A stretch of 32,000 nt of DNA, taken from positions 1,290,001-1,322,000 of the forward strand of contig OY969425.1 of NCBI GenBank assembly GCA_963699255.1, read 5' to 3'. The notes under the pieces are model-generated. The model had not been told where the DNA came from, did not search any database, and saw nothing but the letters and a program-made list of their open reading frames with translations. Shown here piece after piece: positions 1-32,000 of the stretch. The position numbers and the translations under genes are program-made. The DNA comes from an uncultured bacterium (GTDB lineage Bacteria; Margulisbacteria; WOR-1; CAVSGV01). The stretch's first letter is position 1; each line of letters opens with the position of its first letter.

Positions 1-597
1 CTCCTGGGCGGAGGGTTTTTCCATCTTCTTGCGGAAGCGCTGGAGAAAATGACGCCCTTTCAAACTTTCACGATCACAATCATCGGCTTCCTGGTATTTT
101 TCGTCCTTGAAGAGTATCTTCACTGGCATCAGTGCGAAGAATGGGATATTCACCCATACAGCTACCTGATGATCATCGGCGATTCGGCGCACAATATCCT
201 TGACGGGCTGGTCATCGCCGGCACATTCATGGTGAGCGCTCCTCTTGGCATAATAACGACCGGACTTATAATAGCGCACGAGGTCCCGCAGGAGCTCGGG
301 GTCTTTTGCGTGCTTGTTTCGGGAGGTTTCAACAAGTCACAGGCGATATATTACAGCTTTCTTGCGCAGTGCACCTGTGTCTTGGGAGGCGTTCTTGGAT
401 TTTTCTTTATGAATAGGCTCACCGCTCTTTCTTCTCTTATCGTGCCTTTCGCCGCCGGCGGATTCATATACATCGCCGCGTCAGACCTGATCCCGGGAAT
501 GCATAAGACGGAGGGCATTGAAAAGATTTCCTCTTTTGCCTGGCTCTGTGTCGGCATAATTCTGATGGTCGTTACAAAAATATATTTGAAGGTGTAG
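1..597 (+). CDS. ZIP-family (ZupT-like) divalent metal transporter, 5' end cut by window edge
   Basis: Frame 1 is open from base 1 (LLGGGFFHLLAEALEK precedes the tracked Met at 49). Hydrophobic helices throughout. ZIP signature HEVPQELG present. Confidence 0.8.
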   Translation, partial: LLGGGFFHLLAEALEKMTPFQTFTITIIGFLVFFVLEEYLHWHQCEEWDIHPYSYLMIIGDSAHNILDGLVIAGTFMVSAPLGIITTGLIIAHEVPQELGVFCVLVSGGFNKSQAIYYSFLAQCTCVLGGVLGFFFMNRLTALSSLIVPFAAGGFIYIAASDLIPGMHKTEGIEKISSFAWLCVGIILMVVTKIYLKV

Positions 598-601
598 ATA
601 C

Positions 602-640
602 GAATTTGGAAGAAAGGAAAAAGGGGAATTTGGGATAGAA
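602..640 (+). repeat. Purine-rich low-complexity tract directly 3' of the ZIP stop
   Basis: GAATTTGGAAGAAAGGAAAAAGGGGAATTTGGGATAGAA. GAATTTGG occurs twice. GGGGAATTTGGGATAGA resembles GGGAAGTTTGGGATATAG at 9022-9039. Confidence 0.4.
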
Positions 641-679
641 CTTAACAATGAAATTTCTGGCCTCACCCAGCTTACATGA

Positions 680-706
680 GAACCTGCGACTGAAAGTCGC
701 GGTTCC
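680..706 (-). repeat. REP-like bulged hairpin, type A (inner stem GCGACT/AGTCGC)
   Basis: GAACC-T-GCGACT-GAA-AGTCGC-GGTTC(C): 5+6 bp stem with one bulged base. On the minus strand it reads GGAACC GCGACT TTC AGTCGC A GGTTC, the same architecture as 1175-1202. Confidence 0.65.
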
Positions 707-781
707 TGATATTGAATGTAGATGTAATTTCTCCCCAGTGATAATTGTATGGGCCCTGAGAGGAAAACTCTTCATTCCGGT

Positions 782-1204
782 TTAAATAAACCTCTTATCC
801 AAGCCATTTATTGATTGTTGCTTGATATATCTTGAAATAGCCAAGATGTTATTTTGCTCGATTTCTTCAGCATAGTAAGACCTCCCCCAAAGTTTTCTAT
901 ATTCATATCGATTTGTGTTGAAGCGTTCAAAGAATCGTTTCGAAGAAATCCCTTTTATTACTCTCATCACATAATCAATGCGATGGCTTCTTTCAAACTC
1001 TATCAACAGGTGGACATGATCTGATACAATATGACAACTAATAATACAAAATCCTTTAGATATCGATATTTCTTTGAAGGAATCATATAAGAATCTTACA
1101 GCAACTTTATCAATAAGCACCGGTTTGCTTTTATATGTTCTGAATACAAAATGATAAACAATCATTGTTTTGTTGGAACCGAGGCTTTTAGCCTCAGGTT
1201 CCAT
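782..1204 (-). CDS. tnpA: IS200/IS605-family Y1 (HUH) transposase TnpA, possibly a REP-associated (RAYT-like) form
   Basis: YHFVFRTYKSKPVL N-terminus, HUH motif DHVHLLI, KGISSKRF, catalytic-Tyr block LWGRSYYAEE, RYIKQQ. Start is ambiguous: ATG 1204 (GAGGA 9-13 nt upstream), ATG 1165 (typical IS200 N-terminus MIVYHF) or the tracked ATG 1270. Confidence 0.85.
   Translation of the reverse strand: MEPEAKSLGSNKTMIVYHFVFRTYKSKPVLIDKVAVRFLYDSFKEISISKGFCIISCHIVSDHVHLLIEFERSHRIDYVMRVIKGISSKRFFERFNTNRYEYRKLWGRSYYAEEIEQNNILAISRYIKQQSINGLDKRFI
1175..1202 (+). repeat. REP-like bulged hairpin, type B (inner stem GAGGCT/AGCCTC)
   Basis: GGAACC GAGGCT TTT AGCCTC A GGTTCC: 6+6 bp stem with bulged A. It lies at or over the 5' end of tnpA, inverted relative to 680-706. 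Confidence 0.65.
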
Positions 1205-1282
1205 GGTCTTTTCCTCTTTTCCATTTTCCTGCATTCCCTGCTCCCCGGACTTGTTGCCTAACTTTCCCATATTTCCTCTTCC

Positions 1283-2377
1283 CTACTCCATAATGTGCGG
1301 CGTGATCAGGAATATGACGTCCGTCTTTGTTTTTTCGGTGACTTTGCTCTGGAACAATCCACCCAGCAATGGAATTTCCGAGAATACCGGTATCCTGGAT
1401 ATATTTTCCCTGTCAGATTCGTTCAGCAATCCGCCTATCACAAGGGTCTCTCCGTCGCGGATCCGTACAGTAACAGATGCGTTCCTTGTTGCGATAACGG
1501 GGAATTCCCCTGCTGATGTCGTCCGCCATTCGGAGATATTGCTTACCTCCGGCTTTATGGTCGATACTATCGTCCCGTCGCTTGCCACTGTCGGAAGGAT
1601 CTTTAAATTGACCCCGGCATCGATATATTGTATAGCCCACTGCGTGGAAGTGGATGTTGTTCCGGCCGGAACGGCATAAGGGATGCGGCTGCCGATATTT
1701 ATCTCGGCTTCTTTTCCGTCAAGCGCCGTGATCTTCGGGTTGGCAAGTATACTTGCCTTTCCCGACGCGACCAGCGCGTTTACGGCGCCAAGGATATTAT
1801 CCGATTGCGAGATCCCTCCCGTGCTCTTGTCTATGGAAAACTTGAAGCTCCCCTGCTCATTTCCCCAGATAATACCGATGTCAGATAGTCCGCTTTGAGA
1901 CACTTCAACTACTTTTCCCTCGATAAAGATCTGCGGTATTTTTTTATCAAGGGACACTATGATCTTTTGCGCTTCATTTATATCATCCCGCTCCCCGCGA
2001 ATGATGATGGAATTTGAGTCGTCATTCTTGACGGCGATAATATTCGGGATCGCGCGTGATATGGTCTCCACCACTTTATCAGGTGAAATATTTTTGATGT
2101 TTATGACTTTGCACTCTGGTTTCGGCTCTTTTGCGCTTCCCCTAAGGCTATCATAGGAACTTATCATTTCCCTGGATGCTGGCTCGATCTCTTCGGCTTC
2201 CCCCGTAGGAATGCTTATCGATACTCCACCGGACCTTTCTGCCGACGGTGAACACGAGGATAAGAAGACCAATGTAATTAGAATAAGGAAGCCTGCGACT
2301 AAATCCCGACATAAAGTCTGGACAAGCTGTCGCGGCTTCCAATTTACAATAGCCCTTTTATTAAGATTTTCGTTCAT
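1283..2377 (-). CDS. Secretin-family outer-membrane channel (GspD/PilQ-type C-domain), short lipoprotein form
   Basis: Secretin blocks LANPKITALDGKEAEINIG, VIATRNASVTVRIRDGETLVIGGL, IPVFSEIPLLGGLFQ and DVIFLITPHI. One N-domain-like segment (IIIRGERDDINEAQKII). N-terminal hydrophobic helix ends in lipobox-like FLSSC. Confidence 0.85.
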   Translation of the reverse strand: MNENLNKRAIVNWKPRQLVQTLCRDLVAGFLILITLVFLSSCSPSAERSGGVSISIPTGEAEEIEPASREMISSYDSLRGSAKEPKPECKVINIKNISPDKVVETISRAIPNIIAVKNDDSNSIIIRGERDDINEAQKIIVSLDKKIPQIFIEGKVVEVSQSGLSDIGIIWGNEQGSFKFSIDKSTGGISQSDNILGAVNALVASGKASILANPKITALDGKEAEINIGSRIPYAVPAGTTSTSTQWAIQYIDAGVNLKILPTVASDGTIVSTIKPEVSNISEWRTTSAGEFPVIATRNASVTVRIRDGETLVIGGLLNESDRENISRIPVFSEIPLLGGLFQSKVTEKTKTDVIFLITPHIME

Positions 2378-2385
2378 TGTTTTTA

Positions 2386-2424
2386 TTTAGGAAACCGCAA
2401 CGATACTGTCGCAGGTTTCCTAAA
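2386..2424 (+). repeat. REP-like hairpin, variant copy
   Basis: TTTAGGAAACC GCAAC GATACT GTCGC A GGTTTCCTAAA. Outer stem GGAAACC/GGTTTCC with the same bulged A and a GC..GTCGC inner stem as the type A element read on the minus strand. Confidence 0.55.
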
Positions 2425-2432
2425 TGCCTTTG

Positions 2433-2449
2433 TAGCAATTCTCATGCCA
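2433..2449 (-). promoter_or_regulatory. sigma54 (-24/-12) promoter upstream of the secretin gene
   Basis: Minus strand reads TGGCATGAGAATTGCTA, i.e. TGGCAYG-N4-TTGCW with GG and GC correctly spaced. 16/17 identical to 16512-16528. Confidence 0.6.
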
Positions 2450-2524
2450 TACAATAGCTGGTCAAATAAACAGGGGTATTGTTGAAAGAATCTACAATTG
2501 ATGCTGATTCAGACTACAGAATGA

Positions 2525-4126
2525 TCACTTCTGGTTGGAAAGAAGGACCATGTCCCCGGCTTCATAAACAAGAAAAAGGGAGCCCCCACTGTCATGCCCA
2601 AGGCTCATAAAGTCTTTCGTATTGGTGATCAACAATAACTTTTCCGGACGTTTAAGCTGATCCCTCAGGTCAAAGATATTGCCGATCCATATGACAGGCT
2701 TATCCAGATAGTACATGAAACTTCCTTTATTCAAAACTTTATATCCAACAATGGTTTCGTTGCTCGTGTATTGAGAGTTGATCTTTTGGGATATGGCCTT
2801 CATGGGCTTGAAATAATCAAGGGTTATCATTGTGTAACTTGCCGTATATATCGAAAAAATGAGCATGGTAATCACCAGGACAGCGAGAGGGGCGGCGGAA
2901 TCGCGCTTTTTAAAGAACCAGAGGGAAGATGCAATGCCGCCTATCCCTATAATGAACAGCATCACATTGATATTTGCCAGGATCCTGTCGAACGTGTCCG
3001 GGAATTCAAACACCTTAAGCAGCGCCCCGATCACAAGAAGTCCTATTGAAAATACGGCGAGGGTCTTATAGGCTCTGGAGATCAATGTCGGAAGTCCCGA
3101 GTCTTCGCCTGAAAAATGGTCCTGGACCATTTTTGCGACCGAGATCGCCGCGATAGGATAAAAGGGCATCAGGTATCCCGGCAGTTTCGTGCCCGCGATG
3201 GAAAAGAAGATGAGCACGATCCCCATCCATAACATCGAGAACAGGTTGTTGCCGTCCCCTCTTTTTTCCCACTGGTGAGCTAATGAATAAGGCAGGAAAG
3301 AGATCCACGGGATAAAACCTATGATCATGACCGGCACATAAAAATACCACGGCCCGTAGTGCTGTTCTATGGTGGTAAGATATCTTCCTATCAGGTAAAA
3401 GCCGAAAACGCTGTCAACGAATGTCTTTCCGTGGATCATCACCTCCGCCGTATACCAGGTTCCGCCGATAAGGTAAGTGATGAGCGCCCCCAAAAGGATC
3501 CTGAAGTTGAATAAAGCTCTCAGTCTACCCGTGATAGAAAGGTAAGGTATTATCACAAGAAGCGGCAACAGCACGCCTACGGGGCCCTTCATGAACACGG
3601 CGAGCCCCATCGATAGAAAGAAAAGATAATAATACCTGGGAAGCCTGTCTTCCATCCAGTAAAATAAGAACAGCAAAGCCAGCATCTCAAAGAACACGAG
3701 CGGTATGTCAAATATCGCCATCCGCGCCTGCAGAATATACTGAAGACTTGTTGCAATGATGAAACCCGCGAGTATGCCTGTCCCGTCCTTGTACATCTTC
3801 TTCCCCAGCAGGTATGTCACATAAACAAGGCCGACGGCAAATAGCGCGCTCCAGAGCCTTGTGTTGAATTCGTTGACACCAAAAATATATGAGCTTAAAG
3901 CTGTAAGCCACATATAGAAAGGCGGATGAATGAACCAGTTATGCCCGAAGAGGTGAAGCGTCAGCCAGTCCCCGCTGCGCACGATCTCCCTGGCTGCCTG
4001 GGAGTAAATGACCTCGTCCGTTTCAAAGAGGGAAGGCGCTCCAAGCTTGTAAAAGAAAAGGACAAATGAAATGACCATCAAGATCGGAAGCAGCACTTTT
4101 TCTTTTTTAAAGATGTTCAAGTCCAT
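2525..4126 (-). CDS. GT-C fold glycosyltransferase, family 39/83 (ArnT / PMT-like)
   Basis: 533 aa with many hydrophobic helices. First periplasmic loop has FETDEVIYSQAAREI (acidic DE pair). FMKGPVGVLLP loop is typical of ArnT-like enzymes. Confidence 0.75.
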   Translation of the reverse strand: MDLNIFKKEKVLLPILMVISFVLFFYKLGAPSLFETDEVIYSQAAREIVRSGDWLTLHLFGHNWFIHPPFYMWLTALSSYIFGVNEFNTRLWSALFAVGLVYVTYLLGKKMYKDGTGILAGFIIATSLQYILQARMAIFDIPLVFFEMLALLFLFYWMEDRLPRYYYLFFLSMGLAVFMKGPVGVLLPLLVIIPYLSITGRLRALFNFRILLGALITYLIGGTWYTAEVMIHGKTFVDSVFGFYLIGRYLTTIEQHYGPWYFYVPVMIIGFIPWISFLPYSLAHQWEKRGDGNNLFSMLWMGIVLIFFSIAGTKLPGYLMPFYPIAAISVAKMVQDHFSGEDSGLPTLISRAYKTLAVFSIGLLVIGALLKVFEFPDTFDRILANINVMLFIIGIGGIASSLWFFKKRDSAAPLAVLVITMLIFSIYTASYTMITLDYFKPMKAISQKINSQYTSNETIVGYKVLNKGSFMYYLDKPVIWIGNIFDLRDQLKRPEKLLLITNTKDFMSLGHDSGGSLFLVYEAGDMVLLSNQK

Positions 4127-4172
4127 TTCACGATCAATTCTATCTTAAATACGCGATTTGTAAATAATGTTA

Positions 4173-4508
4173 TCAGGATAGTTCGTCTTTCAGCCGCCTG
4201 ATGATCCGCTGTCCGAAAAATGAAAGATCCGCTCTTTTCCCCAGCCTGTCAGCGATCCCCCTCAGAACGGATTTTGAGATGGCTGATCTTTCGGCTCTCC
4301 ATCTATCCACATCCTCGCCGAAATGTTCATCGGCCGCAAGCTCCATTTCATCGGCATTCTTCAGTTTTTCATCTCTTTCGATCGCCGGGATAAGCTGCCT
4401 TAAGACCGTATTCTTGAATTCTTTTGCCCAGCCGAGTTCACTAAGGTATTTATTGACTATCCTTTGAGCTTCCTTGCCGGGATCTATTTCAGGTGTTTCT
4501 TCCGACAT
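4173..4508 (-). CDS. Hypothetical small acidic protein
   Basis: 111 aa ORF starting 2 nt after the pyrC stop (same operon). No motif recognised. Confidence 0.45.
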   Translation of the reverse strand: MSEETPEIDPGKEAQRIVNKYLSELGWAKEFKNTVLRQLIPAIERDEKLKNADEMELAADEHFGEDVDRWRAERSAISKSVLRGIADRLGKRADLSFFGQRIIRRLKDELS

Positions 4509-4510
4509 TG

Positions 4511-5863
4511 CTATTTATTGATGTCGATGAATTTGGGAAGAGAGGGTCTGGGCATGCCCGCGCCAAGGATCTTTCCGTCCCTCATTACAAGCCTGCCTGA
4601 CACGATGGTAGCGGCTGCGGCTCCCTTCAGCTTCCATCCGTTATAAGGGGAGTTCCTGCTCTTTGAAAGGAACAATCCGCTGTCAACGATAACGGGTTTG
4701 TTCAGGTCGATGATCGTCGCGTTCCCCGGATATCCTACCTTGAAAGTCCCCGTCCTGCGGGAGAGCACCTTTGCAGGGTTGCATGTGAGTTTTTCGATTA
4801 CCTTGCTCAGCGTCAACACGCCTGAATCAACAAGTTCGGTAAGCGCCAGCGGCAGCGCGGTCTCCAGCCCAACAATGCCAAAAGCAGCATAATTGAATTC
4901 CACTTTCTTTTCTTCCATAAGGTGCGGAGCGTGATCGGTGGCGATCACGTCTATTGTGCCGTCCTTGAGCCCTTTTACTATGGCCTTTACGTCCTCTTCC
5001 GTCCTTAGCGGCGGGTTCATTTTCGCGTTTGTGTTGTAGCCTTCCACTTCGCCTTCCGTTAAAGTGAAATAATGCGGCGCGGTCTCGCACGTAACATTTA
5101 TCCCTTTATCCTTTGCCCTTCTTATTATCTCGACCGAACCCGCGGTGGAAACATGGGCTATGTGGACCTTTGAATTGAATTCCTGCGCGAGGGCGCAGTC
5201 CCTCTCGACCATCGATTCCTCGGCGGCTTTCGGTATCCCCTTAAGCCCCAGCACTGTCGACATGTACCCTTCGTTCATGACGCCGCCCGCGGACAGGTTC
5301 GAGTCCTCGCAGTGGGATATAATGACCGCGTCGAACTGTTTTGCGTATTCAAGCGCCCTTCTCATCACCTCCGCGTTCATTATGGGGTGTCCGTCATCCG
5401 AGAAAGCCACTGCTCCCGCGTCAAGAAGAAGCCCCATCTCCGCCATTTCCTCGCCTTTCAATCCTTTCGTCACGGCGGCGACAGGCATAACGCCAACAAA
5501 TCCTTCGCTCGTAGCTCTTGAAATGATATATTCAATTACGGAGGGGGTATCCGCCACGGGATTCGTATTCGCCATGCACGCGACCGCAGTAAAGCCTCCT
5601 GCCGCAGCAGCCATGGTCCCGGAAGCGATGGTTTCTTCCTCCTGCAGCCCCGGATCCCTCAGATGGCAGTGCATGTCGATGAGCCCCGGAGTAACGATCA
5701 ATCCTTTTGCGTTGAATACTTCACAGTCCCTGGATACGGTTTTTGAGAGGTTGCTTGATACGGCGGATATTTTTCCGTCAATTATCAGGATATCGATCTC
5801 GCGGTCCATCCCCTGCCCGGGGTCTATGACCCTGCCCTCTTTTATTAAGATTGACCCTGTCAT
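4511..5863 (-). CDS. pyrC: Dihydroorotase
   Basis: Amidohydrolase HxH motif DMHCHLRDPG, later ATDHAPH, 450 aa. ATGA overlap with the rnc stop. Confidence 0.9.
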   Translation of the reverse strand: MTGSILIKEGRVIDPGQGMDREIDILIIDGKISAVSSNLSKTVSRDCEVFNAKGLIVTPGLIDMHCHLRDPGLQEEETIASGTMAAAAGGFTAVACMANTNPVADTPSVIEYIISRATSEGFVGVMPVAAVTKGLKGEEMAEMGLLLDAGAVAFSDDGHPIMNAEVMRRALEYAKQFDAVIISHCEDSNLSAGGVMNEGYMSTVLGLKGIPKAAEESMVERDCALAQEFNSKVHIAHVSTAGSVEIIRRAKDKGINVTCETAPHYFTLTEGEVEGYNTNAKMNPPLRTEEDVKAIVKGLKDGTIDVIATDHAPHLMEEKKVEFNYAAFGIVGLETALPLALTELVDSGVLTLSKVIEKLTCNPAKVLSRRTGTFKVGYPGNATIIDLNKPVIVDSGLFLSKSRNSPYNGWKLKGAAAATIVSGRLVMRDGKILGAGMPRPSLPKFIDINK

Positions 5864-6624
5864 TTCTGCCTGACTATCCGCTTTTTAATTAAAGAAATAA
5901 AGCCTCTGACCTTGTTCTGCGGTTTCGTAAGCCGTGACAGCGCGACCTTCGCGGCCGCCTGCTCGGCTTCTTTTTTGTTCGCGCCCCTCCCGATCCCGTA
6001 TCTTATCCCCTTTATCTTTACCTCCATCCAGAAGATCTTTTTGTGCTTCAGCCCCTCTTCTTTGATAACGCTATAGTAAGGCAGGCCCCATTTTTTCTTC
6101 TGGACGAATTCCTGCAGCGCGGATTTAAAATCCTTAATGTATCCGACCTCGCTGATCTTATCCATTTCGGGGATCAAGAGCTCGAGCAGCGCATCCCTTG
6201 CTTTTCCCAGTCCGGCGTCAAGGTGTATGGCACCGATCAGCGCTTCAAGGGCATTCGCAAGGTTGGACTTCCTGTCCATTCCTCCCGTACGCCTTTCGTT
6301 GGAACCAAGCAGTATATATTGCCCGAGCCCTATTCTTTTTGCGGCCACAGCCAGTATTTCATCCGATATTGCTACCGCCCTTATTTTGGTCAGATCTCCT
6401 TCCTGGTATGCAGGGAACTTGTTGTAAAGGTATTCGCTGGTCACGAGCTTTATGACCGCATCACCCAGGAACTCCATCCTTTCATTGTCAGGCAATTTGT
6501 TCCTGGACTCGTGCGCGTAAGAAGAATGTGTAAGAGATTGGTTTAAAAGCGATTTATTTAAGAATGTTATTCCAATTTTGCTTTCCAGTTCCTGAAGCTG
6601 CTTGTCTCTTCGTGGAGTGAGCAT
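5860..6624 (-). CDS. rnc: Ribonuclease III
   Basis: Signature ERMEFLGDAV. C-terminal dsRBD (PYYSVIKEEGLKHKKIFWMEVKI..GRGANKKEAEQAAA). Start moved from 6663 to ATG 6624 because 6635-6663 is a good promoter. Confidence 0.9.
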   Translation of the reverse strand: MLTPRRDKQLQELESKIGITFLNKSLLNQSLTHSSYAHESRNKLPDNERMEFLGDAVIKLVTSEYLYNKFPAYQEGDLTKIRAVAISDEILAVAAKRIGLGQYILLGSNERRTGGMDRKSNLANALEALIGAIHLDAGLGKARDALLELLIPEMDKISEVGYIKDFKSALQEFVQKKKWGLPYYSVIKEEGLKHKKIFWMEVKIKGIRYGIGRGANKKEAEQAAAKVALSRLTKPQNKVRGFISLIKKRIVRQK

Positions 6625-6634
6625 TTGACAATGT

Positions 6635-6663
6635 ATTGTACAATGATTACAATTGATTATCAA
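6635..6663 (-). promoter_or_regulatory. sigma70-type promoter of rnc
   Basis: Minus strand reads TTGATA-N17-TACAAT, then 10 nt to ATG 6624 with no SD. Confidence 0.5.
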
Positions 6664-6667
6664 CTGG

Positions 6668-6782
6668 CACCTGCGACTGAACGTCGCGGTTCCGTTTTAG
6701 TTCAAGCAAGTAAATAAATGGGTAAGGCCCATTAGGTTCGTAAGGATTACTAAGTGGAGCCGAGGCGTTTAGCCTCAGGCTC
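6668..6782. mobile_element. Transposase-less REP doublet (type A' + type B' hairpins, 62 nt apart)
   Basis: 6668-6693 CACCTGCGACTGAACGTCGCGGTTCC and 6756-6782 GGAGCCGAGGCGTTTAGCCTCAGGCTC. Same order and orientation as the hairpins flanking tnpA at 680-1202. Confidence 0.6.
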
Positions 6783-6800
6783 ATTAAAAGGAATTAAAAA

Positions 6801-7724
6801 ATGGGAATATTATCCCCGATAATGAGTTTCATAGTCGACAGGGAGCCCAGCTATCCATCCCCGTCAGAGAAGATAAAGCTGAACAAGGTGATAGGCCGCT
6901 ACAGGCTCCTTTTGAAAACGATCGCATGGAGATATGACGTCGGCGAAATAAAGTTCGGCCTCGCGGACCTGCTTGTAGGGCGTAACGATCCGGGCGATTA
7001 CAAAGAAGCACTGAAGCTATATGATGAGATACTGAAGGCTATTGCTTCTCCGTATCTCAGGGCAAGGGCGCTTGCCGGAAAAGCGGAACTGATGATCAGG
7101 AGCGAAGATCTGAAGGATATCCAGGAAGCCGTGGCTCTTGCCGGGACCGCATCCAAGATAATAACGAAAGAGATAGGCCCTAATGATTTCTTCTGCCAAA
7201 AAGCCCAGGTGGTGGAGGCGGAACTCTTACAGACAAGGCTCGGCACTCCGTCGGACCTGAAGCTGGCGACCAGGCTGTTCGATAAGATCATAAAGAACGA
7301 TAAATCGAACGCTTATTTTAAAGCAAGGGCTATGGTAGGCATCTCCGAGCTCAAAACGTATTCCGCGCCGGTAAAGGAGCTCAAGAAATATGCTGAATAC
7401 TGCCACAGCGCACAGGTGCTTCTCGCCGAGAGGCCCAGCGATTATTTCATGGTAAAAGCAAGGGTGGTCGAGGCCGAAATACTCACAAGGATCGACCCTA
7501 AGAAGAATGTTAACAAGATAATCGCGCTCTGCAACCAGGTGATCCTGGCGAAAACAGCCGATATGCATCTGATGCTGAGGGCTAAACTCGTCAAAGCGGA
7601 CGTCTCAAAGCGCGAGAACGCGCTCAAACTGATCAAAGAGGTCAGGACTTCAAAAGATCTGCCAGGTTACCTTTCCGAAAAAGCGGATATCGTGGAAAAA
7701 GCGATAAACAGCCGCTTTAAGTAG
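6801..7724 (+). CDS. Hypothetical helical-repeat (TPR/Sel1-like) protein
   Basis: About five degenerate 45-aa repeats: YLRARALAGKAEL, FFCQKAQVVEAELL, YFKARAMVGISEL, YFMVKARVVEAEIL, HLMLRAKLVKADV. Confidence 0.5.
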   Translation: MGILSPIMSFIVDREPSYPSPSEKIKLNKVIGRYRLLLKTIAWRYDVGEIKFGLADLLVGRNDPGDYKEALKLYDEILKAIASPYLRARALAGKAELMIRSEDLKDIQEAVALAGTASKIITKEIGPNDFFCQKAQVVEAELLQTRLGTPSDLKLATRLFDKIIKNDKSNAYFKARAMVGISELKTYSAPVKELKKYAEYCHSAQVLLAERPSDYFMVKARVVEAEILTRIDPKKNVNKIIALCNQVILAKTADMHLMLRAKLVKADVSKRENALKLIKEVRTSKDLPGYLSEKADIVEKAINSRFK

Positions 7725-7731
7725 AGCTCAA

Positions 7732-8985
7732 ATGGGAAAAACGATTGCCGAAAAAATACTTTCCAAGCATTCCCGGCAGGATGCGCGTGCGGGCGACATC
7801 GTGATCGCGGACATAGATTTCTGCATGGGCCAGGACGGGACCTCCGGGGTCGCGATCGACGTGTTTAACAAAATGAACATCGCGAAGGTCTTTGATCCGT
7901 CAAAGATAGCCATGATCATCGATCACTCATCCCCTTCTCCCAACGAAGGCGTGTCCGCAATTCACAAAAAAATAAGAGAGTTCGCAATCGCCCAGAAAAT
8001 ATCTCTATATGATATCGGCTGCGGAGTGTGCCATCAGCTGCTGCCCGAACAGGGCCACGTGACCGCCGGCGACCTGGTGATCGGCGCGGATTCCCACACG
8101 TGCACATACGGAGCTATAAACGCTTTTTCAACGGGCGTGGGCTCGACCGACTTTGCCGCCGTAATGGCTTCCGGAAAACTCTGGTTCAAGGTTCCCCAAT
8201 CGGTCAGATATGTTTTCAAAAATAAGCTGCCTAAAGGAAGTTTTTCAAAAGACCTTATACTTTACCTTATCGGAAGGACGGGCGCCGACGGGGCAACATA
8301 TCTTTCGGCAGAATTCACCGGCGATGCCGTTGATGCCCTGTCTGTGGATGAAAGGTTCACCATCTCGAACATGGCGATCGAATTCGGAGCAAAAGCCGGC
8401 ATAATGAGAGCCGATAAAAAGGTGATGGAATACGTGAAGAAACACTCCAAGAAGATCCCCGATCCCGTTGAGCCCGACAGGGACGCGAAATATCTGAATG
8501 TGATCGATATCGATGCTTCAAGGATCGGCCCACAAGTTGCCAAGCCGCATCAGGTCGATAATGTTTCGCCTGTTGAGGAGGTTGAAGGCCTTGCGATCCA
8601 GCAGGGATTCATAGGCACCTGCACGAATGGAAGGGTGAATGATTTTGAAGCCGCCGCAAAAATACTGAAAGGCAGGAAGATAAAGGGCGGGACAAGATTG
8701 ATCCTTGCTCCGGCTTCAAAAGAAATAATGCTCGAGCTCATCAAGAAAGGGCTTTATCAATCCCTGGTGGAGTCAAGCGGGACTTTTGTGACGCCGGGTT
8801 GCGGTCCGTGCGTCGGAACTCACAATGGCGTGCCGTCCGACGGGGAAAATGTGATATCAACGGCCAACAGGAACTTTAAAGGCAGGATGGGGAATACGAA
8901 AGCCTTCATTTATCTTGGTTCGCCCGCGACCGTAGCGGCTTCTGTATTGAACGGAAAGATAACGGACCCCAGGAAATATCTATAA
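7732..8985 (+). CDS. leuC: Aconitase-family dehydratase large subunit, short (archaeal-type) LeuC/HacA form
   Basis: 417 aa. N-terminus MGKTIAEKIL. Fe-S ligand blocks GTCTNGR and PGCGPCVG. GADSHT. Confidence 0.85.
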   Translation: MGKTIAEKILSKHSRQDARAGDIVIADIDFCMGQDGTSGVAIDVFNKMNIAKVFDPSKIAMIIDHSSPSPNEGVSAIHKKIREFAIAQKISLYDIGCGVCHQLLPEQGHVTAGDLVIGADSHTCTYGAINAFSTGVGSTDFAAVMASGKLWFKVPQSVRYVFKNKLPKGSFSKDLILYLIGRTGADGATYLSAEFTGDAVDALSVDERFTISNMAIEFGAKAGIMRADKKVMEYVKKHSKKIPDPVEPDRDAKYLNVIDIDASRIGPQVAKPHQVDNVSPVEEVEGLAIQQGFIGTCTNGRVNDFEAAAKILKGRKIKGGTRLILAPASKEIMLELIKKGLYQSLVESSGTFVTPGCGPCVGTHNGVPSDGENVISTANRNFKGRMGNTKAFIYLGSPATVAASVLNGKITDPRKYL

Positions 8986-9021
8986 ATCACCCGTTTGCTT
9001 CGCTTACACCCTTTATTAATT

Positions 9022-9179
9022 GGGAAGTTTGGGATATAGGGATACGGGAATATGGTTTAGGGAATTAGGAAGTCAGGAAATTAGAGCCAGATTTTTTGTC
9101 TGAGGATATTTTCCTGTATTCCATTTATTTCCCATATCCCCAAACTTTATTCCAATATTCCTATTTCCCCATATTCCCC
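9022..9179. repeat. Long imperfect palindrome built of degenerate 7-9 nt units; probable bidirectional terminator
   Basis: G/A/T-only arm GGGAAGTTTGGGATATAGGGATACGGGAATATGG.. faces a C/T/A arm ..CCCATATCCCCAAACTTTATTCC... AAGTTTGGGATAT (9025-9037) pairs with ATATCCCCAAACTT (9134-9147), CAGGAAA (9074-9080) with TTTCCTG (9111-9117). It lies between convergent stops at 8985 and 9186. Confidence 0.55.
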
Positions 9180-9185
9180 GGTATA

Positions 9186-9728
9186 TTACTTCATCGCTTC
9201 AAGTGCAGTTACGAATTTATTAATGAACGCCTCTCTATTATTCGGGCCAGAGCTCTCTACTACGTCCTGTCCACCGGGCAACATTTCTCCATTACCACCC
9301 GGAAAATATTGCACGCACACACCGAAAGTAGCTCTCACATGTTCAGCTACCTTTTTTTCGATCTCTTTCACAACATCAGCATACCCTGCGTCAGATGGGT
9401 ATATTGGCTTATCGCTGCCGACAAGATCCCTCGAACTGATGGCGCCTGTTTTCAGGTTTATCGTCGCTATTTTACCAAGCTCCACAGTATCGCTTACACG
9501 TTTAAACAGAACCGCAGGCCGATGGGCATCTTCTTTATAATATAGCAAGAATGTATCGGTGGACACCAGATTTTTTTCCTGATCGGTATATGTAAAAGCA
9601 TTATTAAAGTATTTTTTGACTATTTTTGCGTCATATTTTTTAGGTTGCTCCACCTTTTTCATTTTTGCAAGGGCGACTGAAGCTGAATCCCTGACGCTTC
9701 CTATCGAATCCGTTCCATTTATGCTCAT
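9186..9728 (-). CDS. Hypothetical protein carrying the shared IGSVRD N-terminal module
   Basis: Start moved to ATG 9728 (AAGGAGGAAG 5 nt upstream). N-terminus MSINGTDSIGSVRDSASVALAKMKK parallels the ankyrin protein upstream. Ends in EAMK. Confidence 0.6.
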   Translation of the reverse strand: MSINGTDSIGSVRDSASVALAKMKKVEQPKKYDAKIVKKYFNNAFTYTDQEKNLVSTDTFLLYYKEDAHRPAVLFKRVSDTVELGKIATINLKTGAISSRDLVGSDKPIYPSDAGYADVVKEIEKKVAEHVRATFGVCVQYFPGGNGEMLPGGQDVVESSGPNNREAFINKFVTALEAMK

Positions 9729-9826
9729 TTTAACTTCCTCCTTATGACACACGCTTTTCCATACCGTATATCGAGGTTTCTCTAGAGGGATTTCTATTTT
9801 GAAAGAAACTCGATGTGGTAGAGTTT
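9729..9826 (-). promoter_or_regulatory. Upstream block, copy A (paralogous to 10595-10690)
   Basis: Shares TTCCTCCTTAT, ACACGC, TATATCG, GGA(T/A)TTTC and TTTTTAC in the same order with copy B. Confidence 0.4.
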
Positions 9827-10594
9827 TTACTTCATAGCCTTTCTTAATATATCCGCTGCAGCAACACACATGTCCCCCCCACTGGATGAGGTCTCTGAGT
9901 GTGATATGCCTGACAGCGCAACATGTAAAGCATCATCTCCATAATCGTTTATCATTTTTACATCTGCCCCCGCCTTAAGTAAGATTTTTATTGCTTCGGC
10001 CTGTCCCTTCCATGCGGCTTCCATTAAAGCAGTCCACCCATCATATTTTTCCGCGTTTACATTTGCTCCCTTAGCAATTAAAGTTTGCATAATATCAACA
10101 TTTCCACCCGAGGCGGCTGCCATTAAAGCGGTCCATCCATTATTGTCTGTTGCGTTCACATCTGCTTTTGCATCAACTAAGATCTTCGCGAGATCGCCAT
10201 AACCTCTTTTCGCAGCCCCCATTAATGCGGTTTCGCCGTCGTCATTATCTTTCGCGTTTACATCTGCTCCCGCAGCGATCAATGCTTTTATGACATTGAC
10301 ATGACCATTCCCCGCAGAATACACCTGGAAAGTAAATGCTCCTGTCGCATACATCAAAACAGTACATCCCAATTTATTGCGGGCGTTTACATTAGCCCCC
10401 GCGGCTATTAATGCTTTTACTTTTTTAAAATCGCCATTACTTGCGGCTTCCATTAACGGGGTAATGCCATAGCTTTTATTAAACAAAACCTCGTTTTTAT
10501 CAGCCTTTTCCGTTTCCTTTATTTTTGCAGGAACAACTAAAACTGAATCTCTTAAAACTGTATCTCTTACACTTCCTATTGCTGTCATTTTCAT
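9827..10594 (-). CDS. Ankyrin-repeat protein with IGSVRD N-terminal module
   Basis: Five to six ANK repeats (G.TALM.AA..G....L..GA.VNA). N-terminus MKMTAIGSVRDTVLRDSVLVVPAKIKE. RBS TAAGGAGGAAATG. Ends in KAMK. Confidence 0.8.
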   Translation of the reverse strand: MKMTAIGSVRDTVLRDSVLVVPAKIKETEKADKNEVLFNKSYGITPLMEAASNGDFKKVKALIAAGANVNARNKLGCTVLMYATGAFTFQVYSAGNGHVNVIKALIAAGADVNAKDNDDGETALMGAAKRGYGDLAKILVDAKADVNATDNNGWTALMAAASGGNVDIMQTLIAKGANVNAEKYDGWTALMEAAWKGQAEAIKILLKAGADVKMINDYGDDALHVALSGISHSETSSSGGDMCVAAADILRKAMK

Positions 10595-10690
10595 TTCCTC
10601 CTTATATTACACGCGTTTACGTATCTTATATCGTAGTTTACTTTGTGGAATTTCAATTTTTTTAGAAGTTTTTACTGAAGATTCTTGGGA
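10595..10690 (-). promoter_or_regulatory. Upstream block, copy B
   Basis: See 9729-9826. Minus strand contains TTGAAA (10656-10651) and CGATATAAG. Confidence 0.4.
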
Positions 10691-10694
10691 GGGA

Positions 10695-10738
10695 ATATCT
10701 GGTATCTAGTCTCCGATCTCTGGTCTCTAATCTCTACT
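10695..10738 (-). repeat. Heptamer array starting at the carB-half stop codon
   Basis: Minus strand reads TAGAGAT TAGAGAC CAGAGAT CGGAGAC TAGATAC CAGATAT (6 units). Confidence 0.55.
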
Positions 10739-12293
10739 AATAATAATCTTGCAGCGCTTTGACGCCGAAACCCTTTTTCTTCGCGGCTTCAATGCCGTTG
10801 ACCGCCGCCTGGGCACCGGAGATGGTCGTGATGAGCGGGATCGAGTGTGCATAAGCCCCTGCGCGGATCGATATCTCGTTCTGTTTCGCCCTCTTTCCTG
10901 AAGGCGTGTTGATTATCAGTTTTATGCCGCCGTTCTTGATAAGATCGGCAATGTCCGGGCTGCCTTCGCCTATCTTAAAGACCCTTTTTACTTCAAGCCC
11001 GCTGTTTTTCAGCATGTCGCATGTCCCGTGGGTAGCGATAAGCGAAAACCCGAGGTCAGAAAGTTTCTTTGCGATGAAAACCACCGATCTTTTATCCTTG
11101 TTCTTAACGGATATGAAAACTTTCCCTTTCAGCGGGAGATTTTGCCCCGCGGCGATCTGGCTCTTCATGAAGGCCGACCCGAAGTTATCGTCTATCCCCA
11201 TGACCTCGCCGGTCGATTTCATTTCGGGGCCGAGGACAGGATCAACTCCGGGGAACCGCACGAACGGAAAAACGGCTTCTTTCACCGACACGTGCTTCGG
11301 GACCACCTCGCCTTTTATTCCAAGCTGGTCAAGCGTTCTGCCGAGCATGACCTTCGTGGCGAGATTTGCCCAGGCGACGCCGGTAGCCTTTGAAACGAAC
11401 GGCACCGTTCTTGAGGCCCTTGGGTTCACTTCCAGCACATACACGATATCGTTCTTAACGGCGAACTGGATGTTCATCAGGCCGATGACGTTAAGTTCTT
11501 TCGAAAGCGCGTGAGTATTATCCCTTATCCTGTTAACCAGCTCTTCCGAGAGCGAGAACGGCGGGAGCGCGCAGGCAGAATCCCCGGAGTGGATCCCCGC
11601 TTCCTCAATGTGCTCCATTATCCCGCAGACTACGGTCCTTTTACCGTCGGATATCGCGTCGACGTCCACTTCGATCGCGTCCTCGAGGAATTTGTCGATC
11701 AGGACCGGCCTCTCCGGCGATGCCCAGACGGCCGCTGCCATGTACTCGTCCATATCGCTGTCATCATAAACCACCTTCATCGCGCGTCCGCCCAGAACGT
11801 ATGACGGCCGCACAAGGACGGGATACCCGATCTCCTTCGCGGCTTTGTGCGCCTCATCGATAGTGACCGCAGTGCCGGAATCAGGCTGGACCAGATCGAG
11901 CTTTTCTATCAGTTCCTTGAAAAGCTTCCTGTCTTCCGCCCTGTCGATCGACTCCGGGGACGTGCCAAGTATATGCACTCCGGCTTTCATAAGCGGGATA
12001 GCGAGGTTCAAGGGCGTCTGCCCTCCGAACTGGACTATCACGCCTATGGGCTTTTCCTTATCGATGATTGCAAGGACGTCTTCGCGGGTCAGAGGCTCAA
12101 AGTACAGCCTGTCGGAAGTGTCGTAGTCGGTGGAGACCGTTTCCGGGTTCGAATTGACCATTATGGAAACATATCCTTCTTCCTGGATGGCGTAGGACGC
12201 GTGTACGCAGCAGTAATCGAATTCAATGCCCTGGCCGATCCTGTTAGGACCGCCGCCTAGGACAACGACTTTTTTCTTTGCTTTCTTTGCCAT
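10737..12293 (-). CDS. carB: Carbamoyl-phosphate synthase large subunit, C-terminal half only (second ATP-grasp + MGS-like domain)
   Basis: [27 protein letters not shown] matches the start of the second CarB half. C-terminal allosteric domain [12 protein letters not shown]...IINTP. Start moved to ATG 12293 because 12310-12338 forms a promoter. Confidence 0.85.
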
Positions 12294-12309
12294 TTGATAG
12301 ACCTTTGCG

Positions 12310-12338
12310 ATTTTACCTGAAAATCGGGGTAAAGGCAA
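12310..12338 (-). promoter_or_regulatory. sigma70-type promoter of the carB half-gene
   Basis: Minus strand reads TTGCCT-N17-TAAAAT, then 16 nt including AAAGG before ATG 12293. Confidence 0.45.
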
Positions 12339-12363
12339 TTATGATAAGTTGACGGATTTGCGG

Positions 12364-13725
12364 TTAATTTTTAGCTGTATATATGGGCGCATTCGCGTAA
12401 GCAGTTTTGCCGTAAGGGATCTGGGTGATTATCCTCCCCTTGTTGTCGCAAATAATGGACGGGCCTGTGTTCCCGACATGAATGCCGTACATATCGTTCT
12501 CGATTGCCCGAAATACCATCGACGCGGTGTGTATATACGGTACCATTGAATTCCCGAATGATGCATCAGTAGAAATACAGACCAGGATTTTTGCTCCGGA
12601 TTTAGCAAGTCCACGGGCTACCTGAGGGCAAATTGATTCAAGACATATCATAGTCCCAATATTATGCAAAGCTGTTGAGCTTGGTAAAGTCACATGCCCA
12701 TTGCCTCTAGAGAGCCATTGCGTTTCAAAGAATGGGAATATCATATTTTTTCTGTAGGGCTCTGTTGTGTCCCCGTCAGTTTTAAGGATGAAAGCTATAT
12801 TGAATTTCTTTCTGTTGCTGGAATAGTCTATATATGTTGTTCCAATGAGCAGTTCAGCCCCTTTTGAAGTTATGCCCTTATGCAGACCTTCAAGGTATTC
12901 ATCATTTTGAAGAATGTAATCCCCCGCGAACTCAGGCCAGATAATAAGTTTTGGTTGTTTTTTTAAAGAATCTATCGAAATATCGGCCAGTTTGTTCTTC
13001 AAAAAGCTTTTATAAAATTTGTTTCTTTCTGCTAATGCGTAATCCCTTGAAGAAGTATTCGTCTGAATAATGACCACATCTACCGGCTTACCATTGTTTT
13101 GGGCAGAATGAAGCGACAAATATCCGTAACCAAGGTTCACAGAATGAACGATTAGCAATATCGAAAGCGATATTATCAGCGTTCTTTTATCCTTCCTCAC
13201 AAAGACGTTAGCAAGAAGTGCATTTGTAAATATGATAAGGAATGCAATGAAACATGAGCCAAATATTCTTACCGACTGTATTATTATTGGGAATTGAACA
13301 AGCGATGTTTCAATAGGAAATGGAAACGCAAAATGTATATTTGCCAATAAATAATAAAGTAAAACCCATAATGCCCCAAAGAAAAAGGGGCTTAAGCTCC
13401 AGCCGTATCTATCTGAAAGAGAGGCGGCAACTGAAAATATAATTGCACCAAAAGTACCAATAACTAGAAATACTGTAACCAGCCAGAAAGTATCTGGGTA
13501 TAATATACATATTAACTTGGCGGCATCTAAAGGAACAAGCAAGATTATTGCAAAAAGTTCCCAGAATAATAGGTTTATAAAGAAACGCTGCCAACCGAAA
13601 TATCTTTGGTTTAGCATTAAAAGTGGTACAAAACCAATGAATATACCGAGCGGAAAACTTGCGATTGGATTAGGCATTGATGCAAGGGAAAGAATTAAAC
13701 TTAGAAAAAATAGAAAGAGTTGCAT
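12364..13725 (-). CDS. lnt: Apolipoprotein N-acyltransferase
   Basis: N-terminal polytopic membrane part, then CN-hydrolase triad context IIWPEFAG (Glu), YRKNMIFPFFE (Lys), MICLESICP (Cys). Start probably MQLFLFF at 13725. Confidence 0.8.
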   Translation of the reverse strand: MQLFLFFLSLILSLASMPNPIASFPLGIFIGFVPLLMLNQRYFGWQRFFINLLFWELFAIILLVPLDAAKLICILYPDTFWLVTVFLVIGTFGAIIFSVAASLSDRYGWSLSPFFFGALWVLLYYLLANIHFAFPFPIETSLVQFPIIIQSVRIFGSCFIAFLIIFTNALLANVFVRKDKRTLIISLSILLIVHSVNLGYGYLSLHSAQNNGKPVDVVIIQTNTSSRDYALAERNKFYKSFLKNKLADISIDSLKKQPKLIIWPEFAGDYILQNDEYLEGLHKGITSKGAELLIGTTYIDYSSNRKKFNIAFILKTDGDTTEPYRKNMIFPFFETQWLSRGNGHVTLPSSTALHNIGTMICLESICPQVARGLAKSGAKILVCISTDASFGNSMVPYIHTASMVFRAIENDMYGIHVGNTGPSIICDNKGRIITQIPYGKTAYANAPIYTAKN

Positions 13726-13726
13726 A

Positions 13727-14863
13727 TTAGTACTTCGGATTGACTGAGATTCCTTGATAATTCCCATAGAATCTCTTTATGATTTTATCAGTCTTTGTAT
13801 CAAGTACTAATAATTCAGGGGCAGATGATGTTGTCTCGTGCATAAAGGATGGCCCTTTGGTCATATATAATTTACCAGGTGCTACAACTGAGAACATTAA
13901 CTGTGATTTCACCTCAAATGAACCAATAACCTTATCTGTTAATGTACTAATAACCTCAACGTTATTTTGCTCTTCAAAATCATCTCTTCTGTGAAGGACA
14001 TATATCTTATTAACTGATTTATCATATGTAACCCAGAATGGGTGAGGGCTTATTGGTATCTTTTTAATAAGCTGCCCATTTTTAAGCGAGAATACCAGTA
14101 TCTCTCTGTTTGATTTATGCCTGCCATTATTATACTCTGGGAATTTATTTGTAGCAGCAGCTATATATATCTTATTGCCAACACTGCATACCCCAAAAAG
14201 GTTTGTATAATCTTTAGGAACTTCAATTATCTTAACAACTTTTTGGGTGGTTACATCAACAACAATAATACCCCCAAAATCTGTTAAGTCATCAAGAGAC
14301 GTATGAGGGGTATTTGAATTGATAAAATCACATGTAACAAAATACGCATATTTATCCCCATCAAATGTCATAGTAAGAACTTCAACGGAACGGTATAACG
14401 GGTCATCTTTTCTAAAATATATCTTCTTAACAATTTTTTTGTTCTTTCTACCGATAATGACCACACCTCCGAACCCCCGTGTTTCATCAAAACTCTCAAC
14501 CTGAACAATTAAATAATCTTTTGTTAACGATATGTAATGAGGCCCAAATGCTGAGCCAAGGTCCTTGTATCCACTAATCTTATTTTTTTTGGGGTCGTAA
14601 TAGTATATTTTCCTGCCATAATCACTAATATAATAATAGTCGGTTATAAAGCACCCGCCGTTCTCATCAACCACCATATCATTAAACGCGTTATGATGAG
14701 GAAGCTCTATTTTTCTTGCTATTTCATTTTTAGTGGTGTCGAATTGAATAAGATATTCTGGTTCATTAGGGTTGAATCTAAGGGCATAAGCATATTCGTC
14801 GGCAAAGGTAGGGTATGAGAACATTAGTAATATTGGTAATAAAAAAAATAATTTTTTCCTCAT
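13727..14863 (-). CDS. Secreted beta-propeller-like repeat protein
   Basis: Signal peptide MRKKLFFLLPILLMFSYPTFA. Recurring blades of the form ..KIY(V/I/Y)....D..T.K.I..I. Confidence 0.5.
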   Translation of the reverse strand: MRKKLFFLLPILLMFSYPTFADEYAYALRFNPNEPEYLIQFDTTKNEIARKIELPHHNAFNDMVVDENGGCFITDYYYISDYGRKIYYYDPKKNKISGYKDLGSAFGPHYISLTKDYLIVQVESFDETRGFGGVVIIGRKNKKIVKKIYFRKDDPLYRSVEVLTMTFDGDKYAYFVTCDFINSNTPHTSLDDLTDFGGIIVVDVTTQKVVKIIEVPKDYTNLFGVCSVGNKIYIAAATNKFPEYNNGRHKSNREILVFSLKNGQLIKKIPISPHPFWVTYDKSVNKIYVLHRRDDFEEQNNVEVISTLTDKVIGSFEVKSQLMFSVVAPGKLYMTKGPSFMHETTSSAPELLVLDTKTDKIIKRFYGNYQGISVNPKY

Positions 14864-14892
14864 AACACCTACCTTTACCTTTTTCTCAACAT

Positions 14893-15828
14893 CTATAGAT
14901 TGGACGACCAATCGAAATCGTATGCTAGTGCTGGTGAGAAGTACACATTATCTGGCGAAACACCTATCCAGCTGAACAAATAGTTGCCAGGTGCTGTATC
15001 GCGCAGTTTTGAAGCTGAGCCCACGGATGTTCTTCTGGTGTTCAAATCTAGATATGGCCTGAAAGTGTTCCACACCAGTTTAGAACAATACATGGAGCTT
15101 AGGTCGTTCTTGTCGCACCATTTAATGACAAAGCTGACTAAGGTTTGACCGGTTTGCACCTTTGGCAGATATGGCAGATTCTGATATCCTGCTACTCCCT
15201 GTTGAATCGCTGCATATTTCTGGCTTGAAGAAAGCCCGTTTATGCGTTTACAGGTATAATAACCAAAACCCGACCACTGGTCTGGAACTTTATGCTCCAG
15301 TACCCCGTTATCCAGTGTTGAATCAAAAATTTGATTTTGATTTGGGTCTGTTACAATAACAACATGTGTCCAGCTTGTAAAGAATTGAGCGAAGGTGTTC
15401 ATTTTGTCATCGCCACGGGTAAAGATTAGGTCTCCTGCGGAAAGGTCACCTCTATACCTATTCCAATCAAAAGGATTATTCTGGCCACTTTGCCAGTTAT
15501 AGCATATATGTGTACTGTCAATTTTGAAATTGGATGGATGGGCCTTTATCTGGGCGGAGATCCAGTTATTCTTTGACGCACATAAGGAATAGTCTAAAAG
15601 ATAAGGTAAGTCAACATATGCATTGCTTGGTGGGCTTGCGTTCTCAAAATGAAAACGTTCATTATCCCTTATATAGCCTCTTAAGTCTTCGAAGGAATAA
15701 TATGTCGGCCCCGAACTGCCTCCACCACCACTATCACCGTAAGGGCCTGTCGAAGTTGCGAATGAAATGGCCGGGGATAAAAGAAGTGCCACAAGCATAC
15801 AAACGAAAACAATATTCAATCTTTTCAT
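14893..15828 (-). CDS. Secreted permuted papain-fold (NlpC/P60 superfamily, YiiX/YaeF C92-like) amidase
   Basis: Signal peptide MKRLNIVFVCMLVALLLSPAISFA. Permuted order GDLIF..WTHVVIV (His)..MYCSKLVWNTF (Cys). Upstream AGGAGG overlaps the previous stop. Confidence 0.6.
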   Translation of the reverse strand: MKRLNIVFVCMLVALLLSPAISFATSTGPYGDSGGGGSSGPTYYSFEDLRGYIRDNERFHFENASPPSNAYVDLPYLLDYSLCASKNNWISAQIKAHPSNFKIDSTHICYNWQSGQNNPFDWNRYRGDLSAGDLIFTRGDDKMNTFAQFFTSWTHVVIVTDPNQNQIFDSTLDNGVLEHKVPDQWSGFGYYTCKRINGLSSSQKYAAIQQGVAGYQNLPYLPKVQTGQTLVSFVIKWCDKNDLSSMYCSKLVWNTFRPYLDLNTRRTSVGSASKLRDTAPGNYLFSWIGVSPDNVYFSPALAYDFDWSSNL

Positions 15829-15843
15829 CACTTTATCCACCTC

Positions 15844-16482
15844 CTACTGCGTAATACTCCCGACAAAATCGTTCATCTTATCAACCGGAATACTTACTGA
15901 TTCAGCGCTTGCCGTCCCGTCATCTCCGGAAACAAGCGTATAACCAACGACCGAGGCTTCGAGCGGCGTCATGCCAGGGTTATTGTCGGGATTGATGTTC
16001 GGCATAGAACTCTCAACGGCCGTCTGAACTTTTGAAACAATATCATCATCAACCTTTACCCCTCCTGAGGCCCCTAGAGCGTTGATATTGTCGGTTATTG
16101 TTCCTACATCGACTAAAGAGGCAGCATCACTGTTATCATCCGAACAAACACTACTGCCCACTTTCCTCGCTAGTGCTTCTTTTTTAGCTATCTTCTGTAA
16201 TACAGCCGGGCTTAAAAGAGCACCAAGCGATTGGACCGTTGTGCCGGAAGCGGACTTATCCAGCCTTGATCCCACATATCCTACGAATGAATTAACCGCG
16301 TTTCCCGCGCTGGCCTCGTCGCTTATCGCGCCAAGCTGCTTATTGAATTCCCTAACCTGCGGATTATTCGCTTTCGATATAAATGTCTTTTCAGTCACAT
16401 CTCCCCTCGTTCCTGTCATCTGGCCGCAGCCGCTGACCAAAAAGACCAGAGCCATACAGATCAACAAAATAACATATCTCAT
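15844..16482 (-). CDS. Hypothetical lipoprotein
   Basis: MRYVILLICMALVFLVSGC lipobox. RBS GAAAAGGAGGTG. Gly/Ser/Asp-rich mature part. Confidence 0.65.
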   Translation of the reverse strand: MRYVILLICMALVFLVSGCGQMTGTRGDVTEKTFISKANNPQVREFNKQLGAISDEASAGNAVNSFVGYVGSRLDKSASGTTVQSLGALLSPAVLQKIAKKEALARKVGSSVCSDDNSDAASLVDVGTITDNINALGASGGVKVDDDIVSKVQTAVESSMPNINPDNNPGMTPLEASVVGYTLVSGDDGTASAESVSIPVDKMNDFVGSITQ

Positions 16483-16511
16483 TTTTCACACCTCCTTTTC
16501 GGATATAGACA

Positions 16512-16528
16512 TAGCAATTTTCATGCCA
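16512..16528 (-). promoter_or_regulatory. sigma54 (-24/-12) promoter of the lipoprotein-amidase-propeller-lnt operon
   Basis: Minus strand reads TGGCATGAAAATTGCTA. The GC element sits about 32 nt upstream of ATG 16482. Confidence 0.6.
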
Positions 16529-16618
16529 TTAGGATTTGCTCGCTAAATTGGGAATGGGGCATGAAATTGTCGTAGTTTTCTTCGATAGTTGCTGTTTGTT
16601 TCGACACTCATAAAGCGC

Positions 16619-16646
16619 TTGACAATGGTGTCACTTCTTTTATACT
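16619..16646 (+). promoter_or_regulatory. sigma70-type promoter of nikR
   Basis: TTGACA (16619-16624)-N16-TATACT (16641-16646), then 10 nt to ATG 16657 with no SD. Confidence 0.55.
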
Positions 16647-16656
16647 TCGTGTTACC

Positions 16657-17076
16657 ATGTCAAAGTTAGAGCGGTTCGGCGTATCGATGGAGCAGGAACT
16701 CCTTAGTAAATTCGACTGTCTCATCGATGACAAGGGTTATGCCAACAGGTCCGAAGCCATAAGGGACCTCATAAGGAACCTGATCGTCGAGGAGAACGCG
16801 AAACTGGGATCAAAAGAGGTCATTGGCACCATAACCATCGTCTATAGCCATGACATCCACGACCTGAATGACTCGCTTAACCATATCCAGCATCATTTCC
16901 ACGACCAGATAATCTCCACTGTCCATGTCCATCTGGACGAGCACAACTGCATGGAAGTGCTTATTGTCAAAGGGAAAGCAAATAACATCAAGCAGATCGC
17001 CGACAAGCTGATAAGCATAAAAGGCGTGAAACACGGAAAGCTGACGATAACAACAACGGGAAAGGAGCTAAGATAG
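16657..17076 (+). CDS. nikR: Nickel-responsive regulator NikR (RHH + ACT-like metal domain)
   Basis: [29 protein letters not shown] ribbon-helix-helix. His-rich metal site [18 protein letters not shown]. Confidence 0.9.
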
Positions 17077-17105
17077 AGATGAGAGATGTGAGATGCGAGA
17101 TGCGA
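17076..17105 (+). repeat. GAGATGN heptamer array (4 units), left partner
   Basis: GAGATGA GAGATGT GAGATGC GAGATGC GA. Overlaps the nikR stop and the start of the next ORF. Confidence 0.6.
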
Positions 17106-17864
17106 GGTATTTGGTCCCGATCCATAGGAATATCCTTCCTTGTTGTGTCATTGTTAATTGTTAATTGTTCATTGTGCTACGCTACCCGCCCGCTTTATAC
17201 GGAGGACACGCTTATAGTCCCGGTAAGAAGCGTCATCATAGATTCAGGCAGCCTCCTGCAGTCACAAAGGGATAATTCCGGATTCCAGGAGGTCATCACA
17301 TCGGCAAGGTACGGAATAAGCAATAACGCAGAGATATCTCTCACCCTGCCTTTCATCAGCAGGCAGGCGGAAGGCGGGAACTTTGACGGCCTCAGCAACG
17401 GTATTTTCAACGTTAAATACGATTTCTTTTCGAGCGGCGACGGGAAAATGTCGGCCGCATACCTGTTCGGCATCCAGCTCAAATCCAGCGACAGGGGAAA
17501 CGGCCTGAACGCGGATGAGAACGACATAACTAATATGCTCATTTTTTCGCAGGATGTGGGCCTGTTCACGTACCTGCTCAATTTCGGATATACTTTTGAC
17601 GATGAACGCGCGGGCCAGCCGCAGAATGACTTCATACTTTATAACGCTGCAATAGTAAAACCTTTGAATGAAAATATGAACCTCACGGCCGAGATACAGT
17701 ACAGCAAGAACACTTACACCTTGGACATTTTCGGCGAAACCGCCGTTGGCGTCAATTATCGGCTATTTCCAAAACTCACACTTGATGCCGCGCTCGGTTG
17801 CGGACTTAACGAGAATTCGTCCAGCTCCAACTTTGTTTGCGGCTTAACTTATCAGCTAATATAA
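17079..17864 (+). CDS. Putative outer-membrane beta-barrel protein of the nickel cassette
   Basis: Signal peptide (MRGIWSRSIGISFLVVSLLIVNCSLCYA from ATG 17100, or ATG 17079). Alternating beta-strand pattern. Ends GLTYQLI. Family assignment not verifiable by eye. Confidence 0.5.
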   Translation: MRDVRCEMRGIWSRSIGISFLVVSLLIVNCSLCYATRPLYTEDTLIVPVRSVIIDSGSLLQSQRDNSGFQEVITSARYGISNNAEISLTLPFISRQAEGGNFDGLSNGIFNVKYDFFSSGDGKMSAAYLFGIQLKSSDRGNGLNADENDITNMLIFSQDVGLFTYLLNFGYTFDDERAGQPQNDFILYNAAIVKPLNENMNLTAEIQYSKNTYTLDIFGETAVGVNYRLFPKLTLDAALGCGLNENSSSSNFVCGLTYQLI

Positions 17865-17880
17865 AAAGGAGAAAAAGAAA

Positions 17881-18612
17881 ATGCATATACCGAACGGCCT
17901 CCTTGATCCAAAAGTTTCCGCCGGCACCGCTTTTGCCGCAGCCGGAGTGCTTGGCTATTGTTTTGCTAAAGTGAGGCAGGCGCTTTCGGCGATCGTCCCT
18001 GAATCCGTCCTTGCAGGAGCCGGCAATATCGGCTGCACCATAACCGAGGGTTCCAAGAAATTGATCTCAAGTTTTGCGGAAAACCACATCATGAAAATGG
18101 GTGCCATTGCCTCCCTGATATTTGCGGCGCAGATGTTCAACTTTCCTATCAACAGCGGAACGTCGGGGCACCTTCTTGGGGGGGTCATAGCGGCTATCGC
18201 TCTCGGGCCTTTTTCCGGAGTTATTGTAATATCCGCCGTGCTGGCGGTCCAGTCTATTTTCTATGCCGACGGCGGCCTTATGGCGCTTGGCGCGAACATT
18301 GTGAACATGGCTGTTATCGGCACGCTTGTTTCATATTATATCTACTTTCTTATCCATAAACTGGTAAAGTCCGATTCCGGTCTCTTCCCGGGCGCAGGAA
18401 TAGCCGCTTTCTTTTCGGTCGTTCTTGCATCTATAGCATGTTCCTTTGAAGTGGCATTATCAGGCACGATCGAGCTCGGGAAAATACTGCCTGCGATGGT
18501 ATCGGTACACGCGAGAATAGGGATCGCCGAGGCCTTGATCACGATCATTGCCATCAATATCCTGAAAAATATCAAATTCGGGCTTGATGGCAAAGTGAAA
18601 AATGAAGAATAG
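17881..18612 (+). CDS. cbiM: ECF-type Ni/Co transporter substrate component NikM/CbiM
   Basis: N-terminus MHIPNGLLD (the MHIPDG-type metal-binding N-terminus), 6-7 helices, RBS AAAGGAG. Confidence 0.85.
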   Translation: MHIPNGLLDPKVSAGTAFAAAGVLGYCFAKVRQALSAIVPESVLAGAGNIGCTITEGSKKLISSFAENHIMKMGAIASLIFAAQMFNFPINSGTSGHLLGGVIAAIALGPFSGVIVISAVLAVQSIFYADGGLMALGANIVNMAVIGTLVSYYIYFLIHKLVKSDSGLFPGAGIAAFFSVVLASIACSFEVALSGTIELGKILPAMVSVHARIGIAEALITIIAINILKNIKFGLDGKVKNEE

Positions 18613-18907
18613 GACCATACTTATCATTATCCTGATCTCGATCGCAGTCGCGGTACTTGCCGGGTTCTTTGCGTCATCGCGTCCAGACGGGCTCGAAAAG
18701 GTAGCCGGCAATCTCAAGTTCGAAGGGAAAGCTGTCTCAACGCCCGGCCTTTTTGTGGATTACACGATATCGATCATCCGCAATCCCTCATTTTCCAGGG
18801 CGTTGGCCGGGATAATAGGGATTGTGTTCATTATTTTTATTTTCAGATCGATCGCCAGGGTAAAACACTTAGGGGAAATATTAAAAAAGCTTCTGAATCT
18901 CCGTTGA
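18602..18907 (+). CDS. PDGLE-domain small membrane protein (NikN/CbiN-position partner)
   Basis: Literal motif SSRPDGLEKVA after an N-terminal helix, plus a second C-terminal helix. 11-nt overlap with nikM. Confidence 0.7.
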   Translation: MKNRTILIIILISIAVAVLAGFFASSRPDGLEKVAGNLKFEGKAVSTPGLFVDYTISIIRNPSFSRALAGIIGIVFIIFIFRSIARVKHLGEILKKLLNLR

Positions 18908-18923
18908 CGTTTTCCGCTTTCTT

Positions 18924-18953
18924 TCGCATCTCCCATCTCCCATCTCGCACCTC
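18924..18953 (+). repeat. Heptamer array, right (complementary) partner
   Basis: TCGCATC TCCCATC TCCCATC TCGCACC TC. Its reverse complement GAGGTGC GAGATGG GAGATGG GAGATGC GA matches 17076-17105 at 26/30. Confidence 0.6.
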
Positions 18954-18966
18954 TTTCTTTTTCAAC

Positions 18967-18998
18967 CTATAGCTCCCCTAGCTCTTCTTTGCTATAAT
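18967..18998 (+). promoter_or_regulatory. Extended -10 promoter module upstream of leuD
   Basis: CTATAGCTCCCCTAGCTCTTCTTTGCTATAAT: TGCTATAAT is TGnTATAAT, with 10 nt to ATG 19009. 29/32 identical to 24162-24193. Confidence 0.6.
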
Positions 18999-19008
18999 AT
19001 CCTTCACA

Positions 19009-19512
19009 ATGATACTGAACGGAAAAGGGCATCGTCTCCCGCAGAACGACGACATAAACACGGACTATATCATATCCGGAAGATATAAATTCAAGATACA
19101 GGATCCTGTTGAGCTCGCAAAGCACCTGATGGAGGACCTGGACCCGAATTTCTATTCAAAGCTGAAAAAGGGCGACTTTATCGTGGCCGGCGACAACTTC
19201 GGCTGCGGTTCGAGCAGGGAACAGGCACCGATGGCGGTCAAATACGCGGGAATATCGGCGGTCCTGGCCAAATCCTTCGCGAGGATATTCTACAGGAACT
19301 GCTTCAATCTGGGGCTTCCGGCGATAGAGTGCGACACTGACGGCATATCAGAGGGCGACGAACTTGAGGTCGATCTTGATAAGGGAGTGATAAGGAACAA
19401 GACCAAGTCAACATCGATCAAGATAAGCCCGATACCGAAGACGATGCAGACGCTTTTGTCTGACGGCGGGCTTGTTGAACACTTCAAAAAACACGGCGGG
19501 TTCAAGTTTTAA
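19009..19512 (+). CDS. leuD: Aconitase-family dehydratase small subunit (LeuD/HacB type)
   Basis: 167 aa. [12 protein letters not shown] and [14 protein letters not shown] swivel-domain motifs. Confidence 0.85.
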
Positions 19513-20538
19513 GTGAAGATAGTCATATTAGGCCTTCCACAAGCCGGACAGCAGGAGCTGTTCAGCCTTCTCACGAGGATCCCCCTCGATACGGTAAAGC
19601 AGAAGCCGATGGATATCCAGCTGGGGATTTGCGAGGTAAAGGACCCGAGGGTGACAAAACTGATCGAGATGTACAAGCCCGCGAAGAAAACCTACGCGCG
19701 GATAGAGTATTCCCTGCTTCCTGATTTTAACCTTGTGGGACCTTCAAAGATGCTGATCTTCAACCAGTTGAAAAACTCAGATGAGATATGCTGGGTTGCC
19801 AGATATGAGACCGCCCAGGATGATATCGCGTCTTTCATTTCGGAACTGGTCATATCCGACCTGATGACCGCTGAAAAGCGGCTTGAGAATATCGCGAAAG
19901 ACCAAAAGAGGAAATTTCTTGAGGAAAGAGCAAAAGAAGAAGCTCTCATAAAAATGTGCAAAGAGCAGCTTGATCGCGAAAAGCTGCTTAAAGACCTGAA
20001 ATTCTCCGCCGACCAGCTTGTCGCCCTAAAGACATACCAGTTCCTGACGATGAAGCCCGTATTTTTTGTCGTCAATGTCCCTGAAGACAAGATAAACGAA
20101 GAGGCAATATCAAAGTCCATCACGGAGAAATTTAGTTATCTGTGCATCCAGGTAAGCGCAAGCCTCGAAGAAGAGATAAGCAGGATGGATAAGGACGATT
20201 ACGCGGTCTTCATGAAGGAAATGGGGATAAAAGAGTCCGCGCTGGACAAGATGAACCAGATGGCGTTCTCGGAACTTGGGCTGATATCCTTCTTTACCGT
20301 CGGGACAGATGAAGTTAAGGCTTGGCCGGTAAGGAAAGGCGCATTTGCTCCGGAAGCGGGCTCCGTCATTCACTCGGACATCGAGAGAGGTTTTGTCCGG
20401 GCCGAGATGTTCAAGTACGACGACCTTCTCGCCGCAGGCTCGGAGGCAAAGCTGAAGGAGCTTGGGAAATATTATCTTAAAGGAAAGGATTATGTGGTCC
20501 AGGACGGGGATATTCTGAGCTTCAGGGTCGGAACCTGA
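19513..20538 (+). CDS. YchF/Obg-like protein with degenerate nucleotide-binding motifs
   Basis: The C-terminus (FFTVGTDEVKAWPVRKGAFAPEAGSVIHSDIERGFVRAEM..GKDYVVQDGDILSFR) is YchF-like. The N-terminus reads GLPQAGQQELF where YchF has GLPNVGKSTLF. GTG start abuts the leuD stop. Confidence 0.7.
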   Translation: MKIVILGLPQAGQQELFSLLTRIPLDTVKQKPMDIQLGICEVKDPRVTKLIEMYKPAKKTYARIEYSLLPDFNLVGPSKMLIFNQLKNSDEICWVARYETAQDDIASFISELVISDLMTAEKRLENIAKDQKRKFLEERAKEEALIKMCKEQLDREKLLKDLKFSADQLVALKTYQFLTMKPVFFVVNVPEDKINEEAISKSITEKFSYLCIQVSASLEEEISRMDKDDYAVFMKEMGIKESALDKMNQMAFSELGLISFFTVGTDEVKAWPVRKGAFAPEAGSVIHSDIERGFVRAEMFKYDDLLAAGSEAKLKELGKYYLKGKDYVVQDGDILSFRVGT

Positions 20539-20547
20539 CCCCGCCAA

Positions 20548-20576
20548 TTGCAAACGGCCCCTTTTTCATTTAAAAT
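20548..20576 (+). promoter_or_regulatory. sigma70-type promoter of the dehydrogenase gene
   Basis: TTGCAA (20548-20553)-N17-TAAAAT (20571-20576), then 9 nt to ATG 20586 with no SD. Confidence 0.5.
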
Positions 20577-20585
20577 AACATCGAT

Positions 20586-21671
20586 ATGACATATGACATA
20601 ACACTGATACCAGGCGACGGCACCGGCCCCGAAATAGTTGAAGCATCAAGGCGCGCCATCGAAGCGACCGGCGTAAAGATCAAATGGGAAACAGTTGAAG
20701 CCGGGATAGACATAATGGAAAAATACGGCACTCCCCTTCCGCCCAGCGTCCTTGATTCCGTCAGGAAAAACAAGGTAGCGCTCAAGGGCCCCATAACCAC
20801 GCCTATAGGCACCGGATTTCGAAGCGTTAATGTGGCCATCCGCAAAGAGCTTGATCTCTATGTGTGCCTGAGGCCCTGCAAATCATACAAGGGCGTGCGT
20901 TCACGCTATGAGAACATAGATCTTGTCGTCGTCAGGGAGAACACGGAGGACCTTTATGCCGGCATAGAATTCGAGGAAGGAAAACCCGAGACGAAGAACA
21001 TCATCGCGGCCATTGAAAAAGAATCCAAGAGGAAGATACGACCCGATTCCGGAATAAGCATTAAACCAATATCCAGGTTCGGCACGGAGAGGCTGGTCAA
21101 GTTCGCCTTCGACTACGCCGTTAAACACAACAGGAAAAAGGTCACGGCCGTCACCAAGGCCAACATCATGAAGTACACGGACGGGCTTTTCTACCAGGTA
21201 GCGCGGAAAGTTGCAAAGAAATTCGAAGGGAAGATCGAGTACGAGGAGAGGCTGGTCGACAACATGTGCATGCAGCTTGTGCAGAAGCCGGAGCTTTACG
21301 ATGTCCTTACGCTTCCAAACCTTTATGGGGACATATTATCCGACCTTTGCGCGGGCCTTATCGGCGGGCTCGGCGTCGCGCCGGGAGCGAACATAGGAAA
21401 AGATACCGCCGTTTTTGAGGCCGTTCACGGAAGCGCTCCGAAATACAAGGGTCAGAACAAGGTCAATCCTACCGCCGTAATCCTTTCAGGGGTCCTTATG
21501 CTGGATTATCTCGGCGAGAAGGAAGCCGCGAAAAGACTTGAAAAAGCAACGGCGGACGTGATAGCCGAGGGCAAATATGTAACCTACGATCTTAAGCCGA
21601 ACCGTGACGATCCGACGGCGGTCGGGACGTCGCAAATGGCAGATGCGATCATCGCCCGACTGAAAGCTTGA
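20586..21671 (+). CDS. Beta-decarboxylating dehydrogenase, isocitrate/homoisocitrate type
   Basis: [31 protein letters not shown] (IDH-type Ser loop rather than the LeuB type), [19 protein letters not shown]. Confidence 0.8.
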
Positions 21672-22081
21672 TAACGGACAAATACAAGATCATCGACCAT
21701 CCCTCCGACATCGGGATCGAAGCCTTCGGAAAAAATAAGACAGAACTCTTTGAGAACGCGGCATACGGTATGATGGATATGATGTTCGGCAGCCCTGACA
21801 ATAAGATCCTCAGTGAGCCTTTTCCTCTTAAGGTGTCCGCCGAAGATATTGAATCATTGATGGTCGCATGGCTTTCCGAGCTGCTTTATATCGTCGATTC
21901 AAAGAAGGTTTCCCTTTTGGCCTTTAAAATTACGAAGCTTTTCGATAAAGAACTTGAAGCTGAGGTCTTCGGTGGTAAAATTGGCCGTGTAAAGACCGGC
22001 ATCAAAGCCGTGACTTACAGCCAGATGAAGATCGGGGAAAAGAACGGCGTGTGGAGCACAAGGATCATATTCGATGTTTGA
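21668..22081 (+). CDS. Archease
   Basis: [34 protein letters not shown] is a typical archease N-terminus. TTG start overlaps the upstream TGA. Confidence 0.75.
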
Positions 22082-22096
22082 GCTAAGGAGGCAAAA

Positions 22097-22528
22097 ATGC
22101 AGTTCGAGATGATGTTAAGATTGCTGTTGTCAGTGATATTCGGAGGCGCGATCGGCTACGTAAGGGAGATCAAAAGAAAAGCCGCCGGACTGCGCACGCA
22201 TATACTTGTCTGCCTGGGTTCCACGATATTTACGATAGTTTCCATCATGGTCGCTCAGGGGTCACCGACGGTCGATCCTTCCAGAATCGCGGCAGGGGTC
22301 GTGACCGGCATCGGCTTCATCGGCGCGGGCGCGATCTTCCAGAGCGGCGGAAGCGTCAAGGGACTTACAACGGCCGCGTCCATCTGGGTAGCTGCGGCAA
22401 TAGGCGTGGCAGCGGGAGCCGGGCTGTACGAGGTTGCGACGTTCTCCACCCTTCTCGCCCTGATAGTCATTCAGCTGCTCCAGGTGGTCGAGAAGAAATT
22501 CGTAAGGCCCGGCGAAAGAGAAGGGTAA
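22097..22528 (+). CDS. mgtC: MgtC/SapB-family membrane protein
   Basis: RLLLSVIFGGAIGYVREIKRKAAGLRTHILV motif. RBS TAAGGAGG. Confidence 0.8.
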   Translation: MQFEMMLRLLLSVIFGGAIGYVREIKRKAAGLRTHILVCLGSTIFTIVSIMVAQGSPTVDPSRIAAGVVTGIGFIGAGAIFQSGGSVKGLTTAASIWVAAAIGVAAGAGLYEVATFSTLLALIVIQLLQVVEKKFVRPGEREG

Positions 22529-22619
22529 TAAACTTACAAGACTTTGCGCGTATCAATAGAGATGGGGGAAAACCACTACAGTATAAGCCGTCGTTTAATT
22601 TGCTAAATTTAACCTGTTT

Positions 22620-23179
22620 TTAAGTAGTATACTCGTCGGCTACGGTCATCCCTAATGGGATTATAACTACTGCATGATCCCTAACGGAGCTGAAAAAACG
22701 GTTCAGTGACATAAATATCCCAATATTATTGATATGGGTTCCAATTGAAATCCTATCTAACCAAATTGTTACCCCTCTTTTACTTTCTATATCTGCACTC
22801 ATTTCAGCATATCGTGTTCCCATGCCTTTAAATGAGTAAGGGGCTTTATTGAAAAATATCTGATGCATAATTTCAACAACATCTCCCACAGTTTTTGGAA
22901 CTGGACTGATCGCATTAAACTCCCCACCTGTGTTATTGAATATAACAGGGCTGTTGAGGGAAATGTTCCATAGATCGGTCCCTAACATAGTTGTTGGAAC
23001 TTTTACGACTTCTTCTGAGATTTTTATTCTATCTACGATATTTCTTTCTGCAAATGGTCGAACTCGCGCCAATAACTTAGGGGTCAGCCCCGAAAATTCT
23101 TCCTTAAAAATGCCAGATCTTCTCCTTTCGTCAAAAATATAGTTTCTCTCTTTCCTCTAACACCAAGATACACTTCCAT
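22620..23179 (-). pseudogene. Hypothetical gene interrupted by a frameshift at a T5 run
   Basis: A strong RBS (TAAGGAGG) plus ATG 23179 opens a 31-codon ORF. The -1 frame is open from about 23157 and continues into the 150-aa ORF (22620-23072), which itself has only a TTG start and no SD. The frames meet at sense ATATTTTTGACG (23129-23140). Confidence 0.5.
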
Positions 23180-23322
23180 ATTGCTTGCCTCCTTAAAATA
23201 GGCTCCCTCGGCTCTACCCGAGAGTTTCGCTTTGCTTTTTGTCTTTCCGCATATTTATCGAGGAAAAACCAGAAGAATTTCAGTTTGTTATTAATTATTT
23301 AAACCGTGCTGGAACGGGGTTA

Positions 23323-23386
23323 GAGATGCGAAGTGTGAGATGCGAGACGCGATTTTTCGCATCTCCCATCTCTCGTCTCACATCTC
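23323..23386 (-). terminator. Heptamer-array hairpin immediately 3' of rmlC
   Basis: GAGATGC GAAGTGT GAGATGC GAGACGC GA - TTTT - TCGCATC TCCCATC TCTCGTC TCACATC TC. As minus-strand RNA, 26/30 positions pair counting G-U. The right arm overlaps the rmlC stop. Confidence 0.6.
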
Positions 23387-24011
23387 ATTTTCCGTAAATG
23401 AATTGGTCCGAATTCTTTTCTTTCGACCACGCGGTCAAGGTGAAGCCGTTCTTGTCTTTGTCGGTCATCAGTTTCGTCTTCGGCACGATCGAGTCAAATG
23501 TCTTTTTCAGTTTCGGGTCGCAGGCGGACCAATCGATATCCTTCGCCAGAGGGGATATTGAGGCTTCACACCCCGGGCTGTATTCGCCCGAGCAGAAATA
23601 TTCCACCTGGCTATCTTCAACCGCAAGTATGCCGTGGGCAAATCCCGGCGGCAGCCATATCCATTCGTTGAAATCGTACTCCGGATCCGCTTCCAACTCA
23701 TAAGCAACTGCTTTACCGAAGCTCGGCGATCCTTTGCGGATATCGATCCCCAGGTCCAGTATCCTTCCCCTCATGACCCTGACGAGCTTGCCCATGTAAG
23801 GGTTCCATTGAAAATGGAAGCCCCTGAAAGTCCCGGCCTTTGAAAAAGCATCGTTGCACTGGAGGAATTCGATATTCTTCATGAAATCGATTTTCTTGAA
23901 ATCGCTTTTCCTGAAAGTCTCGGTGAAATAGCCGCGGTGGTCGTTAAACCGTCCGAAACGTATGACCTTTATCTCCGGTATGGCAAGGGTTATTACTTCA
24001 TTGATTTTCAT
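23385..24011 (-). CDS. rfbC: dTDP-4-dehydrorhamnose 3,5-epimerase (cupin)
   Basis: FNDHRGYFTETF, FRGFHFQ, GKLVRVMRGRILDLGIDIRKGSPSFGK, WLPPGFAHGI. Start moved to ATG 24011 (MKINEV). Confidence 0.85.
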   Translation of the reverse strand: MKINEVITLAIPEIKVIRFGRFNDHRGYFTETFRKSDFKKIDFMKNIEFLQCNDAFSKAGTFRGFHFQWNPYMGKLVRVMRGRILDLGIDIRKGSPSFGKAVAYELEADPEYDFNEWIWLPPGFAHGILAVEDSQVEYFCSGEYSPGCEASISPLAKDIDWSACDPKLKKTFDSIVPKTKLMTDKDKNGFTLTAWSKEKNSDQFIYGK

Positions 24012-24018
24012 GATACGA

Positions 24019-24050
24019 ATTATATCATAAGAAGAAGAGCTATATGAACT
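24019..24050 (-). promoter_or_regulatory. Extended -10 promoter of rmlC
   Basis: Minus strand reads CATATAGCTCTTCTTCTTATGATATAAT, then 7 nt to ATG 24011. TGATATAAT is TGnTATAAT. Shares TAGCTCTTCTT with the leuD module. Confidence 0.55.
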
Positions 24051-24077
24051 AGAAGTGAAAGAAGTAAAGGAGTTCAT

Positions 24078-24160
24078 AGGTCAAGATGTTCAAGACGCAA
24101 AAACGTCTTATACCTCTTAACCTCTTAACATCTTAACCTCTACCCTTCTCAACCTCTTCC
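24078..24160 (+). repeat. Octamer-periodic CT-rich array with embedded hairpin
   Basis: AAGACG-caaaaa-CGTCTT (24092-24109), then CTTATACC TCTTAACC TCTTAACA TCTTAACC TCTACCC TTCTCAACC TCTTCC. AGGTCAAGATGTT (24078-24090) is 12/13 complementary to AACATCTTAACCT (24127-24139). Confidence 0.5.
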
Positions 24161-24161
24161 C

Positions 24162-24193
24162 CTATAGCTCCTCTAGCTCTTTTTTGTTATAAT
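24162..24193 (+). promoter_or_regulatory. Extended -10 promoter module upstream of the Zn-peptidase gene
   Basis: CTATAGCTCCTCTAGCTCTTTTTTGTTATAAT (TGTTATAAT). A 32-nt leader with GGGGAGG precedes ATG 24226. Confidence 0.6.
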
Positions 24194-24225
24194 GCTCTTC
24201 TTTCAACGGGGAGGTTTAAATAACT

Positions 24226-24915
24226 ATGATGTTTTACCCGTTCGACCCGACTTTTGTTCTTCTTATTCCGGCGATCCTGCTGGCGCTTTACGCCCAGTTC
24301 AAGGTCCAGGCCACGTATTCGCAGATGTCCCAGGTGCGTTCGAAAAAGGGGCTGACCGGCGCTGCGGCGGGAAGAAAACTGCTTGATGCTTCGGGATTAA
24401 GCAATATCGGCATTGAACAGATCGGCGGGAACCTGACGGATAACTACGATCCCAGGGACAAAATCCTTCACCTCTCGGAAGGCGTATATAATAACGATTC
24501 CATAGCCGCCATGGGGATCGTGGCTCACGAGGTGGGACACGCCGTTCAGGACCTGAAAGCATACGCGCCTCTTAAGATAAGAAGCGGCCTTGTCCCGGCC
24601 GCCAACATCGGCTCGCAACTGGCGATACCTCTTTTCTTTCTCGGAATGATCTTCAGCTATCCCAGGCTTATGGACATCGGCATAATCGCATTTTCACTGG
24701 CGGTAGTTTTCACGATAGTAACGCTTCCAGTTGAGTTCAACGCGAGCAAAAGGGGAATTGCGATGCTTTCCGACGGCGGTTTTCTCGCCAAAGACGAGGT
24801 CCCTCTCGCAAAAAAAGTTCTTGATGCCGCGGCTCTGACCTATGTTGCCGCGACCGCGATGGCGGTGCTGAACCTGATCAGGCTTCTGGCTATTCGCGGA
24901 GAAAGAAGAGATTAA
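24226..24915 (+). CDS. Membrane zinc metallopeptidase (YugP-like, HExxH)
   Basis: HEVGHAVQ motif flanked by N- and C-terminal transmembrane helices. Confidence 0.75.
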   Translation: MMFYPFDPTFVLLIPAILLALYAQFKVQATYSQMSQVRSKKGLTGAAAGRKLLDASGLSNIGIEQIGGNLTDNYDPRDKILHLSEGVYNNDSIAAMGIVAHEVGHAVQDLKAYAPLKIRSGLVPAANIGSQLAIPLFFLGMIFSYPRLMDIGIIAFSLAVVFTIVTLPVEFNASKRGIAMLSDGGFLAKDEVPLAKKVLDAAALTYVAATAMAVLNLIRLLAIRGERRD

Positions 24916-24923
24916 ATATTTAT

Positions 24924-24950
24924 GGACCCGCGAATTTATTTGCAGGTTCC
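24924..24950 (+). repeat. Degenerate REP-like hairpin
   Basis: GGACCCGCGAATTTATTTGCAGGTTCC versus the type A element read on the minus strand, GGAACCGCGACTTTCAGTCGCAGGTTC. Confidence 0.4.
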
Positions 24951-24959
24951 TCAGTTTAC

Positions 24960-25883
24960 ATGAATAATCCTCACAGGCTCCTCATTATCATCGGGCCGAC
25001 GGCCGTCGGCAAGTCAAAACTGGCGATAGAGCTCGCGAAAAAACTCGACGGCGAGGTGATCTCCGCCGATTCCATGCAGGTCTATTTCGGAATGGACATA
25101 GGCACGGCCAAGCCGTCAAAAGAAGAACTTGAAGATGTCCCCCACCATTTGATCAACATCATCCCGCCGGATAAGAACTGGAGCGTCTCCGATTTCGTTT
25201 CGAACGCCAAGAATATCATCAAGGATATCGTCAAAAGGGACAAGCTCCCGATCGTTGTCGGCGGAACCGGTTTATATTTGAACGCCCTGATCGCGGGATA
25301 TTCTTTTCCAGTCATCGAGGCCAACAAAGATATAAGGGAAAGGCTTGAAGGAGAGGCGAAAGCGTTTGGGAGCGTCCATTTATACGAAAAGCTCAAGAAG
25401 GCGGATCCGGATGCGGCATCAAAGATACACTTCAACGATCTTAAGCGCATCATAAGGGCGCTTGAGGTTTTTGAAATTACCGGAAAGCCGATGTCTCTGC
25501 TTCAGTCAAAAGATGAGGAAAATCTGCCTTACGAAACGGTGATCGTTGGCCTTGATATGGAAAGAAAAAAGTTATATGAGAGGATCGAAAAAAGGGTTGA
25601 CCAGATGCTTAAGGCCGGGCTTATCGACGAGGTGAAAAAGCTTATAGGCGAAGGCTACGACAGAAATCTGACGTCGATGCAGGCAATAGGATACAAGGAA
25701 GTTGCCGAGCATCTTCACGGAAAATACACACATGATGAACTGGTCAATATCCTTAAGCAGAATACCCGTAACTTTGCCAAGCGCCAGATGACATGGTTCA
25801 GACGATTTAAGAATGTGAACTGGTTTGACGTTGAAAACCTGAACTCCGGTGATATCATTAAGCTGATTGAACAGGAGGGATAA
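24960..25883 (+). CDS. miaA: tRNA dimethylallyltransferase
   Basis: GPTAVGKSKLAIELAK P-loop, SADSMQVYFGMDIGTAKP, FAKRQMTWFR. Confidence 0.9.
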   Translation: MNNPHRLLIIIGPTAVGKSKLAIELAKKLDGEVISADSMQVYFGMDIGTAKPSKEELEDVPHHLINIIPPDKNWSVSDFVSNAKNIIKDIVKRDKLPIVVGGTGLYLNALIAGYSFPVIEANKDIRERLEGEAKAFGSVHLYEKLKKADPDAASKIHFNDLKRIIRALEVFEITGKPMSLLQSKDEENLPYETVIVGLDMERKKLYERIEKRVDQMLKAGLIDEVKKLIGEGYDRNLTSMQAIGYKEVAEHLHGKYTHDELVNILKQNTRNFAKRQMTWFRRFKNVNWFDVENLNSGDIIKLIEQEG

Positions 25884-25885
25884 TT

Positions 25886-26071
25886 ATGCCGCTGGTAAAG
25901 ATCGAGATGTGGGCCGGACGATCGGCAGAGCAGAAAGAAAAGATCATCCAGAACGTTACTAAAGCTGTTTGCGATTCCGTTGGCTGCCCTAAGGAAGCCG
26001 TATGGGTGGTAATAGAGGATGTTCCTAAAGAGAACTGGGGAATGAACGGGGAGCAGTGTTCTAAAAAGTAG
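25886..26071 (+). CDS. 4-oxalocrotonate tautomerase family protein
   Basis: 61 aa. MPLVKIEMWAGRS with catalytic Pro1 context. RBS AGGAGGG. Confidence 0.75.
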   Translation: MPLVKIEMWAGRSAEQKEKIIQNVTKAVCDSVGCPKEAVWVVIEDVPKENWGMNGEQCSKK

Positions 26072-26181
26072 TCTGTGGGATTGGGATGTGTTGTGTGTTT
26101 GGTCGTTGGGATGAGGATGAGGATTCTAATTCTAACCCTAATTCCAATCCTTTATCCTATACTCACGTCTCATCCTCATCC
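26072..26181. terminator. Low-complexity palindromic tract between convergent genes
   Basis: GGATGAGGATGAG (26109-26121) is perfectly complementary to CTCATCCTCATCC (26169-26181). Inner GGATT..AATCC. Left half is G/T/A-rich, right half C/T/A-rich. Confidence 0.55.
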
Positions 26182-27567
26182 TTTAACTATCTTTGTTACT
26201 GACTCTATATGAAAACTGTGCGGGAACATATCCACCGGCTGAACTTCGACGATATTAAAGCCATTGCCCGATAGATAAGAGAGATCGCGCGCAAGCGTGG
26301 ATGGATTGCAGGAAATATAGATTATCTTCCTGAAATTCGACTTCGCGATGGTCTTGAGGACCTTCTCCTCGCATCCTCCTCTCGGCGGATCAAGGATAAG
26401 TATGTCCCCTTCTTTAAGGTCCGGCAGTATCCTCTCGACTTTTCCGATATTGAACCTGCAGTTCTCTATCTTGTTAAGTTCAGCGTTCACCGACGCGTCA
26501 TATACCGCCTGCTTCACCTCTTCTATCCCGTAAACGTACTGGACATGCTCCGCGAACCACAGGGCGACCGTTCCGATGCCCGAGTAAGCGTCGATGACAG
26601 TGTCTCTGCCGGACAGCTGGGCGAATTCAAGCGCCTTGTTGTACAGGACCTCTGTTTGGATCGGATTTGTCTGGTAAAATGAATCGTTCGAAACCTTGAA
26701 TTTTAAGTCTCCCATCTTATCATAGATGAAATCCCTGCCCCATAATATCCAGCTTTTTTCGCCGAGGATCACATTGGTCTGCCTCGGATTCAGGTTCTGG
26801 CATATCCCGACCACATTGATGCCATCTCTCCTGCAGTGATCGAGAACTTCTTTGACCAGAGCCTTGGAACCTGGGATCCCTTTCTCGTTGGTAATGAAGG
26901 TCAGCAGGACTTCTCCCGTACCAAATCCCACCCGGGCCCTGAGATGCCTGAACAGGCCTCTCGCCCTGTCTTCGCTGTAAGCCGAGTAGCCGGATTTGTT
27001 CAACGCATCCTTAACGATCTTCGCCGCCCTTGATAACTTCGGATGTTCAATGGGACATGTATTGATATCAACGATATCATGCGTCCCCTGCCTGTAGTAT
27101 CCCATTTCGAGCTTTGTATCTTTCGCCCCACGCTCGCCCCGCACGGAGTTGCGGGGTCTCGCATCTCCGATCGGATATTGGATTTTATTCCTGAATCCCC
27201 ATGGATCCTTCATGCCGATAATATCGTCCACTCTTACCTGTTTAAGATGCCCAAGCCGTTCAAGCGTATCTTTGACGATCTTCGTCTTGAACCTCAACTG
27301 CGCGGGATAGCTGATATTCTGCCACTGGCATCCTCCGCACTCGCGGGCCAGCGGGCATTTCAAAGCGACCCTGTCCGGTGACGGTTTGATCACGTCGACA
27401 ATTTTTCCCCTGGCAAAATTCCTCTTTATGTCAAAAAGCTTGACCTTTAGCTCATCGCCGGGGACTGAATCGGGGACAAAGACCGCAAGGCCGCCGGACC
27501 TGCCAACCCCTTCCCCGCCCATGGCAAGGTCGTCGATCCTCAGATTCACAGTTTCGTTTAATTTCAT
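26176..27567 (-). CDS. rlmD: 23S rRNA (uracil-5-)-methyltransferase RlmD/RumA family
   Basis: N-terminal TRAM domain, Fe-S Cys cluster CPLARECGGCQWQ, SAM motif DAYSGIGT, C-terminal YISCNP. Confidence 0.85.
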   Translation of the reverse strand: MKLNETVNLRIDDLAMGGEGVGRSGGLAVFVPDSVPGDELKVKLFDIKRNFARGKIVDVIKPSPDRVALKCPLARECGGCQWQNISYPAQLRFKTKIVKDTLERLGHLKQVRVDDIIGMKDPWGFRNKIQYPIGDARPRNSVRGERGAKDTKLEMGYYRQGTHDIVDINTCPIEHPKLSRAAKIVKDALNKSGYSAYSEDRARGLFRHLRARVGFGTGEVLLTFITNEKGIPGSKALVKEVLDHCRRDGINVVGICQNLNPRQTNVILGEKSWILWGRDFIYDKMGDLKFKVSNDSFYQTNPIQTEVLYNKALEFAQLSGRDTVIDAYSGIGTVALWFAEHVQYVYGIEEVKQAVYDASVNAELNKIENCRFNIGKVERILPDLKEGDILILDPPRGGCEEKVLKTIAKSNFRKIIYISCNPSTLARDLSYLSGNGFNIVEVQPVDMFPHSFHIESVTKIVKG

Positions 27568-27616
27568 ATCAATATACTCATCATGATCATGTTGTTATTA
27601 TACTGCTCAAAATATC

Positions 27617-27639
27617 CAATAAAAATGAAATTTTTATTG
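27617..27639. promoter_or_regulatory. Perfect AT-rich palindrome in a divergent intergenic region
   Basis: CAATAAAAAT-gaa-ATTTTTATTG (10-bp arms). Followed by CACGA-N10-TCGTG (27646-27665). Confidence 0.35.
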
Positions 27640-27693
27640 ATATACCACGATAATAAGCTGTCGTGATCTCATACTATAAGGAGAATGATACTA

Positions 27694-28440
27694 ATGCCGA
27701 AAATAACATGGAAAACAGTCAATATCGATCTGAAGCTTAATGGAGCAATAAGAAAAGTATACCCGAAAAACAAGGGATACACGATAGAATGGGATATGAG
27801 GAATCTACGGAAAGGCGCAACAAAAATGTTCGCTGACCTGAGAACCCTTAACAATGAACAGCTTGTGGTCCCAAAAGACGAAACAAGGGACTTTACGCCT
27901 CGAGAACTCTACGCCGGCAAAGATTTTATAAAGAGTGTGATCAATGGTCGGGGAAGTTGCGGCACTGAATGGACCCTTAAGATGGAAATGGAAAAGGATG
28001 CTCTCGCGATTAGCCATGTTCGATATCACTGGTTTAGCGGTGGCGACCACACAATAAATCACATATTAAAGATCTCCAAAACGTCAGTGTTTTCATCGTT
28101 TAGTCAGGATGGTGAAAGCATGGGCGGCCCAATATACGGCGGCATATCCAATGATCCGAAGTGCGAGAATGCAATTGCCAACCCGTTAAGAAAAATAATA
28201 TTCCGGAAAATTGATCGAGGGTGGGGAAAAGAAAATTGGAGTTTCTGGCTGATTGCCAATCCCGAAGCATACAAGGTAATAAAAAATGCGACTAAAGACA
28301 TGGCCTTTATTAAGGTAGCTCACATAGAAGATGAGCGTGACATAACCAAAGTACCAAATCATGCTTTGCGGTTAACATTAAGGCTTATTGACAAAGTAGA
28401 GAAAAAGAAAGAGGAAATTGATTGGATCAATTGGGACTGA
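27694..28440 (+). CDS. Hypothetical protein (AT-rich orphan)
   Basis: Long ORF. AAGGAG at 27678-27683 favours ATG 27694 over 27685. No recognisable motif. Confidence 0.5.
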   Translation: MPKITWKTVNIDLKLNGAIRKVYPKNKGYTIEWDMRNLRKGATKMFADLRTLNNEQLVVPKDETRDFTPRELYAGKDFIKSVINGRGSCGTEWTLKMEMEKDALAISHVRYHWFSGGDHTINHILKISKTSVFSSFSQDGESMGGPIYGGISNDPKCENAIANPLRKIIFRKIDRGWGKENWSFWLIANPEAYKVIKNATKDMAFIKVAHIEDERDITKVPNHALRLTLRLIDKVEKKKEEIDWINWD

Positions 28441-28465
28441 TCATACTTGCCCGTCAATAATTGAG

Positions 28466-29167
28466 ATGTTATCATTCGCCTGCATGGCAAAAGACTTGGG
28501 TAAAAGGATCGACTTCCATATCCATTCGATATTAAGCGACGGAATGCTCCTTCCCGCCGCCATGGCGAGGGAAGCCGAGGTCAAAGGCATTTCTGCCATC
28601 GCGATAACCGACCACGTGGATGCGTCAAACCTGGAGGAAGTGCTTGCCGCCCTTACGAAATTCGTCAAAAAGCAGGGGAAAACGCTGCCTATTCAGGTCC
28701 TTCCAGGTGTTGAGCTGAGCTATCTCAGACCGGACCTTATTAAGAATTATGCCAGGCAGTCGCGCAAGCTGGGCGCAAAGGTCGTTATTGTCCATGGCCA
28801 ATCCCCGGTTGAGCCGGTGATCCCGGGAACTAATCTCGAATCGGTCAAGCTCAAAAGTCTCGTTGATATCCTGGCCCATCCGGGAAACACCCTCACCGAA
28901 GAAGAAGCAAGTCTGGCAAAAGAGAACGGCATTTTCCTGGAACTCTCGACCCGCAGAGGACATAAGGAAGGCAACAGGCATGTGGCTCAGATGGCAAAGA
29001 AAACCGGCGCGAAGCTCCTCGTCAATACCGATTCGCATACCGAAACCGACCTGATAACTCAGGAACAGGCTTATCAGGTCGCCCTGGATGCCGGACTAAG
29101 CGAAGAAGAAGCGATTAAAGTCATCAGGGATAATCCAAAGGAACTTCTGGCCAGGATGAAATTTTGA
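28466..29167 (+). CDS. PHP-domain metal-dependent phosphoesterase
   Basis: IDFHIHSILSDG and AITDHVD motifs, later HG and DSH. Start ambiguous (28418 TTG, 28466 or 28484). Confidence 0.7.
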   Translation: MLSFACMAKDLGKRIDFHIHSILSDGMLLPAAMAREAEVKGISAIAITDHVDASNLEEVLAALTKFVKKQGKTLPIQVLPGVELSYLRPDLIKNYARQSRKLGAKVVIVHGQSPVEPVIPGTNLESVKLKSLVDILAHPGNTLTEEEASLAKENGIFLELSTRRGHKEGNRHVAQMAKKTGAKLLVNTDSHTETDLITQEQAYQVALDAGLSEEEAIKVIRDNPKELLARMKF

Positions 29168-29222
29168 TCAATTTGGTTCGATAATATATAGGAAGATTAA
29201 ATTCGCCTGAAGGAGATTTTAT

Positions 29223-29519
29223 ATGCCGGTAGATGGACTCTCATCGAGTGATTTCAAGTTAAAGACTATATACCCATCAAAAGGTACAAGTGAACAAGAA
29301 TCACCGACAGAGTTTGTAATTGTAAAGAAAAATGATACATTATGGAATATCGTAAAAACCATATATGGGGGTTCCCAAAAACAAATTAAGGAGACAGTAA
29401 AAGTAATAGGAGAAAACAATAATATTGATCCTGATAAGATATTTCCGAGGCAAAAAATTAAATTGCTCAGCGATAATCAATTTGCAACGATATATCCGGA
29501 TTTAATTGATGTGGATTGA
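29223..29519 (+). CDS. Small LysM-domain protein
   Basis: VIVKKNDTLWNIVKTIYGG...IDPDKIFPRQKIKL LysM pattern. RBS GAAGGAG. No signal peptide seen. Confidence 0.65.
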   Translation: MPVDGLSSSDFKLKTIYPSKGTSEQESPTEFVIVKKNDTLWNIVKTIYGGSQKQIKETVKVIGENNNIDPDKIFPRQKIKLLSDNQFATIYPDLIDVD

Positions 29520-29550
29520 CGAATTGTCCCTCAGGGATTTGCCGTACTAT

Positions 29551-30843
29551 TCATTTTGAAAGGGACGTGTCACAAGGTTTCTCCGACAGCGGATAATAGA
29601 TCATTATCCAGAACGCCAGGGCCAGCGCTACGATAGGAAGCCCCGCCGCAAGAATTCTCAGACCGAGTAAAAATGCTTTGGTCTGGGTAAATATAACAGG
29701 ATTATACTTCGTGAAGTTGAAAATGAACCCGATACTTACGGCTTCGAGAGCTATCGCAAATCTGCATATGAACGCGTTCATGCCAAAATACATGCCCTCC
29801 CGCCTCACTCCCGTTTTCGTTTCGTCATAATCGATCACGTCCGAGATCAGGACATCTGACAAAAGTATTATGCCGGCAAGTCCGATCCCGAGAAATCCCG
29901 AGGAGATTATCGCGGAACCTATGCTCGAAATGAAAAGGAAAGGAACAAGCGCGAATAATAACATCAATATCGAGCACAGGTATGTGGCTTTTGCACCGTA
30001 CCTGACGGAAAGGGCCCTCCATACGAACATCATGAACATAGCGACCGCGAACGCGGAGAACAGGACCAGTGAAGTTTCAACCGCTCCTGCTCCAAGCACA
30101 TATTTCGCATAAAAAGGGATGATCGCAAGGACCATCGTAAAAGCATACTGGACGAGAAGGTTCGAGAAAACAAAAGTGACGAACGGGATATTCCTGAAAG
30201 TCGCGGAAAGGGCTGCTGACAATGGGAGCGGATTTGCGGTCATGTACTTTCTTGTTTCCCTGCTCCCTATCAGGGAAATGAAGCAGGTGAGCGTGATCAC
30301 GGCCCCAAAGATCGCACCCATTTTTGCCCATCCGATGGTGCTGTAGATCAAAGGCGGAAGTGCGATGCCTATGACCAGACCGATCATTCCCAGTGTCTGC
30401 CTGTATGAATTGACCTGCGCCCGCTCAGCCAGGCTCGGATACATTTCGGGATAAAGGGACGCCCAGTTAAGCACTACCACGGAATACAGGCCGTCGAATA
30501 AACAGATAACGATAAGGAAGTAAAAGAACAGGGCCATCATGCTGGAAGATCTAAACGGAGAGAACCATAACAGAAAATAAGCCGCGCCAAAAGGTATCGC
30601 TCCGAAAAATATGTAAGGGATGCGCCTGCCCCACCTTGTCCGCGTTGAATCCGAAATAAATCCGGCGATCGGGTCGTTCAGGGCGTTCCAGATGCCGTAT
30701 ATAAGCATGGCTGTGGCCGCGAGGCGCGCTTCAAGCCTTAGCACATCAACATAAAAGAACACGATGTAAGTGGAAAATGCCTGATAAGAAAGAGCGGTGG
30801 CGACCGCCCCGAAGCTGTAGCAGATCTTTTTTAGCTTGTTCAC
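29551..30843 (-). CDS. MFS transporter, GPH (glycoside-pentoside-hexuronide:cation symporter) family
   Basis: 12 helices. GPH loop motif DSTRTRWGRRIPY. GTG start overlaps the nrdD stop (GTGA). Confidence 0.75.
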   Translation of the reverse strand: MNKLKKICYSFGAVATALSYQAFSTYIVFFYVDVLRLEARLAATAMLIYGIWNALNDPIAGFISDSTRTRWGRRIPYIFFGAIPFGAAYFLLWFSPFRSSSMMALFFYFLIVICLFDGLYSVVVLNWASLYPEMYPSLAERAQVNSYRQTLGMIGLVIGIALPPLIYSTIGWAKMGAIFGAVITLTCFISLIGSRETRKYMTANPLPLSAALSATFRNIPFVTFVFSNLLVQYAFTMVLAIIPFYAKYVLGAGAVETSLVLFSAFAVAMFMMFVWRALSVRYGAKATYLCSILMLLFALVPFLFISSIGSAIISSGFLGIGLAGIILLSDVLISDVIDYDETKTGVRREGMYFGMNAFICRFAIALEAVSIGFIFNFTKYNPVIFTQTKAFLLGLRILAAGLPIVALALAFWIMIYYPLSEKPCDTSLSK

Positions 30844-32000
30844 TTGATCACGAATCTCTTGCGTTCTTCGAATTCCCTGCGTTTTCCGGGGTTCCAGTTC
30901 GATGTCCTTGTGAAGTATCCAACGATCCTGTTTATGTAGTCAATGATCCTGCCGTTGCACTCTGGACATTTTTTGTGTTTCCCCCAGGAGGTGTGATCGT
31001 TCTCGCAGACGCTGAAATCAGGGGAGAAAGCGAAATAAGCGAGCTTTGTCGCCGCCATTTTCTTGATGAGGGCCTTCATTGAATAGTGGTCAGGCTTGTT
31101 CTCCCCTATCCATATATGGCTTATTACCCCGCCGTTAAAATAGGGATGATACTGCGCTTCTATCATTATCTTGTCGGGAAGCGTCACGTTGGAGTTATAC
31201 GGAACATGAGTGGAGTTAGAGTAATATAGTTCAGCCCCGCCGCCCTGAACGCGGGCTCTTTTCCCAAATTTCCGCCTGTCATTCATAGCAAGCTTGTGCG
31301 TTGCCGATTCTGCAGGCGTCTGCTCAAGGGTATAAACGACATTGTCTTTTTTCGAGTATTCGGCTATTTTCCCGGACATCCTGGATATTATCTCAAGGCC
31401 TAGCTTTTGTCCCGCATCCGACGATATGCCCTCGCCTATAAGGTTGAGAAGGCATTCGTTCATGCCGATCACACCGAATGTCAGCCTTCTTTCTTTAAAG
31501 TTGTAATAAGGAACGCCGTCCCTTGTCTTCATTTTCAGGAAAGGCAGTATCTTCCATTTGTTCAGGCTCATCCTTAGGATTTCATTGCTTTCTCTCAAGG
31601 CCTGCCGGGTTATAAGCATCGCGCTTTCAAGTTTCCTGAAGAAATCCGTCCTGCCTCGTGATATCAGCGCCAGGTGGGGAAGGTTGATCGTCACGACCTT
31701 GTTCGATCCTGTTCCCAGTCCCCCGGCCATCCACACCCCGCCCGAATGTTCCACAAGAAGCCTGCAGCACATCGCATGCACGTATTTTTCATCAAGGTAA
31801 TCGGTGGTCAGGTTGAAGAAATATGGTGACCCGGTCTTGATCGCCGTCGCAACGGTAGAGTCAAAAAGCGGGTCGTCCCAGTCAAGGTCTTTTGTTATCG
31901 CCGTCGTGATTATCGGGAACGTGAAAGGGGCGCCGCTTCCGTCGCCTTCGCCCATGACCTCCATGAAAGCTTTGTATATCGTCCTTGCTTCCTCCCTGAA
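30840..32000 (-). CDS. nrdD: Anaerobic ribonucleoside-triphosphate reductase, C-terminal part (gene continues past the window)
   Basis: Zn ribbon CPECNGRI and glycyl-radical tail NRIVGYFTRTSNWNPGKRREFEERKRF. The frame stays open to base 32000. Confidence 0.85.
   Translation of the reverse strand, partial: FREEARTIYKAFMEVMGEGDGSGAPFTFPIITTAITKDLDWDDPLFDSTVATAIKTGSPYFFNLTTDYLDEKYVHAMCCRLLVEHSGGVWMAGGLGTGSNKVVTINLPHLALISRGRTDFFRKLESAMLITRQALRESNEILRMSLNKWKILPFLKMKTRDGVPYYNFKERRLTFGVIGMNECLLNLIGEGISSDAGQKLGLEIISRMSGKIAEYSKKDNVVYTLEQTPAESATHKLAMNDRRKFGKRARVQGGGAELYYSNSTHVPYNSNVTLPDKIMIEAQYHPYFNGGVISHIWIGENKPDHYSMKALIKKMAATKLAYFAFSPDFSVCENDHTSWGKHKKCPECNGRIIDYINRIVGYFTRTSNWNPGKRREFEERKRFVIK

Follow-up and report, generated by a model that had tools for sequence, protein, structure and literature searches.

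Why do two neighbouring genes with unrelated products begin in the same way? In the window analysed here, which is the whole 32-kb stretch of DNA from an uncultured bacterium, the gene ank (9827..10588, minus strand; 253 aa from its second ATG, five ANK repeats) and geneB (9186..9728, minus strand; 180 aa) lie in tandem. An earlier note on this DNA had proposed that their upstream blocks align, and the count bears this out: between -80 and +72 of the aligned ATGs (10588 and 9728), 97 of 152 nt match without a gap, compared with 38.2 ± 5.7 for random window pairs. The match takes in promoter, 5'UTR and Shine-Dalgarno site and continues for about 24 codons. Additionally, the pattern GCGTGTNNNATAAGGAGGAARTNAAAATGA is found at 9725-9754 and 10585-10614 only (0 expected), and the codons of the shared IGSVRD peptide, ATAGGAAGCGTCAGGGAT versus ATAGGAAGTGTAAGAGAT, differ at three places, all synonymous, exactly as had been described.

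The Shine-Dalgarno sequence AAGGAGG is located at 10597..10603 (minus strand) for ank, 8 nt before the second ATG, and at 9737..9743 (minus strand) for geneB. Because the spacing to the second ATG of ank is identical to that in geneB, and because of the alignment with geneB, ank probably starts at this second ATG, 10588, which corrects the earlier gene call; the alternative start at 10594 would give 255 aa instead of 253 aa. Counted from 10588, RDS..V..AK.K falls on identical residue numbers (13-24) in Ank and geneB. The N-terminal tail of geneB type in Ank comprises about 28 codons (10505..10588, minus strand; MTAIGSVRDTVLRDSVLVVPAKIKETEK), and its counterpart in geneB lies at 9645..9728 (minus strand; MSINGTDSIGSVRDSASVALAKMKKVEQ).

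An ankyrin body and an orphan body

The bodies behind these tails are unrelated, five ANK repeats in one case and an orphan alpha/beta domain in the other. Here the earlier description stands, since BLASTP aligns only the N-termini (residues 8-40 of geneB with 3-40 of Ank, E 0.011) and Pfam assigns the ankyrin body. Ank is an ankyrin-repeat protein, with an Ank_2 match at E 7.6e-43 and 145 bits (cut-off 27.3), five Ank stretches, and an AF2 model of mean pLDDT 85.8 in which the ANK solenoid exceeds 90. Its closest homologue, P0022, is 50% identical and has a different N-terminus, with neither IGSVRD nor a Sec or lipoprotein signal peptide; it is encoded at a different locus, yet behind the same promoter core. 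With the Dot/Icm Ank effectors of Legionella and Coxiella, Ank has in common five canonical ANK repeats and a capping helix, and weak sub-threshold matches to AnkY/I/G/H arise through the repeats alone. However, the best of these NCBIfam equivalogs, AnkY, reaches only 76.8 bits against a cut-off of 600, and no T4SS signal or context surrounds ank in the window. A further difference is that most close environmental homologues of Ank are Sec-exported or lipoproteins, and Ank has the geneB tail in that place.

Both genes end almost identically (GCGATGAAGTAA versus GCTATGAAGTAA), and to this extent the shared AMK end noted before is real. The end of Ank, AAADILRKAMK, also aligns with IAADIIEEAMANQK of P0022 (also written ..AADIIEEAMANQK) as well as with the ..LLKxAGA(K/T)E end of 10 further ANK proteins. 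In the AF2 model, residues 237-252 of Ank form a capping helix (pLDDT 96). Its AMK belongs to this ANK capping helix and is therefore not a shared module; that geneB ends in AMK as well is a coincidence.

For geneB, which had been counted as 181 aa and suggested for structure prediction, the AF2 model (180 aa, pLDDT 76) shows a disordered tail (1-28) and, behind it, an alpha/beta domain. The model has no fold match in the PDB, and a geneB HMM found nothing among PDB sequences. Pfam, NCBIfam and PADLOC gave no match above 0.1, and the one marginal PHROGs match (E 0.004) is uninformative; PHROGs and PADLOC were uninformative for the other orphans of the window, too. Only 5 homologues exist among 5.8 billion clusters, and when metagenomes were scanned with the geneB alignment, L006, a contig already known, was all that came back. 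The dN/dS values of 0.13-0.37 compare with 0.03-0.05 for carB and leuC. Judged by these sequences, geneB is a lineage-restricted orphan that evolves fast and under purifying selection. Three candidate relationships were rejected. A FlgM-like identity, proposed from the resemblance of the N-terminus (MSI..), finds no backing in Pfam or NCBIfam. Of two proteins from the search of representatives, P0014 proved to be a translated repeat, and P0015, a YadA-type adhesin, shows a weak resemblance to geneB 49-100 in its stalk repeats.

A sigma-28-class promoter

Promoter P1, ahead of ank (10628..10661, minus strand), reads AAAAATTGAAATTCC-N-ACGATAT and matches TGAAAT-N16-CGATA exactly. Promoter P2, ahead of geneB (9768..9800, minus strand), reads AAAATAGAAATCCC-N-TCGATAT with one mismatch and is conserved in the geneB orthologues L001, L004 and L005. 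The same motif appears at 23256..23282 (minus strand), ahead of a 31-aa ORF (23179..23084) and a 150-aa orphan (23072..22620), at 27626..27652 (plus strand), ahead of a 251-aa orphan (27685..28440), and at 29157..29183 (plus strand), ahead of a 98-aa LysM protein (29223..29519). Four exact sites and one site with a single mismatch in 32 kb compare with about 0.02-0.05 exact sites expected from base composition, and all five stand about 32-76 nt upstream of a start codon that is preceded by a Shine-Dalgarno site.

In sigma-28 (FliA/SigD) promoters, the -10 element is GCCGATAA, in which CGA never varies, and the -35 element TAAA(GTTT) precedes this 8-mer by 11 nt. Both elements are recognizable in P1 (GAAATTCC-N11-TACGATAT) and P2 (GAAATCCC-N11-CTCGATAT). 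The lineage consensus, GAAATTTC-N11-TgnCGATAA, or more generally GAAATTTC-N11-nnCGATA[AT], aligns with the E. coli FliA sites TAAAGTTT-N11-GCCGATAA (PMC4183435). The two share an A-rich/T-rich -35 (GAAATTTC versus TAAAGTTT), the identical 11-nt spacer and a -10 with invariant CGATA[AT]. The lineage motif differs in that its first -35 base is G and not T, in an extra conserved AAAAAGT upstream, and in its high density of 5 sites in 32 kb. Moreover, the genes found downstream here are orphan, ANK, LRR or LysM genes and not genes for flagella or chemotaxis.

In a genome scan, about 25 of the 120 returned loci belong to Margulisiibacteriota, Saganbacteria, WOR-1, Termititenax or one further MAG. 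These lineage loci share the extended consensus AAAAAGTGAAATTTCc.g.aAAA..Tg.CGATAA, which the other matches lack. For most genes downstream of this promoter class Pfam gives no match; among the others are matches to ANK, LRR and LysM and a weak one to Tox-ART. Besides this enrichment of the motif, the only basis in the analysis for placing the organism is a YchF identity of 62% to a Saganbacteria MAG. What appears to be new here is a lineage-wide sigma-28-class promoter, heavily enriched in Margulisiibacteriota/Saganbacteria and placed mostly before orphan, ANK, LRR and LysM genes. The same promoter also stands elsewhere ahead of ordinary genes (rpoD-like, Rrf2, ROK, RRM), so it may be a major general promoter and not that of a dedicated regulon. 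Flagella have 0 occurrences in the main genomic study of these phyla (PMC6349859). Our literature search on ankyrin proteins or flagella in Margulisbacteria, or on Termititenax, found nothing relevant, and the 32-kb window contains no sigma-factor gene.

The coordinated expression of ank and geneB, which the earlier note had proposed, is plausible in that both genes lie behind the same lineage-wide promoter type. A scan of 8900-10800 for sigma-70 promoters and intrinsic terminators gave zero minus-strand matches. Between the convergent geneB and leuC lies a long imperfect hairpin (9022..9178; inverted repeat with 50-nt arms, RNA fold of -61.7 kcal/mol, z -4.3), which is probably a bidirectional terminator or a repeat element; Rfam returned sub-threshold miRNA-like matches only, on this hairpin (9023-9178). 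At the other end of the locus, TRF detects a 7-nt tandem array (10698..10736, minus strand) that follows the carB stop codon immediately and precedes P1; the array is present in L001, L004 and L005 as well.

Synteny and age of the duplicated 5' module

In the related loci L001-L004, carB is followed by geneB after 100-160 nt, without ank. Lake-sediment and wood samples are the source of L001-L009. A single alignment joins L004, over the stretch that runs from carB across the promoter to the start of geneB, with 12347..10585 of the window (85%), and a separate one covers 9810..9186. By synteny, the ank-proximal promoter P1 is the positional orthologue of the relatives' geneB promoter, and the 5' modules form direct repeats that flank the ank body where the relatives have only carB-promoter-geneB.

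The tandem, same-strand arrangement and the flanking direct repeats could speak for a recent local duplication or ongoing gene conversion of the tandem 5' regions, functionally meaningless, and the leader of the orthologue P0004, which looks recently exchanged, would fit as well. Against this, the promoter blocks of the two window copies agree at only 39 of 56 positions, less than either does with L004 (43-44 of 56), and the synonymous divergence between the ank and geneB leaders (pS 0.65) is at least that of the most distant geneB orthologues (pS 0.57). The duplication of the 5' module is thus, on these divergences, old and not a recent local event. We already disfavour the recent-duplication explanation and regard it as very improbable. 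Of what the earlier note had named as fatal to its own model, neither the recent local duplication nor the homology of the bodies was borne out.

The N-terminal tail

Over the 20 aligned leader codons, Ank and geneB differ with pS 0.65 and pN 0.19. Within IGSVRD, pS is 0.75 and pN is 0 (3 synonymous and 0 non-synonymous changes, p about 0.01). These values, from 20 codons only, support purifying selection on the leader as a peptide and agree with what the earlier note had read from the IGSVRD codons. Among geneB orthologues the tail is 70-100% identical, while the body drops to 42-44%; compared with P0004, 23 of 23 tail residues are identical and the bodies only 42%.

Not all of the Ank tail is equally well kept. 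The 15-nt tandem duplication (RDTVL / RDSVL) that had been reported for the ankyrin copy was also found by TRF (10538..10569, minus strand; period 15, 2.1 copies, 94% match), and in codon register with geneB the tail shows a 15-nt deficit nearer the start as well. Together with the 9 non-synonymous changes that the 14 codons behind IGSVRD have accumulated, these two 15-nt indels indicate that part of the Ank tail may be drifting. One may suspect a promoter capture with a passenger peptide, in which the ank body inserted in frame inside geneB, or in a duplicated geneB 5' end, and acquired promoter, Shine-Dalgarno site and start codon; only geneB would then need the tail, and that of Ank would be a functionless leftover. 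The fusion is indeed found only in this species (the members of the Ank cluster come from the same strain or species), and P0022 does without the tail. However, IGSVRD is intact, with synonymous sites near saturation (pS 0.65) and pN at 0.19. Furthermore, the two indels cancel exactly: the duplication offsets the deficit, so that overall tail length does not change and RDS..V..AK.K stays at the same residue numbers. For expression, a fusion to the promoter without any translated part would have been enough. We consider this capture, including its route and its gain, unlikely, though deserving of serious attention.

Could the unit conserved from -10 to about codon 24 be an RNA element common to both genes (a structured mRNA leader, a target of an sRNA or a translational operator) instead of a peptide? 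The 5'UTR GATACGnAAACGCGTGT is kept in the ank copy and in the geneB orthologues, except for substitutions in L004 and L005, and the P0004 leader has unusually few synonymous changes relative to the window geneB (17 of 21 identical codons, versus 24 of 54 in the body). Three other orthologue pairs, however, show no excess of identical codons in the leader over the body, and the two leaders of the window have diverged strongly at synonymous sites but retain their amino acids. For the 5' regions, RNA structure was rejected because the consensus fold is weak (-5.7 kcal/mol, almost no covariation) and no Rfam family matches. We give an RNA-level element hardly any credence.

Both tails are predicted to be disordered (AF2 pLDDT < 50 for residues 1-28 of geneB and 1-30 of Ank) and are rich in Ser/Thr/Ile/Asn/Gly. 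A Sec signal consists of a positive n-region followed by a hydrophobic core that is free of charges for at least 10-15 residues, and Tat also needs an RR motif. Neither protein has a Sec or Tat signal peptide by this measure: the longest uncharged run is 7 residues, and the maximum KD(10) is 0.8 for geneB and 1.5 for Ank, versus 2.5-3.5 and runs of 16-21 in signal-peptide ANK homologues. The missing Sec signal had been recognized correctly before. As a separate candidate, an encapsulin cargo or microcompartment encapsulation peptide (GS-rich tail) was rejected, with no shell gene in the window and no supporting match.

The explanation that we propose, and hold with modest confidence, builds on the module structure, the synteny, the age of the duplication, the purifying selection, the disorder predicted for both tails and the regulon-like spread of the promoter observed here: two transcription units, with ank as an old geneB 5' module on an unrelated ANK body and a tail that is probably functional. 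Each unit would have its own copy of the sigma-28-class promoter about 40 nt before the ATG. ank would have taken over an old copy of the geneB promoter, 5'UTR, Shine-Dalgarno site and first 24 or so codons, and the fusion of this module to the ankyrin-repeat body would have created the direct repeats. The roughly 28-residue tail may then act as a short linear recognition peptide that serves non-Sec export, localisation or recognition by a chaperone or partner, so giving Ank and geneB the same handling; in Ank it would take the place of the signal peptide (Sec or lipoprotein) of other bacterial ANK proteins. A sigma factor of group 3 (FliA-like) may recognise the promoter and control a set of lineage-specific accessory proteins. 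We believe that this is probably a two-member reassortment of a 5' module with co-regulation.

The earlier note had gone further and proposed a larger modular cargo family, in which a common N-terminal export leader and a C-terminal AMK signal deliver many bodies through a secretion apparatus, possibly the orphan secretin. The conserved, disordered, non-Sec tail of the composition given above would suit such a role, P0004 combines a window-type leader with a diverged body, and in related genomes the genes for ANK, LRR and Tox-ART-like proteins lie behind the same class of promoter. The family itself did not materialize. An HMM that includes the leader, run against 1.84 billion protein representatives, returned, besides geneB relatives and the Ank cluster, only two giant proteins, both spurious, and no third body with the leader; leader tblastn against the 120 fetched loci found nothing; and the other four window proteins behind the same promoter class lack it. 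The AMK of Ank, as described, is native to its capping helix. Finally, the secretin (1283-2377), GspD/PilQ-like but below the family cut-offs, lies 7 kb from ank and geneB, adjoins an IS200-type transposase and has no partner genes in the window, and as the sole secretin there it is accompanied by no type III or flagellar export genes. The tail does not mark a large family of secreted proteins, and we regard the cargo model with its secretin route as quite improbable.

In terminal reassortment, the 5' end of a gene (a regulon promoter box and some 20-50 N-terminal codons) is fused to an unrelated C-terminal body; Stavrinides, Ma and Guttman reportedly described this in 2006 for type III effectors (PLoS Pathog 2:e104). 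The sequences of our locus agree with this scheme, with unrelated bodies that share a promoter box, an N-terminal tail and thereby regulation, and the effector tails are likewise disordered, non-Sec and rich in Ser/Thr/Ile/Asn. The likeness is one of sequence, as this organism is without a known type III system, chaperone or host. Moreover, only two bodies share the ank/geneB module, and the promoter is sigma-28-like and not an HrpL / hrp box. Polymorphic toxin or CDI-type cassettes, with conserved N-terminus and swappable C-terminus, are similar in their conserved 5' part, different 3' bodies, tandem arrangement and signs of leader exchange between diverged alleles (P0004). They differ in that the conserved part here measures about 25 residues and is not a trafficking domain, that no toxin/immunity pair or orphan C-terminal array is present at this locus, and that one body is an ANK scaffold, the other an orphan fold.

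One may speculate, although we consider it doubtful, that in bacteria of Margulisiibacteriota/Saganbacteria type a FliA-like sigma factor detached from flagella drives a large regulon whose proteins (orphans, ANK, LRR, LysM, ART-like) are lineage-specific and evolve fast, that a non-Sec route recognises short, disordered N-termini like MSINGTDSIGSVRDS, and that grafting of the promoter-plus-tail module onto foreign bodies adds members, with ank caught as an example. If true, the promoter motif would be a genomic marker for the effector or secretome repertoire of an uncultured phylum. If the tail is a targeting peptide, the locus would show how promoter-plus-signal reassortment gives rise to a new ANK protein in a phylum from which no member has been cultured and no effector biology is known; if it is a passenger, the locus would be a tidy example of promoter capture. 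The more solid gain is the sharply defined, directly searchable sigma-28-like promoter motif. It could list the co-regulated orphan proteins in Margulisbacteria and Saganbacteria genomes, and it lets one ask what role a FliA-type sigma factor plays where flagella are not described.

Organization of the ank/geneB locus

The ankyrin-repeat gene ank (10594 or 10588..9827) and the neighbouring orphan geneB (9728..9186), which encodes 180 aa without family match, both lie on the minus strand between carB (12338..10737) and leuC (7732..8985), the latter being convergent with geneB. The G+C content of this region is 0.41–0.44 compared to ~0.5 in the flanks. We confirmed that the two genes share upstream DNA: a pattern over the 5'UTR, Shine-Dalgarno and start codon occurs exactly twice in the window (expected 0), as does one over the IGSVRD codons of the common N-terminal leader (expected 0.19). 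From −80 to +72, anchored at the geneB ATG and the second ank ATG, 97 of 152 nt match without gaps (random pairs, 38.2 ± 5.7). The three differences between the IGSVRD codons are indeed all synonymous, and the 15-nt tandem duplication in the ank copy was detected by TRF. The Shine-Dalgarno spacing argues that ank probably starts at the second ATG (10588); on that reading, the duplication is offset by 15 nt that are missing near the start, and RDS..V..AK.K is found at residues 13–24 in both proteins. By BLASTP, similarity is confined to the N-terminal ~35 residues, so that the bodies are unrelated as proposed, and a hydrophobic core of the Sec type is absent from both tails.

Several other features of the region were recorded. 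leuC and leuD (19009–19512) are 10 kb apart and carB was found only as a 533-aa C-terminal-half gene; both splits are unusual for the lineage. Between geneB and leuC lies an imperfect hairpin of ~160 nt (9022–9178) with GGGAAT/ATTCCC-like units, an RNA fold of −61.7 kcal/mol (z −4.3) and sub-threshold miRNA-like matches in Rfam. Intergenic 7-nt tandem arrays of GAGAC/GAGAT/GAGATG-like units are present at 10698–10736, 17071–17106, 18927–18946 and 23360–23387; the one after the carB stop codon is kept in the geneB-bearing loci L001, L004 and L005, and the last belongs to an inverted repeat that precedes one of the promoter copies. An IS200-type Y1 transposase (782–1270) adjoins a lone GspD/PilQ-like secretin (1283–2377), which is below the NCBIfam cut-offs; other T2SS/T4P genes were not found within the window. 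The block 12364–16482, encoding Lnt, a beta-propeller protein, a C92 peptidase and a 212-aa orphan, separates carB from nikR and has a G+C of only 0.35 at 13–15 kb. Because the carB–nikR gap is ~0.7 kb in L001, this block may be an inserted island.

A lineage-wide promoter

The upstream block consists of a lineage-wide promoter and a geneB-specific 5'UTR. TGAAAT-N16-CGATA has four exact sites in the window (~0.02–0.05 expected from base composition), plus a one-mismatch copy ahead of geneB. All five are intergenic, 32–76 nt upstream of a start codon with Shine-Dalgarno, and at 4/5 the −10 box is ~40 nt from the ATG. Besides ank, exact copies precede a 31-aa and then a 150-aa ORF (23256–23282, minus strand), a 251-aa ORF (27626–27652, plus) and a 98-aa LysM protein (29157–29183, plus), all with little or no family assignment. 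The geneB orthologues retain the block AAAAnTGAAATTCCTCTAnAGAAnnCTCGATAnAAGATACGGAAACGCGTGT, even in L005, where ~140 nt are inserted upstream of the Shine-Dalgarno. The window motif GAAATTTC-N11-nnCGATAA aligns at identical spacing with the E. coli FliA consensus TAAAGTTT-N11-GCCGATAA (sites in PMC4183435); judged by its motif, the promoter looks like one of the FliA class.

We then scanned 185,579 species genomes with the invariant core of six sequences. Among the at least 120 matches listed, ~19 are in MAGs of Margulisiibacteriota, Saganbacteria, WOR-1 or Termititenax and 6 in MAG MFD03726.bin.2.164, a strong over-representation (L014, L058, L066, L076, L088, L090, L099, L107, L116, L118, L121 and L125–L129; further L016/L022/L027/L039/L054/L087). 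The extended consensus AAAAAGTGAAATTTCc.g.aAAA..Tg.CGATAA is found, among these matches, only at sites of this group. Several of these 8-kb loci contain a second promoter site. The majority of downstream genes in the related MAGs lack a Pfam match, the exceptions being LRR, a weak Tox-ART/HD match, ROK, RRM, Rrf2 and an rpoD-like gene. The organism itself probably belongs to this group: the YchF of the window shares 62% identity with that of a Saganbacteria MAG.

Tandem paralogues with this promoter class and similar N-termini were seen in L058 (Termititenax; 1494–2234 and 3–431) and L027 (4748–5248 and 6101–6295). One such N-terminus reads MSEVGLLNV..GGGVRDSKY; VRDS also occurs in the ank/geneB leader. 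In three MAGs of Saganbacteria or Margulisiibacteriota, the gene immediately following the promoter encodes an all-helical, Ala/Ser-rich protein of ~80 aa without Pfam match (L014 436–681, L090 3–236, L121 7199–7438); these proteins may be a conserved regulon member.

The two proteins and their relatives

The AF2 model of Ank is an ANK solenoid with residues 1–30 disordered and a confident C-terminal capping helix (237–252) that holds the ..AAADILRKAMK ending. This helix aligns with ..AADIIEEAMANQK of P0022, the closest homologue, and with ..LLKxAGA(K/T)E of other ANK proteins. AMK thus belongs to the ANK family itself and matches ..ALEAMK of geneB by coincidence: while 11/12 final nucleotides of the two genes are identical, the shared C-terminal module of the earlier note does not stand. 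Many ANK homologues carry a Sec or lipoprotein signal peptide where Ank has the geneB-type tail. P0022 is 50% identical to Ank and was recovered from the samples that also yielded the L005 geneB; its gene occupies a different locus, where the same promoter core precedes it, and both the geneB 5'UTR and IGSVRD are absent from it.

geneB is rare: five homologues were found in 5.8 billion clusters, a set of 1.84 billion representatives contained three, and JGI data added one locus. AF2 predicts a disordered tail (1–28) and a confident alpha/beta domain (29–180, pLDDT mostly 80–94); no PDB fold or sequence relative of geneB was found. Its dN/dS of 0.13–0.37, compared to 0.03–0.05 for carB and leuC, points to a real, fast-evolving gene, and its termini are under stronger constraint than the core. 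The relative P0004, encoded on the 549-nt contig L007, matches window geneB in 23/23 residues, 17/21 codons and 65/69 nt of the leader (window 9660–9728), but in the body is only 42% identical (24/54 codons). This suggests that diverged alleles or paralogues have recently exchanged this 5' end.

Origin and meaning of the shared 5' module

In L001–L004, geneB directly follows carB without an ank gene, while in L005 and L006 it adjoins leuC; ank has thus either been lost from the relatives or never reached them. The stretch of L004 that runs from carB across the promoter to the start of geneB aligns in one piece with window 12347..10585, and between the L004-aligned parts lie the ank body and a second promoter/leader copy. 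By position, the promoter now driving ank is therefore orthologous to that of geneB. A recent duplication of the 5' region is disfavoured, since the promoter blocks match at 39/56 between the window copies but at 43–44/56 from either to L004. Together with a leader pS of 0.65 and pN of 0.19, this indicates that the duplication is old.

The evidence best supports a reassortment with two members, in which the unit is a 5' module of promoter, 5'UTR, Shine-Dalgarno and ~24 codons. It would give both genes the same promoter of the sigma-28 class, and their products the same conserved, predicted-disordered tail. Given its conservation, disorder and position, we consider the tail a putative recognition or targeting peptide; a rival view is a passenger acquired by promoter capture. 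The large cargo family with a common leader, as first proposed, is disfavoured by a profile search of 1.84 billion representatives, in which the Ank leader, though part of the profile, reached only E = 5e-4, so that an equally diverged third leader would probably be missed. A shared RNA element is likewise disfavoured, as the 5' regions have no Rfam family match and a weak consensus fold. As far as sequence can tell, the reassorted 5' module works like the terminal reassortment of type III effectors. The locus represents a known evolutionary pattern, with a new variation on it, in an unstudied phylum. Of the results, the promoter motif lends itself best to reuse.

Follow-up and report, generated by a model that had tools for sequence, protein, structure and literature searches.

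A four-gene cluster conserved in Candidatus Margulisiibacteriota, with a sigma-54 type promoter and a possible role in lipoprotein acyl remodelling

Introduction

In Staphylococcus aureus, lipoproteins are N-acylated by LnsAB, in which the secreted LnsA, an enzyme whose closest structure is YiiX, provides the Cys-His component and draws the acyl chain from the sn-1 position of phosphatidylglycerol (PMC7387801, PMC13559823). The lipoprotein N-acyltransferase of Bacteroides is the DUF4105 protein Lnb (PMC11573676), likewise a permuted NlpC/P60 enzyme, which acts on diacyl lipoproteins and whose place Lnt reportedly takes in equivalent genomic contexts (PMC11573676, PMC12994826). In crystals of YiiX, a fatty acid occupies the hydrophobic S1 pocket, and the activity proposed for the protein is cleavage of amides between fatty acid and peptide, of the kind that lipoproteins carry; the related YaeF is a lipoprotein in its own right (PMC3142127). 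Tox-Act1 has phospholipase activity (PMC12994826).

We have analysed a 32-kb stretch of DNA (the window) in which an enzyme of the YiiX type is encoded together with a lipoprotein, a beta-propeller and the apolipoprotein N-acyltransferase Lnt. Like LnsA, to which we compare it from the published description, the window enzyme is a Sec-secreted, permuted NlpC/P60 protein with a Cys-His dyad, and its closest solved structure is YiiX. As in LnsAB, it is predicted to work with a membrane-bound partner at the outer face of the membrane, on the N-termini of lipoproteins. The predicted partner encoded in the window is an all-alpha protein with a lipid anchor, which in some families is joined to the enzyme in one polypeptide, whereas that of LnsAB is a CPBP-type integral membrane protein, and the window system, as predicted from its genes, adds a canonical Lnt and a beta-propeller. 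It also differs from Lnb, for its permuted enzyme co-occurs with Lnt instead of being replaced by it, and a Pfam search of this enzyme gave no match to DUF4105.

Results

The four genes form a tightly coupled block on the minus strand (12364-16482 in the ORF listing of the window; Table 1). Inspection of the junctions revealed that the lipoprotein stop codon is overlapped by the ribosome-binding site AGGAGGTG, that the propeller ATG follows after a gap of 29 nt, and that the propeller and Lnt genes meet at TAA-T-ATG, a gap of 1 nt that places the Lnt start directly after the propeller stop. ORFs and junctions thus agree with the tight packing reported in the preliminary description of this DNA, and the gene identities that it gave are borne out by the Pfam, NCBIfam and profile matches presented below. 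No terminator-like site was found on the minus strand in the approximately 70-nt gap after Lnt, and transcription of the operon may continue into carB. Relatives have other genes between carB and the cluster, some of them on the opposite strand, and carB is not a member of the conserved unit.

Table 1. Positions of the features discussed in the text, numbered along the window.
Feature	Coordinates	Strand	Remarks
Sigma-54 type -24/-12 promoter TGGCATGAAAATTGCTA	16512..16528	minus	Upstream of lipoprotein gene; conserved in orthologous loci
Second sigma-54 type promoter TGGCATGAGAATTGCTA	2433..2449	minus	Upstream of secretin gene 1283-2377
Candidate activator-binding site (UAS) TATCG-N10-CGACA	16568..16587		One-mismatch version of the palindrome TGTCG-N10-CGACA
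Lipoprotein gene	15844-16482	minus	ORF, 212 aa
YaeF/YiiX-type permuted NlpC/P60 (Peptidase_C92) enzyme	14893..15828	minus	ORF 14893-15840, 315 aa; ATG likely at 15828, 311 aa; secreted; PF05708, YiiX profile and fold matches
YVTN/YncE-type beta-propeller	13727..14863	minus	ORF 13727-14911; ATG likely at 14863, 378 aa; secreted, type I signal peptide
Apolipoprotein N-acyltransferase (Lnt)	12364..13725	minus	ORF 12364-13767; ATG likely at 13725, 453 aa; TIGR00546, CN_hydrolase
carB C-terminal half	10737..12293	minus	Outside conserved unit; possible read-through from operon

The block is AT-rich, and both GC counts given previously are exactly right (18/60 at 13261-13320 versus 36/60 at 11521-11580). 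The segment 12364-15840 has 38.1% GC, compared with 46.7% for the whole window, and the twelve 1-kb windows of lowest GC all lie within 12.8-14.9 kb. Relatives have conserved the flanking genes, which speaks against a recent horizontal transfer as the origin of this AT-richness.

The C92 enzyme consists of a signal peptide, a Gly-rich linker, a conserved N-terminal domain (YYSFEDLR...) and a catalytic domain that carries His155 and Cys248. It matches Pfam PF05708, Peptidase_C92, with 28.6 bits (gathering score 27), and its profile matches YiiX (2if6) with E 2e-5. When its AF2 model (pLDDT 85) was compared with the PDB by Foldseek, the only matches were YiiX 2if6 (E 6e-7) and BcPPNE 3kw0. The Cys/His pair, on which the assignment as an amidase had been made to depend, is invariant across 33 sequences, as is Y220. 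The fold, the permuted His-then-Cys order and the conserved Tyr are common to this enzyme and to YiiX, YaeF and YebB of E. coli and BcPPNE of B. cereus. It differs from them in having one more conserved domain, some 90 residues long, at its N-terminus, in its predicted obligatory lipoprotein partner and in its linkage to the propeller and Lnt, and it is only 18% identical to YiiX. We know of no demonstrated substrate for any YiiX-clade enzyme. The suggestion that the enzyme handles acyl or amide groups fits the published record of a fatty acid bound by YiiX and of lipoprotein N-acylation by LnsA and Lnb.

The lipoprotein has the lipobox LVSGC (LVSG-C19) and matches nothing in Pfam, NCBIfam or PADLOC. 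Its family comprises 39 clusters among 5.8 billion proteins, with G18 and C19 invariant and with the motifs TPLEA and SGDDG; the lipobox is present in 16/16 orthologues. The AF2 model (pLDDT 74) describes an all-alpha domain of eight helices, for which no match was found in the PDB by fold or by sequence. In about 18 of 83 representative families this domain is fused N-terminally to C92; the Pfam C92 match was obtained in 7 of the 8 fusion families tested, and one fusion protein, P0216, shares 30% identity with the window enzyme (E 4e-19). The existence of these natural fusions, together with the linkage, suggests that the lipoprotein most likely anchors the C92 enzyme at the membrane or is its partner there, and is not a substrate only. 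The lipoprotein of the preliminary description is therefore present, although "dedicated" is better read as membrane-anchored partner of the enzyme.

The propeller exceeds the gathering score of Pfam MRJP (33.9 versus 19.8 bits) and gives a weak NCBIfam match to YncE. When 13 orthologues were combined into a profile, it matched the YVTN propeller 1l0q (E 2.9e-12); further matches were Lp49 and YncE.

Lnt scores 171.4 bits against TIGR00546 lnt (cut-off 132.9) and matches CN_hydrolase with E 5e-21. As in the canonical Lgt-LspA-Lnt pathway of Proteobacteria, it has a polytopic N-terminal domain and an intact Glu-Lys-Cys triad, its WPE, YRK and ICLE aligning with the catalytic motifs of Pseudomonas aeruginosa Lnt (5n6m). 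In contrast to the canonical enzyme, it lies behind a sigma-54 promoter, translationally coupled to three envelope proteins; hydropathy indicates a short form in which the C-terminal transmembrane helix is missing; and, among the matches listed, it falls into a distinct clade of about 35 sequences whose identity to other Lnts does not exceed 32%. The best 120 of 315 Lnt homologue matches include no second lnt on the 1.77-Mb source contig. The gene had been called one that is normally housekeeping. In this lineage that premise is weak, since the Lol pathway is reported to be practically absent from Terrabacteria (bioRxiv 10.1101/2021.05.31.446380), and a housekeeping role for Lnt is therefore not expected.

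All four genes are present in ten loci, the window's duplicate not counted. The order lipoprotein-C92-propeller-Lnt is found in L002, L003, L007, L008, L010, L011, L012, L013 and L016. In L014 and L015 Lnt comes first, followed by lipoprotein, C92 and propeller with gaps of 15-26 nt, so that the order has changed while the linkage has held. L021 has a lipoprotein-C92 fusion followed by the propeller and Lnt with overlapping stop and start codons, and in L006 the lipoprotein-C92-propeller trio is kept with Lnt missing from the cluster. This linkage spans a deep divergence (24-33% identity). Where close-clade loci were examined, the cluster occurs as a single copy, with the housekeeping neighbours NikR, CbiM and carB throughout; one distant MAG has three C92 loci. 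Synteny in relatives, which the idea of a module called for, thus extends through reordering and fusion, and the four-gene set is, from these comparisons of sequence, a conserved system of Candidatus Margulisiibacteriota.

The -24/-12 promoter was found where the preliminary description placed it, and its 16/17 identity with the secretin promoter is correct. A search of the window with the pattern TGGCAC-N5-TTGCW, one mismatch being allowed, gave 2 matches versus 0.66 expected, and at least 2 were obtained in 7/100 shuffles (n=100), so that in the window alone the matches may be due to chance. This doubt is settled by the conservation of the element across loci. A GG-N10-GC element is located 5' of the first gene in 9/9 close-clade orthologous loci, 43-150 nt upstream with the exception of L012 (about 330 nt), and of the 16 matches to a relaxed pattern in 336 kb, 9 are the orthologous promoter sites and 7 are others. 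In L006 and L007 a gene for an NtrC-type activator (response-regulator/Sigma54_activat/HTH_8) is immediately upstream of the cluster, accompanied in L007 by a 7TM-GAF histidine kinase gene; no sigma-54 activator gene was found within the 32-kb window. The predicted sigma-54 dependence is strengthened by the nine loci and the adjoining activators, and genes for the cell exterior are commonly under sigma-54 control (PMC3162934). We infer that the operon is sigma-54 and enhancer-dependent and that it is transcribed as a single unit. Sigma-54 control would not be universal for the four-gene system, because the distant-clade loci L014-L023 have no recognisable -24/-12 element. The proposal that the operon and secretin promoters share a regulon or activator finds no support, their likeness showing only that both use sigma-54.

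The candidate UAS lies on the upstream side of the -24 element, some 40 nt away. Across all 24 loci the exact palindrome is found in two places only, L008 (7239-7258) and L013 (9237-9256), and in both it is placed alike with respect to the promoter; since these loci are closely related to each other, this is weak evidence for the site.

Discussion

We favour, with a probability of roughly 0.55, the reading that the operon encodes a conditionally expressed module for remodelling the acyl chains of lipoproteins or lipids. The conserved linkage, the promoter and the catalytic residues support the earlier suggestion of such a lipoprotein or envelope module, with the chemistry as its conjectural part. 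In the model, a signal would cause an NtrC-type response regulator, bound upstream, to activate sigma-54 RNA polymerase at the -24/-12 promoter, and all four genes would then be transcribed and translated in a coupled manner. The four-part system, perhaps a physical complex, would act at the periplasmic face of a membrane. There Lnt would transfer a phospholipid acyl chain to its catalytic Cys and then to the alpha-amino group of diacylglyceryl-Cys lipoproteins, presumably including the operon's own lipoprotein, which would hold the YiiX-type enzyme to the membrane surface. This enzyme would use Cys248, partnered by His155, to form an acyl-thioester and would carry out a second acyl transfer, or a hydrolysis, on the lipid anchor of a lipoprotein; alternatively, its target may be the lipid partner of the Lnt reaction, either phospholipid or lysophospholipid. 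From its linkage, the propeller may be a non-catalytic binding partner. The outcome would be a conditional shift in the acylation state of lipoproteins or the envelope.

A less probable but serious alternative is that Lnt is the only general-purpose lipoprotein N-acyltransferase of this lineage, linked merely because the lipoprotein must mature, and that the other three proteins have nothing to do with acylation, the amidase processing, for example, cell wall, S-layer or a surface polymer. Characterised bacterial NlpC/P60 enzymes are mostly peptidoglycan hydrolases (PMC7387801), the nearest solved match of the propeller is a surface-layer protein, the trio of L006 does without Lnt, the genome is apparently small and, among the matches listed, the source contig has a single lnt. 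However, sequence and fold place the enzyme outside the canonical P60 clade and within the permuted YiiX clade; the S1 pockets of permuted members are hydrophobic and of lipid type, and the characterised ones among these members all act on acyl chains (PMC3142127, PMC12994826). Further, a linkage to Lnt that outlasts reordering and fusion at such low identity would be unusual for a maturation dependency alone.

It is improbable that the -24/-12 match is non-functional, with sigma-70 type promoters driving the genes and the arrangement meaningless for regulation. The window statistics, the distant-clade loci and the sigma-70-like hexamers inside the block, which occur at the frequency expected by chance, would allow it, but the element keeps its place in all nine close-clade loci while the intergenic surroundings are, by eye, otherwise little alike, and in two loci the activator gene directly adjoins the cluster. 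Least probable of all is a role of the C92 enzyme as a secreted toxin that attacks lipids, in the manner of the phospholipases Tox-Act1 and TseH, with the lipoprotein as periplasmic immunity protein. Permuted NlpC/P60 toxins with membrane-associated immunity proteins are known (PMC12994826), and here an enzyme with a signal peptide neighbours a lipoprotein gene. Such a pair is implausible, however, because its two domains are joined in one polypeptide in about 18 families. In addition, the close-clade cluster is single-copy among housekeeping neighbours, no secretion-system or polymorphic-toxin genes lie beside it in the close-clade loci examined, PADLOC gave no matches, and Lnt and the propeller are co-conserved.

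If the acyl-remodelling reading is correct, YiiX enzymes, long uncharacterised in bacteria, gain a testable role in modifying the lipid anchors of lipoproteins. A point against this reading is that a writer and a hydrolase encoded in one operon could be futile unless they acted sequentially.

A conserved four-gene unit

Four consecutive ORFs, for a lipoprotein, a Peptidase_C92 enzyme, a propeller and Lnt, occupy 12364-16482 of the minus strand in the ORF listing of the window. They had been described as tightly packed, and the junctions agree: the stop codon of the lipoprotein gene is overlapped by the AGGAGGTG ribosome-binding site, a gap of 29 nt lies upstream of the propeller gene, and the propeller and lnt genes meet in TAA-T-ATG. 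Matches to internal sigma-70 promoters and terminators were at or below shuffle expectation and are uninformative. A scan of the window found no terminator between lnt and the adjoining carB half, so that read-through into carB is possible; the carB half is outside the conserved unit.

Features of the window (positions in nucleotides; empty cells, nothing recorded)
Feature	Position	Strand	Remarks
IS200/Y1 transposase gene	782-1270	-	immediately downstream of the secretin gene
Secretin gene with its own sigma-54 type promoter	1283-2449	-	364 aa; promoter site 2449-2433
Hairpin in the secretin leader	about 2390-2420		GGAAACC-N17-GGTTTCC, perfect
Genes for ankyrin-repeat protein and neighbouring protein	9186-9869, 9827-10594	-	255 aa (ankyrin) and 227 aa
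carB half-gene	10737-12338	-	NF003671, 769 bits
Gene 4, Lnt	12364-13725	-	453 aa; NCBIfam equivalog model
Gene 3, propeller	13727-14863	-	378 aa; type I signal peptide; partial MRJP match
Gene 2, Peptidase_C92 (YaeF/YiiX)	14893-15828 from ATG	-	311 aa; Pfam 28.6 bits
Gene 1, lipoprotein	15844-16482	-	212 aa; signal peptide ending in lipobox; start MRYVILLICMALVFLVSG-C
-24/-12 element of the operon	16528-16512		TGGCATGAAAATTGCTA; 46 nt before the first ATG
Palindrome, one mismatch to TGTCG-N10-CGACA	16568-16587		candidate activator site
nikR promoter	16619-16646		TTGACA-16-TATACT
nikR, 261-aa protein, CbiM-like and small membrane protein genes	16657-18907	+	divergent from the operon

Synteny in relatives had been set beforehand as a test of the four-gene set. 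Loci carrying relatives of the C92 gene were collected by contig look-ups and by a C92-alignment scan of species-representative genomes, and tblastn mapping found the four genes arranged as in the window in nine of them (L002, L003, L007, L008, L010, L011, L012, L013 and L016). Both leading families are rare, with 38 clusters of the C92 protein and 39 of the lipoprotein in 5.8 billion proteins, and the named records are nearly all from Candidatus Margulisiibacteriota, WOR-1 or Marinamargulisbacteria; a single record, on a 2-kb contig, is labelled 'Zixiibacteriota'. In two loci of the distant clade, L014 and L015, whose products are 24-33% identical to those of the window, the order is Lnt-lipoprotein-C92-propeller with gaps of 15-26 nt. 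Here the order has changed and the linkage has been kept. In a third, L021, a single ORF of 580 aa joins the lipoprotein domain (lipobox LGSSGC) to a C92 domain downstream of it, and this ORF is followed by the propeller gene and lnt with overlapping stops and starts. Locus L006 has an activator gene and the first three genes in a cluster without lnt. The C92 enzyme encoded there (P0018, L006 8001-8891) and the database protein P0019, which belong to a clade whose cluster lacks lnt, carry a lipobox of their own (LLLTAGC) and not a plain signal peptide. The MAG KT_bin-0310 has three separate C92-family loci (L018, L020 and L022), two of the three with a propeller gene, and the system can thus be multi-copy in some relatives among the Margulisbacteria.

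The block is conspicuous for its base composition. The GC counts of the preliminary description proved exact and the AT-richness is real: all twelve of the lowest-GC 1-kb windows in the 32 kb fall within 12.8-14.9 kb, and GC is 34% in the propeller gene (GC3 31%) and 38% in lnt (GC3 37%), as against 54% (GC3 68%) in the adjoining carB half. Recent horizontal transfer is disfavoured as the cause. In the relatives the four genes have a GC content near the locus mean, mostly slightly under it, and several of these loci have the cluster flanked by NikR and CbiM at one end and by the carB half at the opposite end, an arrangement kept where the C92 proteins are 36-54% identical. Since the flanks are conserved in several loci, the block looks like a long-conserved chromosomal segment and not a recent import, and the best reading of its AT-richness is a gene-specific trend in the composition of this genome. 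PADLOC gave zero matches, and a reading as a defence system was rejected for that reason.

A YiiX-type enzyme and its probable lipoprotein partner

The second product had been called a permuted, YiiX-like enzyme, and its Pfam match, fold and residue order all say the same. Its Peptidase_C92 score barely exceeds the gathering score of 27, and the family profile matches E. coli YiiX (2if6) with E 2e-5. The protein read from the ATG is a database entry (P0001), as is the lipoprotein (P0039); the longer product from the GTG start had no exact match. The AF2 model (pLDDT 85), searched with Foldseek against 350,000 chains, found only YiiX 2if6 and B. cereus BcPPNE 3kw0, with E values from 6e-7 to 8e-4. 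His155, Tyr220 and Cys248 are invariant among 33 C92 sequences and align to the YiiX motifs, with the His preceding the Cys as in the permuted order; the Cys/His pair, for which an alignment check had been proposed, is therefore intact. The catalytic domain is preceded by about 90 residues that form a further conserved domain at the N-terminus (YYSFEDLR...), and this domain is also kept in the fusion proteins described below.

The lipoprotein has the lipobox LVSG-C19, in which G18 and C19 are invariant in the family alignment, and the lipobox Cys is kept in all 16 of the orthologues of gene 1. It has zero matches in Pfam, NCBIfam and PADLOC. The AF2 model (pLDDT 74) consists of a disordered tether, residues 1-35, followed by an eight-helix domain, and neither Foldseek (best E 1.9) nor the profile found a match for it in the PDB. 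A search of 1.84 billion representative proteins with the profile yielded no more than 83 relatives. They include about 18 long proteins (550-680 aa) whose lipoprotein domain spans residues about 10-215, and a Peptidase_C92 match was present in the C-terminal part of seven of the eight long relatives tested. The database protein P0216 is 30% identical to the window enzyme over 188 residues (E 4e-19), and the alignment retains the WTH, SSMYCxKLV and IGVxxDxIY motifs. When the products of adjacent genes are found fused in nature again and again, this strongly indicates that they work as a single physical unit. The preliminary description had proposed a dedicated lipoprotein; the lipoprotein is real and linked to the enzyme, and the fusions change its suggested role from that of substrate, so that it is best seen, from these sequence comparisons, as the membrane-anchored partner of the enzyme.

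Lnt and the propeller

Gene 4 is indeed an Lnt. It scores 171.4 bits with TIGR00546, whose cut-off is 132.9, and its WPE, YRK and ICLE sequences align to the catalytic-motif positions of P. aeruginosa Lnt (5n6m), which, from what is established for Lnt, we take to be the nitrilase-domain triad Glu-Lys-Cys. The N-terminal part has hydrophobic segments, with a Pfam LNT_N score of 17.7 bits that is under the gathering score of 27.1. The protein stops right after the nitrilase domain, without the C-terminal transmembrane helix of the 509-aa orthologue in L007; short Lnts of about 452 aa are also found in other lineages. Among the best 120 of 315 matches, the Lnts of the cluster type stand apart as a group of about 35 sequences (identity of 40% or more, E below 1e-74), and the remaining Lnts, none of them more than 32% identical, follow after a gap. 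Among these 120, no second lnt was seen on the 1.77-Mb source contig, the window's own Lnt being the only one assigned to a contig of 1,770,855 nt.

The third product is a beta-propeller, as had been claimed. Its partial MRJP match scores 33.9 bits (gathering score 19.8) and a match to YncE is weak. A profile of 13 orthologues matches the Methanosarcina YVTN surface-layer propeller 1l0q with E 2.9e-12 in three stretches, and YncE and Lp49 at about 5e-4.

A predicted sigma-54 promoter kept in one clade

The element ahead of the operon, TGGCAT-GAAAA-TTGCT at 16513-16528, has one mismatch to TGGCAC-N5-TTGCW, with GG at -24 and GC at -12, and the operon promoter is 16/17 identical to the site ahead of the secretin gene. 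The sigma-54 pattern matches the window twice against an expectation of 0.66, and two matches were reached in 7 of 100 shuffles, so that on the window alone the case for a promoter would be weak; the comparative evidence appears decisive. In all nine of the close-clade orthologous loci retrieved (L002, L003, L006, L007, L008, L010, L011, L012 and L013), the first gene has ahead of it a GG-N10-GC element that fits YGGYW-N6-TTGCT, at a distance of 43-150 nt, or about 330 nt in L012. A relaxed pattern gave 16 matches on both strands of 336 kb, and nine of these 16 are the close-clade sites. By eye, the intergenic DNA around the element has little other likeness between loci. The sigma-54 promoter proposed for this operon is thus borne out at the level of sequence. 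The distant-clade loci L014-L023 yielded no convincing -24/-12 element, and the predicted sigma-54 control therefore marks one clade of the system and not all of it. Functions of the cell exterior are a known theme of sigma-54 control (PMC3162934).

Directly upstream of the cluster in L006 and L007 is a gene for a response regulator of the NtrC type, with Sigma54_activat and HTH_8 domains, accompanied in L007 by a gene for a 7TM-GAF histidine kinase; family scans of the 32-kb window found no activator gene. In L007 a -24/-12 element, TGGCAATAAATTTGCT, lies at 5706-5721 (+) just before the activator gene, which suggests that the cluster-adjoining regulator may be under sigma-54 autoregulation. 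Of the 24 loci, only L008 and L013 contain the exact palindrome TGTCG-N10-CGACA, one copy each, and in both it sits about 40 nt ahead of the -24 element. Together with the one-mismatch copy in the window it is a candidate activator site only. It had also been suggested that the operon and the secretin gene share a regulon. Both promoters are of the sigma-54 type, and this part of the suggestion stands. An activator common to the two is unsupported: no common upstream motif was found, and the secretin leader has no more than a CTGCGACA half-site, which sits within a hairpin, downstream of the promoter.

A possible role in lipoprotein acylation

Structures of YaeF/YiiX-type enzymes have reportedly been available since 2006, and we know of no demonstrated substrate for the bacterial members. 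In the YiiX crystal a fatty acid occupies the hydrophobic S1 pocket, and the authors of that structure suggested that the enzyme cleaves amides between fatty acids and peptides, 'such as lipoproteins' (PMC3142127). Related activities have been described for permuted NlpC/P60 enzymes. LnsA of S. aureus is a secreted lipoprotein N-acyltransferase that caps a membrane partner and takes its acyl chain from the sn-1 position of phosphatidylglycerol (PMC7387801, PMC13559823), Lnb/DUF4105 of Bacteroides is likewise a lipoprotein N-acyltransferase (PMC11573676), and Tox-Act1 and TseH are phospholipases (PMC12994826). The present system differs from LnsAB in that its putative partner is a lipoprotein and not the CPBP/CAAX-protease-type LnsB, none of the four products having a CPBP/Abi Pfam match, and from Lnb in that DUF4105 was not found in the C92 enzyme, which at E up to 0.1 matched only Peptidase_C92.

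From this literature we propose a general model of acyl remodelling. An NtrC-type regulator would activate the operon, which would yield Lnt, a lipoprotein-tethered acyl-enzyme of the YiiX type and a propeller partner, and these products would jointly shift the acylation state of lipoproteins, or the phospholipid/lysophospholipid pool tied to the Lnt reaction. Candidates for the YiiX-type reaction are O-deacylation to a lyso-form, N-deacylation, further acyl transfer and clearance of lysophospholipid. We assign a probability of roughly 55% to this model, a conditional operon that alters lipoprotein or coupled lipid acylation, and to that extent the earlier interpretation has been both supported and sharpened. 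A more specific form of it is rather doubtful. It supposes a dedicated acyl-editing machine, switched by a two-component system and sigma-54 in a diderm lineage without Lol, in which Lnt would add the N-acyl chain and the lipoprotein-anchored YiiX-type enzyme would afterwards remove or move an ester-linked chain or add another, giving by an undescribed route a lipoprotein chemotype such as a lyso-form or an extra-acylated one. Were it true, the bacterial YiiX clade would have its first physiological substrate.

Other explanations must be set beside the acyl-remodelling model. Lnt might be linked only for maturation of the lipoprotein while the other three products do different work, such as wall or S-layer processing; we hold this to be unlikely, if a serious contender, and note that conserved linkage, rearrangement and fusion tie the YiiX-clade enzyme to Lnt as well as to the lipoprotein partner. 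That the -24/-12 match is no functional promoter would suit its modest excess over shuffled sequence, and is very improbable given its recurrence throughout the close clade. Finally, an enzyme encoded beside a small lipoprotein might be read as a toxin with its immunity protein. Against this, the cluster lies within a conserved housekeeping context, the two domains occur fused, the close-clade loci have no secretion-system or toxin genes beside the cluster, and PADLOC is silent, so that we consider the idea extremely unlikely.

The main value of these results is that the guess of the YiiX authors about its substrate becomes a concrete experiment and that YiiX-type function becomes directly testable. 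They also place Lnt behind a putative enhancer-dependent promoter, and do so in an uncultured phylum of diderms, sister to Cyanobacteria, in which Lol sorting, the textbook explanation of N-acylation, may have no bearing. How lipoproteins are acylated governs TLR2 innate-immune recognition and affects envelope stability, and new editing enzymes would thus be of general interest. Margulisbacteria belong to the Terrabacteria, in which Lol is reported to be all but missing (bioRxiv 10.1101/2021.05.31.446380). A constitutive Lnt would then not be a necessity there, and its conditional control is less paradoxical than the preliminary description assumed.

Other genes in the window

The carB gene is split. 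The half-gene stands alone and corresponds to no more than residues about 546-1057 of the large subunit of carbamoyl-phosphate synthase, the N-terminal half is absent from the window, and the half-gene recurs in L002, L003, L008 and L013. The secretin gene is short and stands alone. The ankyrin-repeat protein and its neighbour, which is without a known family, begin alike with IGSVRD... and then a Lys-rich segment, and this stretch may serve both as a targeting or secretion signal. The group divergent from the operon looks like a nickel/cobalt uptake unit. In it nikR scores 213.7 bits, the label of the CbiM-like gene rests on Pfam CbiM matches of the relatives' orthologues, and the 261-aa product has no family match. 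The nikR promoter lies in the same 174-nt intergenic region as the sigma-54 promoter and the candidate UAS.
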